Below are positions 1 to 64,000 of a DNA stretch of 64,000 nt, in pieces. Numbering within the stretch: position 1 is the first letter of the stretch; each line of letters begins with the position of its first letter. A program made the position numbers and the translations under genes. Source of the DNA: the human T2T-CHM13v2.0 reference genome, Homo sapiens; NCBI RefSeq assembly GCF_009914755.1, contig NC_060930.1. One strand, given 5' to 3'. The notes beneath the pieces are model-generated. The model had not been told where the DNA came from. It did not search any database and worked only from the letters and a program-made list of their open reading frames with translations.

Positions 1-124
1 AGTAGAGACAGGGTTTCACCATGTTGGCTTGGCCGGTCTTGAACTCCTGACCTCAAGTGATCCACCCGCATTGGCCTTCCTTAGTGTTGGGATTACAGGC
101 GTGAGCTGTGGACCACGCCCAGCC
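1..124 (-). mobile_element. Alu (left monomer, cut by window edge)
   Basis: gtagagacagggtttcaccatgttgg...gggattacaggcgtgagc. Confidence 0.9.
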
Positions 125-676
125 TTTCTTTCAGAAGGCTTTTTTATTGTGTTTAGTCGTAACCTTGATTATGAACCATTTAAGGAGTTTTCTAATTATT
201 CTTATTAACTGTTACTAGATAAAATGTTAATTTATGTTAACCATTTAAAAAAAATTTTTTTAAACTCAAATTTGTCCGAATAATTAACCATTTTTGTAGG
301 GTATATGGAGGCCAGTATCACTCCAAACATGAAACAGCAGTGTGTCATAAAAGGTGGAAAATTATTTTATTCACTGCATCTTTTGACACTTATATGATTT
401 TGTAAAAAAGTCAGTTTTGAATAAATCCTATGTATGTGGGTGGGTAGAGGTGTCTCTGTCCCTGGCTAGTACAACAGGAACTTTGTAGTTTGAGCATTGG
501 CTTTGAATTAGTTATGCATCTGACACTTATATCCTTTAGGTGTTGAATACATGTCACTGTGAGATATTTCTAAAAGAGAAACTTGCTAAATGTGTGATAA
601 ATACTAGGTCAATGCTTCTTACCCTTTTTTGTGTCATAAACTGCATTTGAGAACCTAATGAAAACTATGGACTTTT

Positions 677-745
677 CTTTGTTTGTTTGTTTGTTTGTTT
701 GTTTGAGACAGAGTCTCGCTCTGTCACCCAGGCTGGACTGCAGTG
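677..745 (-). mobile_element. Alu 3'-end fragment (~40 nt) with (TTTG)n tail
   Basis: (tttg)n followed by gagacagagtctcgctctgtcacccaggctggactgcagtg, after which Alu similarity stops. Confidence 0.85.
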
Positions 746-789
746 TCTCCCTGCCCACATGTGTGCACTTTTCTAAGTAAAGAGTCCTG

Positions 790-1125
<336 letters not shown>

Positions 1126-1779
1126 TTACATTCAAGTTCAGGGAATTCTTAGTTTTCATGGTTGAAATATAAAGTAATAATGGCTTTGATGCCACAGCTA
1201 TTTTTAAAATATTCCCTATGTTTTGTACATGTTGTATTTAATGATACACTGTTAGACATTTCTTTTCTAAAACTATATGTGGTATTTATATTGGGAATAC
1301 ACAGGGCCTTTAAGCCCCACATTTCCAGTAAATTCCACATTGACCTTATGTGTTCAACCACAATTACCAATTACGTTCTCCTTAGTGAGGAAAGCTTTAA
1401 AGTTAAAAATAGGAGGTTTTATTTTTTCTTCTAAAATTTTTTAGACTCATTTAAATTTTTCTCAGTTTACATAGCTTTTAATTAAGAAAGTTATAGTTTT
1501 CATGAGACAAACCTGTGTGTATCTTTGATTACATCTTTGATGTTGGGTCATGTTTTATTACCTCTTAGATAGCAACTTGCCATTTGTAAGGTTTTTATAA
1601 TTCCAAAAGGCATTGTTCCTCTCAAGTGAACAATTCTTTTCCCTCTGTTAGCTACCAACAGGTCACTTGGTCTTGATTGCTGGAGTGTAGACAGAAGCTG
1701 TTGGGGATAAGACATAACGTAGTCTGTTCCTGCTCCTGCCTGCTGCTTCTGGGACTCGGATTCACTCCGCCTGCCCCAC

Positions 1780-2215
1780 CCTGGGTTGTCATGGGCTCCT
1801 TTCACTCTCAGATGAGCCCTGCTCTCTCCTGTCTCAGATCCTCTGCACATGCTGTACCTTCTGTCTTAGCAGCCCCCCACTTTCTGCCTCCTTTTTCTGT
1901 GCAATTTCTTCGGAACTTTTATGTGTCAGTTGAAATGCTCCTTCTTCAGAGAAGCCTTCTTTGTTACCATCTTCCTAGTTCTCCAGGTTAGGTCCTATCT
2001 GCTGGTGGGCTTTGTCCCAGCACTTTGTTCCCTGTAATCTTCCTCCATAGCATAATTCATAAGTATACTTGAAATACACTTGTGTATGTAATTCTGTGCT
2101 AACTCTCCAGTTCTCTGTAGATTGAAAGCTCCATGAGGGCAGGAACAGTAATGTGTTTTTTCCTCTACTCCTAGCACACCTCTTGTCTGGTGGGGTCATT
2201 GTTGAATGAAATAAA
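1780..2215. mobile_element. L2 LINE remnant
   Basis: L2 3'-end-like motifs: gaaagctccatgagggcagg, ttgttgaatgaa. Confidence 0.5.
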
Positions 2216-4382
2216 GACATGACTGTGATTTCCCTTGAGGTGCTAATAGTGTAATTTGACACACAATGTGGTATGAAACAGATAATGTGTATTTTCACCT
2301 GTAAGTAAATCAATCAAATTATTAGAATAAAGACCCAAGAAAACAAAAAAAAACAAAAGTGAATAAAAGAAAATGGTGTACATTTAACACATTTATATCT
2401 TCTTTGTCTCATCCCTTATAGAATCCTGTTTTCAATGAAAAAGAAAAAAGAAGAGTTGTTGTTAATTCAAAATTACCGTTCCCTAGTTTGAAAGGCTGTT
2501 TTCTATTTCAACACACGCACACCGGCACACACCCAGGCTCATGTGAAAGGAACGGAGACTCAAGCCTGATCTGATGAGGCTGTGTTAGAAGTGCTGCACA
2601 TTGACCTTCCTGGAACGCAGAGTGTAATCCCTGCATTTGGTACGGAAGATAAATAGCTATCTGAAGGAGACGATTTCAGTTAGACCTTTTATTTGACATA
2701 TACAGATAAATAAACCAGGCAGAATCCCCACTTTTTCTCTCATTTAACTTGTAGCCAAGCTAGGTCTCCCTGGAGCTGAATTTAGATGCAGTATCTTATC
2801 CAGAGTAATACCTTTATTTATAGCTGAGGAAATTTAGGATGGTTAAAAAGCTTCACCAAAGATGTGAGTCCTAGAGCGGACCAGAGAACTGGCTCTCTGA
2901 ACTGCCAGTCCATACTTTCTCCTGGTCTCTCTCTCATGCTATGCTCTCTCTCCACCTGGAGGGACTTTGTCCCACAGGAGAAGTGATCCTTATCAGTGTG
3001 AGCTACAAGTGAATGGTCTGCTGAAGATGGGAGGGCCTTGGGCCTTAGAGTTAGATCAGGACTCCAGTTATGGCCCAGACACTTGCAAGATGAGCCATCC
3101 TTTTCCCTACTCTGGGGCCCAGGAATTATGCTAGTACCTGTAGGAATCCTTGGGTACCTCGCATGTAACAGAGCACCTCCCATCATCAATAAGAATTGAC
3201 CTCCTGTGCAAAGGATCCTTCCCTAAAATGGTTCTATAAGGTTCTGGTAAAGATGAAATGAGACTGTATGATATCGAGCATAGTACTTACCAAGCATGGT
3301 AAGTACTCCGTGCCTAACGGTAGCAATTATACTGTTACAGTGAAAATTCTTCATAACTTAATGGGTAACAAATTACAGAGCTGATTGAAAACATAAACAA
3401 GTATAAATGTTTTATTCCCATTTAACATAATTTTATTGTTTTTTGACCATTGTCTTAATTTTGAGTCTTCGTTCATCTGTCTTTTTCCAGCTTTATATGA
3501 AAAGGTAGCACTGGAGTTTAACTAGTACAGAGTTTTTCAATCTTCCACCATCTGTGTAACACCTTATAATTTTTGCTGTATCCTTGTACCACCTATCCTA
3601 TTATTTTCCTTTTTTTAAAATTTATTCTCTTTTTAGGCAGTCTATTTTAGAAGGAAACTTTATCATGATAGTAAACATGGAAAACCTAAATAATTTTGCC
3701 ATAAATAGAAAATAATTGTAACAATAAATGACTGTAAGCACATTATACATGTGCCTCCAGAAGTCTTTTAAATACCACATTATGAAAAACATTGCATGTG
3801 GTCTTCCATCATGCTAACCTAAAGCCGTTAATCAGTATGTTTAGGTTATGCTTCTTCACTCAGCCTCCTGGAGGAGGAATGCTAACTTCTCCATGAGGAT
3901 GGAAGAGCAGAATTTGCCGTTAAAATAGGAAGAAAAGACATGATTTATGGCAGTTGATCAGACTCTGTTTATGGCACTGGTGCATGGATCAGATGCTGCT
4001 ATGATGATTGTTACAATAAATATTTCCAAGCCCTGTTTCAGACTCTCTGGTCAGAATTTCTTGTGGAAGATACTGAAATCTGTATTTTTAACAGGAAGGT
4101 CAAAAATTCTGATGCACATACCAGTTTTGGCAGTCACTGTTTTAAATGGCATTTTTTCAGCCTATCATTTTGAAGTTGTTTACAACCACAATTACCAGTG
4201 TATCTGTAAAGAATTGCTTAATTTTATAATTTTACATTTTTAAGTTTAGTTTTGGCTCTTAGTCTTTTATACCTGTACAGTAACATCACAATTATTAAGC
4301 AGTCATGAAACTATTCAATGTAATATAATTAAGTCTTAAATAAACTTTTAATTTTGGAATAGCTTAATTTAAATTTTCTCTC

Positions 4383-4680
4383 TTTTATTTTTTTAAGAGA
4401 CAGAGTCTCACTCAGTTGCCCAGACTGGAGTACAGTGGTATGATCATGGCTCACTGCAGCCTCGAAATTTTGGGTTCAAGCGATTCTCTTGCTTCACCCT
4501 CCTGAGTAGCCGGGACTACAGGTGTGCAGCACCAAACCTGGCTAATTCTTTTGTTTTTTTGCAGAGATTTGTGTCTCACGATATTGCCCGGGCTGGTGTC
4601 AAACTGCTGGCTTCCAGTGATCCTCCCGCCTCTGCCTCCTAGAGTGTTGGGATTATAGATGCGAGCCGCCACACCCAGCC
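4383..4680 (-). mobile_element. Alu (AluJ-like)
   Basis: Antisense dimer with gatcatggctcactgcagcctcg. Confidence 0.92.
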
Positions 4681-5327
4681 CCTAGAGTAGTTTTAGATTT
4701 AGAGACAGTTGCAAAGATAGTACATAGAATTCCCCTATACCCTATGCTCAGTTTCCCCTTTTATTAAATTTTATATAACTTCATATATTTGTCACGACTA
4801 ATGAACCAATATTGACACTTTGTTGTTAACTAAACTCAGAACTTTATTCAGATTTCATTTGTTTTCCCCACATGTTCTTTTTCTGTTCCCAGATCCCATC
4901 CAGGGACCACATTAGTTGTGTCTCCTTAGCCTCGTTGGCTGTTAACAGTTTCTCACACTTTGTTTTTGATGACTTTGACAGTTTTGAGAAGTAATGATTA
5001 GGTATTCTGTAGAAAGTCCCGCAACTTGGGTTTGTCAGGTGTTTTTGTCTTAGTTTGAGGTTACGGGTTTTTAGGAGGAATACCACAGAGATTAAGTGAC
5101 CTTGTCATCATATCATATCAGGGGCACGTGCTGTCAACATGGCTTACCACTGATATGTTAAGCTTGATCGCCTGTTTGTTGTCAGGTTACCCCATTGCAA
5201 TGTTACTTTTTTTTCCACCTTTCTGTCACCAAAGTGTAGCCCACGCTTAAGGGGTGGAGAGTTCAACTCCACCTCCTTGAGAGGAAAGTATGTAAATTAT
5301 TTGGATTTTTATTTTCTGTACAGGAGA

Positions 5328-5457
5328 TACGTATGTATGTATGTATGTACCTGCCTGTCTGTCAGACTGTCTGCCTATCTGTCCATCCATCCATCCACCC
5401 ACCCACCCAGCCATCCATCCATCCATCCACCCATCCATCCATCCACCCACCCACCCA
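5328..5457. repeat. Compound microsatellite (TATG)n-(TCTG)n-(CCAT/CCAC)n
   Basis: Directly visible tetranucleotide arrays. Confidence 0.9.
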
Positions 5458-6449
5458 GTAGTTATCAATATGGGCTCATGGTTGTAATCCAGTGTTACCT
5501 CATTTGTTTTGTTGCTCAGAGTGTCCCACCTTCGGCCAAATGGGAGTTCTTTGAGTTGGCTCCTGTGTCTCTGTAACATACCTGGCAGTTCTGTTTTTGA
5601 ATATTCCTCACTTGCTGGTGATGCAGGATGCTCAGCTCAGGCTTATACTGCAACTTCCTTGCCCTAGTCCCACAATCAGCCATTTCTCCAAAATTCTCTT
5701 ATTGGAGAGTGGTATTGGGAACCAAGATCTAGTCCCTGGATGAACGAGCTCTTTCTGTGCCGTCAAAGCAAAGGTGAGAGATTTTTGTGCCCAGGTTGTC
5801 CTGATTTGCCTTCCCTACTCTAGTGTCCGTTTTCCGTCACCAAATACTTTGGGAGAATATGTCATATGCTCATATTTCCTTGTTTTATCCTCCCAGCAGT
5901 TGGAACTAATGTTTTGAATGTGTGATGTGTGTCATAGGCCATATTTACAGTTAACTAATTTTGTAATCCAAATTTTAAGAAAAAGTAACTTCAGCTAAGG
6001 AGATCCAGGCAGCTCATCTGTCCCCTACAGAGATGGTTCTTCAGTTGCTTGATTTCTAAGAATGCCAATGATATAGAATGTTTTTTCCACAAGTAAATTT
6101 AATTTAGAATAAGGAGATTTTAAAAAATGTTCTTATTTGCGAGAAGAGTGGGTAGAAGATCGTAATTCATTCTTGAGTGAATTAACCTTTAATTAAAGTT
6201 TTAAACGTTTTTCTTGTTTCTCTGTAAACTCTTTTATGTTTTGTCTTTGGCATAAGCCCCTTTGTTTGTTTTTCCTCCCAGCTTTGACAGTTTTTTATCT
6301 TCCAAATTTTCCTGTCTTAGACCTATGGTTCTCTTTAGTTAAGCCTAAAACAACTGTTTGAATGAATCATGATGTTTATTTTTTGTTGCTTTCCCTTGAA
6401 TAGTTTTTGGTTGGCATTTCATGGTAGAATGTACCCACAGTGACACTGA

Positions 6450-6847
<398 letters not shown>

Positions 6848-7759
6848 AGAAGGAAGGCTTTTCTTACAGTTTTGATTTTCTTCTCACTATCCTATACACA
6901 TATGATCTGGTATTTATCCTCAAGACTTTGGATGAAGATATATATAGACACACTCACACAATTGTTGGAGGTAGTAGATTTGGTAAAAAATAAAGCACCC
7001 CTGCAATATGTCTTATTCTTTGTCTTCTGTTTTTAAGTACTCAAGTATTTGCAACAAAATTGCAAAAATAACAGAAATAATTATGTTTGTCTTTTTATGT
7101 GTAATGGGACTCATTTATATTGGAATGCCCAAAGGGTTCTCTCTCCTTTTTTTTTTTTTTTTTTTTTTTTGTAGTTCTCATTGGAAAGTCTGGTTAACCA
7201 GAATTGAATTAATTAGTATGAAGTCTTTAAAGTGTTTTGTTGTGTTGTATTTATATAGTTTTATGAGAGTTTATTTTCTGAAAGCCTTCATCTGAATTAT
7301 AAACAGCTTATAATTATTTTTATTTCTAATGATGAGTAAAAGTTTATCCATGTGGGCTAATTCGTCTCTTTATATATATTTGTTTTCTATCTTTATGCAT
7401 TCTTTTTTGTTTTATTTAGTTCAGGACCGATAAAATATGCTATATAAATCTATGAGTGAAACAGAAGACTTTATACCAGAAGACATAAATCAGGCAGGCC
7501 TCATCCACTTACCTACTTTTCCAAGACCTGGTCCTATTCATTTCTTATATAAAACTTACCAACTGATGTTCACAGCATCATGAATGCGGATAGCTAATAG
7601 TCTACTCTAGAATACAGAATGTGATACAGGCAGTGATTTTTCTGTCCCCACCAATTGAACTATATACTTAACAAGAGTTTCTGGTTTGTTCCTAAATCTA
7701 TTTAGATCTTTACTTTTTAATTGTGATTGTGTAACTCAGTAGACTATTATACAAATCTA

Positions 7760-8130
7760 TGAAATGTGAGTGTGAAAGAGAATTGTAGCTTCTACATAAA
7801 TTAACTTGGAATGCTTTGCAAAGTGTCAGTATAGGTGAGTAACATTAAAAAAAAATTGCCTTCAAATTAGGTGTAAGAGAGAACTGTGAAAGCTTAGGAA
7901 GAAAAATCATGAACATCCAGAAAAATCGCTCTACAAAAGTCTTTAAATTCTTGTTCTATTTTAGAGAAATAGAGTGGAGATTGTAGATGATGCATTGTGC
8001 AACATCTGATAAGCCAGAGAGTTGACTCGGAACTTCCATCAGTGGACCCGCACTAAAAGACAAGGCTGTAGCCCTCATTAAAGTAGTGGTTGATTAAAAC
8101 CCACTCATGGGTTTAAAGCAAAAATAAAAT
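7760..8130 (+). mobile_element. TcMar-Tigger DNA transposon remnant (decayed transposase N-terminus)
   Basis: acttccatcagtggacccgcactaaaagacaaggct translates to TSISGPALKDKA, resembling the CENP-B-type HTH motif PISGPILKEKA of Tigger transposases. Confidence 0.55.
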
Positions 8131-8154
8131 GTAAGGTTTGTATGTGTGGCAGTT

Positions 8155-8606
8155 ACATATTACAGTTTAACAAACCATACCAATGTTTAACAGCTTAAAA
8201 TAAAAACCATTTATTAGCTGTCATGGTATTGAGTGGTTTTTCTGCTACTTACGGTGTTGGCTGCAGAGCAGGGACAAATGGAGATCCAAAATAGCCTCAC
8301 TCATAGGGTTAGCAAGTTAAGTTGGTGCTGGCTGTCAGCTGGGAGCTCCCCAAGTTTGGGCTAGCTAGCTTCTCCTTCATGCACTTCTCCACCTAAGTTG
8401 GGCTCCTTACCTGGTGGCTAGCTTTCCCAGCAGTACACAGGTGGCCTTCTTAAGGTTTAGGCCCGGGACTGGTCCAGTGTCATTTTTGCTACATTGCTTG
8501 GGTTAAAGCAGTCACAAAGTCATTCCACATTCAAGCGTAGATATGCAGGTTTGTGACCATGAGGAGGCCGGTTTCATCAGGGACCCCCAAAGTAACAGCT
8601 GCCACA
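8155..8606. mobile_element. MLT1-type MaLR LTR remnant
   Basis: taacaaacca...cagcttaaaa...catttattagct start, aaagcagtcaca and a terminal ctgccaca. Confidence 0.6.
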
Positions 8607-10339
8607 GTATATTTTTTTTGTCTGCATGTTTCATTGTTAATGTTTTTGTATGTATGTTTAATTAACTGTCCAAGCACAAGTTCAGTGGCATTGGATAAGA
8701 CTTCTAAATTAAAGTGTTTACAAGAAAACAATAATTTGATTAAAACTTGTATTCTTACTAGTAAGTGTGGGGGCGTAGGGATTTCATTATTGGCAAAAAT
8801 CAACAATCCTTCATTCTTGTAGCCTTTAAAAAATATATTTTAAAAATAGTGAAATGTTATTGTATTTTAAAAGGATTTGGATAATGATTAAATCCAAAGT
8901 ATAGAAGATAAACTTACTTGATTTGTTTATTCAATCAGCAAGTAGTTTTGAACACATAATCTGCACCAGCCACTGTTCTAGACACCGGAGAAGCAGTGGT
9001 AAGGATGACAGGCTCCTGCTCTTCAGTAATTGTTGGGGAGATAGCTTCTTATTCATTTCCATAGGAAATCTTTTTTTTTTTAAATCTACATTTGTTTTAA
9101 AAAGATGAATTTTCATTAAAAAACAAGTCTAAATGTCTATCTTGAAAAATAAGCAAGATTAGTTAGGTTTGTAAAGACCCTATGCTCTGAAACAGTGCAA
9201 AAGTTAGATAGTACATGTTGGATAAGCTCGAGGTTTGACCGTTCACCTGGAGGTGAGCTGATAAATGTTCAGCTGTAGATTGATGATAAAGATAACTAAC
9301 ATTGATAAATTGACTCGTGTAATATGGATAACTTATTAATAAATTGGCTCTTGTAGTATGAACCAAACATACAACCTCAAACTGAGCTTAGCTCCCTTTG
9401 ATTAATACTTCAGGCCAAGCAAGCTATACACATTGTTTAAAGAAAAAGGAAACCTAGAAAATCTATCCCTTCTGCCTATGTCCCTCCTCTCTTTCCCCCA
9501 ATAGCAGAAATCTCCCTAATACTTATTACCTAATAGAGAATAGGTGGAGGTGGATGAGAGAACTTCATACAGATGAATATTATACTTCACAAGTGGTTAA
9601 AATATCCATTTATTTCGAAGGATGTCGCTAAATGAAGTGTTTTGGGTTTTTTTGGCGGGGGTGGTGTTGGGGGGCAGGGGTGGCTTTTGCAGAACCACAG
9701 ATGTTTTCAGACTCATCTAATCCGACTTCATCATTTTACAGATAGCTATTTCAGGCACCATTGTGGTTTACCTAATATGTCAGAGCAGAACTATTTAACC
9801 CTAAGTAACTTGAATTTTTGTTTTGTTTTCTTTTCACACATTTTTCCTCTAAAACCTACACCAAACTCCCTTGGGTTGAGTTCAAGACATACTTTGCCTA
9901 GACCAGACTGTAGTGTAATAATAGTACTTTAGCAGGGTTTTATGGTAAAAGAGTGAAATGTTTTACGTGACTGTCAGAAGTTTAGTACCAGAAAGACATT
10001 TCACATTTGCATGTTATTAAACACAAGTAAGACAAATGTTTCAGGGCAGCTGATGTAGACCTTGTACTACTTTGCTCATCCCAAATCATTGGTATACATG
10101 TAAACATTCTGAACTGGTCGGCTGACCACATTAGCTCATCTCACATGAACGATTACAAAATGAGGTTTTGGATGCTTACGGTTAGTTAATTGAAATGATG
10201 CAAGTTCTTTTGAACTTACCACTAGTATTTTTCTGGATTTTGTGTATAAGTGTTTTGTTTGTTTGTTTGTTTGTTTTAAAGAAAAAAGAATAAAACTTTG
10301 CTTGATTTCTTTCCCTCCTATTAATATGTTACTTCTAAG

Positions 10340-10830
10340 CTAAGGCCCTCAAACTAAGTTTTCTCTGGCTGCTTTTAATATTCTTCTCTTCGTCATTGGT
10401 TTTCAGCAATTTGGTTATGATGTACATAACAACAGACTGGGAGTTTTCTTTATAGTTCTTTAGCTCAGAGTTTGTTGGATCTGCGAGCTTATGGTTTTCT
10501 CCAGATTTGAAAAATTTTCAGCCCTTCTTCAGAGATTTGTTTCTGTGCCTCCCTTCTCTAGTTTTGGACTCCAGTAACACATGGTTAAACTGCTTGATAC
10601 TGTCACACAGGGCACTGGTACCCTGTTTTTTTATTTCTCCCAATCTTTTTCTCTCTGATTCATTTTCAATAGTTTCTGTTGCTGTGTCTTCAAGTTCACT
10701 GATGTTTTTCTGCTGTGTCTGGTCTGCTGTTAAACCCATATTTCAGATATATTTTTTATCATTATAATGTCTACTTGAGTCATTTCTGGTCTGTTTCTTT
10801 GGGTTTTTCTCCTGGTTTGGATCATATATT
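10340..10830 (-). mobile_element. Old L1M fragment (ORF1 region)
   Basis: The minus-strand ORF 10518..10739 (KNISELEDTATETIENESERKRL) resembles the L1 ORF1p coiled coil. Confidence 0.65.
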
Positions 10831-10842
10831 TTTTTCTTTGGT

Positions 10843-11126
10843 ATTTTTGTTTGTTTGTTTGTTTGTTTGATTGAGACAGGGTCTTGCTTTGTCACCCAGG
10901 CTGGAGTGCAGTGGTGCCAGCTCAAGTGATCCTCTCGCCTCCGTCTCCTTGAGTAGCTGGGACCACAGGTGCATGCCACCACACCTGGTTAATTTTTTGT
11001 ATTTTTTGTAGAGATGGGGTTTTGCCATGTTGTCCAGGCTGGTCTCAAACTCCTGAGCACAAGCAATTTGCCCACCTCAGCCTCCCCAGGTGCTGGGATT
11101 ACAGACATGAGCCATTGCACTTGGCT
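10843..11126 (-). mobile_element. Alu (AluJ-like) with (TTTG)n tail and an internal deletion
   Basis: Antisense Alu dimer. Confidence 0.9.
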
Positions 11127-13617
11127 GGTAATTTTTTGATAGGATGGAAAACGTTGTGAATGTTATTTATTAGGTGCTAGACTCTTTTTAAAAGAAAGTT
11201 TCTTTAAATACTGTTGGATTTTGTTCTGACATGTAGGTGTTACTAAGTTGCTTGGATGGAATGTAAACCAGTATCTTTTCCAACAAGTGAGAATACCATG
11301 TTGACTGCATTAAGTAAATCCTAAGAAAATATTAAATTCATTTTAATTACGAATTATAAGTATAGTGGCTGGTAGTACCATATGACATTTTCCTAACTCG
11401 TTTTCTGTGATGCTTAATGGGTAAGGAAGGATAAAATATACTGTGTTTTGTCTTATTTTAATATTTTGTTTATGACAGTATTCATCTTCGTTTCAGTGTG
11501 ATTTTTAAATGTTTACTGCTAGAATAATTAGATAATTTAGAAATACTTTGAAGTCAGTAGTTGTTCATTGTGTCTATGTGAATGTATAAGGATAAGACAG
11601 ATGACTTTTGGTTTTGTAATAAATGCAGATCGGAAAACAAGGGACTGTTAGCTTCTATAGAATTATTACAAGGATTTATTCTTGTACTTTTATTTGACAG
11701 TACAGCCACATTAATTTTTCCATGTGTAGAGAAATAATTTGTCTACAGTTGGAGGTTAGCACAACACAAATATTCTTCTGGGTCCCCAATGTAAAGTCTT
11801 CATAAAAGTTAGCCTTTTTATTATATGTACTTTCTTAGACCCTCTTTATCTGCTAAAGCACAGGACTCAATTCCCATGGCATGTAGATCCCACAAAGGTA
11901 CTTCTTTATTTATTTTTAAAAAATCAGCTGTGCTTGTCTTTTTAGATCGTGACGCTCCTCAGGTCGGGGGGCTTGATATTTGGATCACTGAGGTTTGATA
12001 TTATCAGTCCCTCCTCACAACAATTCTCCTCCACTTTCACTCTGCATTGCATTAATTCATCATCCACACAGTACTGCTAGATACTAGCAAAACAGACCAT
12101 TTTATATTTTTCGTAGCCCTTTATTTCCATTACTTTAATTTTAAAAACACCTTTACAACTGAATTTCCTGAAATGGTTAGAATGTAGACCTTTAAAATTC
12201 CAGATTATTAGTCTTAATAGTCTTAGAAAGATTCAATAATGGATGCTTCACCCACCAGGACGGCTGAGACATGGCCTTAGCTTCTGAGTTCACATTCCTC
12301 CTCACCACAAAGGATGTGTTTTGAAAGAGATTTTGTTTGCTATTTCGTATCTGACTTCATTTTTCTAATTATCCTGTTATTCACTGCTGTCTGGCTTTGA
12401 TGTATTTAACTGACTAAACATTTATGCTATAGTTTCCTGGCAGTTACCATTCTTATGTGTTAAGTGCATTATTATGAAAAGCACTGAATGAGAGCCCTAT
12501 GCTGGACAGTCCTGGAGATTCAAAAGTAATAAAATATAGTCTTTTCTTAGTGTTTCCTTTAAGTATATTAAGTGTGGAAATTAAATGAAAACAGAAACCT
12601 TATAATATTGAGTTCGAAAGAATTCAGCAGATGTTTCAGATGTTAAAAGTGCTTCCAGGCCTACACCATGCTCAACTCCTAGGTGAGCTTCTCTCTTAAG
12701 GTGAAGCAGATAGATGAGCAAGAACTCAGGTTCCCTCACTGAGCACAGTGACCTCCCAAGGCCTGTGATATGAGTGGTATCAAGCATTTAGTGAACACTT
12801 ACTATATTCTGACTCTTTTGTTAAGTGTACATTATTGGGTTTAATCCTCATAGGAATAAGTATTTATAAGTCTAAGTATTTATTATTCTTATTTTGTAAA
12901 TGTACACAGAGAGAAAATTTGTCCAAGGTCCACCCAGCTAATAGGCAGTACAGCTAGGATTTAAACGTGGGTCTACTACACCACCAAGGCTATGCTGCTT
13001 TTCATTCCAAACAGTGTTATTAACCACTGCAACACATGGAAAATAAATAAATGATTTTGGTGCTTATAGCCATGTTCTTTAATCAGTCAAATCAACTATT
13101 ACACAGTGAGTATAGAAGAAGTGGGTGTAAGAAATTTCAAGTTAATCTGTAAGATTACACTTTATTGTGTGATGTTATGAGACTTAAATAATGTAGTTTA
13201 AGGAAATAGGTGCATTTAAAACGTATTTCTAAATTTGCACATGGTTTGAAGTTAGCTTTCAGGGCATTTAACTCGCATGTCTTGTGTGTACACATATGTT
13301 TAGGAGCACATGTGTACTCTCATAAAGTATTTAGAGTGGTCTTTAAAATGCAGTTATTAAAAAATCAGTTTTTGACCTATTAGGGATCTTTTGTAGATTT
13401 CAGTACTGTAAATTTTTATAATTCTGCAATATTTTTATTTTTCAAAAGGTAATTTATTTTCTGCAGTTTTGTCAATCTAATTCAATAATAATGGGATCAT
13501 ACATTGTAGAGTAGCTTTTCTGTTTCCCTTATGACTTTGAAATAGCTTTGATTTTATATCAAGATATGAATTGCCAGGAAGAAATGGATTATATACTGGA
13601 TATAATTTGGAGTTATG

Positions 13618-13667
13618 TTTATAAAATATAAAGCATATTTATATAAATATAAAGCATATTTTATAAA
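13618..13667. repeat. AT-rich ~21-bp tandem duplication (aaatataaagcatattt x2)
   Basis: Directly visible. Confidence 0.75.
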
Positions 13668-14670
13668 TGTTCAGAAAGAGGTAGACTGTGATGGTACATA
13701 TTTGGAAAGAATTTCATGATTGATTCCTTCTGTTTCACTTTTTAAGAATTGTATTTGCTCTCAATTTGTATCATTAAATTTTATTTTGTTAGCTTTGAGA
13801 AATTGAACTTTGTCAAAATAGTGATATTATTTGAGAAGTTGGCCAGGGATAGAGAATTGGCAGGCAGTGTTTTTAGAGAACAAATTAATGAGAAATTGCA
13901 TTTTGAAGGTGAAAAGAAACAATTTTGTTTTTCCTCTTTTACATCATCCTTCTCCCCTGCACCTTGAGTTCTGCACTGTGGTTTTTTTCTTCCCAATTTT
14001 TTATTGTGTTAAAATACACATAAGATAAAATTTAATGTTTTAATCATTTTCAAGTGGTTCAGTGGTATTAAATACATACATAATGTCTGCACTGTAATTT
14101 TTATCAGACAACTTAGGAAATGGACCTGCCATACTTTCTTGGTACTTCGTGCTTTGCTGTGTGGATCATAGCAAAGTGCTCCTATACATTCTGTTTTCTG
14201 TGTGTTTCAAAGACAGAAAGAGGCGAGGCACTGAAGTTCAGAGCAGGACTGAACTTGCCCACTCATCAATTAAGCTGTCAGCAGCTAGCACATAAGTACA
14301 TTTTTAGTTCTGTCTGATTTGTATCTTCTAGTCCTTCGCTGGTTTTTCCTTAAGGCGTAAGTTTTTAGTTCTATATTTCATTTGTGTTAGAAAGAGCTCT
14401 ATAAACAAGAGAAACAGAAAGCATAACAGCTCTACCCATGTGGTACTCCTTGTTCATGGTAGGAGAAGCGGCAGTCACAATTATTACTCTCTTCAAGCAA
14501 AAGAAAAGTTCTCCTTTTGAGTTTTCACAGGTAAAAATGAGGAGGAGCACAGTGCTGAAGAGATTTTTCTGTACAAAAGTTTTACAAAGAATTATTTAAA
14601 AAATTATAAGTAAATTTGAATTCACTTAACTGTGTTGCTGAATATTTTCCCTGCACACTGTCTTTCATAG

Positions 14671-14861
14671 GCAAGAGGGCACATTGGGAGATTCAGCTTG
14701 CAAGAGTCCTGAATCTGATCTAGAAGACTTCTCCGATGAAACAAATACAGAGAATCTTTATGGTACCTCTCCCCCCAGCACACCTCGACAGATGAAACGC
14801 ATGTCAACCAAACATCAGAGGAATAATGTGGGGAGGCCAGCCAGTCGGTCTAATTTGAAAG
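14671..14861 (+). CDS. MAP3K4: MAP3K4 exon 2 (191 nt; (R)QEGTLGDSACKSPESD...GRPASRSNLK(E), ~aa 51-115)
   Basis: Acceptor tctttcatAG|G at 14670/14671 and donor AAAG|GTGAGT at 14861/14862. The translation matches the recognised MAP3K4 N-terminus, and the phase-1 end joins exon 3 (G|AA = Glu). Confidence 0.97.
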
Positions 14862-17177
14862 GTGAGTCTTGTACTTGAAAAGAGGTGTACATGAGAGGGT
14901 ATGGCACTTGATTGATTCTTTCAACAATAAAGTTAGCAATTTCTTTTATTTTTAATTTGATTTTAATGCTCCTGTAAAGTTCAATTTTTTTTTTGAATTA
15001 TTACCATTAGTATTAATAAAATTGACACATAGTTTTCCAGAGATAGAAACGTTTGTCCTGAGTAATGGTTAAAGCCAGCAATGCACGGGCATTTGAAGAA
15101 GTGAAAGAGGGCAAATGTTTCCCAGTGTACTAATACAAGATGGCAACTGGTTACATGGGATAGATGGCCTTCTATTCTTTCAGTCTCTTAGGCTGAAGTT
15201 TCTAGATTTCCTCTGCCCAGAAGTGGTGTATTGGGGATTTGAGGAGAGACAGAGCCAGGCTGTCTTCCCCTGGATTCCCTCTGCTCTCTGCTGGTGCCCC
15301 GGGGTGCTATCTTTAGTGTGTAGGGCTCTCTTTTTCATACTAAGCACAGTGACCCCACACCTAACAACCATGACAGAACCTGCTTTCTACTTTTCTCTTT
15401 ATTTAGGATCGTAAAGTCCACATATTGCTCTATTAGACACGGAGAGTTTCGTGCTTTTTCTTTCCCCCCAACCTCCTTTTAGTGGGACGTAACTGTTCTT
15501 TTTTTGTGGTAGATGAATTGAACGATACTGCGCTGCAGCCTCCTTGTACCCTACGTGATGGCCTGGAATCTTGTGGTTTTAGAATTTACCTGTTAATCTC
15601 AGCAAACCACTTGTCCTAAAACAAATGCCATATATTCCTGGAATTTATTCAGCTATTACTGCATGAGATGCGGATTTTAGTCTTCATCTTGTCTGAGAAA
15701 TTTCTTCCTGTTGACCTCACACTCATTTCTACCTCTCCCTTTCTGTAGTCTGTGTTCATTCTTCCTCTTTGTTCTGCTTCCTCTTTCTGTAGATTTCTTC
15801 CATATATTGAGCTTTGATGGCTGTTAGTGGCATCTTCACTTTGCATTCCCATCAGAGCCCTTCCTCAAGAGAGCAGGAGGGCAAGAGAAGTGGGTTTTGT
15901 TGTGTTGATTTGCTTGAGTGAGATGCTATACAAGGGAAGTTCCCAAGCAGGAAAGAGTCTTTCCCACAAATGATTTTTCCACATAAGATACTTCTTATAA
16001 AATTTGATTTGCTGTAATTTTTTAACCTGTGGCCTGTACTTACCCCTTTGGAAATTTCCCACTGCAATTTGTCATCTTGAAAATCATTTATTGTACATTT
16101 TCTCAAAGAAATTTCTCAAATGACTATAGAAGTTTCTTATCTATGGTAGGAATCAGTGAAGTAGCATCTACTGAATCAACATTAGTTAATAAATATTTGC
16201 TTCGTGTTAGTAAAGTAAGAAGATGCCGGTAGTACACTTGCTTTTTCTTGTTGATTCATACTATTTTAGAACATGAGTTGAGAACACAATTTCCCCATTT
16301 TATAGATTGAGAAACTGAGGCCCAGGGCTTCAGAGCAAATCTTTTTAAGTCCAGAAGGCTTGAGATAGTGTCAGGACTATTTGTACCACTAGTTCTCCTG
16401 GTACTCTATTTGGACTTTTTCCTAGTACAAGCAACAGTGTTTACGCTTATCCGAAGGCAATATTTGAGTTGACTTTATGGTCTTTCACTAATCAGTGAGA
16501 CAGCCAGTCACTAGATGTTTGTTGAGGTTCTGTTGTCCTGCTGGTCTGTGCGAGAGATAGAGGGAAAGGAAAGGATTGGCCCTTTTCTTCCACAATTTTT
16601 AAAATTGTTTATTTTATGAAATTATAGAATTTTAGAGCCAGAAGGAGCCTCAGAGATCATTTGCTCAAGTTCTTGCCGTTTTTCAGATGAAGAAGCTAAT
16701 GCTCACAGACCCTTTGATTTATAGCTATCTGATAGCAGACCCAGGACACCAAAATCCTTAATAAGTTATTATTTTTCTTATTGCAAAAGATTATGTGTTT
16801 GTTGCAGGAAATTCAGAAAATACAGACAAAAGAATAAAAATCACCCATTAAACCTAATACACAAAAGTAGCTTCTTTTACCATTTGTAAAAGCCTGACTA
16901 CAGACTCTCTAGCTTTTTGCTATATATGTTTATGCTGTACTATCTTTACTATTTTATAATGGCTTCTTAAATTTAATGTTTTATGAACTTTTTTTGTCAC
17001 AGAATAGCCTGTACTTTTAATTTAAATGGCTGCTATATCATTTGTAGCAGCATCTTCACAGTTATCATTAGCAATTACTGGGTGCTTACTATCGGTTAAT
17101 CACTGTGCTTAACACCTCAAAAGAATTATCTTTTGAATAATGTAATAACCCAGTGAGGTGTTGGTCTTATATAATAC

Positions 17178-17381
17178 AAATTTTGAGTATCCCTAATCTA
17201 CATGCTCCAGAGTCTGAGGCCTTTTGAATACAGACATGATGCTCCAAGGAAATGCTAATTGGAGCATTTTGAACCTCAGATTTTTGGATTTGTGGTGCTT
17301 ACTCAGAAAGTATAATGCAAATATTCCAAAATCCAAAACACTTCTGGTCCCAAGCATTTCAGATAAAGGACTTTAAACCTG
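17178..17381 (+). mobile_element. Tigger4a/MER46A (Zombi) MITE
   Basis: ttgagtatccctaatc...ggaaatgctaattggagcattt...cacttctggtcccaagcatttcagataa...aacctg. Confidence 0.8.
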
Positions 17382-17756
17382 TACTTATTTTACAGCTGAG
17401 GAAACTGGCTCAGAGAAGTTTTACGGCTTTCAATTTTAAATGTCTCAGTCACATGTATATTAGAAAGTGGCTTCACATGTATGCCAGCTGGTGAACTATT
17501 TCTTGCGGACATTCTTGTTTATGAATACCAAGACAAGGTGGAAATGGGACGCCAGTGGTAGACAAGTGGGCCATTTTAATGTCTTAGTCTTGGTTGTGGT
17601 GGTTAATAGTCTTTGAGAATTTATTTGTTCTCAGACTATTGCAGCACAGCATGGTGGACAAAAGCAGAATCTTGGTTGCTTGATCACCCGGACTCCAGTC
17701 CTGGTTCCGCTATCTTCTGCGTATGCAGCCTCCATATCTCGTTTCTCTATCTGTAA

Positions 17757-18131
<375 letters not shown>

Positions 18132-18409
18132 TAAAGTCAGGATTTCTTCCCAACACTTACTACTTTTTTTCTTGACTTAAATCTTAAAGCAAAATTAAAT
18201 AATTACATTGTTGACATATCCTTATTAAATGGTGTGCCCATTTTTAGGACCCTGAGTCTTAGATTAAATGATTGTCTCAAGTCGTGTAGCTACTGTTCCT
18301 GCTTCTGTCCTGCCTGGACTACACATTTCCTTGTATGTCTTCCTAGTCCTTCGCTTTATCTCACTACATAATGCTGCTAGTACATTTTTTTTGTTACTGT
18401 TGCTGTTGC

Positions 18410-18548
18410 CTGTCTTTCCTTCCTTCCATCCTTCCTTTCATCCTCTTCCTTTCTTTTCTTTCTTCTGCCTTTCTCACGCTTTCTCTCCTCACTTCCTTTT
18501 TTCCTTTCCTCCCTCTGTTCTTTCCTTATTTCTCCTCCATTCTTTCCA
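18410..18548. repeat. CT-rich low-complexity tract
   Basis: About 140 nt that are almost purely pyrimidine. Confidence 0.8.
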
Positions 18549-19004
18549 TTGAATCAGCATTTGAGTGACTCCATAGGCATGTGCTCTTTTGGAAGATGAA
18601 TAAGACCTAGTTCCAGGTCAAGTAGGGAGTACACAAATGACCAACAGTACAGGCTCATCTGGATGCACACAGGAGGCAGTATTGAGAAGACCTGGGCTTG
18701 GGAAGACTTCTGGAACAAGTGACATTTGTGCTGTGACCTCAAAGCTGAGTCAGGAAGACTAGTATTTCAGACTAGCATGTGACTCATAATAATATATTGG
18801 CCCCCTCAGTATTTTGAGGAGCTTTTTAGAATTAATTAGATTGGTCAGATTTATTTAAAAAGCTGTCCAAGGAAATGTGAACTGTTACATTATTTCTTTC
18901 TCACTGCAACAGACAAAGGATCTCTGAGTCATACTATTAACTTTAGAACTGCGGTCAGAGTTGGACTCATCTTTTAAATAGTCACCAATAACATTTGCAT
19001 TTTT

Positions 19005-19608
19005 CAGATTATCTATTGTTGTGTAACAAACCACTGTGAAACTTAGTGGCATGAAAGAGCAATTATTTTATTGCTCATGATTCTGTGGTTCAGGTGTGTA
19101 GGCAGGGTACAGGTCATCCCTGTCCCAGGATGTCTGGAGCCTTGGCTGGAATAGCTCAGTTGGCTGGAAACATCCTGGCTTGGCTGGGGCCCTAAGTCTG
19201 AGCCCTCATTTTTTTTGTCTGCATAGTGTCTGCTGGATGTCAAACATCCACGATGGCTCCCTCACTCACATATGTGTCTGTTCACTTGGGCTGAGAGAGC
19301 AGGAACAGCTGAGGGCTGCTGGCACAGTTTTCTTTCCATGTGATCTTCCTCATGGCTAGCCCAGGGTGGTCCTTGGGTAATTGGACTTCTTACACGGCAG
19401 CTGTCTTTCCTCAGAGCCAGTGTTTTGAGAGACTGAGGTGGAAATCGCAGGCCTTCTTAGGCCTTAGCTTCCGCGGTTGTGCAGTGTCACTTCTGTTGTG
19501 TTCTTTTAGTTCCATGAGGCTGGCCCAAATTCACTGTGGGAGGCGACTGCTCAAGGCAGCGGTACCAGGTCGGGTTTGTAGGTTACTTTGGGAAGTTAAC
19601 TGCTACAT
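19005..19608. mobile_element. MLT1-type MaLR LTR remnant
   Basis: tatctattgttgtgtaacaaaccac...aacttagtggc...ttattgctcatgattctgtgg. Confidence 0.7.
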
Positions 19609-20859
19609 GCATTCATTGTAAAGCTTTGGGGAATTAGAATCTGGTCAGTCATACTGTCTTTGCTTCCCCTAGCTCCGAACCCGCAAAAATGCAAAAAAAA
19701 AAAAAAAAAAAAACATCAAGTACATCCCTGAAGGAATGTAAGGACTCAGAAAGGTAACTGAGGGGACTATTTAGAGGAAGAGATAAGAACCAGCAATACT
19801 GGCTTTTTAGCTATGGTAGCCATGCTCATGAACTGATTATACAGGTATGATTCTTGCAATGTTATTACCTCTGTAGGCTCAGAGTAGCTACTATTGTCAT
19901 GTATTTGTTTTTTATAATTGTAAATTCAGATCTTGAGAAAATTGATAGCCCTAATTGTGGTGCATATGTGTGATTAGACAATTGACTCATTGAAATTATT
20001 TGATGGAATTATAATAGTGCTAATTTCCTGCAAATCATTACCAGTGACATGTTAGAATGGGAAGTTATAGACAGGAGAAATTAGAGATAAAACATTGGTA
20101 CTAAGAAGAATGCCTGTAAATAAGCTCTTAGTTTTGTAAAGATAAGAGAGATGCACACCATAAATACAGCATTATGGAATTTTACAAAGTTAGTTGAATT
20201 AGAACATCCAACATATAACTGCTCTTTTCCACTTAGTAATAGGTGGAGGCCATTGTTCTGTGTAAGGACATTTAAAGTAAGGTATTGTTTGGATCATTAT
20301 AACCATGTTCCCTATAGTGTGTTTCCATAGTTTCAAACAAAAAATACTATTGCGGGGAGCATCTCTGTTCATTTATCTTTACTCATATATGGAGTATTTT
20401 TGTAGATTAGATACCTAGTGGTGGAATTGCTGTATTGAATGGTATGTGTGTTTTAATTTGGTAGATATTGTGCGTGTCATTCTGCAAAAGGACAGTTCAT
20501 TTTGATACTCCTACCAACAATGTATGAATACCTCGTTTCTTTGTATTTTCTGTATTAGTAATATAAAAATCTGCCAGTTTAGCTGTTTAAATTTGCCTAT
20601 TTCTCATTTTATATTTATCTTTACTAAGGAGAATATAGTTGGGGATTGTGGTTGAATGCATAAGGCCAGTATGAAATTTACTGGAAATATGAGGCTACAT
20701 ACAAGTACTATATATAGACATTTACATGGTGTGTGTGCAACCTACACACACACAGATATATACAGCTTCAGAAATGTCTCACTTGAATCACAGTATTTAA
20801 TTGAATGCAACTATTTAGAAAACGTGAGGAATCAAAGAAAGTTATCAAAGCCCTATTTA

Positions 20860-21008
20860 TATTGCAATCACGAGGATTGTGGGTCCCTGGAAACTGAATG
20901 CAGATTTTATTATGTGCATGTGTGCATTTTTGTAAGGAGTCCATGGTTTTCATCAGATTCGCAAATGTAGTCTGTGACCCAAATAAGGTTAAGAAGCATT
21001 GACCTAGA
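20860..21008. mobile_element. hAT-Charlie-like MER remnant
   Basis: End motif tttcatcagattc...gtgacccaaataaggttaagaagcattg. Confidence 0.45.
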
Positions 21009-21339
21009 TAACATTTACCATGAATTTAACAAAACTGCTCATCCTGACATGAGTTGCACTCAAAGGATAAAGCCATCAGATGCATAGCAAATTCAAAATT
21101 AGTGCAAAGGCTACAAGGTCTCTTCCACACTAGCCAAGAACAGAGATAGTCCCCCAACTCCACATTTGCTGGTTTTACAGAAAAGACTTTTTAAAAGGTC
21201 ATAAATGTCAACAAGTTTGTTCAGTAAGAGGATATTATCTTTGTGCAAATAGGGATAGAAGGGAGGCAGTGACTCCTGTGAGGTCCACCCACTTTCTCCC
21301 CATTGATCAAACACTGTTCTGCATGCTGCTGGCCAGTGG

Positions 21340-22640
21340 GTTCTGCAGGTGCAGTTAACCTCCCTAACCTGTTGATGTTGAGTTAATGAAAGGGAGATTG
21401 TCTTCCACGGGCTGGCTTAATCAGAAGCCTGGGAGCCACCTGGAGGAGAAGGTGAAGCAGCCATGTCCAGAGTGTGAGTAGGAGAAGGCTTTGGGTAGGA
21501 GAAGGCCAAGGTGGAGCAGAGCTAGAACTGCTGCCCTGGAAGGAGGGCCTGGTGGCTTCCAGCCCAAGGAATAGCAGGAGGACCAGCCCTACCTCCAGCA
21601 CCTGCCCAAGGAACATATAGCTCTAGGATTCACTTTCTCAGGACCCAACCTGACTACCTATCGGCAAATCCATGAATGCTGACCACGCTGATGCCTTCCC
21701 AGCACCTGTCTGTGGGTAACTATCTCTTAACAGGAGCCCCTGGGGGCTGGAGTGCAGGCTACTGGCATCTCTACGCTGCCAGTCATCCCTGGTCCTTCCC
21801 CTAACCCTGCCGAGGCCCAGGACCCTCAGCCCACAGGCATCTGTGAGGGAGCAAGGAAGTGAACCCCTGAGATACGGCCATTTGCAGGGCTGTCGCATGG
21901 AGGACTTGCCTCTAGGGGCTCAGCTGGTATGGGGGCAAGGGTAGGGCCAGGAGCCTGTTGTCGGCTAAGGCTCCAGAGAGGACCACGGCCATTGCAGCAG
22001 CAGCTTTAGATCTGGTGACTTTCAGGAGCACAGGAAATCATCTTCCTGATGCCTCGGACATGGCCCCCAGGTGCACTTGGGCCTCAAGTGGGGCTGCCCT
22101 GTGCAGCCACTCCCACTACAGCTTGTGCAGGGCTTTAAGCCCAGTGCCTTGTCTTGGACCTTTTAGACCAGTGTGGCTGTTACATAGAGAGTTGACGAGC
22201 AGAAACTGGTATCTCCACTTCAGGTGTGGGCTACTTGTGATACCAGACGGACAGAAGGTGGACAGACTCCAACCATGGACAGGCAGATGCTCTCAGGGAG
22301 GGTAAAGGCCTTGAGTTATTGTTTCTTTTTTTTTTTTTTTTTTTTCTTTTTTTTAGAGATGGGGTCTCGCTATGTTGCCCAGACTGGCCCGGAACCTCTG
22401 GACTCAAGTGATCCTCCCACCTCAGCTTCCAGAGTAGCTGACCCTCCTGGTGCGTGTCACCACCACAAGTTTCAGGCCTTCTTTTAAAGGGCTTTTATGT
22501 GATTAAGTCAGGCCCACTCAAGAAAATCTCCCTTTTGATTAAACAAAAATGAGCTGGCTAAGGACTTGAATTATATCTACACAGTCCCTTCTTAGCAGCA
22601 GGATGTTAGTGTATGTTTGAACAGTGGAGAGAAGAGGCTG
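21340..22640. mobile_element. Degenerate MLT (MaLR/ERVL) LTR fragments
   Basis: gagttaatgaaagggagatt near 21380 and the opposite-strand motif aatctcccttttgattaa near 22525. Confidence 0.4.
22322..22466 (-). mobile_element. FLAM/Alu monomer
   Basis: Poly-T + agagatggggtctcgctatgttgcccag. Confidence 0.85.
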
Positions 22641-23318
22641 CGTACTACAAAATGGCTGCTGCATCTCATGGCCCAGCCTTCACCAAAAGCTGAAAATTCC
22701 TGTCTTATTGGGAAAACTTTCTTAATTTATATGATAGTTTAAAAAAAGGCATTTTATCTAAAGACTGTGTTTGAGTGTTGGGTAAGGATGATTAGCTCTG
22801 CATTACCTGAAAGTCTGCTATCTGACGTCCCAGTTGATGTAACCTACCAGGTAAACTCGAGTGAACTCAGTGAACAGGCTTGATTTCATACTGTGGTGAG
22901 TGTTAAGTTTAACACCACAGGAGCTAGCTGCGGTGTTATTTGAGATTATGCTTTTGGATAATGGTAGTCATTACCAATTTATAGCAATTAAGATTTTGAT
23001 ACGTTTTGGACAATATTTAGTCAAATATAACTGTTTGTTCTTAAGGTTGGTTTAAGAGACAGTCAAACCATTTTTTTCCTTAAATGTTTGTTTTCTTTTT
23101 AATATAGCAGAAGGAAGTACATTCAGTTTATCTCATAGTTTAAGTAGGTGAAATAGGAATTTAAAAGACACCCAAGCCAAAACCCTTTCCAGGGCATTGC
23201 TGGGCGATCATTGTCAGCTTCATTTTGCATTTCTATTCTAGCACTGCCATAGCGGGATGGTCATCAGCCATAGCTGGGTTACAGAAGTAGAGCAAATATT
23301 TTGCAATTTATATGAGAA

Positions 23319-23320
<2 letters not shown>

Positions 23321-23349
<29 letters not shown>

Positions 23350-23428
23350 CCCTGTTAGGAAATATCTCAAGGTGTGTGTGTGTGCATGCATGCGTGTGCC
23401 TATATATATGTGTGTGTAAATGTGTGTA
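23321..23428. repeat. (CA)n followed by (TG)n microsatellites
   Basis: Directly visible. Confidence 0.9.
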
Positions 23429-25043
23429 TCTGCTAACAGTAGTGAAATTAGAATGTTTGCTTTTTAAAGAATATCATACTGATGTAAAATGGAGCTGGTA
23501 AAATGGTTACAAATCAGATTCAATCTATATAGCTAGTGAAATGTTTGTGTCAACCAGAGTGGATTTAAATCCATATTTCAGCTCTTTAGTCTAAACTTAG
23601 CCTGACTTTCAGGGTCCTGGTTTGTGTTTCCAGGCTTCCATATACAGGCTCAGTGTTCAGCCACACTCTTTTCTTTGCTGCCCTTGTGTCTCTTCTTTGC
23701 TGGCTTCAGATATGCTCTTGCCTTCTTTACTTCCCTTATTTAAGCTTCCATTCTTCGAGGCCCCAAATCAAGTACTTGCTTTTACTTTAAGCCTTTACAG
23801 ACTAGTTAGCCTGTGTAATCTTTTGTGGTACTCGCTGTCTTAGCCTTTCCTTGGTCAGTTGGTACTGCCTTGCAAACACCTTTGACAAGTCCAAGGATGG
23901 TGTGGTGGCACCAACTTGGGCTAGGACCCCTGTTCTGACATTAACCATGTGTCTAACCATCTGTGTTCTGTGATAATCTTCATCATCATGTTGTTACGAA
24001 AATTATGACAATGTCTGTGAAGCCCTTACCTGGAAAATGGAAGCTGGATAAAGCAATTTCTCAAAATGTGGAGCCATTGTAGCCATGTCAGAGATACGTG
24101 CACTTTAGCAGGAACGCAGTGATTTCGAACATACACTGAAATTTGAGAAGCTTGAGCTAGATGATCTCTAAGTCCCTTCAGGTTGCTGACTTGTCTGGTA
24201 TTCTAGTTCATCATTACTCTGAAGATCATCTCATACTTAAAGATTATCCATCTGTTTACATCTCATTTGAGAGCTCAAATAAGGCTGGTTTCTAAAATTT
24301 GGACAATATGTATATGGGAGAACATAAAAATTGCAAGAGTTTGATTAAAAATACAATTAATACATATTCTAAAGAGCCATTTTTAGTTGTAGATGGTGGG
24401 AATTCATTTGTTTGTCTTATATCCGTCAGATGAACCATATTGCTTGTCATTGGTTCCTTTCAGTTTCATTATAAAGTTTTCTTTTAAAAAAATTTTTATG
24501 TTCTTCTGATTTTACCAGAATTATTGGTGATTGGCCAAAGGAAAAAGTGTTCCAGAGGTTTGCTTTAATTGTGCTACAAAAATCACACCATTTCATTTAT
24601 AGTCACTTGGGAGATCAGGTGTCCCATTCATCAAGTTATTAAGAACTATTTTTGTAGTCCTGTAATTAGAACTTGCCAAATAAAACATTCTATATAGCTA
24701 ACTCCTGTACTTTTTATTCATTTTCCTTTTCAGAATTCTGCTCTGTTTCCATTTGACTTTTGTTAATTGCAAAGGAATTTAGTATTAATAGGAAACCAAA
24801 AAACAAGCACACCTGTCCATCAGTAATAGGCTTTTGGTTGTTATTAAAAAGTTCCTTAGTCATGTCAGAGTGGGTAAAGACAAAATGTAAAAATGCTCAG
24901 GGAAATGACTAAGTCTATAGACTACCCCCGCACCCAACACCCTAGTGTTGTTCTCAGATCTCCCTTAAGTCATAAGTCCCTTATGATTTTATAGAGGCCT
25001 AACTGGTCATCAGTTGCCAGAAAGCACTCTTGGATTTACTCTC

Positions 25044-25431
25044 TGTGTCAGTCCATTTTGCGTTGGCTATAAAGGAATACTTGAGACTGGGTAATGTGTA
25101 AAGAAAGAGGTGTATTTGGCTCATGGTTCTGTATGCTATACAAGCGTGGCACCAATATCAACTCAGCTTCTGGTGAAGCCTCAAGAAGCTTTTACTCATG
25201 GTGGAAGGTGAAGAGGAAGCAGGCATGTCACATGGAGAGAGAGGGAACAAGAGAGAGCTCTCACATGAACTAATAGAGCGAGGACTGGCTGGTTCCCGTG
25301 GGGAGGGCACTAAGCCATCCATGAGGAATCTGCCCCCATGACCCAGACATCTCTCATCAGGCCCCACTTCCAACACTGGGGGTCACATTTCAGCATGAGA
25401 TTTGGAGGGGGCAAATATACAAACCAAATCA
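25044..25431. mobile_element. MSTB-like MaLR solo LTR
   Basis: gtccattttgcgttggctataaaggaatacttgagactgggtaa...catgagatttggagggg. Confidence 0.85.
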
Positions 25432-27520
25432 CCCTCTCCTTCTGTCACAAGTATATTATTCTAAAAATGTAGCTACTGCTGAGGTAGAGTAATTGGTATA
25501 TCCTTTTTGCACAGTAGCTAGACACGAGTTTGTCTATTTTAAGTTCGAATTGCGTCATTATTTAAACTAAGATGTATGAATTTATATTTTGTGTATATTT
25601 TTCCAAAACCAACTTGGGTTTTGTTTTGGGGTGGGGGGGAACAAAAAGCTTCTCTGTCCCATCTTGCTCCTTTCCCAATTTGCTTTTCCTTAAACCTACT
25701 ATGTAGGTCCAAATATTAAACCATTGCTTTATCTGAACACAAAATTTCAAAAAATTGTGTAATAGACTGTTTTGTATGCTGTGAGATAAACTTAACAAGA
25801 TTTGTATTTAACCTATAAAAGTTACTTTTTCAGGCTTGCTGAAATGAGATTATGTTTATGTGGAAAAATGGGATTGTGGCATTTTTTCTTAGATTGCTTT
25901 CATTGTTGGAATAAAGGTCTAGGGTGAGAAGCTTCATCTGTTATTATTTTCATGTTTTGCCCCTGGTAAGTGTAGCACAGATTTGGAATAATGCTTGTAG
26001 CCAGTCTTCTGGGACTATTAAAGTCATTTAATCCTTAGTTTTCACTTAGGACCTTTCAATCATAGATTAGAAGAACTTGAATAAATTATATAAGAAAAGT
26101 AATATTTTTTCACTCTCAACTATTACTTTCCAATTATAAATTGTATGCAGATAGTCTGTGGCCATTATCAATAATGCACCACATTAGTTCTATAAAGTAT
26201 TTTAAAAAGCCCAACGCCTGAGCCAACAAGATTGTTTTTTATTTCACAATTTTTTGTTTTCTTTGACTCAAAATCATTTATTTGGGTGTACATAATAGTT
26301 AATACACATTCTATTCTAGGTCTTCATTGCCTTTCTTCTGCACACTTTTCTTGGATGTTCTTATCTACTATCACGATATTAAATAATATCTGTACATACT
26401 AATAATTTCCAAATCCATTTCTCTGGATTTCTCTCCTAAGCCCAACATGTGTGTTTTTTTAGTTACCTATAGATATTTCCACGTGTATGTCCCATAGGCA
26501 CGTCAAATTCAGTGTATTAGAAACTGAACTCATTTTCTTTACCTCCAGTCCTACACAGTGATACAATGTATATGTCATTTTGTGTTTCCCAGTAATAAAG
26601 TATAATATGAATTATCTTGAAAAATATAGTGGAGTTAAATGTGGAAGCACTGGTCATTTTTGGTTTCAAAATACCATGGGTTAACCAAATAGTATGTATG
26701 TGCTCTGTTAATAAAGGTATAAAAAACACAGTTAAACGCATCAGAGCAAGAGAATTAAAGTTGGTCTAAGCAATTTTTTTATATAAATAAGAGTTGATAA
26801 GCATTTATAGCTAGAAACAATAAAACTGTGAAGAAATTTTCTTAAATGGACTATATGAAAAGTTTAAAGACATTTAGAAGTAGATTAGTACTAAAGATAA
26901 AAATTCTATCTTAAAAATTTTAAATTTAAAAAATAATAATAATAGTAGTTTGTATACTAAAATACAGCAAAAAATCTCTATGGACAGATTGGTTTAAAAC
27001 CTTTTTTGATGGATCATAAAGTAAATTTAAGGCAAGTTTAATATAAGAAAAACCAAGCTATAAGTGCTCTTTGGGAAATTTGTTTAAAAATCCTTATTTT
27101 AAGACTAATTTGAATCGGTTAGGAAGTAAATTGGTTTTAAGCAAATTTTCATTGGTGCCTTGGTTTGTGGTATATTGGTTTGTAACCCATGTAAATATAC
27201 CCTATTCCATCAAATCTGAAGATATACTAATATGTCTTTAGATATTACATTCACAACTAATCTCTTATATATTCCCAACTAATCACCTAAAACTAGGTGA
27301 TATTATATACTAAGAAAATTATATAATAATTTCTTAGTATAATTATTATATTAATATATATAATAAAATTCTTAGTATATAAGAAATATATACTAAGAGA
27401 TTATAATATATTCTAAGGTAAAAACAGCTTATAATTGATGGTGTGTTCTTATAATTGGAATTTTTATTTATTTAAAGAGATCTTTTATACTTTCTGATAT
27501 GTAGATATATATTTCACTTA

Positions 27521-27523
<3 letters not shown>

Positions 27524-27553
<30 letters not shown>
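27524..27553. repeat. (AT)n microsatellite
   Basis: About 15 perfect units. Confidence 0.92.
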
Positions 27554-27556
<3 letters not shown>

Positions 27557-27566
27557 TAAAAAAATG

Positions 27567-27818
27567 GGCCAGGCATAGTGGCTCATGCCTGTAATCTCAG
27601 CACTTTGGGAGACAGAGGTGGGAGGATTGTTTGAGCCCAGGAATTTGGGACCAGCTTAGGAAACATAGTGGGATCCTGTCTCTACCCAAAAAAAAAAATT
27701 AGCTGGGTGTGGTGATGCGTGCCTGTGGTTCTAGCTACTTGGGAGGCTGAGGCGGGAGGATCACTCGAGCCCAGGAAGTTGAGGCTGCACTCCAGCCTGT
27801 CTCAGAAAAAAAGAAAAA
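27567..27818 (+). mobile_element. Alu (AluJ-like) with two 3' internal deletions; the only sense Alu seen in intron 2
   Basis: ggccaggcatagtggctcatgcc...gaggctgcactccagcctgtctcag. Confidence 0.9.
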
Positions 27819-29023
27819 TGTAAATGAAAAATATTGGCAAATATGTCCCTAAAACTTACTTATATCATCATTGATTATATATAACGTTCTAATTTCAGAG
27901 ATGTTAATGTATGAAAAAATGTGTGTCCTAGATTCAATGAAATAAACTATGCCTTGAGTGTAGAGGGTAGATTGAGATGGCGTTATAGGTTTGGGCATTA
28001 TCGATATATGATGTGGAAATGAATGAGATCACCCAGGGAGAAGAGATCTAAGATTAGCACTTGGAGAAACATTAACATTTTATGTAGTGAGCAAAGCTCC
28101 AAGGAGGTATTTGAAAAGAAGGGACTAACTTAAGGAAGTGTAAGAACCCAGAAACAACAGAATGAAAGGATTTCAGTAACGTAGAGCAATTAATAGTGTT
28201 AAAAGTGCCATACAGGATGTATGTGTGTTCATTTTAAAGCTTGGAATCAGATTATAGAACCTCTTCTAGATGTTTGAAGGAAGTGGGTGGTTTTTGCTTT
28301 TTTCGCATTAATTGTAAATGATTTTACATGGCAGTATAACATACTAAGCAAATTATACCAAATTAGTCTATATGTCTTCAGTCTTGCTAATTTTAAATTT
28401 AAAATGTTATTGCCCACTTGTTTGTGGCAAAGGAGAAATAAAGGAATAGAATAAACTAACGTCAGTGTTTTTGTCTGTCAACTGTCTTTCAGTTTTTTAT
28501 GAGAATAATCTTAGGGTGCCTTAAGTATTCTTGCATCAATGTGCCTAATTTTATCAATGAGAAAAGTAATCCAGATAATTTACGTGATTTCCTCTTAAGT
28601 TTACACATTTAGCTAATGACAAATGCAGGAATTAAATATATTTTCTCATCCAGGTGTCCGTCAGATCTCCCATGCTGTTTCTTCCTCCTTAAATTGAAGG
28701 TGATTACTTACGGAAATTTGGTTAAATGATTTGATAACTATGCTTTGTAGCATAGAGAGAAATAAACAGCTAGTTTAGGTAATTAGTTGTGAATATAAGA
28801 GAATACAGCAAATACTGGAAAAATGGATAAATTTTTTTAAAATATAGAAAATGTCATATATATTTTTTGATTCCTTTAATTTTTAGGATATGGTATGCTT
28901 TTTTTTCTTCCATTAGCAGTCTGAAAATATAAATATGTGTGAATACCAGTTTTATTGAAAATATTGAGAGTAGCTTCATATTTTAGAGTTATATAATGTT
29001 CTGTTTATTTTTTTTTTTAATAG

Positions 29024-30387
29024 AAAAAATGAATGCACCAAATCAGCCTCCACATAAAGACACTGGAAAAACAGTGGAGAATGTGGAAGAATACAGCTAT
29101 AAGCAGGAGAAAAAGATCCGAGCAGCTCTTAGAACAACAGAGCGTGATCATAAAAAAAATGTACAGTGCTCATTCATGTTAGACTCAGTGGGTGGATCTT
29201 TGCCAAAAAAATCAATTCCAGATGTGGATCTCAATAAGCCTTACCTCAGCCTTGGCTGTAGCAATGCTAAGCTTCCAGTATCTGTGCCCATGCCTATAGC
29301 CAGACCTGCACGCCAGACTTCTAGGACTGACTGTCCAGCAGATCGTTTAAAGTTTTTTGAAACTTTACGACTTTTGCTAAAGCTTACCTCAGTCTCAAAG
29401 AAAAAAGACAGGGAGCAAAGAGGACAAGAAAATACGTCTGGTTTCTGGCTTAACCGATCTAACGAACTGATCTGGTTAGAGCTACAAGCCTGGCATGCAG
29501 GACGGACAATTAACGACCAGGACTTCTTTTTATATACAGCCCGTCAAGCCATCCCAGATATTATTAATGAAATCCTTACTTTCAAAGTCGACTATGGGAG
29601 CTTCGCCTTTGTTAGAGATAGAGCTGGTTTTAATGGTACTTCAGTAGAAGGGCAGTGCAAAGCCACTCCTGGAACAAAGATTGTAGGTTACTCAACACAT
29701 CATGAGCATCTCCAACGCCAGAGGGTCTCATTTGAGCAGGTAAAACGGATAATGGAGCTGCTAGAGTACATAGAAGCACTTTATCCATCATTGCAGGCTC
29801 TTCAGAAGGACTATGAAAAATATGCTGCAAAAGACTTCCAGGACAGGGTGCAGGCACTCTGTTTGTGGTTAAACATCACAAAAGACTTAAATCAGAAATT
29901 AAGGATTATGGGCACTGTTTTGGGCATCAAGAATTTATCAGACATTGGCTGGCCAGTGTTTGAAATCCCTTCCCCTCGACCATCCAAAGGTAATGAGCCG
30001 GAGTATGAGGGTGATGACACAGAAGGAGAATTAAAGGAGTTGGAAAGTAGTACGGATGAGAGTGAAGAAGAACAAATCTCTGATCCTAGGGTACCGGAAA
30101 TCAGACAGCCCATAGATAACAGCTTCGACATCCAGTCGCGGGACTGCATATCCAAGAAGCTTGAGAGGCTCGAATCTGAGGATGATTCTCTTGGCTGGGG
30201 AGCACCAGACTGGAGCACAGAAGCAGGCTTTAGTAGACATTGTCTGACTTCTATTTATAGACCATTTGTAGACAAAGCACTGAAGCAGATGGGGTTAAGA
30301 AAGTTAATTTTAAGACTTCACAAGCTAATGGATGGTTCCTTGCAAAGGGCACGTATAGCATTGGTAAAGAACGATCGTCCAGTGGAG
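29024..30387 (+). CDS. MAP3K4: MAP3K4 exon 3 (1364 nt; EKMNAPNQPP...KNDRPVE, ~aa 115-569), N-terminal regulatory region
   Basis: Poly-T tract + tAG acceptor at 29021-29023 and donor GAG|GTAGGT at 30387/30388. Lies inside the 468-aa ORF 28996..30402; protein recognised as MAP3K4/MTK1. Confidence 0.98.
29024..30387 (+). other. MAP3K4: circMAP3K4: single-exon circular RNA with a 455-aa circle-spanning ORF
   Basis: The back-splice junction ...GTG GAG|AAA AAA TGA gives 453+2 = 455 codons from ATG 29029, agreeing with the recalled circMAP3K4-455aa; inverted Alus flank the exon. Confidence 0.8.
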
Positions 30388-31293
30388 GTAGGTTTCCAGT
30401 AGGTATTAATACAATGATATCCTTAGTTCCATTTATTTATTGCAAATTATAATGTTGGTGTTATGTACTTTCATATTCTAATATTTTTGAACACAAATGG
30501 CAGTTATAAATTGCACATTTAAGCATTTCTGTAAAGTACTATGATTAAATAGATCTATGAAAACTGCATGAAATTTAGTGAATTAAGTGCAGGGTGGTAT
30601 GTGGAGGGAATAAGTTCAACCACGTAAATACAGGATGGCAAAGGACAGGCTGGGTATAAACAAAAATGGAAGGAAGAAAGCCATAGTCATGGATGACCAC
30701 AAGCTGCATGTGAGTCAGGAAAAAAGTCCACGTCACACTCAGGTGTTTATAAATGAATAGGGCGCCCAAGGTCAAGGAGAGAGTTCTTTCTCTATCCTTT
30801 GAAGTTGTTTTCTCTCTTTTGATTAGCATGTCAAGTTTTGGTCACTGTATTTTAAAGAGATGTAAATTATAGAGAAATGTCAGAATGATCAAGGGGAAAA
30901 AGCCAACACTATCTCGCAAGGTTAAAGTGTTCGGTGCAGGTGATGAAAGTTTAAGGGAAGTCCTGATTTTTGTCAGATATGTGTTTCGATATGTGTAGAT
31001 TTTTGTGAGAGGAATGTGCCCACTAGAGGAAGTGACTTGAAAACAGTATAGATTTGCTTTTGATAGCTTGACGTGTTATAAATTCCTTATTGTAAAGGGT
31101 GGTAATACTAGACAAGGGCATTTTGTGGGATATCATTCTTGAGAGTCCAAAATAGTACTGTACAAGTGATTTTGCTTTTCTGGTGAGTTTGCATGTTCGT
31201 CTGGCTAAAAGTGAAACCCAAATCTTTGAAATACCTTATACCCGTGTTAAGTCTGTGATTCTGAATTTTAGTAGCTGTATACATACATATGTA

Positions 31294-31623
31294 CAATCCC
31301 CTTGGTATCAGAGGTGGTTTGGTTTTGGGACTTCCCACGGATCCCAAAATCCGAAAATGCTCAAGTCCCTCATACAAAATGATGCAGTATTTGCATATAA
31401 CCAATGCACAACCTCGTATGCTTTAATCTCGAGATTATGTGTAATGCCTTATGTAATATAAATGCTGTGTAAATGGTTGTTAATACTGTATAGTTTGGGG
31501 AATAATGGCAAGAAAAAAGTTTGTACATGTTTAATACAGATGTAGTTTTTCTTCCCAAATACTTCTGATCTGCAGTTGGTTGAATTCATGGATGTGGAAC
31601 CCACGGATATGGAGAGCCAACTG
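31294..31623 (+). mobile_element. MER2 (TcMar-Tigger MITE)
   Basis: cccttggtatc...tgctcaagtccct...gaacccacggatatggagagccaactg; terminal inverted repeats flanked by TA. Confidence 0.85.
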
Positions 31624-32036
31624 TATATACTTGTTATTTTTATTTTTTTAACTTCATTTTTTTTTTACACAGCCTGGCTTGCTTTAAATTCATTAACGAT
31701 AAACAACTTGGAAACTATGGAAAACACCTGAAGAGAACTTGAGTTTGCAAGATTTTAATTTTTTATTCTGACAGCCGGATTATGAGCCCTTAGGAGGAAC
31801 GGGTTAAGCATTCACATAAATTCAGGAAGATGTTTACAACATGAACCAGTGCTTTGTAGCTATATTTTAAGAGATTTACTTTGAATATTATTTTGATTAG
31901 AAATCTTAAACATGAATGGCTGGAGTGGTTTAATTTCATTAAGGACATATGTTGGTAAGACAGGATTGATGTTTAATTTGTATCGTGACCACTGGTTTTG
32001 AAGTAACATGAGTGAAGAAAAAAGTCCTGGCAGTAC

Positions 32037-32457
32037 CAACATCCCTTGGTATCTCATCCCAGGGGGATTTGTTCCAGGACCCCCATGGACACTCAAATCC
32101 TTGGATGCTCCAGTCCCTCATATAAAATGGTGTAGTATTTACATACAACCTATGTGCATCCTCCTGTATGCTTTAAATCATCTATAGATTACTTATAATA
32201 CCTAATACAATGTAAATGCTGTGTAAATAGTTGTTATACTGTATCTTTTTTGTTTGTATTATTACTATTACTGTTTTAGAGACAAGATCTCACTACGTTG
32301 CCCAGGCTGGACTCAAACTCGTGGGCTAAAACAGTCCTCCTGCCTTAGCCTCCTGAGTAGCTTGTATTACTTTTTATTGTTGTATTCTTATTTTTAATGT
32401 TTTTTCAAACATTCTTGATCTGCGGATGCATATCCCAGGGTTTCAGAGGGCCGACTG
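32037..32457 (+). mobile_element. Second MER2, interrupted by an Alu monomer fragment
   Basis: ccaggacccccatggacactcaaatcc...tttaaatcatctatagattacttataatacctaatac...gagggccgactg. Confidence 0.85.
32274..32369 (-). mobile_element. FLAM/Alu fragment nested in MER2
   Basis: ttttagagacaagatctcactacgttgcccaggctgg. Confidence 0.75.
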
Positions 32458-33417
32458 TATAACCTCACCTCTAATTCAGTGGTTCTTATAGGAGAGCAGC
32501 ACATGAGAAGAGGCCACGGTGGGGCGGGGGTGAGTTGGACATGTCGGGCTTCCGTAAACTGCTTCACCCACCCTCCCTCCCCAAATTGTCTTCCTTCCTC
32601 TCCAGGCTCTTCGTGGTGATTAACTATTGCTACTAATGAGGATTGTATCCCTTAGATATGTTATAGCAAGAAAAGATTGAGAACACGTGCCCTACATCTT
32701 ATATTAGAACTCATGTTGAAAAAAGACAGTAATAGTTTCCCCAGAGTTCTGAATTCTCATCTGAGTTGTAGTTCTTTGGTTTGACCAATTGAGATTTCGC
32801 TGAAGAGGTCATCTTTGTTATAGAAGAAAAGAAACACGAATTCAAAGTTTATAAGGTATATAACTGAAAGACTTTATTAGAATTTTGTGTAGGTTGTTTG
32901 CTTTTCAAAAAATGAACTACAGAAGCCCCTGTTGTTTTAAATTTTGGTTCATAAGATGCTAAGTGTTCATCAGATAATGAAAGAGTAACAGAGAGCGAAA
33001 GTGGGACTTCTTCAGTATTGGGGATTAATCCAAACTAACAAAAGATAAGGCTCTACAATTCTAATTAACTTAGTGGGAAAGTAAGATTTTATTTTTATTC
33101 CCACTTTAGGAACATAATTTCTATAAAGGGAGGCGTGTGTGTGTGCGTGCTTGTGTGTGTATGTGTGTGAATATGTGTACAGTCCCCCACTCCCAGGTTT
33201 GTTTTAGTCGTTTTATTTGGTATGTCAGGAAAAGAGTCACAATTTTGAAGTCCATTAACTGGGTTTCATTTCTCACTGTGACCCTTTCTTACCATAGAAC
33301 GTTGTGGATAGGAATCTTTCTGACTCGAAGCCTTTGCATTTATAGAGTGGGTATAATACTACCTTCTTACCTACCTCACAAGGTGGTTGTTGTGAGGCTG
33401 AAAAAGATAGGCGGTAA

Positions 33418-33794
33418 GTGGTGTTTTCATTCCCACACTGCTATAAAGAAATGCCTGAGACTGGGTAATTAATAAAGAAAAGAGGTTTAATTGGCTTATG
33501 GTCCCACAGATTGTATAGGAAGCATGGCAGGCAACATCAGCTTCTGGGGAGGCCTCAGGGAGCTATAGTCATGATGGAAGGCAAAGCCAGAGCAGGCACT
33601 TCTCATGGCTGGAGCACGGGCAGGGTGAAGGTGCTCCATTCTTTTAAACAACCAGATCTCTTGACAGCTCACTCACCATCATGAGAACAGCACCAATGGG
33701 ATGGTACTAAACGGTCACCTCCCACCAGGCCCCACCCCCAACATTGGGGATTACTATTCAACATAGGGTGGGGACACAGATCCACATCTTATCA
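33418..33794. mobile_element. MSTA-like MaLR solo LTR
   Basis: cactgctataaagaaatgcctgagactgggtaatt...cccaccaggccccacccccaacattggggatta. Confidence 0.85.
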
Positions 33795-33973
33795 AATGGT
33801 AAAATGCTCTACAAATCAACCATAAACTTTTAGAAGTTTTATTACTTTTTCTTCCTTGAAGCTAACTGTAAATCCATATGGGTGCAACTGTATTTTTATT
33901 TTTAAGATATCTTCTGCCTTTTAACCTCTGCCAAATAATTGTACATTTTAAGGGCATACATTTTAGGCAGTAA

Positions 33974-34413
<440 letters not shown>

Positions 34414-34570
34414 TGAAGGATTTTGTAGAAAAGAAGAAATACACGTGATGTTTGATTTTTCTTATCTATGTCTTTATATATTTTTTGATTACGTTACTTA
34501 TAACCAGTGTTTGCAAAGCACATGTGATCTTACATTTAATTTCCCTTTGTAAGCATGCTTTACAAAATAA

Positions 34571-34878
<308 letters not shown>

Positions 34879-35794
34879 TAAAACTTTATTAATATTTCAA
34901 AATATTTTAAAAGAACTGAACTAGCAATACTAAAAAAAAATCTGTTTGCAGTTTGTTTTCATAATATGAATGCCATAAATGCCTTTAATGATTTGTTCAA
35001 AATTATATGAAGTTGTAGCTCTGTACCTTCTGTAAATTGATTTCCTCAGGACACATTTCTAGTTACATAGGCAGTCTCTAATTGAAACAAATGGATTAGT
35101 TTCCAGAGTCCACTTGAATAGGCAGTTGTTTGGGATCTTGAAAATACTTATCTATAGAAACAGTGTTGTAAATAAGAGAGTCTCAGATTATCAAATGAAA
35201 CTTATTTAAATCCATGTAACTGAACTAATAATACCAGCTGCAGTTTTATCCTGGCTGTAAGGACTACCATGATGGGAAAAAATAAGAGGAAACCTTACCC
35301 TCCCCCATATCCATTTGTGGACCCAGATACAATCCAAGATCTTTTTTATATTTTCTCATTTATCTTCTTCTTCTCTTATTCCATTGCTGTTTAGAACATC
35401 CCAGGATCTTATTGTTTGTACTTATTTTTCCACCTTGCTGTAATACCAGTTCTTCTAGTCTGAGTATTGTTGATCTTGGGTCTTAGGGATGAATGTATCA
35501 GCCATTTCATAATGTATCATGGTCTCTCAATGACAGGGATTGTCTTGCCTCCAACTCTTGCTCCTCTTTCATTAGATGTGCTTGTATGGTGACCCTTCCC
35601 AACCCTGCTTAAAAGTTAACAAGAGTCATCTCAGCAGTCCAGTAGTTTCCAGGTGTCCTTCCCAGCAGTTACTGTAGCTAAGGATGGGTTTTGTAATACT
35701 ATTTACAGTTCAATTTAGCTTAGAAATTAAGACCAAGTAAACATATATAAAAGATTTATCCTTAATATCAAAACTACTGCATACAATTGTATTT

Positions 35795-37330
35795 TTTAGA
35801 GCAAACTTTTCATCTTGGAATAATATCAGATTGATAGAAAATTTGCAAAGATAGTACAGAATTCTTATATGCTCTTCATCCAGCACGCCTTAATATTGAC
35901 TTCTCACTTACCCAATACATTTGTTAAAACTAATATATTAACATTGATACAAAGTGCTGTTAACTAAACTACAGACTTTTATTTGGATTTCCCACTTTTT
36001 CTAATAATTCCCTTTTCTGTTCTAGGAACCAGTCGAGGACACCACATTGCATTTAATTGTCATGTCCATGAATCTGGATTTGTCTGATATGTTCTCATGA
36101 TTAGACTGGGGTGATGGGGCTTGGGAATGGATGCCACAGAGTTGAAATGCCCTAGTCGCATTACATTGTCACTGTTGATGTTAACCTTGATCACTTGGTT
36201 AAGGTGGTGTCTGCTAGGTTTCTCCAGGAGTTACTATTTTTTCCTTTCCATACTCCAATTCTTTGGAAGTAAGTCACCACACACAACCCACTCTCAAGGG
36301 GAGGGAAATTAATCTCTACCTCCTGGAAGGGGGAGTATCTAATGTATTATTTGGAATTTCTCCAGATGGAAGTTTTGCTTCTTCTCATTTATTTGGCCAT
36401 TTATATCAGTATGGACTCATAAATGTTTGCTGTTGTTTTTACTTTGAATTATAATCCAGTACCATTGTTACTGATTTTGTTGCTCAGGCTGTTCTTGTTT
36501 TAGCCCATTGGAGCTCTTTCAGTTGCCTTCTGTGTCGTTTGATATGCTCCCCTCTTTTGTTGTATTATTTTCCTTTTGATTTGCTTTTTGAATCATTTCT
36601 TACTTTCTGGCACCACAAGATGCTCTGGGCTTGTCTTGTATTTTCCCTCGTTCTGTCCTAGGATCAGCCATTTCTCCAAGGAGCTCTGGTTCCTTTTACT
36701 GGATAATTGTATTTAGAAATGAAGATGTGGGCACTGGGTGTGTTCGGTGCTGTTGGGGTGTCATTGCTTTTAGGCCTTCTCAGTGATAGAATTAGAACGT
36801 ACAGGTATGTCTTCTAACCTGTGTATACACACAGATTTATAATTCCCTATCTAAAATAATCATGAGTTCATACTGATGTCTTTCGCTCTGATTCAGCACA
36901 AGGTTCATTCCGACTTTCCTCCCTTGCTTATCTGTAACTTACTTCTCTTATAGTGAGAAACCTGGCTACCATTACTACAATTAATTACATGTTTGTTCAA
37001 CCCTACCATACGTGTAAAGTAGTTTCAGAATTGCTAACCAGTACCCCTGTGAGGAATAAATTTATCAACTAGGGTGTAGTGTTTCAGTCAAGTTCCTTTT
37101 GTCTTTAGCCTTTTATAGTCAAAACACTATTCTCCAAAGTAACTTAGGTCAGCACCTTTTTCCTTCACCTTCCTCAGTGAGGTGGTATCATACTTTTGTA
37201 ATTTAATTAGATTCATTTATTTCATCTGCGTTGCATCCTGGGATCCTCCAAAATCCTGATTGACTTTTTAAAATGTGCATACTCTAAAGTTCACTCTGTA
37301 ATATATAGTTCTATGGGTTTTGTGCAATTT
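35795..37330 (-). mobile_element. Old L1 (L1MC-type) 3' region
   Basis: ttgcaaagatagtacagaattc, taactaaactacagacttt and atcagccatttctccaaggagc motifs. Confidence 0.7.
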
Positions 37331-38589
37331 AAAATGTTAAATACAAAATACTGTAATATGGTTATTTTGTGCTCCTCCTTTTTGATTTCCTTATGAACTT
37401 TATTTTCAGAAGAATAAGATGAATATATTGTAATGTAATGTACAAAATGTATAATTGTCTGACTTTGTTGCCTCAAATACTGGGAATATTTTTGTTTTGA
37501 TTACTGTCTTAATTGCTTTCTTTAGAATTAGAAACGATCATGTAGTTATTATAAATTTAATGGCCAATGAAATACTCTTTGTGTTTGGATTCTAACAATA
37601 GTTGTGCTAATTTTTTCCTGTACACACAGGAAACACTGAAGAGGTTGCCGTTTATATTCAAAGCAGACAAAGCATGTAGAAACTAGGAAATCAATAACAG
37701 CAGCTACCATTTATTGACTCTCACAGTGTTCCAGACTCAACAACCCTGTGAGGTGGTGCATTTTCCAAATGCAGAAACCAGTTTAGGTACAGTAGATAAC
37801 TTTCACAAAAATCACAGAGCTGTAGATTGTTAGAGGGATTCAAATTCAGGATTCTGGGATACCAGACTTTATCCTACATGGTTTCCAAACCTGGCTGCAC
37901 CTCAGCATTACCTAGAGGGCTTTTAAAAATACGTGTGCCTAGCCATTCTGAGAGTAGGACAAGTCAGAATCTCCCAGTGGGGGACACGAGCACTGACATT
38001 GTAAACAAACCTCCTGTGTGCCTCACGTGAAGCTAGACCAGCAACAGTGTAGTTCTGGTACTCACTGGAAACACTGATTAGGCTCCAGTGCTCTTCCGCC
38101 CCATGCCTTTAAGATCATGCTGCTTAATACAGTTGTTAGAGTTAACTTATTACTTGTTTCAATCATTCCCTGTCTGATTTCATAAGATTACAAGAACTTT
38201 GTAATTGAATGACACACTAACAAGCACATACTTGCTCATTTGCCTTTAGGTTTTCTGTTTTCTTAAACATACAAACATACAAAGGAAAGTAGGAAGTTGT
38301 GTACATTATTTTGGACTATAGTGAGCAAACCGACTCAAACTGATGTAATATCACAGGTAGGATAGAAGTCATCAACTTTGAGCTGAGAACTGGATCCCGT
38401 GATAACAACAGCACAATAGTAATATTGAGAAGACTAGTAGCTAGCATTAACTGAACACTCGCTACATGCCGGGGCAAGGAAGAGGGCTAAGTAACTTGAT
38501 CAGGTCACAAATCTAGAAAGTGGCAGAGCCAGGATATGAACCCAGAGCTCTGGCTGTAAAGCCATGTATGCTCTTGACAGTGTACAGTC

Positions 38590-38857
38590 TCCCAAAGTTA
38601 CATTTTGTCCCACACAGTGTTTTAAATATTTTTTTTGACTTAGTGTCTAATATTTTTAAATGGGAAAATCCAGATTTTGGGTTTTCCTAGAAATACTGGG
38701 AAGTCTGTCAACACTGGGTCCACATTCCCACATGACCAGCAGCATAAGGGCTCCAGGTTACCACAGTATCCATCATTTGTCTTATGGCCACCCAAGTACA
38801 CCTGTTTACATGACTTACTGGGCCTGTGTAGAAATTGCAGTTTGTGATAGGATCCCA
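38590..38857. mobile_element. MER102-like hAT-Charlie remnant
   Basis: caacactgggtccacattcccacatg...gcagtttgtga. Confidence 0.55.
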
Positions 38858-39550
38858 GTATAGAATCACAGAAACTGACTTTTGAAGGGTAATGTAAAGG
38901 CTATTTGTATCTAACACTTTTTTAAAAAACAGTATGCTTTTGTTTTATTTATTGGAGTATATTTTTGAAGTCCCTGTCCTCTGTCACTGCTCAGAGTAAT
39001 TATCATCTGGTTTATATTTTCTAGAGTTTTTTGTGATTCTATAAATTATGTCTTTGTTATGTAACACATGTAATTTTTTACAACAAATGTGATAATGCTA
39101 TACATAATCCTACTACAACTTGAAGGGTTTCCCCCGTGTTGTCTACTTTGGATCTGTCCTTGTAGATATATATATATATATATAGCTCTCGTTGTTAAAT
39201 TCCATTTAACAACTACATGATATTCCATTCTATGAATGTACCATAACTTATTTAATTATTTCACTCTTGATGGAAATGTAATTTTTTTGCTTGTGTAAAC
39301 AATGTAGCCACAGACATTCTTGTACACACCCCTTTATGAACTTATTCTGTTGTTTTTGTAAGAATGCTTAATTGAAGTGGAATTGTTAGGTCATGGGGTA
39401 TATGCACATTCACATCTTTGATATGTATTGCCAAATTGCTCTCCAAAAAGACTATACTAATTTATACTTAAAACAGTGCAGGAGAAATTTGATTTTTCCT
39501 CATTTTTATAACCATGATCAGCAAAAAATGTTATTTCATTGATTGATTGA

Positions 39551-39847
<297 letters not shown>

Positions 39848-41013
39848 TAAATCTTTCTCTTCATTTCTAGTGACACTGAGCCTGTTTTTCATGTTTATTG
39901 GCCATTTGCATGTCTTTTCGTTTGCTTATTTATTTTGCTCATTTTCTGTTAGGCTGCCTTTCTATTATTGATCTGTTGGAACTATTTATGAATTTTATTC
40001 ATTTTTCTATGATGGTTGTAAATACTTCTTTCAATTTGCCTTTTAACTTGTTTAGGATACTTAACACTGTATAGAAATTTCACATTTTTATATAGTCATG
40101 TCTGTTGTTATTTTATGACTACCTTATTTTATTTGTACTCAGAGATTATTTTAAAATTTTATAATTGTCATGGTTTTCTTTTTACACTTTGAATCAGTTT
40201 GCAAATAATGTCCATGTGTTATCATTGTTCATTATATTTCTAAAGTGTTTTAGTCTGTAGATTCCCCCTGCCTTTTTTTTTTTTGCCATATATGAAGAAG
40301 CAGGGTCATTTATCCTGTAGGGTCTGAATTTTTATGATTGTATCCCAGTTGCCCCACATGTTTCTATTTTCTGTGTCTTCTCTGTGAATTGGCTGTAAAA
40401 TAGAGTGGCTTGATCAAATTCAGGATTTTTTAATTGGTTGGTTGTATTAACACTACTTTCCCAGGACACACACATATCTGACTATTTGTGCCATTAGTAG
40501 TAGTTGATGAACATTGCCTAGATTCCTTAATACATTAAGGGCTGAAAAGTGAGGATATTCTAATTCTCTCATTTCTTCTTCATTTATTAGCTTCTTTATT
40601 ATTCATTTCATTTATTAGATATTGCTATAAGGATAAACTTTTCCTCACCTATTATATGGTTACTTAGTGGAATAGTTGACACAAATGGCAAGATTAATGT
40701 GCTTGATTCTTTACCTTTTATTTACTATTTTTTAAAATAATGATGTGGTTTATTGATGACTAATTAGTGTTATTAGTATGATTTTGAACTCATGAATTTA
40801 AACATATTTGGTATGTTTCAATCCATGGATGTCATTAATGTATTGAAGTAATTATTGTAATTAATGTTCACGTCCCATCTTTGGACAATGGGAACATATT
40901 CAATTGGCTTGACTCCTTTTTTCACAGTCCTTTGATAGCTTCCATGTTATTTAGTGTAACTGGCTATCCTAGGCTGACATTGTATATCTGTTCCAGGTTG
41001 AGAGTCAGATATG

Positions 41014-41330
41014 TTTTGTTTTCTTTTTCTTTTTTTTTTTTTTTTTTTGAGAAGGAGTGTCACTCTTTTGCCCAGGCTAGAGTGCAGTGGCGTGATCTTG
41101 GCTCACTGCAACCTGTGTCTCCCTGGCTCAAGTGGTTCTCGTGCCTCAGCCTCCTGAGTAGCTGGGATTACAGGCATGCGCCACCACGCCCAGGTAATTT
41201 TTTGTATTTTTAGTAGAGACGGGTTTACACCATGTTGGCCAGCCCGGTCTCAAACTCTGACCTCAAGTGATCTGCCGGCCTCGGCCTCCCAGAGTGCTGA
41301 GATTACAGGCACGAGCCACCGCGCCCGGCC
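41014..41330 (-). mobile_element. Alu (AluS)
   Basis: Full antisense dimer with a long T tract. Confidence 0.92.
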
Positions 41331-44300
41331 ACTGAGAATCAGGTACATTTTTAAGGAACCCTAGTTCCCTTTATTGAGAAATGGTATATTCCAAGACCAC
41401 TGTCTGTACCCCAGCATTGTTCATTGCAGCAGAAATTGTGGCTGGTCATTGTTTTACTGTTTAGTGGGCAGATGAAAACACATACACAAAATGCATCACA
41501 TGTCCTTTCTGATAGTTCTGATTCAAATTCAGGATTTGAGAATTTTGCTTAATCTCTTCTGACTTAATCCATATATCACCACCTTTCTTTTTTTATTGAG
41601 AAGCCCAATGTTCTGTGATACCAGGTGTGACAGAATATCAGATACTGACTATATTCCAAAATAGACAATCATCTCAGTGTGATTACTGGAAAACAGTTCA
41701 AGTTTTGTTTTTGACCATCCTTAGGTTATAACCCTCTGTGGATGTAACATCAGATAACTGCATTTTAAAGACTTTTGGAACATTTCTTCTCGTGGCTCTG
41801 CCACTGACTAGATATACAGTTAGATTCTTTTTTCTACTTTATTTCCAAAATAATAGCTTTATTGAGATATAATTCACTTAGCATAAAATTCACCATTTAA
41901 AGTGTTCAGTGGTTCTCTGTATTTGGAGTTGTGCAACCATCACCACTGCAACCATCCTCACTGTGTAACTTTGGAACATTTTCATTGCCCCTAAAAGAAG
42001 TCCTGTACCCTTTAGCTGTCACCTCCACAATTCCTGTGCTCACTAGCCCTATCTCTAGGCAACCGCTAATCTACTTTCTGTCTCTTAATATTTGCCTAGC
42101 CATATAAATGTGGTCATATGGTATGTGGTCTTTTGAGACTGGCTTCTTTCATTTGCATAATGTTTTCAAGGTTCATCCTTGCTGTGGTATGTATTGGCGC
42201 TTCATTCCTTTTTATGACTGAATAATATTCCATTGTATGGCTATACCACGTTTTGTTGATCTATTCATAGATTTCTTAAAATTTTATTTTTAGGTATTGG
42301 TTTTTAATTTGTTTTTATAAGAATTATGTGAAGTACTTGGTTTTACAAGAAAATCTAAATGTATTCTCAAAGAAGTTTAGCTTCTCTGACAGGGATAGTT
42401 AATCTTTTAAAACATTTTATGTTTTATACTTCTGTTTTTTAGTGTAACCTTTTTGGAAGTATGTAGTTTTGTTTATTTATTTACTTTTAATGTTTAAGAT
42501 GAGTTTATTTCCCCCAAGATGTCTTTGTATTAATATCTTTACATAACACCCTTAATATCCCCTCTTCAATTTTTTAATCTGCTTGTTCCCAACTTTGAGC
42601 TATATTGGAATTATCCTTTTATTTCTAAAGTTTCATTTGAAGTAATTTTCTTTTACTGCCAGTGAAATGCCAAGTTATTTCATATGCCCTTTCTTTTCCC
42701 CCAGATGGTGGTGGTGTGGTATATCTGTATTATCAATCATACAGCCGTGTATGACAGTACTTTCTCCCCCATAGCTGTCATTTAGTCTCAGTTCTTCAGG
42801 GTTGTGTGTGTGTAGATAGATAAAATATTTATAATAGACATGTAGATAGAAGTTTCAGATTTTGTTTAAAGGCTCATTTTTAATTATTATATCCCAGTCT
42901 CTTGAGTCATTCTGGTTGAGTGACACCTGTTCTTTAGTAGATTTCTGAGTAAGGGCTCAGGAGGACAGCATTTCCTGAGTTCTGCCATGTTTCTAACAGT
43001 TTGCAACATTTATACTTGGAAGTTTGTTTGGCTGTCCATAAAATCTTTGGTTTATATTTTCTTTCCTTGGATAAATTTGTTATTCATTCTTTTGACAGGA
43101 AGCATTGATGTTGAATGGTCTGATGACAATGTGATTTTTTGTTTCCATTTACAAGACCTTTGTTTGTTTGCTGAATACCTAAAGGATTTTTTTCTTTAAA
43201 CTCTACTAGTTTTACAGTGTTGGTTTTTCCAATTTGATATTTTCAGATACATGGTGTACACTTTGAATAAATAGTTTAGTTTGTTTGTTTGTCAGTCTGT
43301 TTTTTAAATTTCTAGTGAGTTTCTTAACTTACAGTTTCACATTTTTGCTTCACTGACTCAGTTCTCTTTGGGAACTGCTCTTTATATATTTTGGATCTAC
43401 TTTGCCTGTCTTCTCTGTCATTTCATTTCAGATCTTTTCTTTTTCTTAGTTTCTTTTTGAGTTATAAAGTTTTCTTTTGTTGACCTCATTTCAGTGAAGG
43501 CATTATCTGTTCTGTTTATTTGCTCTTATGTGCCTTCTAGTTTGTTTTTGATTTGGGACGTAAAATTGATTTGATTTTTGATTAAAAAATTAAATTCTGA
43601 GTTCTATCACTGAGGTTTTTTTTCTAATTCTAATTTTTGTCATTATTTTATATTTTTTATGATTTTCTTAATTTCTTTTAGTTTATTTCAGAAATCGGTC
43701 TACAATTCTCATCTGCTTAGTGGACATATCTTTCTGGCAAGCGCTCACTGTCTGGAGGGTTATTCTCCTTTTTCTCTCTCTGCTTATGGTAACCTTGTGC
43801 TAGATTCTACTACAGTTCTTTTCTGTTGCTTATTTTTAAACATGATACTTGTTTCCATGAACTTAAAGGAGAGAGGGAGTTAGGAAAGTGTTTGGGATTG
43901 GGGCTCTGAGTACCTTCTTCTCAAGTTTCAAACCATCTTCTCTGTTATTGTTTGAGGTCTGTGGACTGTTCTTCTTCCCATGTTCTCGATCTCCTCTTCT
44001 CTTTCCTCCTGTTGTCCTTTACTGGGGAGTTGGATTTCACTTTTTTTCCTCGATGTGGAGCCGAGAATTCCTGGAAGGGAATTTGGGGTACTAGTTTTAA
44101 GATATTATGGGGCCTAAACCACTCCAGCCCTTTCAGACCTTACTGCCAACCCCTTGCCTTCACTCATGAATAGTGCCAAAATCATTCCTAATTTCACAGA
44201 AGTTCTCTGTAGACTCTGTGAGCTTTTCATAGAGCACTCATCATGACTTGGGAATTGCCTCTTTACGCCCTTCAGACACCCTGTTAATTTCCTCTGCTTC

Positions 44301-45139
44301 CCTCCGCTAATGCTGATACCACATGGCTCTTGGAACTGTTCATGGTTTTCCCACCACCTCTTCTCTTTGGGGAGTCATGACCACCCCTTTTCATCTAGTT
44401 TTGTTGGAGGTTTGTCTCACAGAGTTTTGGTTTTGCTGTCCTCATTGCTCCATTTTTATGAGAGGGCGTTGAAGGGAAATTGAAACCCTGTTGCCACCAC
44501 TTTTTCCCAGAATTCTTTTTTTCAGTTTGACCTGTACTAAATTGCCAGTATTTGACCATTTTCAATGAACGAAAGTGGGAATTTTTATATAGTTTAACCT
44601 AATGCAGAGCTCTATCTTTAGATTTTACTACATTGGGAATTTCTTTTTCCAAATATATTGTTCAACATGTATTTTTGTGTTTAATACATACTTTGATTTC
44701 CCATAATAACCAGTAAGAATTTCTAAAACAGCTGCATAATTTTAGAAATGAATACTTGTGATACTGTGAGGTATAGTATGAGGTAAGCATGTCATTATTT
44801 TTCTGTTAATTGCTTATAACATACATTAGATAACCCATTATTTTCCAACTTCTTAAACTGCTGCCTTTTTTTTTTTACATTAAATTCTAGATAATTGGGT
44901 ATGTTTCTGTGTTCTGATCTGTTTATTACTGTGCAGGCTTATTCTATTTTAAATAGAGTAGGCTTATTAGTAAGGTTTGGTATCTTGTAGGACAGTGTTG
45001 CCCATTGTTTCTTTTCAGAAGTTTCTGTGCTGTTTTTATTTTTGCACATTACTTTCTTCCACATGGGCTTTATTATGGATTTGTCAAATCCACACAACAT
45101 GACATCAGAATTATTATTGTAATTACATTGCATGGTCTT

Positions 45140-45690
45140 AATATAGAATCTCTAAGATGGAGAGCACCCTTTCAATGATTAGAAGAGACACAAGATGGAA
45201 ATAAAGATTTTATTACTTGCAGGTTCTGGAGGGTACACGGCACGCCTACAGGCCGCTCATGCAGAGGTCAGGAAGTGCAGACAGGGAGAGAGGGAGGGAC
45301 CCATGGGCCAATGCCTTCGTGGAGTCCAAGGTATTGTCCAAACAGGTTTCCCTCAGGAAGGTTTAATTGGTGGATTTAAAGCAAGCAGGCACAAATTCCA
45401 GGAGGTCACGCTGTTACAGAGGTAGTCACAGTGCTGTGTCTGCACTGTCCATGAGAGGTATGAGGGTCAGGGCCAGTGAACCAGTCTGTGTGTAGCTGTC
45501 CATAGGGAGGTGGTCACTAGGAGGAAGTTGTATAAGGCAGGTATCTGGATCAGCCACATTGAGGAACTGGGAGGCAGTGTAGAACTGCACCCTGTGTCAA
45601 GGGTGACAGAGCCCTGCTTCTGCTATGTGAAGGTTCCACTTAGATTCAAAGTGCATACCAAGGCAACATAAAATTATGAGAATTTACTAT
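45140..45690. mobile_element. Probable ERV-type LTR remnant (family not resolved)
   Basis: Abrupt GC-richer ~550-bp block within AT-rich L1-like DNA; ttttattactt...caggttctggag motif typical of antisense ERVL LTRs. Confidence 0.4.
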
Positions 45691-45984
45691 GCATTTTATC
45701 CATGTCCTTATATTATTGAATCTTCCTAGTTTGGCTAGGCTTGATCTGGGGTTTTACACTGTGTTTGATGCTGTGCTCTTCACTGGAATAAGATGATAAC
45801 AGATATGTGTTCCTGCACTGCACTGTCCCTTTCTCCGCTCACTGGTTTTATTGTAATAATTTGGAATGCAAGATCCAGGCCTTTTCTTTATAGTGTACTT
45901 AAAATTGTGTTTTTAATATTTCATTCTAGAACTCGAATTGTAGTCAGTAACCAAATTATCATCATATAGTTGTATCTGCCTATA

Positions 45985-46488
<504 letters not shown>

Positions 46489-47459
46489 TATAAGTTTTGT
46501 TAAATTTATGGCTTTTCTCTTTGTTTGCTATTTTTCTTTCCCTATCTTGTGATTTTTTTATTCCAGTCTAGTTGTCATTTAACTAGACTCTACCATAACC
46601 ATACTTTGAATAGTTTTTTAGAGAAGGTAAGTGAATTGTACTTTGAGATCATCCCTATTCAGAGGCTGCTGCTGCTTTACATCTTAGTGGTGTTTTGACT
46701 ATGCCAAATGCTTTTCTCCCCTTTTCCTTTTGTTCTTTATGGAACTCTGATCTTACGTTAGAGCCGCTAGATCTGACTTCCATGTCTCTTGTTTTTACTC
46801 AAAGTTTCCATTTCATCTTTTCTTTTTTTTTTTGCTCTGAGTTATAGTAATAATTTCTGCAGTTAATTCTAGATTATTAAATCAGTTTTAGCAGTGTTCA
46901 TTCTATTTTCACTGTCTTCTTGAGTTTATTTCAGAAGTCTTAATTTATTATTTTCCAGAGGACTTTAATGAGATCTCGTATTAGAGTATTTTTATTGTTC
47001 TCTCCTGTTTTCTACATTAAATCGGTATTAATTGAGCCCAGCTGTTCTGATTCTTCCCTTTAGTCTCCTCTTAAGGAAATTGCTGTTTCCTCTGAAGTGC
47101 TGAATTTTTGAAACATCTGCTCCTCTCTGTCTGGACATGTATTGACATACCAAGCTCCTCCAGCAGGAAGGGGGTTCCTCTGTGACTGTGGAGGTCTGGC
47201 TGTTGGCTCTCCCAGGCAATGTGGTCTTGCACTTTTTTGAGAACTAGGGATTGTGCCTTTGGCTCATTGAGCCCGTAAACAAAGTCAGCAGGCTGGGACT
47301 GTTTGGAATGCCGAAAGAATTATTTAGAATTTTATCTTAGAAAGTTTGGTGAATTTTATAGAGCTTTATATAAACATTGTTTTCTGATATCATTATACCA
47401 GAGGCGGTGGAGGGAAGCATTTACAGCGTCTAAAGCCTTTACTTACACATACCTTAAGC

Positions 47460-47884
47460 TGTTAACCCTGAATATCTGAGACAGGTCTGTTAATTTAGAA
47501 AGTTTGTTTTGCCAAGGTCAAGGATGTGTGCGCCTGTGACACAGCCTCAGGACGTCCTGACTATGTGTGCCCAAGGTGGTCAGGGCACAGCTTGGTTTTA
47601 TACATTTTAGGGAGACATGAGACATCAATCAATATATGTAAGATGTACATTGGTTCCATCCAGAAAGACAGGACAACTCGAAGCAGGGATGGGGCTTGCA
47701 GGTCACAGGTAGGTAAGAGACAAAACGTTACATTTTTTTGAATTTCTGATTAGCTTCCTTATGCATCGATCTCAGTGAGCAGAGGGAACAGGATGGGAGG
47801 CAGGTTTACCCTAAGCAGTTCCCAGCTTGACTTTTCCCTTTAGCTTAATGATTTGGGGGCTCCAAGATTTGTTTTCCTTTCACA
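47460..47884 (-). mobile_element. MER4A/MER4A1 ERV1 solo LTR
   Basis: The minus strand begins TGTGAAAGGAAAACAAATCTTGG...AAGCTAAAGGGAAAAGTCAAGCTGGGAACTGCTTAGGG and ends ...CCTGTCTCAGATATT...AACA. Confidence 0.85.
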
Positions 47885-48469
47885 ACCCTGACCACATTTA
47901 TTACAAGTAATTATTTTAGTGGTTATTTTAGAAATTCTTGCCTGTTAGGGAAACCCAGGTGTGTACTAATTTAAGTGCAAAAGTATGTATTAAATGTAGA
48001 AGGATAAATCTTGTTTTCCTTAGTGCTAATGCAGATTACTACGTGGAAACGGTGTGTTCTTCCAACTTTATATTTTAGTGGTTATATACTAACATTGTTT
48101 GATGTCAGGTTATAATAGACTAAACGTCTGTGTTTTAAGAGACAAGAATTTTTTCCTTTCAGACGTTTAATCTTGATGGTAATTTTATACTAAGAAGAAG
48201 GCATATCCTCGTTTCTGTCATTAAGTGTATCTCAGTTATGCCAAGTATATGTTATTCTTTTTGAAAATCAAAACATCCACTTTTAAAACTGTAGACCTTG
48301 TCAATCTGTCACTAACATAATTACTGTTGGCATTAGGAGTACAATAGGGAATTTGAGAACTAAGAGCTTGTTAACAAGGTTGATGACATCATATGTTCCA
48401 TTCTTTAGTGTTAGATTGTTAATAGCTGGGGAAGAAGAAACACTGGCACTTTTATAGGAGTATTTACCT

Positions 48470-50180
48470 ATTAATTTATTCATCAAACATAAGCATCTAT
48501 TATGTGGCAAGTACCGAGCTAAGTTTTAGAGACCCATAGTTAACTGGAGATAAACAATCTTTTTCATGGAACTGATGGTCTAATGGGTAAATAGATAAAA
48601 TAATGCATTACAGTAAAGCATGATAAATACAACAGAGGAAGCATTTGCAAGGCACAAATACTGTGAGAAAAGGGAGAGATTAAATGAGTTATTTGAGGCA
48701 ATCACAGTAAACTTCATAGAGGAGGGTGGCATCTGGGCTTCTTCCTAATGAGAGGAAGAGTTCACCAGGGACAGAACACTGTCTGCAGATCAGAACTTCT
48801 GATAATAAAAGGGATTAATTTGTGCAAAAGCACAGAGGCAGGTTTGTTATGGGTAAAGGAGAAAAAGGTGGTGGCAGGAGATAAGGATCAAGATCTATGC
48901 AGAGACCTGGCCATTAGGCTAAATAAAAGTGTCTGACACTTAGGGCTGTCAGTGAAGCATTGCATTTTAAATTAGAAGGGCTAAGACAAGCCTTGGAACA
49001 AAATCACTTTGTGGGTTATTGAGAGGTCAGTGGATTGACGCGTTGTAATCAGAAAAGCAGTTGAAGATCCACTGTGAGTTAAGGCAGAGGGTAGAGGAGA
49101 AGGTGGATTTAAGGAGTATTTAGTAGAACTGATAAAGCATGTTAAACGTCTGCATGTATGGTTCAAGGAAAGAAAAGTGTGGAAGGCCATGAATGAGCAT
49201 TAATTAGTGAAAGCCAAGCTGTCCGTTGGAAATGGGAAAACACAGAAACAGGGAATCATCTTGAAGAAGATAATAGCCGTAAAAATTAGTCCACTCTGCA
49301 GCTGAGGCTCTTTGTGATTCCTTGAGTCCTCTGACAGTTCTAGATGTGGGGGTTTATGCAAACCTGACTTAAGATATGGCTTCTTCTATTTGCTGTAAAG
49401 CAACTAATGGTCCAGAAGGAGAGACCAACATGTTAACAGTAGTGATTTTACTAATGTTATATGTAGTATGTTTTTAGAGCGTTTTTCCCATGTGTACAGC
49501 ATGCTGTTTAATCTTGTTAAGAGGTAGTTGATGGCTCTATTTTTAAAATGAAGAAATCAACCCTGAGAGACTACTCAGTGCTTCCAGAATCACATCGCTA
49601 ATTGACTCAAAACCAGCTTTTCTGATTTTTGGACCTTGGTTGTTTTCTCATTAAGCCACACCGTCTCTATCATGAAAGTCAAGGTAAACTCAGGGTTTAG
49701 AGTATTTTAGTGGCATGCTGTTGGGGGCGAGAAGAAAGTCACTGGAAAGGTATCATGAGGTGAACCTTGAAAACTAAGGATTTTGAAGTGGAAAATAAAG
49801 AGGCGAGCATTTCCAGGTGGGGAGGCAGCATGGGCAGCGAGGCTGGTGATGGCACACGTGTGTGAGGGTTGGTTGAGAGTGTCACGTGGAGGCAGGAGAG
49901 AAGGCAGCACTGGAGGGTGAGACTAGGTCATGGAGGGTCTTCCATAGCAGCTCAAGTTGTTTGGGCCATATTTGGTAGATGAGCAGGTCGGGGGCAGCAC
50001 TTGGAAGTGTCAGATGAGAGTATCATTCATGAATGCAGCAACAATTACTGTCTGCTGTAATCAGTGCCAGGCGTGGGGACGGTCCTTTTAGTATAGTGGT
50101 AAGGAAGTGAAAGTCCTTGCCCTCAGGAAGTTCTGTCCCCAAGTTATGGTGGAGTGTGAAATACTCTGATGGCAGGGAGT
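48470..50180. mobile_element. L2 LINE fragments
   Basis: atttattcatcaaacat...tattatgtg, tcattcatgaatgc and gtccttgccctcaggaagtt motifs. Confidence 0.5.
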
Positions 50181-51015
50181 AGGGGTTCTGGTGAGGAATG
50201 ATGGGGAGGGGAGAAATAGCTCCCATGGAGCAGGGAGAAGGTGGGTGAGGACCAAAGGGAGGAGAAGCAGGGGCCTTGGGGAGCCAGGGAGGAGTGACCA
50301 GGAGCAGAGAGAGTGCTCCCAACATTCCAGATCCCCTACTTTATGGGGAAAGGTGTAAGGAATTTGAGAGGAACAGCTAAAAGAACGGGGGTGGGGGCGG
50401 ACAACGCAACACTAGGGTTCCCGGGAAGCATCACAAAACGGATAACTGAGTCATGCCAACCAGGTTGATCTTAACGATTTTTTAATTTTTCTGTCAGCAT
50501 CGTTCATTACAGCTCAGGGGAACAAATGGACAGAAGAATTAGTGGAACTGATTAGTTTTTATGTTTTCATAAATGGCTACTTAGGATGAGCTGTTATTTG
50601 ATTTTGTAATGTTTTCTCTAATTTCAGTAATTCTCTGGTTTTTTTCCCAGTCTAGAGATAGTTGTCGATAGTACTGTATATAACCTGAAAAATAAAGTGT
50701 TCTGATCATTTTAAGTGTGAGGCAAAAATGTTAAAGATGAACCTGATTCTTTTTCTAATATACTTCTTTGATCAAAGTATTGCAATTTGGTTTTGGTTCT
50801 CATTATGGTTTCCAGCATTCTTAGAACTTTTTGGATCTATGTTGAAAATGTTGAAGTTATTAAATTCATTAAATTATTAAATATTCTTTTCCCTGTAAAA
50901 TTAGAATTTTTGTAGATTTGTTAGCACATTGTAGAGAATAAGAGTTTATAACCACAACCGTAGAACGTTGTCTCGTATGCTCTTTTAATCTGTGCCTGTT
51001 GAATTTTTGTTATAG

Positions 51016-51258
51016 TTTTCTGAATTTCCAGATCCCATGTGGGGTTCAGATTATGTGCAGTTGTCAAGGACACCACCTTCATCTGAGGAGAAATGCAGTG
51101 CTGTGTCGTGGGAGGAGCTGAAGGCCATGGATTTACCTTCATTCGAACCTGCCTTCCTAGTTCTCTGCCGAGTCCTTCTGAATGTCATACATGAGTGTCT
51201 GAAGTTAAGATTGGAGCAGAGACCTGCTGGAGAACCATCTCTCTTGAGTATTAAGCAG
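51016..51258 (+). CDS. MAP3K4: MAP3K4 exon 4 (243 nt; FSEFPDPMWGSDY...PSLLSIKQ, ~aa 570-650)
   Basis: Acceptor ttgttatAG|TTT and donor CAG|GTTTGC; phase 0/0, in frame with exons 3 and 5. Confidence 0.97.
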
Positions 51259-53873
51259 GTTTGCTTCAAAGACTCTTTAAAATATTTAGCAATTATTATA
51301 TTATCCTACAGGCTTATCATTTTTATTTTGAGAGTTCCTTTTTTTTTCTTAATTGTCGCAAATAGTGAAAAATGACTGTTTGTCCATGGTTTTAAGCTGT
51401 ATATTTTAGGGTAATTAAAAATGTTCTTTATATGCGGTCCTCAAAGGTAAGATTGTGGTTCATCCTTTCTGTCATCCACTTCCTTGTTCTAAGTATTTTA
51501 AAGTTTCAGTCTTTGAAGACTAAAATTTAAAATTCATTCATAAGAGGTAGAGTATAAGATTCTTAAATTTATTTATTTTTTCTATTTGAAGTACATGTAA
51601 ACAGATAAATGTCTAGAATAGGCATGGGGAGGGGTTTGGACTTTCTGCTTGCTTAAGCAGTGGTATGGTTTAAACAGTAGTGACAGCTTATGATTTCTTC
51701 GTTGTTGTTCATTCTGGGTGGGATCTTACGGATGTTTGATATCCCAGGAGCAGCAGCGGAATGGGTGGAAGCAGTTGTATCCAGCAGAGTGAGTGCTGAA
51801 GAGGGTCTGTATTTATTATTTATGATATTAACATATTGATATTCACCATATAAAGTAAAAATTTCCAGACCTTGTCCCCAAAAGAAGAAAGGTTGGTATG
51901 TTTTTTGTAGACTGTACGTGTCTATCCCATAGGGATTGGAGGGCTAAGAGCTACCCGGCTCTGTGAATGGTAAGACAAAGCATAGGTGAGCAGTGCAGAT
52001 TGAGGAAAGGCAGGTGAATACAGGTCATACAGTAGGTACAAAATAGGATTTGTTTGTTTAATTAGGAGTAGAATAGAATGACTAATGAAAGTCATTTGGA
52101 GATTGTCCCCTGCATCTCATTTCCATCCCTTTGGTTCATACCCAGCACCGCCAGAGCTCTGTTTCCATGTTAGCTCCCCTTCCTTCTCACCCTCTTGTTT
52201 CTGGTTATTGTCGTGCTGTCCACTTTGGCCTTGCTTTTAACTCATCCTCATAATCGCAGTGGTTATCTAGGACATTTTGGGAAAATACTTCTCAGCTTCC
52301 TTCTTTATGAAAGAAATACTTCAGAAATATAGCCTGGTAAAGCAAGGTGGAGTTTATCTTTTGTTGATGGGGCTATTGTGAGGACTAAATAGTAATGTAT
52401 GTTGTAATACTTTGAAAAATAAAAACAATACTTAGATTAATGTAGCACTGCTAGAGTAGAAAGAAAGCAGAAATTTTGGTTTAAATGCATTCAAAGATCA
52501 GTTACAAGCACCTAAGTGACATCTTTAATAGAGAAATTGATAATTATATAATCTGAACAGAACACTTTTTGTTAGATTTAACTGTAGCCATAGCTCTCTT
52601 ACAGTGGATAATTACTTTAAAACATTTCTGGGAGAGACTTCTGTCAATAAAAGCAATCCATGTTTATTTTAGAAATTTAGAAAAGTACAAAAAAAGATAA
52701 AAAATCAAAATCAAAAATAATTGTAAAAACCCTGTTATTCTGACATTCAGAGATAACTGCTATGACATTTTGGTGTATTTCTATCCATTTGTTTTTCCTG
52801 CACATACATAACTTCCTACACATACAAGTAAGTATGTGTGTGTGTGAGTTTTTTCCCTGTAAGTATTTTTCAAAAGCAAGAATTTAAATGGCTGCAACAG
52901 TATTCTACTGTATAGGCACATCACAATTTATTTGGTTAATCATCGATTTAAGTAACATTGTGATAAATATGCTTGTATAGAAATCTTAGTTTAGATCTCT
53001 GATTATTTCTCGAGTGTAAAACATAATAGTATATAGATGAGTCATACATTTTTAGACTCTAGAAAGTTTGTATCAGTTTACCTTTCCATTAGCGGCAGTG
53101 AAGGTTTGGCTAACATGTATGAAAACGAATGTGACTGTGTGATCTCATATTACAGTCCCTGTTTATTAGAATTTGCGTACATTGTGTCTCAGTCTTTTTA
53201 TTAATGGGAAGGGCTTTCCAGATTGTCTCATTTCAACCTTCTGCCCACGTTTGGCAGGTTATTACCTATTAGATCTATATATTGCAAATTTGCCCATTTT
53301 TTGTTTTGTTTTTTTCTGTTGATTTTTATCTAATTCCATCACATAATATTAAGTCGGTTGGTTGGTTTTGGTGGTCATTATTTGATGGTAGACTGGGCCA
53401 CAAATCACAGTAGGTAAACTATGCTAAATTATTGCGAAGGCCACCTGCTTTGTGGTAAAAAGTACCTTTGAATCTTTATTATGTTTTTGATCATTAGGAG
53501 GTTTTTCTTTCTCACATTTCTTGTAATGTAAATTAGTAGAAAAATTGATTTTATTCTATGGGATTTACTTTCTATATAAGTTTGTTGTTAAGAGAATTTA
53601 TTTTAGCAAAGCAGTAATTGCCTATATGGTATTTTCTCTGTGTATCCATGCTGTAGTATTAAATTCTTTTATTTTCACTGTTTTGTTGCTTCTCAATTGA
53701 GACTACTAAGGTATTTACATAAAATGAACTGATCAAGAATCTAGAAACTATTGTAGGTTTTTTAGAGGCAAGGTTCCCTCTGAGTTTTTTGAAGATTTAA
53801 GTAGGAAGATATAAAACACGGATCGTCTGGTTGGAGTTTATGGCTGCTGGAACCTGTGTGTGTTGTTTTGCAG

Positions 53874-54020
53874 CTGGTGAGAGAGTGTAAGGAGGTCCTG
53901 AAGGGCGGCCTGCTGATGAAGCAGTACTACCAGTTCATGCTGCAGGAGGTTCTGGAGGACTTGGAGAAGCCCGACTGCAACATTGACGCTTTTGAAGAGG
54001 ATCTACATAAAATGCTTATG
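53874..54020 (+). CDS. MAP3K4: MAP3K4 exon 5 (147 nt; LVRECKEVLK...DLHKMLM, ~aa 651-699)
   Basis: Acceptor gttttgcAG|CTG and donor ATG|GTCAGA; phase 0/0. Confidence 0.96.
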
Positions 54021-55149
54021 GTCAGAAGCAGTGGGGAGGAATTTTTCTTTCTTTCTTTGTTTCTTTTTTTAAAAAAGTAAGCCTGTATTTCCTTGTTTTG
54101 CAAACAGCGTTGGCATACATATTCAGATAAACTTCTCTAGTAATGAATTATAGAAATGATCCCTGAAAGTATAGCTTGTGTGTGTGTATTGCGGAGGGCG
54201 GTGGTGGTGATCTTGAATCAGAGTCTTTCCATCTGGTATTAGATTACATTTGTTTCTCTGAAATCCACATTTAAAAAATTCTCAATTGTTTTTAAGTTGG
54301 AAGTTTTTGACAAACGTTAACCTAGTTCATTCTTTACTTGTAGAATAGTTCATCTTATGGCAGAATGGCCCAGAAGTAGAATCAAAATATGGTCCTATGT
54401 TAGTGAACCGTCTGTCATCAGCCATTTTTATAATACCTAGGATGTGCTAGGGACCTTGCATGGCTCTGGGAGTGTTGAAGATCAACAAGACACTCGTAGT
54501 CTGGTGGGACTAGGCATGGTAGATGGTAACGCCCCCGAGGGCTCGGTGCCAGCAGAGAAGCTTGCTGTGTTGTCTGGGAGGCACTTCCAGTGAGGAAGCT
54601 GAATCTTAAAAAGATGAGTTAAGGGTTAGTTAAGGAACCTGGCACATTTGAGGACTTGTAAATAGTTTGATTGGGCAGGAGTAGACCTATTTTTATTTTG
54701 TCATAAAAAGAGACCTCCTGTCTTCTCACTTACACTGAATGTGCCCTGTGCTTTTAACCTCTGTTCACATTCTTCTTTCCTGTTAGAAATGCCCCCTCCT
54801 CCACTTTATCTGCCTATTTAAGGCTTACTTTCAGGTTTTATTTTTCTCTAGAAAGCTTTATCTGACAGTTTTAACTTTTAGTCTGTGTTTATACCTTCTT
54901 TGAACTCTTTTTAGCAGTTACAGTTAGAACTATATGGTTTAACATTTAAACAGAGACTCTTTTCTCAGGTTGCCCTAATTAGACTGAAAGCTTCATGAGC
55001 CAAGGGCTATAACTTGAAATTCTCTTGTTTTCCATAGTATCTGATAGTGTTCATGTATCGTAAGTACACGTTAGATTCATTAGGGTATATGCATAGATGA
55101 TTACGTAATGTGACAGGTTAATGAAATAATAAAACTGTATCGTTGTAGG

Positions 55150-55470
55150 TGGGGTGCATTCATTCTTGCTTAACATGTACTGTGTCCTGCCTAAGGATGG
55201 CTGCAGCACCTACAGATACCACTCTCACTTTCTAAGCGGGAAGAAAAGGGGAAACAGACCTTACCAGCTAAGTCCAGACCTTTTTATCAGAGCAATAGGA
55301 GCTCTCCTGGCAACCCCACCCAGCACATTTCCCCTGCCTTTTGTTGACCAGACCTGTTGCATGGCCTCACTGTTGCCATGGAGGCTGGGAATGCACATGT
55401 TGAGCTTTCCAGCCTCTGTAGTAGAAGTAGAGAAGGAAGAATGTGGCTGGGAATGAGACATATTATATCT
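55150..55470. mobile_element. MLT1-type LTR remnant
   Basis: aaggatggctgcagcacc, ggaggctgggaa and ttccagcctctgtagtagaag motifs. Confidence 0.5.
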
Positions 55471-55564
55471 GGCATATTGCAAGAAATCATTTTAATGAGT
55501 TAGAAGTTATTCTCTATATAAAAGACCTGAGTGTGTAAAATGGCTGTATTTTGAAATACTATGT

Positions 55565-55863
55565 ATTTATTTTCTTTTTTGAGATAGAGTTTTGCTCTGT
55601 CACCTAGACTGAAACGCAGTGGTGTGTTGACGGCTTCCTGTAGTCTCAACCTACTGGGCTCAAACGATCCTCCTGCCTCAGCCTCCCTAATAACTGGGAC
55701 CACAGGCGTGTGCCACCACACCTGGCTAATTTTTAAAAATTTTTTTGTAGAGTCAGGGTCTCACTATGTTGCCCAGGCTGGTCTTGAACTCCTGGGCTCA
55801 GTGATCCTCCCGCCTTGGCCTCCCAAAGTGCTGGGATTATAGGCATTAGCCACCACACCTGCC
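55565..55863 (-). mobile_element. Alu (AluJ-like)
   Basis: Antisense dimer; degenerate TSD actat(g/a)tattt. Confidence 0.92.
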
Positions 55864-58800
55864 CACTATATATTTCTTATGTCAAAAAAATCTTTATCTT
55901 GAAAAGTTGTGGAAAAAAGCAACAAGCAAATTATTATTTTTCTCTCTTTATGGGTAACTAAACCAGAAGTTTAAGAAGACAGAATATGCTTTGCTTCGTA
56001 AACTGTGTTTGCTGGCCCTTTATCCTGTAGTGGCAGGGGAGCAGGGTGAGGAGCATCAGGCATGTGAACCACGCCTTCCTGGTCAGCCAGTTTCTGTGCC
56101 ATTGGTGAGCCTGTGTGATAGTGGAAGTCTAGGCTAAGTGACTTACCAACATTCACAGCTAGTTAGTTTTAGAAAGGCTTAGAGTTTAGTTTTGGCATTA
56201 CTGTCAATTATCCACATCTCTCTTCTTACAGATGAAAAAACTAGAGACTGTCAGTGTTTTAAAATTATGGCCTATAATGTGCTAGAAGGATCAGGGCAAA
56301 GGTGTGTTCTGAGGACTAGGGGAGCCCAAACAAAATCAGTGTTTCTATTAGGAAGGAAGGAAAGAACAGCAATTGAATTGGCAGTCAAATTATGTTTAAC
56401 ACCCTTGTCTGGAAACCCACCGAAAACAGCAAATGGAAAAATTCCTTCTTCAGAGAAGGAGGAAATTGGCCACAATATCCTTTCCCATACCCTTCCAAAA
56501 ATAAAAAGACTTAGAATTATTCGCCTTGAAATGTAAACTAAAATGAAGGTAAACCCAAGCTCTAAATACTTGTCCGCCTTAGGCCCAGAAGGCCCACCCA
56601 GAGATTAACTAGAGCCTTGATATCTAGGGGTGTGACAGCCATGACCGAAGCTGAGCCTGTCTCTCCAGGGATTCTGTTGTTGACTGAAGAGCTGCCCGAC
56701 AGAAGGAGCGCGAGCTATACCGCAGCCTTCTCTGGTTGTCAGGAAGACTGCCGAATGGGAGCTCTCTTAGCAGGGGGAGGGGAAGCAGTGATTAGCAAGT
56801 TATGATGCAGAAATTCTGTGACCTTGGGGGCTTTACTCTGCGTTAGGACATCCACTGTACTCGAAAAACTGAGACACTTAAGCATGTAGGTCAAAGGAAG
56901 TAACTTGGTGAGCATTTGGAACATCAAATCTAAATCAAAGCTGTGAATTGTTATCTCATTTCCTGGGTCCCTGGCCTCAGAAGTAACCAAGACAATAAAC
57001 ATAATAATACATGATGTAGGAACATGTGACAGCCTTAAGGAAACCACTTAAAAAGATTTATAAGGATTGAAAATATGAAAATGATAGGCGAGATGTGGTA
57101 GTTGTAGAAGAGACACAAGAGAGCTCACATGTACACAATTTGAGTTTCTGCAGAAGAACAAAGAGCAAAGAAGCAGGGAAGCTCTTAAGTTTTCATCCTA
57201 CAGATAATTATTGGGTATCCACTGTGTGCCAGGCAGGCACCATGCGGGGACCAAGGAACTAGTGCCGAACGTAAACTCCCTCTTAGAGTTTAAGAATAGG
57301 GGGGTCCATGGTGATTGTAGAACCATGTGAACAAGACTACAGCTGAGAAAAATGCCCTCAGGAAAGGCACAGGTCTTTTGTGGACTGGTTAATTCGATTC
57401 AACTTTTTGTGGAGGTCAGGCTTCTCTGAGGGGGGAGCATTGCAACTTATCGGAAATTTATATACATTATAATCCAGTTTAGGTAACAGATGAAAAACGT
57501 AGACCAAACAATACTATATATTGTAGTTTCTGTAATAAGAGATTGTTTTAAAAAGCGTATAGACTAGAAGGAAATGTGCTCAGTTCATGATCATTGTTGC
57601 CTCTGGGGAGGGAGGAAAGAGATAGAAGTGAAGAGAGAACAAAGGAGAAACTAACTTTCTGGTACCTTATTTCTTATTGAAAAAAACATCTACATGTACC
57701 CCGGAACTTAAAATAAAAATTAAAGAAAAATCAACAAGAACATATCTAAAGCAAATATGACAAAATACTAACATTTGTTTATTCTGGGTGATACTTGTAG
57801 AATACTTTTTAGAATTTTTTTAGCCTCTTTGCTTTTTAACTTATAAAGAGAGGGATCAAGAGAAGCCCCTTTTTGGTAGCAGGTGCGGTCCGCTTGGGAA
57901 AGGAGCCTGGCAAGAGCAAGGCACCGCAGGCAGCCTGTGGGGGCTCCAGCTGCAGGTGGAGAGTAGGCTGGGGGTCCAGAGCAGATGTGAGAGGAACAGT
58001 TCAAGGCCATTCCAGGAATGCACATGCAAGTCCTTGGATTAGAGGGGGTAACATACATTCAGAAAGAAGTATAAGGATTCAAAGGAAACGTAGGCAGTGA
58101 AATGGCAGGACTCGGGTGGATCAAATGTGAACAAGGTGTTGGGAGTGACTGTGGGTGTCCAGCTCCTGCAGCTGTGTGAGTGGTGAAGATGTGAGTCCGG
58201 TGAGGAGTTTTAAATTGGGCTGAGGGCATTTGAAAGCCCTCAGGCTTGACTTTGCAAACTAAGGGAAAGAGATGGGAAAAAAATATATATATGTATTAAT
58301 ATGTATATACGAGAAAAGGGTGAGGTTCCTCAGACTTCTGGAGGAGATGGGTCTCAAACTCAAAGCACAAGCTTTGGGATTAGGAGGAACAGTAGTTCCT
58401 CTGCTATAAAGAAGGGAGGAAGAGAGGATGTAACCCTGTAGGTTTGCATGTTTGGGACCAGGAAGATTTTATACCAAATGACTTCTATTTTTGTGTGGAG
58501 AGGTAGAGATCATCTGCTGAGAATGGGTGGTGGTGGGTATTGGCAGTTGGAGGAAAATGGGGAAGTTTCAAACTGGTGGCTCTAGACAGAAGGAAAGTGA
58601 GCTAAGTAGAGATAGAAATATGACTCCCAGAAATGTTATGTGGCTGGTGATTATGACTAGTCCCCCCAGCTCCTTGAGTGTGGGCAGGGGGAATGGGATG
58701 GTTAGGCTTAAGCCAGCTTTGGGGTCTTGACCAACAGGTGAGATGAAAAGACAGTAAGGGGCTGCAGGGTGCAGGCAGCAGCGGGGACGCCAGCATGCTG

Positions 58801-59338
58801 ATAGCAGTGCAGTTGAAAGGATAAGCCCATGGGATCTGAACTGAAGCCAGAGGAAAGCGAACAAAGGAAGGGGTTGTGAGTTGCAGAAAGATGAGCAGTC
58901 AGTGGACTGGGTTCCAGACAGGGCTAAAACAAGTTGCAGTGGTAGTGGTTGAACAAATCTCCTGGAAGGAGGAGAGGGGGCTTTATTATCAGGTGTTTGA
59001 ACTGGTGATTTGGGGGTTGGAGCAGTTCTGGCAATGACAAGATCCAAGGTGGAACCCCATCAAAAGTGGAGAAAGGGCCACTGGAGATGGAGGCAGTCAG
59101 GAAGCTGGACTGAAGAAGTGTTCGGTGGGTTTTCCGCATGATGCTAAGCCACGGCAGGGTGGCCGAGCCCGAGATGGAGGAAAGACTGTTAGATGAAGGC
59201 CGATTAGAAGTCCATAGGTGACAGTCTGAAGAGGGGGCCAGTGGTGTGGCTGATGACGTAAATCTTAAAGGGGCAGGGTCTTTTGTTTTGCTTTCTAAAG
59301 AAGAATATATACAAATTATGGTTTAAAAGGAGCAGTTG

Positions 59339-60170
<832 letters not shown>

Positions 60171-61292
60171 TCATAACAGACCCAGAACTTCAGAGTCACA
60201 CCACACACCTGGAGGATGGAGGACTCAGACACAGTGAACGATACAGCAGAAGAGAGTTGTCTTGAGATAAAGAATAGACTTCAGATTTGCCTACTGAAAG
60301 TTATTACTAGATCTCAGAAAAATATCTTTCCCAACAATGAAGTCTGAGATGTAGCCTGGTGAAAACACTGAAACCTAGGATAGAGAAAGGAATCCTGTAA
60401 ACATCTGAGTGTGGACACCCGAGTGTAGTCACCTTCAGGATGTGGGAGAGCAGTGGTGGGTGGGCGCTCAGGTTGGCGACAGACTGCTTCACGCTGAGTC
60501 ACACTCGGGGTTGGAAGGGAGTGGAGTGATGTCTGAAAAGTTCCGAGAGAGAATGTGTGACTCAAATATCTCCTACCCCGTCAAGCTATTCTTTTAAGTA
60601 AAGGAGTCCATAGACAGGGTTGTTCTAGAAGGTGGCCATTGCAAACCTGTTGAGAAAAACTGCTTGATAGTTGAACCCTGCTGACCACGGGATAAATCCA
60701 AAGGAGGATTTAAGAACGGGAAAGCTGTTGTAATAGGACTTGTGGTGGGCATAAATCCCACTTCAGAACAACTGGATATTTTGGTTTTAGATCATCATTT
60801 ATATGTTGCAAGCCTTGAAAACATTTTATCACGCAAATCCGGATGTTAGGAAGGGGTGGTGCGAAGAAGGGTGTTGACGTCCTCCTCTCTGCACATAAGG
60901 CACCATTTCAAGCTAAAGTAGGTCATTAAGTGAAGATCCTAACCTCTTAAAGGAATAATGTTGACAGTACATTCATAATGAAAAGTTCTGGGTACTGTTC
61001 TTTTGATTTTTTCCCCTTTATTGTAGATTGTGAACATTTTTGTTGTTAGGATTTTGAAGGGGTTGTCAATAATATGTTAAATTGCTGGGGAGTTAGTTTT
61101 GTGATTTTTTAAAAAATCCTCATTTAGACCTCAGCTAACAGTGGTGAGAACCTTGCTTCTGTCGGTGCTGCGTGCCTGTGACAGCCCCCGGCCCGCCCCC
61201 ACTTTACCCTGCTGATGTGTAGCTTTCAGGTGAGAGCGCTGAGTTGCCAAGTTCTACTTTCAAATGTCTCCCTTTACTTTTTGTGTTTTAAG

Positions 61293-61450
61293 GTGTATTT
61301 TGATTACATGAGAAGCTGGATCCAAATGCTACAGCAATTACCTCAAGTATCGCATAGTTTAAAAAATCTGTTAGAAGAAGAATGGAATTTCACCAAAGAA
61401 ATAACTCATTACATACGGGGAGGAGAAGCACAGGCCGGGAAGCTTTTCTG
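61293..61450 (+). CDS. MAP3K4: MAP3K4 exon 6 (158 nt; VYFDYMRSWIQ...EAQAGKLF(C), ~aa 700-752)
   Basis: Pyrimidine tract + ttaAG|GTG acceptor and donor CTG|GTAGGA; continues the frame from exon 5. Confidence 0.96.
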
Positions 61451-61600
61451 GTAGGAATCCTTGTGCTTCTGAATGCGACGCTCCCACCTTCTCACTCTCA
61501 CACCATTTACTCACTGATTCTCTCCTATGTGTTTGTATGTTTAGTTACATGAAAATTGCAGTTATCCATATCTCATATGTGCACCCTCTTCCAAGTTTTG

Positions 61601-61808
61601 AGTGGTGTTTCTCAGTCAGGGGTGATTTTTTCCCCTTGGGGACATTGGGCAGTATCTGGAGACACTTGATGGTCATGACTGGGAAGATGCTCCTGGCAGC
61701 GAGTGGGCGGGGGGAGGGAGGCTGCCGCACATTCACGGCACACAGAACAGCCCCACAACAGAATTATCCACTCAGATGTCAGCTTTGAACTTGAGAACTT
61801 CTGCCCTA
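61601..61808. mobile_element. MER20 (hAT-Charlie)
   Basis: ttctcagtcaggggtgatttt...ggggacattgggcagtatctggagaca...cagccccacaacagaattatcc. Confidence 0.8.
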
Positions 61809-63039
61809 GAATAAACTCTTTTTCCCCCTAATAAAAGGAAGGAGATTGTAAGTCCTTCAAGAGTAGAATATACCCGCGTATATCAGTCTTGGTGGGGACA
61901 TGCAGAACTTAAGAAGTATTTTAAGCATTTTTACTGCCACTGTTTGGGGAATGTAGTGCTCATCACAGACTCTCTTTATGAATTGGGTGTATATAGGGTG
62001 AAGGAATAGAAGTGTAAACAAGGGGGAATCATGAAGAGAGCAGTGCAGAGTCGCAGGGCTGGTCTGTCAGTTCTAGGAAATGAACATCTTGCATGCAAGC
62101 TTGGGATCGCTGGGCACAGGCCGCGTCTCCGTGGTCTTTGCTGGTGGCCACTGCACCTCGGACTTGCTTTGGCTCAGATGAGGATCAGTGTCCTTCTGTG
62201 CTTTAGATTCTGCTGCTGTCTTTTGGCACCACCTTCTCCCACTTGTCTCATCAGGCATTTTATTTTTTCTGTATCCCTTTTATAAAGTCTCATTCATAAG
62301 AGCATGCCTATTCTAGTCCTAGACCCCATTGCATTTTGTCTCTTGTATTAGAGCAGCAGCTTCTGCTGCCTACCCTGTCTCCTGGTCCCGTCAGCGTGAC
62401 TTCTGCAGGACTCTAGCTTTAGCTTTGTTCTTGACTCTGCCGATTTCTCCTATGTTCAGTCTCGGAATCTCGTATCCACTTCTCTGTTCTAATGGCCAGT
62501 TCTTTTTACATCCTCTCTCTTTATTTGGAGTGGACAGTGAACTTGCTCTCCTCTCATAACTCCATCCGTCAGGCTGTGATCCCCAGGCTGTCTTTGCTTG
62601 TCTGTTCAGCTTGGTGCCCATAGTCAGCCTTTTTAAAAAAGGCATTCATTGTCATTTGCAACATGTCTCCCCCCTTACTTTTCCATGATTCTGCTTTGCC
62701 TAATTCCTTCTGTTTGCATTTTCTGTTTCCAACCTGTCAAGCTTTGTTGAAGAAATGTTTTTAAAGGTTACTCTTTAGTTTCACTACAAATTCATGTTGT
62801 TTAGTGTCACTGTACCCTCACTTCCTCTTGTCAGTCTTTGTGTTTCTATCTTTGCTTGTCCTTCAAATTCCCTAGAGTGCAGTCTCTGGCCTTTGCTTTC
62901 ATGATCCTCGCCCTGAGAAGCTCCAGGGCTTTTTCATTCCCCCTTCTTGTGAACAGTCCACTTTTATTCTAGTTCTGGACTCCACTGCATTTTATCTGTT
63001 GTATTAGAGCAGCAGCTCCGGCTTCAAACACTGTTTCTC

Positions 63040-63815
63040 CCAGGGTCAGTCGGTGTTGGAATCAGCGCTGACTCCTTTGTTTCCTGCACACACTACCTCG
63101 ACTCTTTTTGGGTGCCCTTTGAGGGTATATCCAGAATCTGACCTCTGCCTCTCAAGCACTCCACACTTCCACTCTTCCCAGGTTGTCATTTCTCACGTAT
63201 GTTATTGCAGTAGCTCTCTAAACAGTCTCCCTACTTCTGCCTGAAGCCTCCTAGAGTTTATTCTCAACACCACAGCCTGAATGGTCTGGTTAAAGTGTAT
63301 GTTAGACCATTGTCTTCTCTCAATTTCCCAGTGGCTCCCCATCTTACTCAGGAAACGTAAGACTGCCTAACAATGGCCCGCAAGGCCTGACATGGTCCTA
63401 TTTCTCATTACGTCTTTGTCCTCCTTCTAGACCCTCCTGTCCTGTGCTCGCTTCCCAGCCACAGTGGCTTCCTCACTGTCTCGGGCCAGGCATGTTCCAG
63501 CCTTAGGCCCTTTTCACCAGCTGGCCCCTCTGCATGGAGTGCTCTTCCTCCCAGTTATTTTCATGACTTGTTTCCCCACTTCCTTCAGGTCTTTATCCAG
63601 ATGTTACCTTCTCGGTATATTTAAGATGGAAATTCCTACCCACAACTCCTTAGCTTTTTTCTCTGTTCCTTTTCTCCATAGCACTTACCAATAACCTGAA
63701 ATACATTTCACATTTTTGTTTTATTTATTGTGTTTCTCCATCCACTGGAGGGCTTTTACTGGTTTTGTTTGCTGCTGCTTAGTACGTAATAGGCACTCAA
63801 TATTTGTTGAATAAG
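63040..63815. mobile_element. L2 LINE 3' region
   Basis: tatatccagaatctgacc, ttattgcagtagc, cagtggctccccatcttactcag and a terminal taggcactcaatatttgttgaataa. Confidence 0.75.
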
Positions 63816-64000
63816 TACATTCTAGTATTTTTGTATAATGTTCTTTAAAAGCATTGTTTCCAATCAGACCCCTTTCCCAATCAGATATTTTAAAATTTAC
63901 TCTCTTTGCTTATCAAACGCCAAACTAATGAGCATGACATCCATTGCCCTCCACAGCATGGCCGCAGGACTTTCCCCTGTCCCTTTGTAGCCTAAATACC

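What the first reader, a model, noticed from the sequence alone, without database searches (positions are those of the whole stretch)
29024..30387. Exon 3 circle encodes a self-closing 455-aa ORF whose stop overlaps its own start
Seen in the sequence: the exon starts AAAAAATGAATG and ends ...GTGGAG. It is 1364 nt (not a multiple of 3), with an ATG at 29029 open for 453 codons to the donor. Back-splicing gives GAG|AAA AAA TGA, so the ORF is 455 aa ending ...RPVEKK. The TGA (29030-29032) overlaps the ATG (29029-29031), so every base of the circle is coding and there is no separate UTR or IRES. Recalled knowledge: an m6A-driven circMAP3K4-455aa peptide has been reported in liver cancer, and the length matches exactly. 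Inference: the ATGA stop-start overlap could allow termination-reinitiation, giving repeated rounds of translation.
Basis: partly seen in the sequence, partly recalled or inferred. Interest (0 to 1): 0.85.

Follow-up and report, generated by a model that had tools for sequence, protein, structure and literature searches.

The report
Known circMAP3K4 circle, 455-aa ORF

Summary
The exon at 29024-30387 is 1364 nt (2 mod 3). It starts AAAAAATGAATG and ends GTGGAG. The ATG at 29029 is open for 453 codons to the donor. After back-splicing the frame reads AAA AAA TGA, giving 455 aa ending NDRPVEKK, and the TGA (29030-29032) overlaps the ATG.

It is already in print. Duan et al. 2022 (PMC8976336) describe hsa_circ_0078619, the 1364-nt exon-3 circle. 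They report circMAP3K4-455aa with "only two unique amino acids", two inactive predicted IRESs, and m6A/IGF2BP1-dependent translation. Their sites A787 and A862 fall on GGACT and AGACT in the window. A second laboratory confirmed the same circle.

The frame is simply the native MAP3K4 frame (Pfam MEKK4_N). The overlap is not beyond chance. In 20,000 codon shuffles, 23.6% gave a full-circle ORF and 6.2% the exact ATGA overlap. The start Met is missing in 10 of 68 placental taxa.

The reinitiation idea is untested for this circle and was already proposed in general terms (PMC7697609). No TURBS-like motif lies nearby, a competing AUG follows the stop, and a no-UTR reporter circle failed to translate (PMC9242994). 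Verdict: already known, low interest.

The parts
29024..30387 (+). MAP3K4 exon 3, 1364 nt; this is the whole body of the single-exon circle hsa_circ_0078619 (circMAP3K4)
   Evidence: AG|exon|GT boundaries and length. Same length and same exon in PMC8976336 and PMC9022258.
29029..29031 (+). ATG that starts the circle ORF; it is an internal Met codon of native MAP3K4 (native context ...NLKEK-M-NAPN)
   Evidence: Changing this ATG to CTG abolished the product in PMC8976336, section 9.
29030..29032 (+). TGA stop, reached only after back-splicing (GAG|AAA AAA TGA); it shares TG with the start codon, forming ATGA
   Evidence: Circular ORF walk; sequence.
29024..29029 (+). A6 run. In the circle it is read as the two circle-specific Lys codons, and it lies directly 5' of and overlapping the AUG
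   Evidence: AAAAAA served as the positive-control IRES-like hexamer in PMC9242994 (Fig. 1f legend). Any role here is inference.
29033..29182 (+). Second ATG, directly after the TGA and in the frame of the stop, opening a 49-aa ORF; it would compete for any ribosome reinitiating after the stop
29810..29810 (+). Circle position 787, the A of GGACT; a published m6A site
   Evidence: maps A787 from PMC8976336, section 10.
29885..29885 (+). Circle position 862, the A of AGACT; the published m6A site whose A-to-C change lowered the 455-aa product and IGF2BP1 binding
   Evidence: maps A862 from PMC8976336, section 10.
27557..27789 (+). Alu-like repeat in the upstream intron, about 1.2-1.5 kb before the exon; it is reverse-complementary to repeats in the downstream intron
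   Evidence: pairs I7-I13 (72-77% complementary over 82-134 nt).
34198..34864 (-). Two minus-strand Alu elements in the downstream intron, about 3.8-4.5 kb after the exon, that can pair with the upstream repeat; further partners lie at 39623-39836 and 41107-41208
   Evidence: I7, I9, I12, I13; also I8, I10, I11.

Best explanation
This is the published single-exon circular RNA circMAP3K4 (hsa_circ_0078619). Back-splicing joins the exon-3 donor (after 30387) to the exon-3 acceptor (before 29024), probably helped by inverted Alu pairs in the two flanking introns. The long open frame is the normal MAP3K4 coding frame, covering the N-terminal regulatory region (Pfam MEKK4_N). It begins at an internal Met two codons into the exon. 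The exon ends on a codon boundary and is 2 mod 3 long, so the frame shifts at the junction. It then reads Lys-Lys from the A6 run and stops at the TGA inside ATGA. According to the published work, the product is a 455-aa kinase-less fragment of MAP3K4 plus KK. Its translation does not use the two predicted IRESs but depends on m6A (A862, and A787 together with A862) read by IGF2BP1. The stop/start overlap is best read as a by-product of where a Met codon happens to sit in a coding exon, not as a selected device. The geometry, the identity with the published circle and the mapping of the m6A sites are shown here. Alu-driven circularisation and the chance origin of the overlap are inferred. Translation of the endogenous circle rests on one paper.
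For: Geometry. Native frame: Pfam MEKK4_N, E 4e-257, residues 1-453; the 120 relatives listed are all named (or, in two rows, Pfam-marked) MAP3K4 gene products of placental mammals. [quoted passage not shown] The paper's A787 and A862 fall on GGACT and AGACT when numbered from 29024. Independent confirmation of the same circle by RNase R, divergent primers and Sanger sequencing: PMC9022258. Inverted repeats across the exon: 7 of the 13 pairs bridge the two introns; Alu heads on the minus strand downstream. Chance level: codon shuffles gave 23.6% full-circle ORFs and 6.2% ATGA overlaps. No extra constraint on the start: Met is kept in 58 of 68 placental taxa. Column identity is 0.85 against a mean of 0.914 and a median of 1.0, which puts it among the least conserved 14% of columns. 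Precedents for overlapping start and stop in circles: circ-AKT3 with UAAUGA (PMC6716823) and circ-SHPRH with UGAUGA (PMC8874284).
Against: Endogenous translation rests on one study. Its antibody recognises MAP3K4 residues 150-250, which are shared with the full-length protein. The band runs at about 63-65 kDa, while I calculate 52.1 kDa; the authors report that the tagged ORF co-migrates with it. The main text read does not say whether the mass-spectrometry peptide spans the junction. The supplement could not be opened. Plasmid-expressed circles can yield the same protein from trans-spliced linear by-products, as shown for circZNF609 (PMC7544230, abstract). The inverted repeats are only 72-77% complementary and compete with pairs inside each intron (I1-I4 and I6). 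The conservation test is at protein level only; no vertebrate DNA collection was available to check ATGA or exon length directly.
Confidence: 0.85

Rival explanations
1. Termination-reinitiation loop. A ribosome that terminates at the TGA keeps its 40S subunit on the circle, slips back one base to the overlapping AUG and starts again. One loading event would then yield many copies of the 455-aa protein.
For: The stop and start do overlap (ATGA). [quoted passage not shown] Both predicted IRESs were inactive, so initiation seems to be rate-limiting and recycling would help. Part of circMAP3K4 sedimented with polysomes.
Against: No experiment has addressed it for this circle. No paper in the library holds both 'circMAP3K4' and 'start-stop'. 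From my own knowledge, reinitiation after a long ORF in eukaryotes is normally inefficient unless a TURBS-type element with a UGGGA motif lies within about 100 nt upstream. The only + strand TGGGA in the exon is at 29595, about 790 nt before the junction. A second AUG at 29033 follows the stop in the scanning direction and opens a 49-aa ORF. In PMC9242994 a GFP circle with all untranslated bases between start and stop removed gave no product, and circles with a stop yielded much less than rolling circles. The Met and ATGA are absent in 10 of 68 placental taxa. Predicted accessibility around the AUG is ordinary: unpaired probability 0.447 against a mean of 0.416, with 42% of windows at least as open.
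Confidence: 0.06
2. The circle exists, but in cells it is essentially non-coding. It might act as a microRNA or protein sponge. The reported 455-aa protein would then come mainly from overexpression constructs or from linear by-products.
For: For circZNF609, apparent translation came from trans-spliced by-products and no endogenous protein was found (PMC7544230, abstract). A review and a preprint repeat the caveat about back-splicing reporters (PMC11724312). The second circMAP3K4 paper treats the circle as a miR-6795-5p sponge (PMC9022258, title). The antibody used is not circle-specific, and only KK is unique to the product. An ORF of this kind arises by chance in 23.6% of codon shuffles.
Against: Duan et al. 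report that the endogenous band fell with circle-specific siRNA or shRNA, and with METTL3 or IGF2BP1 knock-down, without loss of the circle RNA. They also report polysome association, loss of product with the ATG-to-CTG circle, and loss with the A862C change.
Confidence: 0.25
3. Initiation on the circle is driven by the A-rich tract at the junction (GAG|AAAAAAUG) acting as a short IRES-like element that recruits PABPC1 or similar factors, with m6A only modulating it.
For: AAAAAA was the positive-control IRES-like hexamer, and PABPC1 promoted translation of a poly-A-bearing circle, in PMC9242994. The A6 run lies directly before the AUG, and A1-A5 are predicted unpaired with probability 0.85-0.99. 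Two AAGAAG hexamers, the active element of circPFAS, lie at 30065 and 30154.
Against: It has not been tested for this circle. [quoted passage not shown] The same paper's no-UTR GFP circle with a stop codon was silent. Published mutagenesis points to A862 and IGF2BP1. The AUGAAUG itself is predicted to be paired, with unpaired probability 0.00-0.04.
Confidence: 0.1

Closest known systems
circMAP3K4 / hsa_circ_0078619 and circMAP3K4-455aa (Duan et al., Mol Cancer 2022, PMC8976336)
   Same: It is the same object: exon 3 of MAP3K4, 1364 nt, a 455-aa ORF with two unique C-terminal residues, and m6A sites that map onto DRACH motifs in the window.
   Different: Nothing differs in the sequence. The main text read never mentions that the stop overlaps the start ('stop codon' occurs 0 times).
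circ-AKT3 (AKT3-174aa, 'UAAUGA') and circ-SHPRH (SHPRH-146aa, 'UGAUGA'): circles with overlapping start and stop codons
   Same: In each, the ORF runs once round the whole circle, crosses the junction and ends at a stop that shares bases with its own AUG. The product is a host-protein fragment with a few unique C-terminal residues.
   Different: By my reading of the quoted UAAUGA and UGAUGA strings, those two share one base (the stop's last A is the A of the AUG); here four bases form ATGA, with the stop one base downstream of the AUG. Those circles span several exons and are reported as IRES-driven. This one is a single exon reported as m6A-driven.
Viral termination-reinitiation at overlapping stop/start codons (calicivirus TURBS; influenza B M1/BM2 UAAUG); recalled knowledge, not checked in a paper here
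   Different: Those systems need an upstream element with a UGGGA motif complementary to 18S rRNA close to the stop/start. No such motif lies within about 790 nt upstream here.
Rolling-circle (infinite) ORF circRNAs (PMC9242994; PMC11724312)
   Same: The circle has no untranslated bases, and translation passes through the back-splice junction.
   Different: The length is not a multiple of 3 and a stop is met three codons after the junction, so only one lap is translated.

Membership tests
Exonic circular RNA made by back-splicing (hsa_circ_0078619) | Canonical AG acceptor and GT donor bounding the circularised exon | tested here: met
   TAATAG|AAAAAA at 29024 and GTGGAG|GTAGGT after 30387.
Exonic circular RNA made by back-splicing (hsa_circ_0078619) | Experimentally observed back-splice junction and RNase R resistance | not testable with these tools
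   Reported by two laboratories: PMC8976336 (Sanger, RNase R, northern) and PMC9022258 (RNase R, divergent primers, Sanger). I read the text only; no reads were examined.
Exonic circular RNA made by back-splicing (hsa_circ_0078619) | Same span as the database entry | tested here: met
   The hg19 span 161,469,647-161,471,011 is 1364 nt, equal to the exon length. The paper's positions 787 and 862 hit GGACT and AGACT when counted from 29024.
Exonic circular RNA made by back-splicing (hsa_circ_0078619) | Inverted repeats in the flanking introns (usual, not obligatory) | tested here: met
   The repeat at 27557-27789 is complementary to 34198-34864, 39623-39836 and 41107-41208, at 72-77% over 82-134 nt. 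Alu head motifs lie on the minus strand downstream.
Translated circRNA with a junction-spanning ORF | AUG-initiated ORF that crosses the junction and ends at a stop | tested here: met
   455 codons from 29029, stop at 29030-29032.
Translated circRNA with a junction-spanning ORF | Junction-specific peptide or ribosome footprints from the endogenous circle | not testable with these tools
   PMC8976336 reports mass spectrometry of a gel slice around 65 kDa and polysome association.
Termination-reinitiation (TURBS-type) stop/start overlap | Stop and start codons overlapping or adjacent | tested here: met
   ATGA at 29029-29032.
Termination-reinitiation (TURBS-type) stop/start overlap | UGGGA-type motif complementary to 18S rRNA within about 100 nt upstream of the stop/start (feature recalled from memory) | tested here: not met
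   The only + strand TGGGA in the exon is at 29595-29599, about 790 nt upstream of the junction.
Termination-reinitiation (TURBS-type) stop/start overlap | Conservation of the overlap among relatives | tested here: not met
   The Met is absent in 10 of 68 placental taxa: 6 mustelids have T, walrus V, Ictidomys A, Sciurus L and Ctenodactylus L. This is protein level only.
MAP3K4 / MEKK4 N-terminal regulatory region (Pfam PF19431) | Significant match to the family profile | tested here: met
   E 4e-257, 856.6 bits against a cut-off of 24.9; residues 1-453 match profile positions 67-508 of 1201.

The most novel reading that the evidence does not exclude
The ATGA overlap, together with the A6 run formed at the junction, lets a terminating 40S subunit re-engage the AUG one base upstream. 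Each rare m6A-dependent loading event would then be amplified into several rounds of synthesis. This would be a primate- or lineage-restricted gain, since several mammalian lineages lack the Met.
Probability: 0.05. Interest if true: 0.55.

Novelty: already known. Interest (0 to 1): 0.12.

Why it matters
The circle and its 455-aa product were published in 2022, linked to cisplatin resistance in liver cancer, and are widely reviewed. This window therefore adds no new object. What this check adds is a base rate: a self-closing ORF of this kind arises in about a quarter of codon-shuffled versions of the exon. It also shows that the start Met is one of the less conserved residues of the exon. The stop/start overlap should therefore not be read as designed. 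If coupled reinitiation were nevertheless shown, it would give a simple rule for making circular RNAs more productive. Published reporter data point the other way.

Tried and rejected
Whether the mass-spectrometry peptide spans the junction, and what controls for linear by-products were run, therefore stays open.
3. One paper reading failed because a term was too short. It was corrected and repeated.
4. DNA-level conservation of ATGA and of exon length mod 3 in other mammals: no vertebrate DNA collection is offered, so only protein-level inference was possible. Mouse and rat were not among the 120 proteins listed.
5. The representative search (300 hits at E<=0.001, 150 listed) added only two deep relatives that align across the start. 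P0122 has KEKMS and P0124 has AEKVA with no Met.
6. Solved structures: 0 matches at E<=0.01.
7. Circular folding of the exon: the start region is neither unusually open nor unusually closed, so it gives no argument either way.
8. Mass mismatch: I considered whether 52.1 kDa calculated against about 63-65 kDa observed points to a different product. I set this aside because the paper says the tagged 455-aa ORF co-migrates with the band.
9. P0123, a 478-aa database protein starting at this Met: its tail (PVE-VGFQQ...) shows it is a mechanical read-through of the donor into the intron in another mammal, not evidence for a circle product.

Full report
**1. The observation.**
The window shows ...TTTTTTTTTAATAG|AAAAAATGAATGCACC... 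at 29024 and ...CGTCCAGTGGAG|GTAGGT... after 30387. These are a normal acceptor with a pyrimidine tract and a normal donor. The exon is 1364 nt, which is 2 mod 3. From the ATG at 29029 the frame is open for 453 codons to the last exon base (P0001: MNAPNQ...NDRPVE).

A script treated the exon as a circle and walked each of its 25 ATGs. Seven give ORFs that cross the junction, all in one frame and all ending at 29030-29032. The longest starts at 29029 and has 455 codons ending ALVKNDRPVEKK. The ORF plus stop is 1368 nt on a 1364-nt circle, so ATGA (29029-32) is read twice and every base lies in the ORF.

**2. What it is.**
The frame is the ordinary MAP3K4 coding frame. P0001 matches Pfam MEKK4_N over all 453 residues (E 4e-257). 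The 120 best longer relatives are all MAP3K4 gene products of placental mammals: 118 rows are named mitogen-activated protein kinase kinase kinase 4 or MAP3K4, and two rows with uninformative names carry the same Pfam set. In the native mRNA the junction of exons 2 and 3 reads ...NLKEK-M-NAPN, and exon 4 continues ...PVE-FSEFPDP. The ATG is therefore an internal Met codon lying two codons into a coding exon. The stop exists only because back-splicing shifts the frame.

**3. It is already published.**
- **Duan et al. 2022** (PMC8976336). I read the abstract and sections 9, 10 and 14, plus passages from sections 6 and 7.
  - They describe circMAP3K4 = hsa_circ_0078619, hg19 chr6:161,469,647-161,471,011 (a span of 1364), "derived from exon 3".
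  - The circle was verified by Sanger sequencing of the junction, RNase R, actinomycin D and a junction-probe northern blot.
  - An ATG-to-CTG change abolished the product.
  - Two predicted IRESs (83-210 and 1166-1302) were inactive.
  - The product fell after METTL3 knock-down, ALKBH5 or FTO overexpression, and IGF2BP1 knock-down.
  - The A862C and A787/862C changes lowered both the product and IGF2BP1 binding.
- **Mapping check.** Counting from 29024, positions 787 and 862 are 29810 and 29885. They sit in GGACT and AGACT. This independently ties the paper's numbering to this exon.
- **Du et al. 2022** (PMC9022258, passages). A second group confirmed the same circle (circ_0078619, same coordinates) by RNase R, divergent primers and Sanger sequencing.
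- **Extent of citation.** The first search found 151 papers holding 'circMAP3K4' or '455aa'.

**4. How the circle probably forms.**
Thirteen inverted-repeat pairs of at least 80 nt lie in the two flanking introns. Seven of them (I7-I13) join the upstream repeat at 27557-27789 to downstream repeats at 34198-34864, 39623-39836 and 41107-41208. Complementarity is 72-77% over 82-134 nt. An eighth pair (I5) also bridges the exon, joining 17867-18010 to 46188-46331 at 88% over 144 nt.

This fits a plus-strand Alu-like element upstream pairing with minus-strand Alus downstream. Pairs within a single intron (I1-I4, I6) would compete. Alu-assisted back-splicing is an inference from this anatomy and from general knowledge of circRNA biogenesis.

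**5. Is the stop/start overlap more than chance?**
It is not.
- **Shuffles.** I shuffled the exon's own 454 codons 20,000 times, keeping the phases. A stop at or after the first in-frame ATG (every base coding) occurred in 23.6% of shuffles. The exact ATGA overlap occurred in 6.2%. A unique tail of 2 codons or fewer occurred in 11.5%. Once a Met codon sits at exon bases 6-8, the overlap needs only an A at the next base.
- **Conservation.** One sequence per taxon was taken from the 120 proteins. Of 68 placental taxa, 58 keep the Met and 10 lack it: six mustelids have Thr, walrus Val, Ictidomys Ala, Sciurus Leu and Ctenodactylus Leu.
  - Identity at that column is 0.85, against a mean of 0.914 and a median of 1.0.
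  - 278 of 453 columns are invariant, and the Met column is among the least conserved 14%.
  - Of the other six in-frame Met codons, four are kept in 68 of 68 taxa, one in 67 and one in 61.
  - Two deeper unnamed relatives show KEKMS and AEKVA.
- **Limits.** This is protein-level evidence only. No vertebrate DNA collection was available. Mouse and rat were not among the listed hits.

**6. The reinitiation idea.**
The idea is not new as a general proposal. Prats et al. [quoted passage not shown] Overlapping codons are described for circ-AKT3 (UAAUGA; PMC6716823) and circ-SHPRH (UGAUGA; PMC8874284).

For circMAP3K4 nobody appears to have raised it. No paper in the library holds 'circMAP3K4' together with 'start-stop'. 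The primary paper's main text has 0 occurrences of 'stop codon'. Figures are not held, so Fig. 3A may show the overlap.

The evidence I could gather goes against an efficient loop:
- **(a) No nearby TURBS-type motif.** The only + strand TGGGA in the exon is at 29595, about 790 nt before the junction. From my own knowledge, known eukaryotic termination-reinitiation after long ORFs needs such a motif close by.
- **(b) A competing AUG.** A second AUG at 29033 follows the TGA directly and opens a 49-aa ORF (29033-29182). A 40S subunit moving 5' to 3' would meet it first.
- **(c) Reporter data.** In Fan et al. 2022 (PMC9242994, passages), a GFP circle from which all untranslated sequence between start and stop had been deleted gave no GFP. 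[quoted passage not shown]
- **(d) Lineage losses.** The Met is lost in several mammalian lineages.
- **(e) Ordinary accessibility.** In the circular fold the region round the AUG is ordinary: a 31-nt unpaired probability of 0.447 against a mean of 0.416, with 42% of windows at least as open.

**7. Other points on mechanism.**
The A6 run lies directly before the AUG in the circle (GAG|AAAAAAUG). AAAAAA was the positive-control IRES-like hexamer in Fan et al., and PABPC1 promoted translation of a poly-A-bearing circle. The same paper notes that such hexamers are so common that any sequence longer than 50 nt should carry one. This is a lead, not a finding.

**8. Caveats on the published translation claim.**
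- I calculate 52.1 kDa and pI 8.0 for the 455-aa product. The reported band is about 63-65 kDa. The authors say the tagged ORF co-migrates with it and ascribe the shift to structure.
- The antibody recognises MAP3K4 residues 150-250 and is not circle-specific.
- Only KK is unique to the product. The diagnostic tryptic peptide would be NDRPVEK(K), against NDRPVEFSEF... in the linear protein.
- For circZNF609, apparent translation from an overexpression plasmid came from trans-spliced linear by-products (PMC7544230, abstract). Later reviews repeat this caution (PMC11724312). I therefore keep a 0.25 rival that the endogenous circle is largely non-coding.

**9. Verdict.**
The stop/start overlap is real but at chance level and not specially conserved. 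The reinitiation inference is unsupported and partly contradicted. Interest is low.

Noticed in passing
29033-29182 (+): An ATG directly follows the circle's TGA (TGA|ATG) in the same frame and opens a 49-aa ORF (MHQISLHIKT...YSAHSC). In species where the upstream ATG is ACG, GTG or similar, the circle frame would have no TGA at 29030. By my inference (no orthologous DNA was read) it would then run on through this frame, giving a tail of about 50 residues in place of KK.
   Followed up: partly
29029-29031; proteins P0038, P0047, P0068, P0075, P0080-P0086, P0088, P0092-P0096, P0120: The Met that starts the circle ORF is replaced in six mustelid genera (Thr), walrus (Val), Ictidomys (Ala), Sciurus (Leu) and Ctenodactylus (Leu). 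Marmota, in the same family as the two squirrels, keeps it.
   Followed up: yes
27557-27789 (+) versus 34198-34864, 39623-39836 and 41107-41208 (-): Inverted Alu-like pairs bridge exon 3 at 72-77% complementarity. Stronger pairs (80-82% over 137-233 nt) lie within the downstream intron alone (46131-46372 with 33994-41257) and would compete with them.
   Followed up: partly
30388-30402 (+): If the exon-3 donor is not used, the frame runs only five codons into the intron (PVE-VGFQ-stop). The mechanical ORF 28996-30402 and the database protein P0123 from another mammal (a 478-aa read-through model) are of this kind.
   Followed up: partly
29152-29159, 29205-29211, 29401-29406 (+): Three further A runs (A8, A7, A6) lie in the first 400 nt of the exon, which is 32.6% A overall. 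Two AAGAAG hexamers lie at 30065 and 30154.
   Followed up: no
whole window: TGGGA occurs 207 times on both strands against 146 +/- 12 in dinucleotide shuffles. This is probably because the motif is part of the many Alu copies.
   Followed up: no
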